A program made the translations under genes and the position numbers. A stretch of DNA of 64,000 nucleotides from assembly GCF_003334255.1 (NCBI RefSeq), contig NZ_QOWU01000001.1; one strand, given 5' to 3'. This document shows positions 1 to 64,000 of this stretch, piece by piece. Under the pieces are notes generated by a model that was not told the DNA's origin, searched no databases, and was given only the letters and a program-made list of their open reading frames with translations. This stretch comes from Escherichia coli. Lineage in GTDB: Bacteria > Pseudomonadota > Gammaproteobacteria > Enterobacterales > Enterobacteriaceae. The first letter of the stretch is position 1. The number at the start of each line of letters is the position of its first letter.

Positions 1-171
1 AACAGCGTTACTGACCGCAGGTTGCGACATTCCCAGAACATGAGCGGCACGAGTAATGTTTTGCTCCTGCATCACGGCATCGAAAACGGTTAATAAGTTG
101 AGATCGACCATGCGTAGCTGTGGTTTGCTTAACTCCGCCGTCTCTGGATGATCTGTTTGTACCTCTGGCAT
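1..171 (-). CDS. leuO: LysR-family regulator LeuO, N-terminal 57 codons only (gene continues beyond window start)
   Basis: Reverse complement from ATG at 171..169 translates to [57 protein letters not shown] (LysR HTH region); divergent from leuL as in E. coli. Confidence 0.85.
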
Positions 172-830
172 ACTTAACTCCACTGTCACACTTAACTCCC
201 TTTCCCTTATTGGAATGCAGAGAAATAATCCTGAAGAATATGATTTATCATGCATATAAAATAAGAAAAAGCAAAATGAGTAAAATTCGGAAAACATAAA
301 GATACGGGTTCTGATAAAAACAGAATCCATTGCCGTGGAATGAGTCATTTACCACAGCATAATAATCCATAATGTTTTTGTTGCGAAAACAATCTAATCA
401 TAACTACCGCGAATACTCAATCATCTACAAAATGGATTAAATGTGCTTATTTAATAATTAATTTATATATTTAATGCATTAATTCTTAACATTAATTGAT
501 CAATAATATTCACCAAATCAATATCAAAAAAAATCGCAAAACATATAATTCAATACAAATCATCAGGATAGGTTTTGCAACGCGTGCATTTTGTCCCCTT
601 TTTCCTCGTTGATTAGATGCAAAAATTTATGCTGAAATATGTCAACCGATGAAAAGCGTCGGTAGTTAAGCAGAAATTAATATCGCTTACTTTAACCACC
701 GCAGCACAATTAGCTAATTTTACGGATGCAGAACTCACGCTGGCGGGACGTTTTTATTGCGTCAGGGTTGACATCCGTTTTTGTATCCAGTAACTCTAAA
801 AGCATATCGCATTCATCTGGAGCTGATTTA
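172..830. promoter_or_regulatory. AT-rich leuO-leuL divergent intergenic region containing the leuLABCD promoter (-35 TTGACA at 768..773)
   Basis: Very AT-rich tract between divergent leuO and leuL; TTGACA at 768-773 with a 17-bp spacer to TAACTC just upstream of leuL. Confidence 0.55.
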
Positions 831-917
831 ATGACTCACATCGTTCGCTTTATCGGTCTACTACTACTAAACGCATCTTCTTTGCGCGGTAGACGAGTGA
901 GCGGCATCCAGCATTAA
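831..917 (+). CDS. leuL: leu operon leader peptide (28 aa, four consecutive Leu codons CTA)
   Basis: [28 protein letters not shown] is the last 28 codons of ORF 726..917; run of four CTA Leu codons; followed by an attenuator hairpin. Confidence 0.9.
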
Positions 918-940
918 GCCAGCACGCAGTCAAACAAAAA

Positions 941-967
941 ACCCGCGCCATTGCGCGGGTTTTTTTA
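941..967 (+). terminator. leu attenuator, rho-independent terminator
   Basis: GC hairpin acccgcgcc-attg-cgcgggt followed by a T7 run, between leuL and leuA. Confidence 0.85.
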
Positions 968-1009
968 TGCCCGAAGCGAGGCGCTCTAAAAGAGACAAGG
1001 ACCCAAACC

Positions 1010-3672
<2,663 letters not shown>

Positions 3673-3674
3673 TC

Positions 3675-5691
<2,017 letters not shown>

Positions 5692-5704
5692 TCCCCTTGC
5701 CCGG

Positions 5705-5735
5705 TCAAATGACCGGGCTTTCCGCTATCGTCCAC
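5705..5735. terminator. Bidirectional hairpin between convergent leuD and setA
   Basis: cccggtcaaatgaccggg hairpin located between the two convergent stop codons. Confidence 0.5.
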
Positions 5736-5739
5736 GTCA

Positions 5740-6918
5740 TCAAACGTCTTTAACCTTTGCGGTTAAAAATAATGCGACAACAGAAATAACCGCAATTACC
5801 CAGTAGACAGCAAAGTGCCCCCAACTTTGTGCAATTGCTCCCTGAATAACGCCAGCCAGAATTACCCCGGTAGAAATACTGTTAGTAAATAAGGTGGTAG
5901 CTGCCCCCGCTCTTCCAGGCATTAAATCCTGAAACCATAGCATCCCAATACCCGCAACAATGCCGATAAATACAGCGTTAAAAAGTTGCAGCGTCATCAA
6001 CGCCATACGGCTATTAAAGAAAATCAATCCGGTGTAAAACAGTACTCCTGCCGCCACTGCTATGACCATCATTCGCCGCTTACCATAACGTTTGACATAG
6101 TAGCCAGCCAGAATCATTGCTGGTATTTCCAGTCCAGCTGCCGTCCCCATCAGGAAACCCGCCAGTTTGTCTGGCAATCCTAACTCGCTACTGATCCACA
6201 ACGGCATATCAATAATGTACATGGTGTTGCAGGTCCACATTAACGTCGAGGCGACAAATAACATCCGTACGTTACTATCCTGCCAGCCACCTTGCATTGA
6301 TAAAGCATTTTCCGACGGCAGTTCTACCCGCGCCACAGACGGAAGCATAAATGCAATCAATACCAGACTGAGTGTGAATATCCCGGCGGCAATCGAAAAC
6401 ATCACCGTAAAGCCGTAATTCAACGCCAGCATAAAGGCCAACGGTGGACCGATAACCCATGCCAGAGAAAGCTGCGCACGCATCACCGAGCTAAACATCA
6501 CCACTTCTCGCGCCGAGTTATCCGCATATTCCCGCGCCAGAGCAAATAACTGTGGCATTGCCGTATTGGCCAGAGATGCCAGAAGCACACCACAGGTGAT
6601 AAGCGTCAGATAATGACGATTAAATGCAAACAATAGCGCATTGCCGATAGCCATCAAACAGCAAAATATAATCAGTTTTCGCCGATCGCCCTGACTGTCA
6701 GAACGTTTTGCCAACCAGAGGCTTACGCCGATCCCAGCAATAGCATTCACCGTATAAAAGAGGCCGATCCAGAAAGGTTGCGCGCCAACCTCACGACTCA
6801 GAAATAAGCTCAATGTAGGAGCCTGTAGCGCCCCGGCCACCCCCATCATAAAAGCGACCAGCATAAATGCCGCGTAAACACCGTTCATACGGCGAGCCAT
6901 CGTCATTATCCAGATCAT
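5740..6918 (-). CDS. setA: MFS sugar efflux transporter SetA
   Basis: 392-aa polytopic membrane ORF; immediately downstream of sgrS/sgrT on the same strand. Confidence 0.93.
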   Translation of the reverse strand: MIWIMTMARRMNGVYAAFMLVAFMMGVAGALQAPTLSLFLSREVGAQPFWIGLFYTVNAIAGIGVSLWLAKRSDSQGDRRKLIIFCCLMAIGNALLFAFNRHYLTLITCGVLLASLANTAMPQLFALAREYADNSAREVVMFSSVMRAQLSLAWVIGPPLAFMLALNYGFTVMFSIAAGIFTLSLVLIAFMLPSVARVELPSENALSMQGGWQDSNVRMLFVASTLMWTCNTMYIIDMPLWISSELGLPDKLAGFLMGTAAGLEIPAMILAGYYVKRYGKRRMMVIAVAAGVLFYTGLIFFNSRMALMTLQLFNAVFIGIVAGIGMLWFQDLMPGRAGAATTLFTNSISTGVILAGVIQGAIAQSWGHFAVYWVIAVISVVALFLTAKVKDV

Positions 6919-6945
6919 ACGTTCCCTTTTTAGCGCGGCGAGAAT

Positions 6946-7172
6946 AAAAAAAACCAGCAGGTATAATCTGCTGGCGGGTGATTTTACACCAATACTCAGT
7001 CACACATGATGCAGGCAAGTCAACTTTCAGAATTGCGGTCATCCCACTGCATCAGTCCTTCAAGCATGGTTAATCGTTGTGGGACGCTTAACCAACGCAA
7101 CCAGCACAACTTCGCTGTCGCGGTAAAATAGTGCTGATAAAACTGACGCATGGGGCACCCCCTTGCTTCATC
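6946..7172 (-). ncRNA. sgrS: SgrS small RNA (dual-function: base-pairing sRNA and sgrT mRNA)
   Basis: Minus-strand sequence from 7172 reads GATGAAGCAAGGGGGTGCCCCATGCG...; 3' end is a ccagcagattatacctgctgg hairpin plus T8 at 6974..6946. Confidence 0.88.
7020..7151 (-). CDS. sgrT: SgrT small protein (43 aa) encoded within SgrS
   Basis: MRQFYQHYFTATAKLCWLRWLSVPQRLTMLEGLMQWDDRNSES is the C-terminal 43 codons of ORF 7020..7319. Confidence 0.85.
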   Translation of the reverse strand: MRQFYQHYFTATAKLCWLRWLSVPQRLTMLEGLMQWDDRNSES

Positions 7173-7239
7173 GTTAGGAATTATTGACTTAATATAGGGA
7201 AAATAAAATTGCTGTCTTTTGCACAGGAGTTCCCCTTTT

Positions 7240-8895
7240 ATGCCATCTGCTCGTCTGCAACAACAGTTCATCCGCCTGTGGCAATGCTGCGAGGGTAAAT
7301 CGCAGGACACAACGCTCAACGAACTGGCAGCGTTATTGAGCTGCTCGCGTCGTCATATGCGCACCCTGCTCAACACCATGCAGGATCGCGGCTGGCTGAC
7401 GTGGGAAGCGGAAGTCGGGCGCGGTAAACGCTCGCGTCTGACATTCCTCTATACCGGGCTGGCGCTTCAGCAACAGCGGGCGGAAGACCTGCTGGAGCAG
7501 GATCGTATCGATCAACTGGTGCAGTTGGTTGGCGACAAAGCGACTGTGCGGCAAATGCTGGTTTCTCATCTGGGCCGCAGCTTCCGCCAGGGGCGGCACA
7601 TCCTGCGCGTGCTCTACTATCGTCCGTTGCGTAATCTGCTACCTGGCAGCGCATTGCGCCGTTCCGAAACCCATATCGCCCGGCAAATCTTCAGTTCGCT
7701 AACGCGCATAAATGAGGAAAATGGGGAACTGGAAGCAGACATCGCCCACCACTGGCAGCAAATTTCACCGCTTCACTGGCGTTTCTTTTTGCGTCCAGGA
7801 GTCCATTTTCACCATGGTCGTGAACTGGAAATGGACGATGTGATCGCCTCTTTAAAACGAATCAATACGCTGCCGCTCTATTCGCATATTGCTGACATTG
7901 TGTCGCCGACGCCCTGGACGCTGGATATCCATCTCACGCAACCGGACCGCTGGTTACCGTTACTGCTGGGGCAAGTTCCGGCGATGATCCTGCCGCGCGA
8001 ATGGGAAACCCTCAGTAACTTTGCCAGCCATCCCATCGGCACCGGTCCGTATGCGGTGATTCGCAACAGCACCAATCAACTGAAAATTCAGGCATTCGAT
8101 GACTTCTTCGGTTACCGGGCATTAATCGACGAAGTTAACGTCTGGGTTCTGCCGGAAATTGCCGACGAGCCAGCCGGAGGGCTGATGCTAAAAGGTCCAC
8201 AGGGCGAGGAAAAAGAGATTGAAAGCCGCCTGGAGGAAGGTTGCTACTATTTACTGTTCGACAGCCGCACCCATCGCGGGGCGAATCAGCAAGTCAGGGA
8301 CTGGGTAAGCTATGTGCTTTCTCCAACTAATCTGGTCTATTTCGCTGAGGAACAGTACCAGCAACTGTGGTTCCCGGCTTATGGACTGCTCCCCCGTTGG
8401 CACCATGCCCGCACCATAAAGAGCGAAAAACCGGCTGGCCTGGAAAGCCTCACCCTAACCTTTTATCAGGATCACAGTGAGCATCGGGTGATTGCCGGGA
8501 TCATGCAGCAGATTCTGGCAAGTCACCAGGTCACGCTGAAAATCAAAGAGATCGACTACGATCAGTGGCATACAGGAGAGATCGAAAGTGATATCTGGCT
8601 AAACAGCGCCAACTTTACCCTGCCGCTGGACTTCTCTGTTTTCGCACATTTATGCGAAGTGCCACTGCTACAACATTGCATTCCCATTGACTGGCAAGCC
8701 GACGCTGCTCGCTGGCGCAATGGCGAGATGAATCTGGCGAACTGGTGCCAGCAACTGGTCGCCAGCAAAGCGATGGTGCCATTATTGCACCACTGGCTGA
8801 TCATTCAGGGGCAACGCAGTATGCGCGGCCTGCGCATGAATACCCTCGGCTGGTTCGATTTTAAATCAGCGTGGTTTGCGCCACCGGATCCATGA
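7240..8895 (+). CDS. sgrR: Transcriptional activator SgrR (HTH plus solute-binding-like domain)
   Basis: 551 aa from ATG at 7240 ([15 protein letters not shown]...); divergent from sgrS. Confidence 0.93.
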
Positions 8896-8924
8896 TTGCT
8901 GGTTGATAACAAAATCACTACACT

Positions 8925-9015
8925 AACGCCGTTCTCAACGGGGTGCCACGCGTACGCGTGCGCTGAGAAAATACCCGTCGAACCTGATCCGGATAACGCC
9001 GGCGAAGGGATTTGA
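8925..9015 (+). promoter_or_regulatory. sroA: TPP (THI-box) riboswitch in the thiBPQ leader
   Basis: Conserved THI-box elements ggggtgcc ... gctgaga ... accc ... aacctgatccggataacgccggcgaaggga directly upstream of thiB. Confidence 0.8.
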
Positions 9016-9058
9016 GGCTCCTTCTCAAGTCCTTTGCCACTCTTTTTTGAGGTGCAAA

Positions 9059-10042
9059 GTGTTAAAAAAATGTCTGCCCCTGCTGTTGCTGTGCACAGCG
9101 CCCGTTTTCGCTAAACCCGTTCTGACTGTTTATACCTACGATTCCTTCGCCGCCGACTGGGGGCCTGGTCCGGTGGTTAAAAAAGCCTTTGAAGCCGACT
9201 GTAATTGCGAACTGAAACTGGTGGCGCTGGAAGATGGCGTTTCGCTTCTCAACCGTCTACGGATGGAAGGCAAAAACAGTAAAGCCGATGTGGTGCTGGG
9301 GCTGGATAACAACCTGTTAGACGCCGCCAGTAAAACCGGACTGTTTGCCAAAAGCGGTGTGGCAGCGGATGCCGTTAACGTTCCCGGCGGCTGGAATAAT
9401 GACACTTTCGTACCGTTTGATTATGGCTACTTCGCCTTCGTTTATGACAAGAACAAACTGAAAAACCCGCCACAAAGCCTGAAAGAACTGGTTGAGAGCG
9501 ATCAAAACTGGCGGGTGATTTATCAGGATCCGCGCACCAGTACACCGGGGCTGGGTCTGTTGCTATGGATGCAAAAAGTCTATGGCGATGACGCCCCACA
9601 AGCCTGGCAGAAACTGGCGAAGAAAACGGTCACGGTCACCAAAGGCTGGAGCGAAGCCTACGGCCTGTTTTTAAAAGGTGAAAGCGATCTGGTACTGAGT
9701 TACACCACCTCTCCGGCTTATCACATTCTCGAAGAGAAGAAAGATAACTACGCCGCCGCGAACTTCAGCGAAGGTCACTATCTGCAAGTGGAAGTCGCCG
9801 CCCGCACCGCTGCCAGCAAGCAGCCGGAGCTGGCGCAAAAATTCCTCCAGTTTATGGTTTCTCCGGCTTTCCAGAATGCGATCCCAACCGGCAACTGGAT
9901 GTATCCGGTGGCAAACGTCACGCTGCCTGCCGGTTTTGAAAAATTGACCAAACCCGCAACCACGTTGGAGTTCACGCCAGCCGAAGTGGCGGCACAACGT
10001 CAGGCATGGATTAGCGAATGGCAACGCGCCGTCAGCCGTTAA
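9059..10042 (+). CDS. thiB: Thiamine ABC transporter periplasmic binding protein (GTG start)
   Basis: 327 aa from GTG at 9059 (MLKKCLPLLLLCTAPVFA, signal peptide); the ORF track extends upstream to a TTG at 9047. Confidence 0.92.
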   Translation: MLKKCLPLLLLCTAPVFAKPVLTVYTYDSFAADWGPGPVVKKAFEADCNCELKLVALEDGVSLLNRLRMEGKNSKADVVLGLDNNLLDAASKTGLFAKSGVAADAVNVPGGWNNDTFVPFDYGYFAFVYDKNKLKNPPQSLKELVESDQNWRVIYQDPRTSTPGLGLLLWMQKVYGDDAPQAWQKLAKKTVTVTKGWSEAYGLFLKGESDLVLSYTTSPAYHILEEKKDNYAAANFSEGHYLQVEVAARTAASKQPELAQKFLQFMVSPAFQNAIPTGNWMYPVANVTLPAGFEKLTKPATTLEFTPAEVAAQRQAWISEWQRAVSR

Positions 10043-11629
10043 TTCCCGGCTGGTTAATTCCAGGTGTAAGCGCCACCACGCTGGTGGTAGCGGTTGCGCT
10101 GGCGGCGTTTCTCGCCCTGTGGTGGAACGCGCCGCAGGATGACTGGGTGGCAGTCTGGCAGGACAGCTATCTGTGGCATGTGGTGCGCTTCTCCTTCTGG
10201 CAGGCGTTTCTCTCGGCACTGCTCTCTGTCATACCCGCGATATTCCTCGCCCGCGCGCTCTATCGCAGGCGCTTTCCGGGTCGGCTGGCGCTGTTGCGTC
10301 TGTGTGCAATGACCTTGATCCTCCCGGTGTTGGTCGCTGTTTTCGGCATTCTTAGCGTCTATGGTCGCCAGGGCTGGCTGGCAACACTCTGCCAATTCGC
10401 TCGGTCTGGAGTGGACCTTTTCGCCCTACGGCCTGCAAGGTATTTTGCTGGCCCATGTGTTTTTTAATCTGCCGATGGCGAGCCGCTTATTACTCCAGGC
10501 ACTGGAAAACATCCCCGGCGAACAGCGTCAACTTGCCGCCCAGCTTGGGATGCGTAGCTGGCATTTTTTCCGCTTCGTCGAATGGCCGTGGTTACGGCGA
10601 CAAATCCCGCCGGTTGCTGCGCTTATCTTTATGCTCTGTTTCGCCAGCTTCGCCACCGTGCTATCGCTGGGGGGCGGTCCGCAGGCGACCACTATCGAGC
10701 TGGCAATCTATCAGGCGCTGAGTTACGACTACGATCCTGCCCGCGCGGCAATGCTGGCGCTGCTCCAGATGGTGTGCTGCCTCGGGCTGGTGCTGTTGAG
10801 TCAGCGATTGAGTAAGGCCATTGCGCCCGGCACCACGCTGCTGCAAGGCTGGCGCGACCCGGACGATCGTCTGCATAGCCGCATTTGCGACACGGTGTTA
10901 ATTGTGCTGGCGCTGCTGCTGTTGCTGCCACCGTTACTGGCGGTGATCGTCGATGGGGTAAATCGCCAGTTGCCGGAAGTGCTGGCACAACCGGTGCTGT
11001 GGCAGGCGCTGTGGACCTCGTTGCGTATTGCGCTGGCGGCAGGTGTATTGTGCGTAGTGCTGACCATGATGCTGCTATGGAGCAGTCGCGAACTGCGGGC
11101 GCGGCAGAAAATGCTGGCGGGTCAGGTGCTGGAGATGAGCGGCATGTTGATCCTCGCCATGCCGGGGATTGTGCTGGCTACCGGCTTCTTTTTACTGCTC
11201 AACAACACTATCGGCCTGCCACAATCTGCTGACGGCATTGTGATTTTCACCAATGCGTTAATGGCGATCCCTTATGCGCTGAAAGTGCTGGAAAACCCGA
11301 TGCGCGATATCACCGCCCGCTACAGCATGTTATGTCAGTCGCTGGGGATTGAAGGCTGGTCACGCTTAAAAGTGGTGGAGCTGCGCGCCCTGAAACGTCC
11401 ACTGGCGCAGGCGCTGGCCTTTGCATGCGTGCTGTCGATTGGTGATTTTGGCGTGGTGGCGTTGTTCGGTAACGATGATTTCCGCACCCTGCCGTTTTAT
11501 CTCTACCAGCAAATTGGCTCCTATCGCAGCCAGGACGGTGCGGTCACCGCGTTAATTCTGCTGCTGCTCTGTTTTCTGCTGTTTACCGTGATTGAAAAAC
11601 TACCGGGGCGAAATGTTAAAACTGACTGA
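10018..11629 (+). pseudogene. thiP: Thiamine ABC transporter permease ThiP, reading frame broken by an apparent +1 frameshift near 10396
   Basis: Two overlapping ORFs in different frames (10018..10467 and 10361..11629); the span is 1612 bp, not a multiple of 3; both carry ThiP-like sequence. Confidence 0.7.
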
Positions 11630-12311
11630 TATCACCTGGCTTTACCACCATTTGCCGATGCGTTTTAGCTTAACGGTGGAACGCGGCGAGCAGGTGGCGA
11701 TCCTCGGGCCAAGCGGCGCGGGTAAAAGTACCCTGCTGAATTTGATCGCCGGTTTTCTGACGCCAGCCAGCGGTTCGCTGACTATCGATGGCGTAGATCA
11801 CACAACTATGCCGCCGTCACGCCGTCCGGTGTCGATGCTGTTTCAGGAGAACAACCTGTTCAGCCACCTGACGGTCGCACAGAACATCGGGCTGGGGCTA
11901 AATCCGGGATTGAAACTGAACGCGGTACAGCAGGGGAAAATGCACGCTATCGCCCGCCAGATGGGGATTGATAATTTAATGGCGCGGTTACCGGGCGAGC
12001 TTTCCGGCGGTCAGCGACAGCGAGTGGCGTTAGCGCGTTGTCTGGTACGCGAACAGCCGATTTTATTGCTCGATGAACCGTTCTCTGCGCTCGATCCGGC
12101 GTTACGTCAGGAGATGTTGACGCTGGTGAGCACGAGCTGCCAGCAGCAAAAAATGACGCTATTGATGGTGTCGCACAGCGTGGAAGATGCGGCGCGGATC
12201 GCCACGCGCTCGGTAGTAGTCGCCGACGGGCGCATCGCCTGGCAGGGTATGACCAATGAGTTGTTGAGCGGTAAGGCGAGTGCTTCGGCACTATTGGGGA
12301 TTACGGGTTAG
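11613..12311 (+). CDS. thiQ: Thiamine ABC transporter ATP-binding protein
   Basis: 232 aa from ATG at 11613; Walker [10 protein letters not shown] and ABC signature LSGGQRQR; overlaps the thiP 3' end by 17 nt. Confidence 0.94.
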
Positions 12312-12318
12312 TATGCAC

Positions 12319-12404
<86 letters not shown>

Positions 12405-12424
12405 AACCCGCACAAGACTATCTC

Positions 12425-13189
12425 CTAAACCCCAACCACTTTACGCAAAATATCGATATACACCGGCATCAACGGGTGGCGAATTAACACCACCAGCGCC
12501 ACCACGCCGATGGCAGAAATCAACGGCGTCAGCCACAACAAACGACCGCGGGACAAATAATGACTCAAACGGTCAGTCGCTTTACCGCTGCGCCATAACC
12601 GCCAGCACAGCCAGCCACCAACCCACAAAAACACCGCTGTTGCCAGCAGCAACCATTTAAACTCACCGCTCTGCATTCCGGCAGGAATATCGATCGCCGC
12701 GCCCGCCAGAATCCCTGGCAGGAAGTAAAACGGCGGCCACAGCAGGCAGCCGATAATATTCGGCGTAATAAATTTAGCCACCGGCAGATCCAGCATTCCC
12801 GCCACCATTGGCACCAGCGGACGCGTCGGGCCAACAAAACGACCGACCAGAATGGTGAACATGCTGTGTTGATGCAACGCATGTTCAGTTTTATCAAGTA
12901 GTGCTTTGTTTTTCTTCAGAAATGACCAGCGATGCAACGGCTTTTTAAAACGCCAACCCAGCCAGAAAGAAATCCAGTCGCCCATCAAGCAGCCAATAAT
13001 CCCTGCCAGCCAGGCGTGCCAGAAACTTAACTCGCCGCTGCCAATCAGCGCTCCCAGCCCCGCCATCAGCACCGTACCGGGTAGAATCAAACCGACCAGC
13101 GCCAGCGACTCCAGAAAGGCCACCAACACCACCGCCATCAATGAATACACGGTGGATTGGGTAATAAAGTGTTCCAGCAATGCTTGCAT
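12425..13189 (-). CDS. yabI: DedA-family inner membrane protein
   Basis: 254-aa membrane ORF; position between thiQ and araC. Confidence 0.9.
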   Translation of the reverse strand: MQALLEHFITQSTVYSLMAVVLVAFLESLALVGLILPGTVLMAGLGALIGSGELSFWHAWLAGIIGCLMGDWISFWLGWRFKKPLHRWSFLKKNKALLDKTEHALHQHSMFTILVGRFVGPTRPLVPMVAGMLDLPVAKFITPNIIGCLLWPPFYFLPGILAGAAIDIPAGMQSGEFKWLLLATAVFLWVGGWLCWRLWRSGKATDRLSHYLSRGRLLWLTPLISAIGVVALVVLIRHPLMPVYIDILRKVVGV

Positions 13190-13274
13190 AATGTGCCTGT
13201 CAAATGGACGAAGCAGGGATTCTGCAAACCCTATGCTACTCCGTCAAGCCGTCAATTGTCTGATTCGTTACCAA

Positions 13275-14153
13275 TTATGACAACTTGACGGCTACATCAT
13301 TCACTTTTTCTTCACAACCGGCACGAAACTCGCTCGGGCTGGCCCCGGTGCATTTTTTAAATACTCGCGAGAAATAGAGTTGATCGTCAAAACCAACATT
13401 GCGACCGACGGTGGCGATAGGCATCCGGGTAGTGCTCAAAAGCAGCTTCGCCTGACTAATGCGTTGGTCCTCGCGCCAGCTTAAGACGCTAATCCCTAAC
13501 TGCTGGCGGAAAAGATGTGACAGACGCGACGGCGACAAGCAAACATGCTGTGCGACGCTGGCGATATCAAAATTGCTGTCTGCCAGGTGATCGCTGATGT
13601 ACTGACAAGCCTCGCGTACCCGATTATCCATCGGTGGATGGAGCGACTCGTTAATCGCTTCCATGCGCCGCAGTAACAATTGCTCAAGCAGATTTATCGC
13701 CAGCAGCTCCGAATAGCGCCCTTCCCCTTGCCCGGCGTTAATGATTTGCCCAAACAGGTCGCTGAAATGCGGCTGGTGCGCTTCATCCGGGCGAAAGAAA
13801 CCCGTATTGGCAAATATTGACGGCCAGTTAAGCCATTCATGCCAGTAGGCGCGCGGACGAAAGTAAACCCACTGGTGATACCATTCGCGAGCCTCCGGAT
13901 GACGACCGTAGTGATGAATCTCTCCTGGCGGGAACAGCAAAATATCACCCGGTCGGCAGACAAATTCTCGTCCCTGATTTTTCACCACCCCCTGACCGCG
14001 AATGGTGAGATTGAGAATATAACCTTTCATTCCCAGCGGTCGGTCGATAAAAAAATCGAGATAACCGTTGGCCTCAATCGGCGTTAAACCCGCCACCAGA
14101 TGGGCGTTAAACGAGTATCCCGGCAGCAGGGGATCATTTTGCGCTTCAGCCAT
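13275..14153 (-). CDS. araC: Arabinose operon regulator AraC
   Basis: 292 aa from ATG at 14153 ([22 protein letters not shown]...); the ORF track extends 17 codons upstream. Confidence 0.96.
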
Positions 14154-16192
<2,039 letters not shown>

Positions 16193-16202
16193 GGACACGA
16201 TA

Positions 16203-17705
16203 ATGACGATTTTTGATAATTATGAAGTGTGGTTTGTCATTGGCAGCCAGCATCTGTATGGCCCGGAAACCCTGCGTCAGGTCACCCAACATGCCGAGCA
16301 CGTCGTTAATGCGCTGAATACGGAAGCGAAACTGCCCTGCAAACTGGTGTTGAAACCGCTGGGCACCACGCCGGATGAAATCACCGCTATTTGCCGCGAC
16401 GCGAATTACGACGATCGTTGCGCTGGTCTGGTGGTGTGGCTGCACACCTTCTCCCCGGCCAAAATGTGGATCAACGGCCTGACCATGCTCAACAAACCGT
16501 TGCTGCAATTCCACACCCAGTTCAACGCGGCGCTGCCGTGGGACAGTATCGATATGGACTTTATGAACCTGAACCAGACTGCACATGGCGGTCGCGAGTT
16601 CGGCTTCATTGGCGCGCGTATGCGTCAGCAACATGCCGTGGTTACCGGTCACTGGCAGGATAAACAAGCCCATGAGCGTATCGGCTCCTGGATGCGTCAG
16701 GCGGTCTCTAAACAGGATACCCGTCATCTGAAAGTCTGCCGATTTGGCGATAACATGCGTGAAGTGGCGGTCACCGATGGCGATAAAGTTGCCGCACAGA
16801 TCAAGTTCGGTTTCTCCGTCAATACCTGGGCGGTTGGCGATCTGGTGCAGGTGGTGAACTCCATCAGCGACGGCGATGTTAACGCGCTGGTCGATGAGTA
16901 CGAAAGCTGCTACACCATGACGCCTGCCACACAAATCCACGGCAAAAAACGACAGAACGTGCTGGAAGCGGCGCGTATTGAGCTGGGGATGAAGCGTTTC
17001 CTGGAACAAGGTGGCTTCCACGCGTTCACCACCACCTTTGAAGATTTGCACGGTCTGAAACAGCTTCCTGGTCTGGCCGTACAGCGTCTGATGCAGCAGG
17101 GTTACGGCTTTGCGGGCGAAGGCGACTGGAAAACTGCCGCCCTGCTTCGCATCATGAAGGTGATGTCAACCGGTCTGCAGGGCGGCACCTCCTTTATGGA
17201 GGACTACACCTATCACTTCGAGAAAGGTAATGACCTGGTGCTCGGCTCCCATATGCTGGAAGTCTGCCCGTCGATCGCCGCAGAAGAGAAACCGATCCTC
17301 GACGTTCAGCATCTCGGTATTGGTGGTAAGGACGATCCTGCCCGCCTGATCTTCAATACCCAAACCGGCCCAGCGATTGTCGCCAGCTTGATTGATCTCG
17401 GCGATCGTTACCGTCTACTGGTTAACTGCATCGACACGGTGAAAACACCGCACTCCCTGCCGAAACTGCCGGTGGCGAATGCGCTGTGGAAAGCGCAACC
17501 GGATCTGCCAACTGCTTCCGAAGCGTGGATCCTCGCTGGTGGCGCGCACCATACCGTCTTCAGCCATGCACTGAACCTCAACGATATGCGCCAATTCGCC
17601 GAGATGCACGACATTGAAATCACGGTGATTGATAACGACACACGCCTGCCAGCGTTTAAAGACGCGCTGCGCTGGAACGAAGTGTATTACGGGTTTCGTC
17701 GCTAA
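16203..17705 (+). CDS. araA: L-arabinose isomerase
   Basis: 500 aa from ATG at 16203 ([20 protein letters not shown]...). Confidence 0.96.
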
Positions 17706-17708
17706 GTA

Positions 17709-29731: not shown

Positions 29732-29783
29732 TTTGTTGATTTACCACGTAATCCGCAGTGCGGTTAATTGAAATGGAAAAAGT

Positions 29784-32877
<3,094 letters not shown>

Positions 32878-32879
32878 CG

Positions 32880-33257
32880 ATGATCAATTCGCCCCGAGTG
32901 TGTATTCAGGTTCAAAGCGTCTACATTGAGGCTCAATCTTCACCTGATAATGAACGTTACGTTTTTGCTTATACCGTAACCATACGCAATCTGGGGCGAG
33001 CGCCAGTGCAGTTGTTGGGGCGTTACTGGCTGATCACCAATGGCAATGGCCGTGAAACCGAAGTCCAGGGCGAAGGAGTGGTTGGCGTCCAGCCACTTAT
33101 CGCGCCTGGCGAAGAGTACCAGTACACCAGCGGTGCAATCATTGAAACCCCGCTGGGCACCATGCAGGGTCACTACGAAATGATCGATGAAAATGGCGTC
33201 CCTTTCAGCATCGACATTCCCGTATTCCGACTCGCCGTTCCCACACTCATTCATTAA
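32880..33257 (+). CDS. apaG: ApaG protein
   Basis: 125 aa from ATG at 32880 ([19 protein letters not shown]...). Confidence 0.93.
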
Positions 33258-33263
33258 AAGAAT

Positions 33264-34106
33264 ATGGCGACATACCTTATTGGCGACGTTCATGGTTGTT
33301 ACGATGAACTGATCGCATTGCTGCATAAAGTAGAATTTACCCCTGGGAAAGATACCCTCTGGCTGACGGGCGATCTGGTCGCGCGCGGGCCGGGTTCGCT
33401 GGATGTTCTGCGCTATGTGAAATCCTTAGGCGACAGCGTACGTCTGGTGCTGGGCAATCACGATCTGCATCTGCTGGCGGTATTTGCCGGGATCAGCCGC
33501 AATAAACCGAAAGATCGCCTGACACCGCTGCTGGAAGCGCCGGATGCCGACGAGCTGCTTAACTGGCTGCGGCGCCAGCCTCTGCTGCAAATCGACGAAG
33601 AGAAAAAGCTGGTGATGGCCCACGCAGGGATCACGCCGCAGTGGGATCTGCAGACCGCCAAAGAGTGCGCACGCGATGTAGAAGCGGTGCTATCGAGTGA
33701 CTCCTATCCCTTCTTTCTTGATGCCATGTACGGCGATATGCCAAATAACTGGTCACCGGAATTGCGGGGGCTGGGAAGACTGCGTTTTATCACCAACGCT
33801 TTTACCCGTATGCGTTTTTGCTTCCCGAACGGTCAACTGGATATGTACAGCAAAGAATCGCCGGAAGAGGCCCCTGCCCCACTGAAACCGTGGTTTGCGA
33901 TTCCTGGCCCTGTCGCTGAAGAATACAGCATCGCCTTTGGTCACTGGGCATCGCTGGAGGGCAAAGGTACGCCGGAAGGTATATACGCGCTGGATACCGG
34001 CTGCTGCTGGGGTGGTACATTAACCTGCCTGCGCTGGGAAGATAAACAGTATTTTGTCCAGCCGTCGAACCGGCATAAGGATTTGGGCGAAGCGGCGGCG
34101 TCTTAA
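33264..34106 (+). CDS. apaH: Bis(5'-nucleosyl)-tetraphosphatase (symmetrical) ApaH
   Basis: 280-aa ORF; metallophosphatase motifs GDVHG and GNHD. Confidence 0.95.
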
Positions 34107-34124
34107 ACACAGCCTGATATAGGA

Positions 34125-34160
34125 AGGCCGGATAAGACGCGACCGGCGTCGCATCCGGCG
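34125..34160. repeat. REP element between convergent apaH and folA
   Basis: aggccggataagacgcgaccggcgtcgcatccggcg palindromic REP motif. Confidence 0.8.
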
Positions 34161-34183
34161 CTAGCCGTAAATTCTATACAAAA

Positions 34184-36709
<2,526 letters not shown>

Positions 36710-36717
<8 letters not shown>

Positions 36718-37240
36718 GATGGGCCTCCTGCCATTCCAGCGGACGTTGCTTATAGTGACGCGCCTGCCCTTCGAGGGTTTCGTCGTCACAAATAAAGGTG
36801 CAGTGCATGGCAAACGGTGGCAGCCAGTTCAGCCCGCAGTAGATTGCCGTCGCCTGTAGCGGCTGCGACAGCACATCAAAGCCCGGATGCGCACCAATTT
36901 CAAAATGGCTTTCCCCGCCGCCGGTCGTCACCGCCCACAGCAAATGTTTGCCATGCAGCGCCTTGCCGCCGTGACCGTAAGCCCAGCCGTGCGACAAAAC
37001 TTTATCGATCCAAAGTTTAAGAAGCGGAGGAATGCTGTACCACTGCATCGGATGCTGCCAGACGATCAGATCGGCGCGAGACAGCGCCTCCTGCTCGGCG
37101 GCAATATCGATATTGAAGTCAGGATAGAGTTGATAAAGAGAGCGAATTTCGACGCCTTCCAGCGTCCTTGCCTGTTCAAGCATCCGTTTATTCGCATGGG
37201 AATGATGCGGATACGGATGCGCATAAATTATAAGAATCAT
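36710..37240 (-). CDS. kefF: KefC ancillary protein / quinone oxidoreductase KefF
   Basis: 176-aa flavodoxin-like ORF; 8-nt overlap with the kefC start. Confidence 0.94.
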
Positions 37241-37347
37241 AGGTAGCCCGCGTGATTACGCCTTTGTTTTCCCACAAAGTGTAGTCATATATTCACGCGG
37301 CTTATAGTCAATAATATTGATTCAGAAAAGAGAGAAATCTGAACAAT

Positions 37348-38679
37348 TTACCCCATTCTCTGCCCGCGGATCGTCATATTGCTGGTCTGCGCCAGTGACA
37401 TCCCTCGAGTCTCCGGGGCAAACGCTACGGAAATCAACAAGCCAAACAGCGAGATACCCGCCCCCATTAGCATCGTGTTACTGATACCGTAATTATTGAT
37501 AAAGATCGGTAGTGCCCAGGTCGAAACAATGGTGCCAATACGACTTAAGGACATAATCACGCCCACGGCAGAGGCGCGGATATCTGTCGGGAAGAGTTCA
37601 TTAGGATAGAGCCACTGCAAATTACCCGGCCCGCCAGAGAAAAAGGCATACACCGCAAAGGCCATCACTACCAGCCAGATCCCCATATCCGGGATTAGCC
37701 CCAAAACCGCCAGCGCCAGCGTCATCATGGCAAAGCTGCCAATCAACAATGGACGCCGTCCGGCAGTGTTTAACCACAGCATCGGCGGAATACAGCCGAG
37801 CATAAAGAACAGGCTAATCACCACATTCCCTAGTGCCGCGTTTTTGCCAACCCCCAATCCCAACAAACCAACGATTTGCGGGCCAAAGGTGTAAATGGCG
37901 AACATTGGGATCACCTGGCAGGTCCAGATGGCGGCAACAAACAGAACAAAAGGAAAATGGCGGCGATTAAACAGATCGCGAAAACGGGTTTGCTGCGGCT
38001 GCTCTTCATCGAAAGCCACCGGTTCGCCAAACAGTTTGATCATCATCTCTTCGCACTCTTTTACTCGCCCTTTGCGTAATAACCAGCGGGGAGATTCAGG
38101 CAGTTCGAATCGACCAATCAAAATCAACAAACAGGGGATCGCCGCGCTACCCAGCATCCAGCGCCAGCCGCCTTCCACATCATAAAGCCAGTAGCCGACC
38201 AGATCGGCACAGGTCGCGCCGACATACCACATCGCGGCAATAAAGCTGATGGAAAACGCCCGCTGACGGGTACTGGAGAACTCGGTGATCATTGAGGTGG
38301 CGATGGGATAATCTGCACCGATGACAATGCCGATAAGTACCCGCATCACCAACAGTTCGACGGGGGATGAAACAAACATCGTCGCCACCGATATCACGCC
38401 GATGGCGATGATATCAATGAGGAACATTTTGCGCCGTCCGACTTTATCGGAAATATAACCAAACAGCGATGTGCCAACGAACAGCCCGGCGAGCGTTCCC
38501 GCGCCCAGCAAGCCAATCCAGTCAGCGTCCAGTTTCAGCGCCGGCGTCAGTTGCTCCAGCGCCACGCCAATCATTACCAGTACATAACCATCCAGAAACG
38601 GACCACCGCTTCCCCACAGCAAAATGCGGCGGTGAATAGAGGAGAATTTGAGATCGTCAAAGTTTCTGGACGGTTGCAT
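37348..38679 (-). CDS. yaaU: MFS-family transporter YaaU
   Basis: 443-aa polytopic membrane ORF with sugar-porter-like motifs. Confidence 0.9.
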   Translation of the reverse strand: MQPSRNFDDLKFSSIHRRILLWGSGGPFLDGYVLVMIGVALEQLTPALKLDADWIGLLGAGTLAGLFVGTSLFGYISDKVGRRKMFLIDIIAIGVISVATMFVSSPVELLVMRVLIGIVIGADYPIATSMITEFSSTRQRAFSISFIAAMWYVGATCADLVGYWLYDVEGGWRWMLGSAAIPCLLILIGRFELPESPRWLLRKGRVKECEEMMIKLFGEPVAFDEEQPQQTRFRDLFNRRHFPFVLFVAAIWTCQVIPMFAIYTFGPQIVGLLGLGVGKNAALGNVVISLFFMLGCIPPMLWLNTAGRRPLLIGSFAMMTLALAVLGLIPDMGIWLVVMAFAVYAFFSGGPGNLQWLYPNELFPTDIRASAVGVIMSLSRIGTIVSTWALPIFINNYGISNTMLMGAGISLFGLLISVAFAPETRGMSLAQTSNMTIRGQRMG

Positions 38680-38736
38680 GGGTTATTCCTGTTTTTTGCA
38701 ATGAGAGTCAGTGCGGCGTTACGTATCAAACCAACA

Positions 38737-39024
38737 TCAGCCGTAACGGAACTCCACACCAAAGGTGCCGCGCGGGTATTCCCACTGTTCCAGCGCCGAC
38801 CCCAGCCCCAGAATGCGACAGGTGCCGCACTCCAGACATCCGGCGTAATCGAAGCGCACACTGCCGTCATCCTGCTTCTTGTACAGACCTGCGGGGCACG
38901 CTTTCACCAGCAGCTCCAGCGCCTGTTTATCAGCATCGGCCTTCACAACAATGTGCGGATGCTCTTCATCGACATTGAATTTATTGACGCCCAGTTTGAC
39001 GTCCACATTGACGGGAGAAGTCAT
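38737..39024 (-). CDS. fixX: Ferredoxin-like protein FixX
   Basis: 95-aa ORF with a Cys cluster; last gene of fixABCX. Confidence 0.93.
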   Translation of the reverse strand: MTSPVNVDVKLGVNKFNVDEEHPHIVVKADADKQALELLVKACPAGLYKKQDDGSVRFDYAGCLECGTCRILGLGSALEQWEYPRGTFGVEFRYG

Positions 39025-40307
39025 AAAACGGTCACTCCTTTCATGCCATCCTTGATTAGATTGATGAAGCCCACTTTCTTGCCGTGGCGGAGGATTTTCT
39101 TGCGCATCAGTTCCGGCGCGCTGCCATCAATGGTGAACAGGTCACGCGCCACACCCACCGCCAGCTCCGGGTAGCCGCTAAACATGCGTGGGTTATCAAG
39201 GAACGCCGGTAGTTTCTGGTACATACGCATATCGCGCAGCGGACCACTCTCAAGATGCTGACGATATTCCGCCAGTTTTTGCTTACTGAAATCGTCGCTT
39301 TTCATCGCTGAAAGCACGGTTTTTGCTGCGGCTTCCCCGGCGGCAATCGCCAGATCCATACCGCGAATGGTAAAACCGAGGTTCATACACATTCCGGCGG
39401 CATCACCGGCAATCAATACGCCGTCACCAACCAACTCCGGCAGCATGTTGATGCCTGCTTCCGGCACTACGTGAGCGGAATATTCCACCAGCTTGCCGCC
39501 CGCGATCAGCGGTGCAACGGCCGGATGCTGTTTGAAATCTTCCAGCATTTGCGGCACCGATTTTTTCGCGTCATGCAGATGATGCAAACCACAAACCAGC
39601 CCCAGCGACAGGGTGTTTTCATTGGTATAAAGGAAGCCGCCGCCCATCAGGCCATCGGTGGGTGATCCCGCAAACAGGCAAGCCGCCCCCTGATTACCCT
39701 GCAACTGAAAACGGTCTTCAATAACCGACTTCGGTAACTCGATCAGTTCCTTCACGCCAACCGCCACATCCGTCGGTTTGACGCGTTTTGCCATCCCCAA
39801 TTTTTCGGCAAGGATGGAGTTCACCCCATCAGCAAGGATCACCGTTTTCGCTTCAATCACATCGCCATCGGCTTCTACACCGACGACTTTGCCATCGCGC
39901 TGTACGAGGTTATCGACGCGGATCCCGGTAATTAACTGCGCGCCCGCTTCTTCGGCCTGCTCCATCAGCCAGGCATCAAATTTACTGCGCAAAACGGAGT
40001 AAGAACGCTGGGATGGCGAGGTTTCGTCACCATTGCAGTAGTCCATAGTCATCGCTGACTTTTCCGTCATAAACGCGAGTTTTTCATGGGTGATCAGGCG
40101 TTCTACGGGGGCGGAGTCGGCGAAACCAGGAATAATGTGTTCCAGACTGTGGGCATAGAGACGCCCGCCGGTGACGTTCTTGGCACCTGCGGAATTGCCA
40201 CGCTCGATAACTAACACTTGCGCACCTTCGCGGGCGAGCACCAGTGCGGCAACCGAACCGGCAAGCCCTGCACCGACGATGATGGCGTCAAAGATATCTT
40301 CGGACAT
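39021..40307 (-). CDS. fixC: Electron-transfer flavoprotein-quinone oxidoreductase homologue FixC
   Basis: 428-aa ORF with N-terminal FAD fold GAGLAG; 4-nt overlap with fixX. Confidence 0.94.
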   Translation of the reverse strand: MSEDIFDAIIVGAGLAGSVAALVLAREGAQVLVIERGNSAGAKNVTGGRLYAHSLEHIIPGFADSAPVERLITHEKLAFMTEKSAMTMDYCNGDETSPSQRSYSVLRSKFDAWLMEQAEEAGAQLITGIRVDNLVQRDGKVVGVEADGDVIEAKTVILADGVNSILAEKLGMAKRVKPTDVAVGVKELIELPKSVIEDRFQLQGNQGAACLFAGSPTDGLMGGGFLYTNENTLSLGLVCGLHHLHDAKKSVPQMLEDFKQHPAVAPLIAGGKLVEYSAHVVPEAGINMLPELVGDGVLIAGDAAGMCMNLGFTIRGMDLAIAAGEAAAKTVLSAMKSDDFSKQKLAEYRQHLESGPLRDMRMYQKLPAFLDNPRMFSGYPELAVGVARDLFTIDGSAPELMRKKILRHGKKVGFINLIKDGMKGVTVL

Positions 40308-40357
40308 AAGAGCTCCCTGTCAGCGGCAGGGCCAAAATGCAGCCCTGCCAGAGTGGA

Positions 40358-41299
40358 TCAACGCGCTAAAGCTGCGGTCAGCGCCGGAAGGATCTTCACG
40401 GCGTCGCCAACAATGCCGTAATCCGCGTACTGGAAGATCGGCGCATTTTTATCTTTATTGATGGCGAAAATGGTTTGCGACGCGTTAGCGCCAACCATGT
40501 GCTGGATCTGCCCGGAGATCCCCACCGCCAGGTACAGTTCAGGTTTCAGCATCAGGTTGGAGATACCGACATAGCGTTCGTGCTCCATCCATTTTTCGTT
40601 TTCCGCCACCGGACGAGAACAGGCCAACTCCGCACCTATCGCCTTGCAAAGCTGTTCTGCCAGCGCAATGTTCTCTTTGCTGCCAATACCGCGACCGACG
40701 CTGACCACCAGACGGGCTTTGTCGAGATCGACGCTGTTGCTCTGGCGCGCCTGGGTTGCCGTGCGGGTAATCGCCACAGCCGGAGCCTGCCACTCCACGG
40801 TGTGCGTTTCGCCAGTGCGTGACGCGTCTGGCTGAGCCGCATCGAACGTGCCGCTGCTGATGGTCAGTACCGCATACGGCGTGGCAATGCGTTCTTCGCC
40901 AATCGCCAGACCACCGTAAACCATGTGTTTCACTGTCGCTTTACCGTCCTGTACGCTGACGGTGCTGGCATCGTTAGACACCGCCGCTTTAAGGCGATAA
41001 CCCAGTTTTGCCGCCAGTAATTTGCCGCGACGGGTGTTTGGCAGCAGCACCAGGCCGTCTGCGCCGTGCTGGCGAATAGTGTCAGCCATGACACCGGCGT
41101 AATCTTCGATCATCCGATCGTCCGGTTTGCCGTTTAATTTCCAGACATGATTAGCGCCGAGCTGGATTGCCTGTGCGCCGTCGGCATCATTGAGGACAAA
41201 GGTGTTGATTTGATTAGCTAAAGCCTGCGCACCGTTCATCAGTTCCGGCAGACGAGAAGGGGTATCGCTGAATACCCAGACTTGAGAAAACGTGTTCAT
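40358..41299 (-). CDS. fixB: Electron transfer flavoprotein alpha-subunit homologue FixB
   Basis: 313-aa ORF, ETF alpha family. Confidence 0.94.
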
Positions 41300-41313
41300 A
41301 GCATCCCCTGTAA

Positions 41314-42084
41314 TTAAATGACTTTGCGAAGATTTTCAGCAAATGCGGCGATCTGTTCTTCGCCGTCGCCTTCAATCACGATGCGCTGACGTTCGCGCTG
41401 TTTCGGCGCGGCAACCTGTTGTTCTGACCAGGCTGCCTCTGCGTTAAAACCAATATCCGCCGCCGACCATACCTGGACGGGCTTTTTCGCCGCGCCGAGA
41501 ATGGCTTTCATCGAAGGAATTTGTGGGGAGTTGATATCAGTGGAAACAGCAACAACCGCAGGCAGCGGAATGCTTAAGGTTTCGGTTTCATCTTCCAGTT
41601 CGCGCTCAACGGTGAGGGTATCTGCCGTCAGGGAGATAATTTTGCTGACGCCGTTAACTGCCGGAATATTGAGGATTTCGCCCACCAGCAGACCAACCTG
41701 CTGGGCATAAAGGTCGGAAGAACCATCGCCACAGAGGATCAGATCAAAGCCTGCTTTCTGGGCGGCTGCAGCCAGTGCGCTCGCCGTTTGTTGCGGCAGT
41801 GCCTGCTCGAACTGGTCATCAATCACCACAATCAGTTCATCCGGGCCGCGCGATAGCACATCTTTACGCCCTTTGGCGTTGGTCAGGGCTTTACCGCCCA
41901 CACTTAAGGCTGTCACCTGCGCCTCTGCTGCCTGTTGCTTTAGCTGGCAAGCCGCTTCAATAGCGTTGAGATCGTATTGGCTTATTTTGGCATCGGCTTT
42001 GCTGAAGTCTAATGAACCATCAGCATTATTGACCGCAATATCCTGTTCATCAGGCACGCACTTATAGCAAGTAATAATCTTCAT
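41314..42084 (-). CDS. fixA: Electron transfer flavoprotein beta-subunit homologue FixA
   Basis: 256 aa from ATG at 42084 ([15 protein letters not shown]...); the ORF track extends upstream. Confidence 0.94.
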
Positions 42085-42147
42085 TGCATCTCCAGAAATC
42101 ATGAAGGAAACGTCGTTCATATCGGTGGTGTTAATTACAGATATCAC

Positions 42148-44070
<1,923 letters not shown>

Positions 44071-44100
44071 TTAACCCCCAAAATATCAAGAGGTTGAAAG

Positions 44101-45243
44101 ATGGATTTTAATTTAAATGATGAGCAGGAACTGTTTGTCGCCGGTATCCGCGAACTGATGGCCAGCGAAAACTGGGAGGCCTATTTTGCCGAGTGCGACC
44201 GTGACAGCGTCTACCCGGAACGTTTTGTCAAAGCACTGGCGGATATGGGTATCGACAGTCTGCTGATCCCTGAAGAGCACGGTGGTCTGGACGCGGGGTT
44301 TGTTACTCTCGCCGCCGTGTGGATGGAGCTGGGACGTCTGGGGGCACCAACCTATGTGCTGTACCAGTTGCCGGGCGGGTTCAACACCTTCCTGCGCGAA
44401 GGCACACAAGAGCAGATCGACAAAATTATGGCTTTCCGCGGCACCGGTAAGCAGATGTGGAACTCAGCGATTACCGAACCGGGCGCGGGCTCCGACGTGG
44501 GTAGCCTGAAAACGACTTATACCCGTAGAAATGGTAAGATTTATCTTAATGGTAGTAAGTGTTTTATTACCAGCAGCGCCTACACCCCGTACATCGTGGT
44601 GATGGCGCGCGACGGGGCTTCTCCGGACAAACCTGTCTACACCGAATGGTTTGTTGATATGAGCAAACCGGGCATCAAAGTGACCAAACTTGAAAAGCTC
44701 GGTCTGCGTATGGATAGCTGCTGTGAAATCACCTTTGACGACGTGGAACTGGACGAGAAAGACATGTTCGGTCGGGAAGGTAACGGCTTTAACCGCGTCA
44801 AAGAAGAGTTCGACCATGAACGTTTCCTGGTAGCCCTCACCAACTACGGTACGGCGATGTGCGCCTTTGAAGATGCGGCGCGCTACGCCAATCAGCGCGT
44901 GCAGTTTGGCGAGGCTATTGGTCGTTTCCAGTTGATTCAGGAAAAATTCGCCCACATGGCGATCAAATTAAACTCCATGAAAAACATGCTGTATGAAGCA
45001 GCGTGGAAAGCAGACAACGGCACCATCACCTCTGGCGATGCAGCGATGTGCAAATACTTCTGCGCCAATGCGGCATTTGAAGTTGTGGATAGCGCAATGC
45101 AGGTGCTGGGCGGTGTCGGGATTGCGGGCAACCACCGCATCAGCCGCTTCTGGCGTGATCTGCGTGTAGACCGCGTCTCCGGGGGATCTGACGAAATGCA
45201 GATCCTGACGCTGGGTCGTGCGGTGCTGAAGCAATACCGCTAA
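44101..45243 (+). CDS. caiA: Crotonobetainyl-CoA reductase (acyl-CoA dehydrogenase family)
   Basis: 380-aa ORF. Confidence 0.95.
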
Positions 45244-45254
45244 GTCCGTGCGCT

Positions 45255-45337
45255 GCCTGATGCGACGCTGATGCGTCTTATCAGGCCTACGGGAGCACGA
45301 ATGTAGGCCGGATAAAGCGTTTACGCCGCATCCGGCA
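45255..45337. repeat. REP/BIME element between caiA and caiB
   Basis: gcctgatgcgacgctgatgcgtcttatcaggcctac and gtaggccggataaagcgtttacgccgcatccggca motifs. Confidence 0.85.
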
Positions 45338-45353
45338 GTCATGCGCTACATAA

Positions 45354-46589
<1,236 letters not shown>

Positions 46590-46662
46590 ACGCGTGGCGT
46601 CAGTCGGCTTGCCTGACTAGCGCCCGCCCAATAACAAACGAACAAAAATGGATAGAGGTGCA

Positions 46663-48216
46663 ATGGATATCATTGGCGGACAACATCTACGTCAAATGTG
46701 GGACGATCTTGCGGACGTTTACGGTCATAAAACGGCGCTGATTTGTGAATCCAGCGGCGGAGTCGTTAACCGGTATAGTTATCTTGAGTTAAATCAGGAG
46801 ATTAACCGCACGGCAAACCTGTTTTATACGCTGGGGATTCGCAAAGGCGACAAGGTTGCACTACATCTCGACAACTGCCCGGAATTTATCTTTTGCTGGT
46901 TCGGGCTGGCAAAAATTGGCGCGATTATGGTGCCGATTAACGCCCGCCTGTTGTGCGAGGAAAGCGCGTGGATCCTGCAAAATAGCCAGGCGTGCCTGCT
47001 GGTGACCAGTGCGCAATTCTATCCTATGTATCAACAGATTCAGCAGGAAGATGCCACTCAATTGCGGCACATTTGCCTGACAGATGTGGCACTTCCCGCT
47101 GATGATGGCGTGAGTTCGTTTACTCAACTGAAAAATCAACAACCTGCCACCTTGTGCTATGCACCGCCGCTATCGACTGACGATACGGCGGAAATTCTCT
47201 TCACCTCCGGCACCACCTCCCGACCGAAAGGTGTGGTGATTACCCATTACAACCTGCGCTTCGCTGGATATTACTCCGCCTGGCAGTGTGCACTGCGTGA
47301 CGATGACGTCTACCTGACGGTAATGCCTGCGTTTCATATCGATTGCCAGTGTACTGCGGCGATGGCGGCGTTTTCTGCCGGGGCCACCTTTGTGCTGGTC
47401 GAGAAATACAGCGCCCGCGCCTTCTGGGGACAGGTACAGAAGTACCGCGCCACCGTTACCGAATGTATTCCGATGATGATCCGTACGTTGATGGTACAGC
47501 CGCCTTCAGCGAACGATCAGCAACACCGCCTGCGGGAAGTGATGTTTTATCTCAACTTGTCGGAGCAGGAAAAAGATGCGTTTTGTGAACGCTTCGGCGT
47601 TCGCTTGCTGACGTCTTATGGGATGACGGAAACCATTGTGGGCATTATCGGCGATCGTCCTGGCGATAAACGACGCTGGCCGTCGATTGGTCGGGTGGGG
47701 TTTTGCTACGAAGCGGAGATCCGCGACGATCACAATCGCCCGCTCCCGGCTGGTGAGATCGGTGAAATCTGCATTAAAGGCATACCTGGGAAAACCATCT
47801 TCAAAGAGTACTTTCTCAACCCACAAGCCACTGCGAAAGTGCTGGAAGCCGATGGCTGGCTGCATACCGGCGATACCGGATACCGCGACGAAGAGGGCTT
47901 TTTTTATTTCGTCGATCGCCGCTGCAATATGATTAAACGTGGCGGCGAGAATGTCTCCTGCGTGGAGCTGGAAAATATTATCGCCGCGCACCCGAAAATT
48001 CAGGACATCGTGGTTGTGGGTATTAAAGATTCGATTCGCGATGAAGCCATCAAAGCATTTGTGGTGCTGAATGAAGGTGAAACATTGAGCGAAGAGGAAT
48101 TTTTCCGCTTCTGCGAACAAAATATGGCGAAATTTAAAGTGCCCTCTTATCTGGAGATCAGAAAAGATCTGCCACGTAATTGCTCGGGGAAAATAATTAG
48201 AAAGAATCTGAAATAA
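46663..48216 (+). CDS. caiC: Crotonobetaine/carnitine-CoA ligase (adenylate-forming enzyme)
   Basis: 517 aa from ATG at 46663 ([16 protein letters not shown]...); AMP-binding motif [10 protein letters not shown]. Confidence 0.93.
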
Positions 48217-48324
48217 ATGAAACAGCAGGGAACTACCCTGCCAGCTAATAATCACACTCTAAAACAATATGCATTTTTTGCAGGGATGTTGTCGTCCCTG
48301 AAAAAGCAAAAATGGAGAAAAGGA

Positions 48325-49110
48325 ATGAGTGAATCATTACATCTGACCCGCAATGGATCAATTCTGGAAATTACCCTTGATCGTCCAAAAGCGAATGCTA
48401 TTGATGCAAAAACCAGCTTTGAAATGGGCGAAGTATTTCTAAATTTCCGTGACGATCCGCAATTACGTGTCGCCATTATTACCGGTGCCGGAGAGAAGTT
48501 CTTTTCCGCGGGCTGGGATTTAAAAGCGGCAGCAGAAGGCGAAGCACCGGATGCTGACTTTGGTCCGGGTGGTTTTGCGGGATTAACCGAAATTTTCAAT
48601 CTCGACAAACCGGTTATCGCAGCTGTGAACGGCTATGCCTTTGGCGGCGGCTTTGAACTGGCGCTGGCGGCAGATTTTATTGTTTGTGCCGATAACGCCA
48701 GCTTCGCCCTGCCGGAAGCCAAACTGGGCATCGTTCCTGACAGCGGCGGTGTGCTGCGTCTGCCGAAGATCCTGCCGCCTGCCATCGTCAATGAAATGGT
48801 GATGACCGGCAGACGAATGGGCGCAGAAGAGGCGCTGCGTTGGGGGATAGTCAACCGCGTGGTTAGCCAGGCGGAACTGATGGATAACGCCCGCGAACTG
48901 GCTCAGCAGCTGGTTAACAGCGCCCCGCTGGCGATTGCGGCGCTGAAAGAGATCTACCGCACCACCAGCGAAATGCCGGTAGAAGAAGCGTATCGCTATA
49001 TTCGCAGCGGCGTGTTGAAACACTATCCATCGGTTCTGCATTCGGAAGATGCCATTGAAGGGCCGCTGGCGTTTGCCGAGAAGCGCGATCCGGTGTGGAA
49101 AGGACGTTAA
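48325..49110 (+). CDS. caiD: Carnitinyl-CoA dehydratase (crotonase family)
   Basis: 261 aa from ATG at 48325 ([21 protein letters not shown]...); the start is ambiguous, the ORF track offers an upstream ATG at 48217. Confidence 0.88.
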
Positions 49111-49115
49111 CAACC

Positions 49116-49706
49116 GTGAGCTATTACGCCTTTGAGGGGTTAATTCCGGTGGTTCACCCGACGGCGTTTGTCCATCCCAGTGCCGTCTTGATTGGCGATG
49201 TGATTGTGGGAGCCGGTGTCTACATCGGCCCACTCGCCTCACTGCGTGGTGACTACGGGCGGTTGATCGTGCAAGCGGGAGCCAATATTCAGGATGGCTG
49301 CATTATGCATGGCTACTGCGACACTGACACTATCGTTGGGGAAAACGGCCATATCGGGCACGGAGCGATCCTGCATGGTTGTTTGATTGGTCGCGATGCA
49401 TTGGTCGGGATGAACAGCGTGATTATGGATGGCGCGGTCATTGGCGAAGAGAGCATTGTTGCCGCCATGAGCTTTGTCAAAGCGGGCTTTCGCGGCGAGA
49501 AACGCCAGTTGTTGATGGGTACGCCAGCCCGCGCTGTACGCAATGTTAGTGACGACGAGTTACACTGGAAACGGTTGAATACCAAAGAGTATCAGGATCT
49601 TGTCGGGCGCTGTCATGTATCGTTACATGAAACGCAGCCACTGAGGCAAATGGAGGAAAATCGCCCCCGTTTGCAGGGGACGACGGATGTGACGCCTAAA
49701 CGGTGA
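49116..49706 (+). CDS. caiE: Carnitine operon protein CaiE (hexapeptide-repeat, gamma-carbonic-anhydrase-like), GTG start
   Basis: 196 aa from GTG at 49116 ([15 protein letters not shown]...); overlaps the caiD 3' end. Confidence 0.88.
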
Positions 49707-49708
49707 TC

Positions 49709-49763
49709 TTGCCGGATGCGACCTGGTTGCTGGATAAGATGCTACAACATCGCATCTGGCAAG
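49709..49763. repeat. Degenerate REP-like palindrome between convergent caiE and caiF
   Basis: gccggatgcgacc ... gatgctacaacatcgcatctggc imperfect inverted repeat. Confidence 0.5.
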
Positions 49764-49791
49764 CAGGACGCCCGGTATCAACGAGATAAAA

Positions 49792-50187
49792 TTAACGACG
49801 CATACTCTTTGACAACATCATCTGCCACTTCTGCTCGCGGTTAAGTTCCGTGAGCGGAACGGCAGGAATACGCGGCGTCTTTCTTACACCGACTAATTTT
49901 TCCCGACTGTTATTGCGCAGGCGCGCGTAAATTTGCTCATCGATATCGACCACTTTAACCAGTCGCTGACACTGGCATCCCCGCCCTTCCAGCTTATTAG
50001 GGATCATCTTAACTTCGCAGCTTATTTCTGTGACTTCCGACAGAATATAAGTCAGGGTATTAACCGCCTTGCTGTGTTCAATATCGAAATGAATAGAGAT
50101 CTCTCTTGCTATCACCCACCGATTTTCAGCCATCATCCATTCGGCGATTAACAAGTAGAGTGGTTTTTCAACATATCCTTCACACAT
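49792..50187 (-). CDS. caiF: Transcriptional activator of the cai/fix operons
   Basis: 131 aa from ATG at 50187 (MCEGYVEKPLYLLIAEWMMAENRWVIARE...); the ORF track extends 35 codons upstream. Confidence 0.9.
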   Translation of the reverse strand: MCEGYVEKPLYLLIAEWMMAENRWVIAREISIHFDIEHSKAVNTLTYILSEVTEISCEVKMIPNKLEGRGCQCQRLVKVVDIDEQIYARLRNNSREKLVGVRKTPRIPAVPLTELNREQKWQMMLSKSMRR

Positions 50188-50346
50188 ACGAACTCCAGTT
50201 TCACAAATTAAAAGTCTGGCTATGACTCGTTTTGAAGCAATTAAACAAGGCCATATTAAAATTGTGGATATATCGATAGTATGCAACTTCACCGTCGATA
50301 AGTGTGAGCTAAATCCTGCTTATGTCATCAAAAATATCGATTCCCC

Positions 50347-50376
50347 AAAAGATTTACTTAATGGGCAAAAAAAAAC
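50347..50376 (-). terminator. carAB rho-independent terminator
   Basis: On the minus strand: acggttctc-tgatgag-gaccgt hairpin followed by T9. Confidence 0.75.
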
Positions 50377-50448
50377 GGTCCTCATCAGAGAACCGTATTA
50401 GTTATTCGATCAAATTAGCGGATGAAAAATATCTGCCATGACACGCTA

Positions 50449-53670
<3,222 letters not shown>

Positions 53671-53687
53671 GGCTCTTTTACTCCTGA

Positions 53688-64000: not shown

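Follow-up and report, generated by a model that had tools for sequence, protein, structure and literature searches.

We identified positions 6946..7172 on the minus strand of the window (the whole 64,000-nucleotide stretch of Escherichia coli DNA analyzed here) as sgrS on the chromosome of a K-12 strain of E. coli, with the full mechanism set out below (probability about 0.98). Identity, anatomy, seed complementarity and conservation pattern are established for this SgrS. The 227-nt small RNA begins with a G at 7172 and ends in the U-run at 6946; read from 7172, the minus strand gives GATGAAGCAAGGGGGTGCCCC, and a longer reading downward from the same position gives GATGAAGCAAGGGGGTGCCCCATG... 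An Rfam scan assigned the element to the SgrS family (RF00534) with 228.8 bits (gathering score 37; E = 2.9e-65), over model positions 1-232 of 232 and with boundaries falling exactly at 6946..7172. A preliminary description had placed SgrS on the minus strand between setA and sgrR and had proposed a covariance-model search as a check. Its placement was confirmed by this full-length match, by identity at 227/227 positions with the annotated ncRNA sgrS of E. coli K-12 MG1655 (b4577, 77367..77593), and by protein profiles for the flanking genes. All the elements it described lie at the coordinates it gave. Compared with MG1655 sgrS and sgrT (b4662), the boundaries, neighbours, seed, terminator and SgrT were the same, with no difference within the element. 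Reference identity and the full-length Rfam match settle what the RNA is, and nothing in the analysis contradicts this identification. The whole RNA folded with z = -3.43 relative to shuffled sequences.

SgrS and SgrT are an already known system, as the preliminary description had recognized, and the copy here is ordinary and identical to the reference allele. The window copy matters little beyond this, since it is a textbook dual-function sRNA in the very background where it was characterized; its value is that of a positive control, in which raw sequence sufficed to locate the sRNA, the embedded ORF, the seed and the terminator with single-base accuracy. The refinements described below, namely a moderate and leaky terminator, a translation-damping 5' hairpin and two E. 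coli haplotypes, are all published already.

For the mechanism, the parts concerning induction by SgrR, dependence on Hfq, decay through RNase E, the action of SgrT on PtsG and readthrough were taken from the literature (PMC4021124, PMC2760806, PMC2760817, PMC4509938, PMC5558911). Under glucose-phosphate stress, SgrR would activate the sgrS promoter, with its weak -35 element, to yield a 227-nt Hfq-binding RNA. Nucleotides 168-187 of SgrS would then pair with ptsG mRNA at its ribosome-binding site, and also with manXYZ, yigL and other targets. Such pairing is expected to block translation and to trigger RNase E-dependent decay, while yigL mRNA would instead be stabilised. The two 3' hairpins and the terminal U8 would form the Hfq-binding module, and the 5' part of SgrS would serve as mRNA for the 43-aa SgrT, a post-translational inhibitor of the PtsG transporter whose output in the K-12 allele would be kept low by the GGGGGUGCCCC hairpin over the Shine-Dalgarno (SD) sequence. 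Terminated transcripts would provide functional SgrS, and readthrough transcripts would extend into setA and fail to bind Hfq. SgrR-dependent induction by glucose-phosphate stress and Hfq- and RNase E-dependent repression of ptsG have been demonstrated experimentally for the identical K-12 sequence (PMC4021124, PMC4509938).

The sgrS locus and its promoter

The gene order around the element, thiB / TPP riboswitch / sgrR / sgrS-sgrT / setA / leuD, is the same as in MG1655, and sgrS lies divergent from sgrR, between sgrR and setA/leuD. The activator gene sgrR (7240..8895, plus strand) matched the SgrR equivalog model NF010149 of NCBIfam with 1126.8 bits (cutoff 476) and was annotated as such in all loci fetched. 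On the other side, the sugar efflux transporter gene setA (5740..6918, minus strand) was supported by TIGR00899 (602.6 bits) and by annotation; it starts 27 nt past the 3' end of SgrS and is followed in the gene order by leuD (5086..5691, plus strand). Over 7,962 bp around sgrS, window positions 4539..12500 correspond to MG1655 72040..80000 in reverse, without a mismatch and with one 1-bp indel as the only difference. Upstream of thiB, a TPP riboswitch (RF00059, 65.9 bits) was found at 8929..9028 on the plus strand, where the MG1655 label is the SroA small RNA.

The sgrS promoter lies on the minus strand in the divergent sgrR-sgrS intergenic region (7173..7239), which is 99% identical between the E. 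coli haplotypes and has been described as highly conserved (PMC4021124); the dependence of sgrS on SgrR is likewise published (PMC4021124). Reading the sequence against the annotated +1, we assigned a putative -10 hexamer AATAAT (7185..7180), ending 7 nt before this +1, and a poor -35 hexamer TTTTAT (7208..7203). A generic sigma-70 consensus scan found no suitably spaced promoter for the annotated sgrS +1. The one minus-strand site that it gave, AAGACA and TATATT separated by 16 nt (7218..7191), was rejected as the sgrS promoter because it ends 19 nt before that position. The absent sigma-70 match and the poor -35 would be consistent with an activator-dependent promoter.

Base-pairing region and 3' module

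The base-pairing (seed) region GUGUGACUGAGUAUUGGUGU corresponds to SgrS nt 168-187 (6986..7005, minus strand), which formed the best duplex with ptsG. When full-length SgrS was run with RNAduplex against ptsG -110..+60, a long-looped and meaningless duplex was obtained, equalled by 293 of 500 shuffles; a sliding-window scan was substituted for this reason, in which each 24-nt window of SgrS was compared with MG1655 ptsG -45..+12 and with 300 shuffled targets. Nucleotides 168-187 paired with ptsG -28..-9 through 4+8+5 bp spanning the SD sequence, at -27.8 kcal/mol. The best duplexes with shuffled targets averaged -17.2 kcal/mol (sd 2.5), 0/300 of them reached the observed value, and the duplex energy profile along SgrS peaked only at nt 161-187. 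Hence, SgrS has the hallmark of its family, a conserved single-stranded stretch in the 3' part that is complementary to the region where ptsG translation starts, and the scan reproduced the published 5-8-4 pairing pattern (PMC2760817).

Downstream of the seed, the last 67 nt folded into a small hairpin, the terminator hairpin and the U-tail, in that order. The small hairpin GGUG-UAAAAU-CACC (nt 183-196; 6977..6990, minus strand) was present in both the MFE and the centroid folds (-3.8 kcal/mol). The Rho-independent terminator (6946..6975, minus strand) has the stem CCAGCAG/CTGCTGG at 6974..6954 followed by eight T at 6953..6946; the terminator scan added one G-U pair, which extends the stem to 6975..6953 and gives 8 pairs, 5 of them GC (GCCAGCAG / CUGCUGGU), around a 7-nt loop. 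By sequence, the 3' end presents a putative Hfq module, with a terminator of at least seven U (U8 here) preceded by a small hairpin, an arrangement described as the Hfq-binding module of SgrS (PMC4021124, PMC4509938). The 3' poly(U) tail is required for Hfq binding (PMC4509938, PMC5558911), which for SgrS reportedly needs 7 or more U (PMC5558911). Both seed and terminator are thus intact, as the preliminary description had expected, since the seed-ptsG duplex as well as the hairpin and U8 were found.

The description of this terminator as strong needs tempering. The hairpin at 6954..6974 and the T-run are present, and the hairpin has an energy of about -12.6 kcal/mol (published value -11.3 kcal/mol; PMC4509938). 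Frequent readthrough and a moderate hairpin have been published (PMC4509938, PMC5558911), the sgrS-setA operon and its readthrough were seen by Northern blot, the readthrough RNAs failing to bind Hfq (PMC4509938), and moderate hairpin strength is reported to give the full-length U-tail (PMC5558911). Given the calculated energy, the published leakiness into setA and a hairpin strength tuned to the U-tail, this terminator is better described as canonical by sequence but moderate and functionally tuned.

sgrT and its 5' hairpin

The sgrT coding sequence occupies 7020..7151 on the minus strand (SgrS nt 22-153), with an ATG at 7151, 43 codons and a stop at 7022..7020, and translates into MRQFYQHYFTATAKLCWLRWLSVPQRLTMLEGLMQWDDRNSES. 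The SgrT product matched Pfam PF15894 (E = 3.5e-13, 49.5 bits), with residues 3-37 aligned on model positions 1-36 of 46; this match and the translation bear out the 43-codon sgrT that had been read at 7151..7020. No NCBIfam model matched SgrT, which we attribute to a gap in that library because Pfam does match. The gene was annotated by PGAP and has b4662 as its MG1655 counterpart. Overall, the 5' part of SgrS holds an intact ORF of about 40 aa with a start codon and a ribosome-binding site. That site, a G-rich SD sequence (AAGGGGG) 6-12 nt upstream of the ATG, is nevertheless enclosed in a GC hairpin.

This hairpin is formed by the 5' inverted repeat GGGGGUGCCCC (SgrS nt 11-21; 7152..7162, minus strand), read from the sequence as covering the SD region of sgrT. 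The window SgrS is the K-12-type allele, with G at nt 13, and its nt 11-21 form a GC hairpin of 4 bp immediately before the sgrT AUG, with -4.5 kcal/mol when folded alone versus -0.2 kcal/mol for the A13 variant; the hairpin also appeared when the first 40 nt were folded together (MFE structure). The A13 form yields the SD sequence AGGAGG. Wadler and Vanderpool showed genetically that the 5' hairpin suppresses sgrT translation (PMC2760806). As a result, little SgrT is made from the native K-12 RNA, which depends on base pairing; sgrT alone from the native K-12 allele fails to rescue growth, and hairpin-disrupting mutations raise SgrT (PMC2760806). The same authors left open that the hairpin is regulatory and not inactivating (PMC2760806), and K-12 SgrT is active when ectopically expressed or overexpressed (PMC2760806, PMC4021124). 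Since the GGGGGUGCCCC hairpin covers the sgrT ribosome-binding site and reportedly holds down SgrT synthesis, the SgrT arm would be weak in this K-12 allele. The term dual-function, applied earlier to this copy, is right for the SgrS family and needs a qualification here, where the K-12-type hairpin reportedly damps sgrT translation.

Salmonella SgrS, compared by description, resembles the window type in that it is a dual-function RNA whose seed follows the same logic and which carries a terminator/Hfq module (PMC2760806, PMC2760817). It differs in its 40-aa SgrT, in lacking the translation-inhibitory 5' hairpin, so that more SgrT is made, and in a 22-nt spacer between seed and terminator (PMC2760806, PMC2760817).

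Variation across E. coli and alternative readings

A megablast search with the 227 nt found a single sgrS copy in 5400/5426 complete E. coli genomes, and the matches carried an sgrT annotation in every genome inspected. Two haplotypes emerged, one in 3230 genomes, where sgrS matches the window with 99% identity or more, and the other in 2158, where it is 80-90% identical. The second haplotype (CFT073/O157:H7 type) is 88.6% identical to the window sgrS; setA was absent and sgrS adjoined leuD in all five second-haplotype loci fetched. The 88% identity between K-12 and CFT073 and the start-codon mutation of O157:H7 were already published (PMC2760817). Of the 5240 genomes with a match to the first 60 nt, 1417 (~27%) carry exactly the window sequence there, the others differing by at least one base; this difference included A13 in all five sampled loci. 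Two strains that are apparently both Nissle 1917 derivatives, EcN_Sk and SYNB1934, disagree at the 5' end of SgrS, with 100% identity to the K-12-type first 60 nt in the former versus 98.3% (A13) in the latter; engineering, mislabelling or assembly differences could account for this discrepancy.

Differences between the haplotypes are unevenly distributed. The upstream region and nt 1-114 together contain only two, at position -51 and at nt 13 (G to A), whereas 29 differences fall in the 113 columns of nt 115-227. The abrupt divergence from SgrS nt ~115 suggests that a recombination or indel event has its boundary within the gene. None of the 29 differences falls in the seed (nt 164-187) or in the 5' arm of the terminator (nt 198-205), for which the hypergeometric P is about 1e-5 over these 32 columns, a post hoc value that is indicative only, as the choice of blocks was guided in part by the data themselves. 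Identity drops to 69% in the 3' end of sgrT (last 39 nt), 60% in the linker, 40% in the loop and 3' arm of the small hairpin and 29% in the terminator loop. Both haplotypes keep the small hairpin at the same position, with a different 3' arm, as well as the 8-bp terminator stem and the 43-codon sgrT frame, whose C-termini differ. This pattern of variation is the footprint to be expected if seed and terminator are functional and the ORF is translated.

The CFT073/O157:H7-type sgrS therefore shares with the window the 5' 114 nt except nt 13, the seed, the terminator 5' arm and a 43-aa SgrT. It has A13, no 5' hairpin and a better SD sequence, whereas the window has G13 with the hairpin, and its SgrT ends in EELMQWEGSHSDY where the window protein ends in EGLMQWDDRNSES. 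The small-hairpin arm and the terminator loop also differ, and setA is not downstream. Its terminator closes with a G-C pair (G-U in the window) and is followed by only six consecutive T and then C (CTGCTGGCTTTTTTCTTTT; loci L002:2698-2745, L006 and L007), a run below the 7 or more U reported to be needed for Hfq binding of SgrS (PMC5558911), unless termination extends into the later T's. In O157:H7 EDL933, the sgrT start codon is ATT (L006:422-424), as published; PGAP still annotates sgrT as an intact CDS, under the same accession as in ATG strains (WP_001248768.1). In E. coli HS-02 (L003:2522-2652), sgrT is annotated as a frameshifted pseudogene, owing to the loss of 1 nt near nt 110 of SgrS; since both the seed and the terminator stem are intact, this is a natural case in which the protein arm alone was lost.

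Could the window SgrS effectively be a pure riboregulator, its sgrT silenced by the G13 hairpin and kept as a conserved, near-silent remnant, so that dual-function overstates this copy? The GGGGGUGCCCC repeat and its folding energy relative to A13, the scant SgrT made from K-12 SgrS, the lack of growth rescue by native sgrT alone (PMC2760806) and the O157:H7 sgrT with ATT in place of a start codon (sequence here; PMC2760817) all point in this direction. However, the ORF is intact with its ATG, it matches the Pfam SgrT family and its frame is kept across haplotypes, while ectopic K-12 SgrT is active (PMC2760806, PMC4021124) and the hairpin may, according to its authors, be regulatory (PMC2760806). 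We consider the purely riboregulatory reading possible but somewhat unlikely. A related idea, that the G13 hairpin is a regulated switch (responding to temperature, a factor or target pairing) which gates SgrT apart from riboregulation, and not a simple loss-of-function polymorphism, is a long shot in our opinion; were it true, G13 carriers would possess a conditional second arm absent from A13 strains. Alternatively, SgrT could be the C-terminal part of a larger protein. A 99-codon ORF with a TTG start (7020..7319, minus strand) is present in the ORF list in frame with sgrT, with no stop between 7319 and 7151. Its first 56 codons, however, lie upstream of the SgrS 5' end (7172 by both Rfam and the MG1655 annotation), in an extension that crosses the region of the sgrS promoter and lies opposite the first 80 nt of sgrR, and within the 43-aa SgrT the Pfam match spans residues 3-37. 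The long ORF was called in none of the annotated genomes inspected, PGAP giving the 132-nt sgrT in the RefSeq genomes among them. Given these crossed boundaries and the lack of annotation, we rejected it as a gene, the chance that it is one being negligible; the 99-codon ORF is an artefact of ORF listing, as the preliminary description had suspected. The warning given there about the joined frame is factually right, but in the annotated genomes inspected it misled no annotation, PGAP calling the 132-nt sgrT in all of them. An 83-codon ORF (6791..7042) was also rejected as a gene, since it spans promoter, terminator or neighbouring-gene boundaries and is annotated in no genome inspected.

A further alternative concerns the 3' end, where the element might mainly be the 5' leader of an sgrS-setA mRNA and the hairpin an attenuator, not the end of an independent RNA. 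With setA only 27 nt past the U-run, no promoter-like site between them, a hairpin of only moderate stability, and documented readthrough into setA with an sgrS-setA operon (PMC4509938), the arrangement is compatible with this reading. Yet it is the terminated 227-nt RNA that is abundant, bound to Hfq and active, and stress raises termination (PMC4509938). Moreover, about 40% of E. coli genomes (2158/5400) have sgrS without setA downstream, as judged from the fetched loci, which argues that SgrS is independent of setA. We regard a primarily leader role as improbable; it would in any case complement, and not exclude, the main explanation of this element as a K-12 sgrS.

Elsewhere in the window, thiP (10018..11629, plus strand) carries a 1-bp insertion at 10397, an extra T in CCAAT[T]CGC relative to MG1655, which is the sole difference in the 7,962 bp compared. 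Located 3.2 kb from sgrS, the insertion splits thiP into ORFs of 149 aa (10018..10467) and 422 aa (10361..11629). It was found in 0/5426 complete E. coli genomes (best identity 98.4% for a 61-nt query) and could be a sequencing error, a private mutation of a laboratory strain or an introduced change. At gathering level, Rfam also matched naRNA4/CssrE (17780..17845, plus strand; 60.2 bits, barely over the threshold of 59.5), the ES003 sRNA (54884..54936, minus strand; 87.4 bits) and the leucine operon leader (817..966, plus strand; 145.8 bits).

Follow-up and report, generated by a model that had tools for sequence, protein, structure and literature searches.

Genomic context of the thiBPQ operon

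The window, that is, the whole stretch of 64,000 nucleotides analyzed here, is a segment of the Escherichia coli chromosome that corresponds to the reverse complement of approximately 20.5 to 84.5 kb of the MG1655 genome, with the gene order leuO, leuLABCD, setA, sgrS/T, sgrR, thiBPQ, yabI, araC, araBAD, polB and so forth up to rpsT. The first 17.9 kb differ from MG1655 by two SNPs and a single gap (the T at position 10396), and the last 14 kb differ by SNPs only. The nearest complete genome is that of strain G6/7 (NZ_CP060061.1), which comes from healthy human feces; over 49.8 kb, it differs from the window by 4 SNPs, the extra T, and one 15-bp indel located in the repeat-bearing espY1/yabP pseudogene. 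The thiP gene of G6/7 is annotated as intact.

The thiBPQ operon is encoded on the plus strand and is preceded by an intact TPP riboswitch (THI element) in the leader (8929..9028, a full-length match to Rfam RF00059 with 65.9 bits against the gathering score of 54.3), which is also annotated in strain G6/7. The thiB gene (tbpA; 9059..10042, plus strand), coding for the periplasmic thiamine-binding protein, shows zero differences from MG1655, and its product scores 647 bits against NCBIfam TIGR01276 (cut-off 317). The thiQ gene (11613..12311, plus strand), coding for the ATP-binding subunit, is likewise identical in sequence to MG1655, with 445 bits against NCBIfam NF008039 (cut-off 298); its start, at 11613, overlaps the final 17 nt of thiP. 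Thus, the original prediction that thiB and thiQ are both intact agrees with the family models as well as with the reference genome.

A single-nucleotide insertion in thiP

The thiP region is covered by two overlapping open reading frames (ORFs) on the plus strand, 10018..10467 (149 aa) and 10361..11629 (422 aa). The combined span of 10018..11629 is 1612 nt, that is, 3×537+1, or a multiple of three plus 1; both the ORFs and the length of the span had been given correctly in the original prediction. The 149-aa ORF begins with MATRRQPLIPGW, reaches ...GRQGWLATLCQ, and then proceeds out of frame, as FARSGVDLFALRPARYFAGPCVF, to a TAA stop. The 422-aa ORF, in the +1 frame, has SLGLEWTFSPYGLQGILLAHVFFNLP starting at its own residue 13.

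From this arrangement, the original prediction deduced that the gene was thiP, with about 536 codons expected, and that the frame was shifted at about 10390-10400 through one extra T in 10396/10397. Alignment of 10018..11629 with the reference, the check that it had proposed, yields exactly this result: a single-base insertion is the sole difference from MG1655 thiP and, in fact, the one gap at window position 10396 (T versus '-') is the sole difference across the entire thiB-thiP-thiQ stretch. When one T is dropped from the TT at 10396/10397, the remaining 1611 nt are the same at every base as thiP of NC_000913.3 (b0067, formerly yabK/sfuB, the membrane subunit of the ThiBPQ importer; 100% identity), and direct comparison of the translations gives the identical 536-aa protein. 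Because the repaired gene matches its K-12 counterpart at every base, the mutation appears to be recent, with no further decay. Chance is of no concern here since the lesion is identified by direct sequence comparison and not through a statistical signal.

The lesion itself (10396..10397, plus strand; TT in place of a single T, appearing as a gap in comparisons with both MG1655 and G6/7) falls in thiP codon 127 (CAA-T-TCG) and converts CAA TCG CTC GGT (Q S L G) into CAA TTC GCT CGG (Q F A R). The 5' fragment (10018..10467, plus strand) accordingly consists of 126 native codons followed by 23 out-of-frame codons and the TAA stop at 10465..10467, so that the truncation after about 126 residues was anticipated accurately; the predicted product comprises 149 aa and not the 536 aa of MG1655 ThiP. 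The 3' remainder (10398..11629, plus strand), which comprises codons 127-536 together with the stop codon, has moved to the +1 frame and has no proven start of its own. Candidate in-frame starts for this part are ATG 10361, TTG 10445, and ATG 10475; the public gene call of the downstream ORF begins at the equivalent of TTG 10445, which gives a 394-aa product. An exact-sequence look-up of the 422-aa ORF returned no entry in the protein collection, which is uninformative because public gene callers start at TTG 10445.

Two further features of the region were considered. A compensating second indel further down thiP is rejected given that the remaining gene is identical to K-12. An antisense ORF (10054..10395, 113 aa), the start of which adjoins the lesion, is fortuitous, the gene being G+C-rich, and the insertion has no effect on it.

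Comparison with the ThiP family

The ThiP family is represented by NCBIfam NF006953 and TIGR01253; the NF006953 cut-off is 970 bits. Residues 1-127 of the 149-aa product match positions 1-127 of the 536 positions of NF006953 with 257 bits, and the 422-aa ORF matches positions 116-536 with 921 bits, so that the two fragments jointly span the entire model (1-536) and neither attains the full-length cut-off. In the repaired ThiP, Pfam BPD_transp_1 domains are found at residues 74-267 and 369-523; residue 127, where the frame changes, therefore belongs to the first of these. A simple hydropathy scan predicts that no more than about three membrane helices remain in the polypeptide initiated at the native start.

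A functional member of this family would be recognized by a full-length equivalog match, by a single unbroken ORF of about 536 codons scoring above the cut-off, by two tandem BPD_transp_1 domains in one polypeptide, and by the thiB-thiP-thiQ arrangement under a TPP riboswitch. The full-length match is obtained with both fragments taken together, the repaired gene being K-12 thiP, and the operon with the riboswitch in its leader is the same as in MG1655. In contrast, the coding sequence is broken into ORFs of 149 and 422 aa, and the polypeptide initiated at the native start ends after residue 126 with 23 junk residues, short of the two tandem domains. Because the unbroken ORF and the two-domain polypeptide are both missing, this thiP, judged by its sequence, is a frameshift pseudogene and does not count as a functional family member.

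Public copies of the allele and alternative explanations

An 81-nt query centered on the lesion was compared with a collection of 5,426 complete E. coli genomes; thiP was found in 5,400 of these by megablast, and the 81-nt stretch in 5,381. None of the 5,381 matching genomes carries the stretch at 100% identity; the best matches align the 81 query bases with 80 bases of the record, consistent with a one-base gap. The exact 149-aa frameshift product, by comparison, is public: an exact-sequence look-up retrieved CUJ85844.1 and CAM2963093.1, E. coli proteins of 149 aa labeled as thiamine transporter membrane protein or ThiP, in which zero differences from the product described here were detected. 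This product sits on 9 public contigs, which possibly represent one culture-collection strain sequenced repeatedly. Three of these contigs were fetched and are all 100% identical to the window, namely, CYUC01000003.1 (20,450 nt), a contig from SRR3825894 (12,330 nt), and one from SRR8529115 (2,052 nt); the latter two come from separate Logan assemblies, with unrelated run accession numbers, and a search of the literature on these two accessions found nothing on sample origin. CYUC01000003.1 corresponds to window positions 18..20467 at 100%, so that it probably represents either the source of the window or a clone-mate, and belongs to GCA_001299315.1, deposited as 'Achromobacter sp. ATCC35328'. 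The assembly with the prefix CYUC01 has been reported to be really E. coli (PMC5405338), a second paper makes the same assignment (PMC5597208), and the window, itself plainly E. coli, agrees with this identity. Because the allele is missing from the matching complete genomes, its support is confined to draft and short-read assemblies. The case also illustrates that independent public read sets allow an apparent frameshift to be checked without recourse to the original reads.

These observations bear directly on the possibility that the strain possesses an intact thiP and that the extra T arose as an error of sequencing or assembly. A single-base indel is the classic form of a consensus error, and this one is missing from all of the matching complete genomes. 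Against this stand the 9 public contigs with the frameshift product, among them those assembled separately from the two SRA runs, and the nature of the change, T to TT, which does not involve a long homopolymer. Furthermore, comparison with G6/7 over 49.8 kb and with MG1655 over the last 14 kb detects no other unexplained indel in the 64-kb window, which argues that the assembly is not error-prone. We therefore regard an artefact as very unlikely. The original prediction had left it open whether the insertion was real or equally a sequencing or assembly indel; the contigs, the two run assemblies, and the clean window now tilt the evidence strongly toward a real mutation. Because the exact product occurs on public contigs and the window has no further unexplained indel, the extra T most likely reflects a true mutation that arose recently in a single lineage. 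The product of this allele is already in the public databases, and the gene is an ordinary recent pseudogene, nothing new.

If the insertion is genuine, the gene could, in principle, still work, either through a +1 ribosomal shift at the site or through N- and C-terminal pieces that form a split permease. Under the latter scenario, termination-reinitiation is conceivable given that the in-frame ATG 10475 is located only 8 nt past the premature TAA; TTG 10445, in the native frame, is preceded by a weak AAGG, and no damage is seen in the 410 codons that follow the lesion. However, fragments starting from 10445 or 10475 would miss residues 127-142 or 127-152, respectively, inside the first BPD_transp_1 domain, and ATG 10361 has no recognizable ribosome-binding site. 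With respect to recoding, read-through of thiP would require a +1 shift, similarly to prfB (RF2), but the thiP site, unlike that of prfB, has neither a slippery codon nor a stop in frame at the point of the shift, is not preceded by a Shine-Dalgarno stimulator, and is not conserved in relatives. Direct reading of the site (...CTC TGC CAA TTC GCT CGG...) shows no shift-prone codon in CAA-UUC-GCU: the tRNA in the P site is unable to re-pair in the +1 frame, and the A site contains neither a slow codon nor a stop codon to cause a pause. A programmed +1 frameshift is accordingly rejected, all the more so as none of the 5,381 genomes, and no relative, has the split-frame arrangement with the extra T; transcriptional slippage is excluded as well, the run of only two T's being far too short. 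Continued function by any of these routes appears highly improbable, and we give still less credence to the specific version in which both fragments are translated, with re-initiation at ATG 10475 or TTG 10445, and either join ThiB and ThiQ as a split thiamine permease or supply a C-terminal permease with altered function. A further possibility is that the inactivation of thiP was selected and not neutral, for instance through resistance to a toxic thiamine analogue or through cost saving in a thiamine-prototrophic lineage. Thiamine analogues would enter the cell through ThiBPQ. Work on E. coli diversity within patients recorded thiP-affecting deletions and tbpA mutations in two of them (PMC7845604), indicating that loss of the thiamine importer recurs. 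Nevertheless, the presence of thiP in nearly all complete genomes indicates that loss is rare, and the insertion is a single allele of one lineage, the site showing no evidence of parallel mutations, so selection seems unlikely, if somewhat less so than the preceding alternatives. The selected-loss reading concerns the cause of the mutation and not its mechanism and is compatible with the frameshift-pseudogene explanation.

Predicted consequences for thiamine uptake

Taken together, the explanation that we consider very probable is that a genuine, recent, lineage-specific duplication of a T made thiP a frameshift pseudogene, with the predicted loss of uptake through ThiBPQ. Under this scenario, the second T in codon 127 would inactivate the gene for the permease of ThiBPQ, the ABC importer for thiamine and thiamine pyrophosphate. 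Ribosomes initiating at the normal start would produce a 149-aa polypeptide consisting of the three predicted helices and the 23 aberrant residues, which would lack most of the first permease domain and the entire second one. Devoid of a complete membrane subunit, ThiB and ThiQ would be unable to form a transporter. In binding-protein-dependent ABC importers, the complex requires a membrane subunit with both permease domains; therefore, high-affinity uptake of thiamine and TPP by ThiBPQ should be lost, and the cell would be expected to make its own thiamine de novo or to take it up with low affinity. In addition, the premature stop is located about 1.15 kb upstream of the thiQ start, so that translational coupling would be lost and thiQ expression may be lowered by a polar effect, though the gene is intact.

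In a thiamine prototroph, the thiP lesion would be expected to cause little or no phenotype on ordinary media. The lineage, which is probably the culture-collection strain whose assembly bears a wrong genus name, is predicted to be unable to scavenge thiamine or TPP at low concentrations. The relevance of the lesion for users of the strain is limited to work on thiamine uptake, the riboswitch, or thiamine analogues; otherwise, it mainly concerns strain annotation. More generally, the locus offers a clean case of a very young pseudogene, with one mutation and zero further decay.

Other differences in the window

Apart from thiBPQ, several local differences from the reference genomes were noted. 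A dense cluster of about 44 substitutions compared with MG1655, mostly spaced by multiples of three, is present in polB (19991..20822), with 0 differences from G6/7 in the same interval; this looks like a recombination tract with mostly third-position, probably synonymous changes. A smaller cluster of substitutions compared with MG1655 is found at 36963..37022 (kefF and the yaaU-kefF intergenic region). The repeat-bearing stretch at 25316..25432 (yabP/yabQ) contains two one-base indels and several SNPs compared with MG1655, along with a 15-nt deletion at 25364 relative to G6/7. In G6/7, this locus carries the annotation of a frameshifted type III secretion system (T3SS) effector, EspY1, and in K-12 it is annotated as two genes, yabP and yabQ; it is thus an older pseudogene common to the group. 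The araA-araD intergenic region (17711..17891) is 85 nt shorter than in MG1655, with one copy less of a repeated unit, and the BLAST alignments overlap there with an 85-nt offset. One extra G compared with MG1655 (position 45806) is present at 38680, directly upstream of the yaaU start; the same G is found in G6/7, so the difference is specific to K-12 and does not distinguish the present strain. Finally, the SgrS small RNA is present at full length on the minus strand (6946..7172; Rfam RF00534, 228.8 bits), divergent from sgrR as in K-12.
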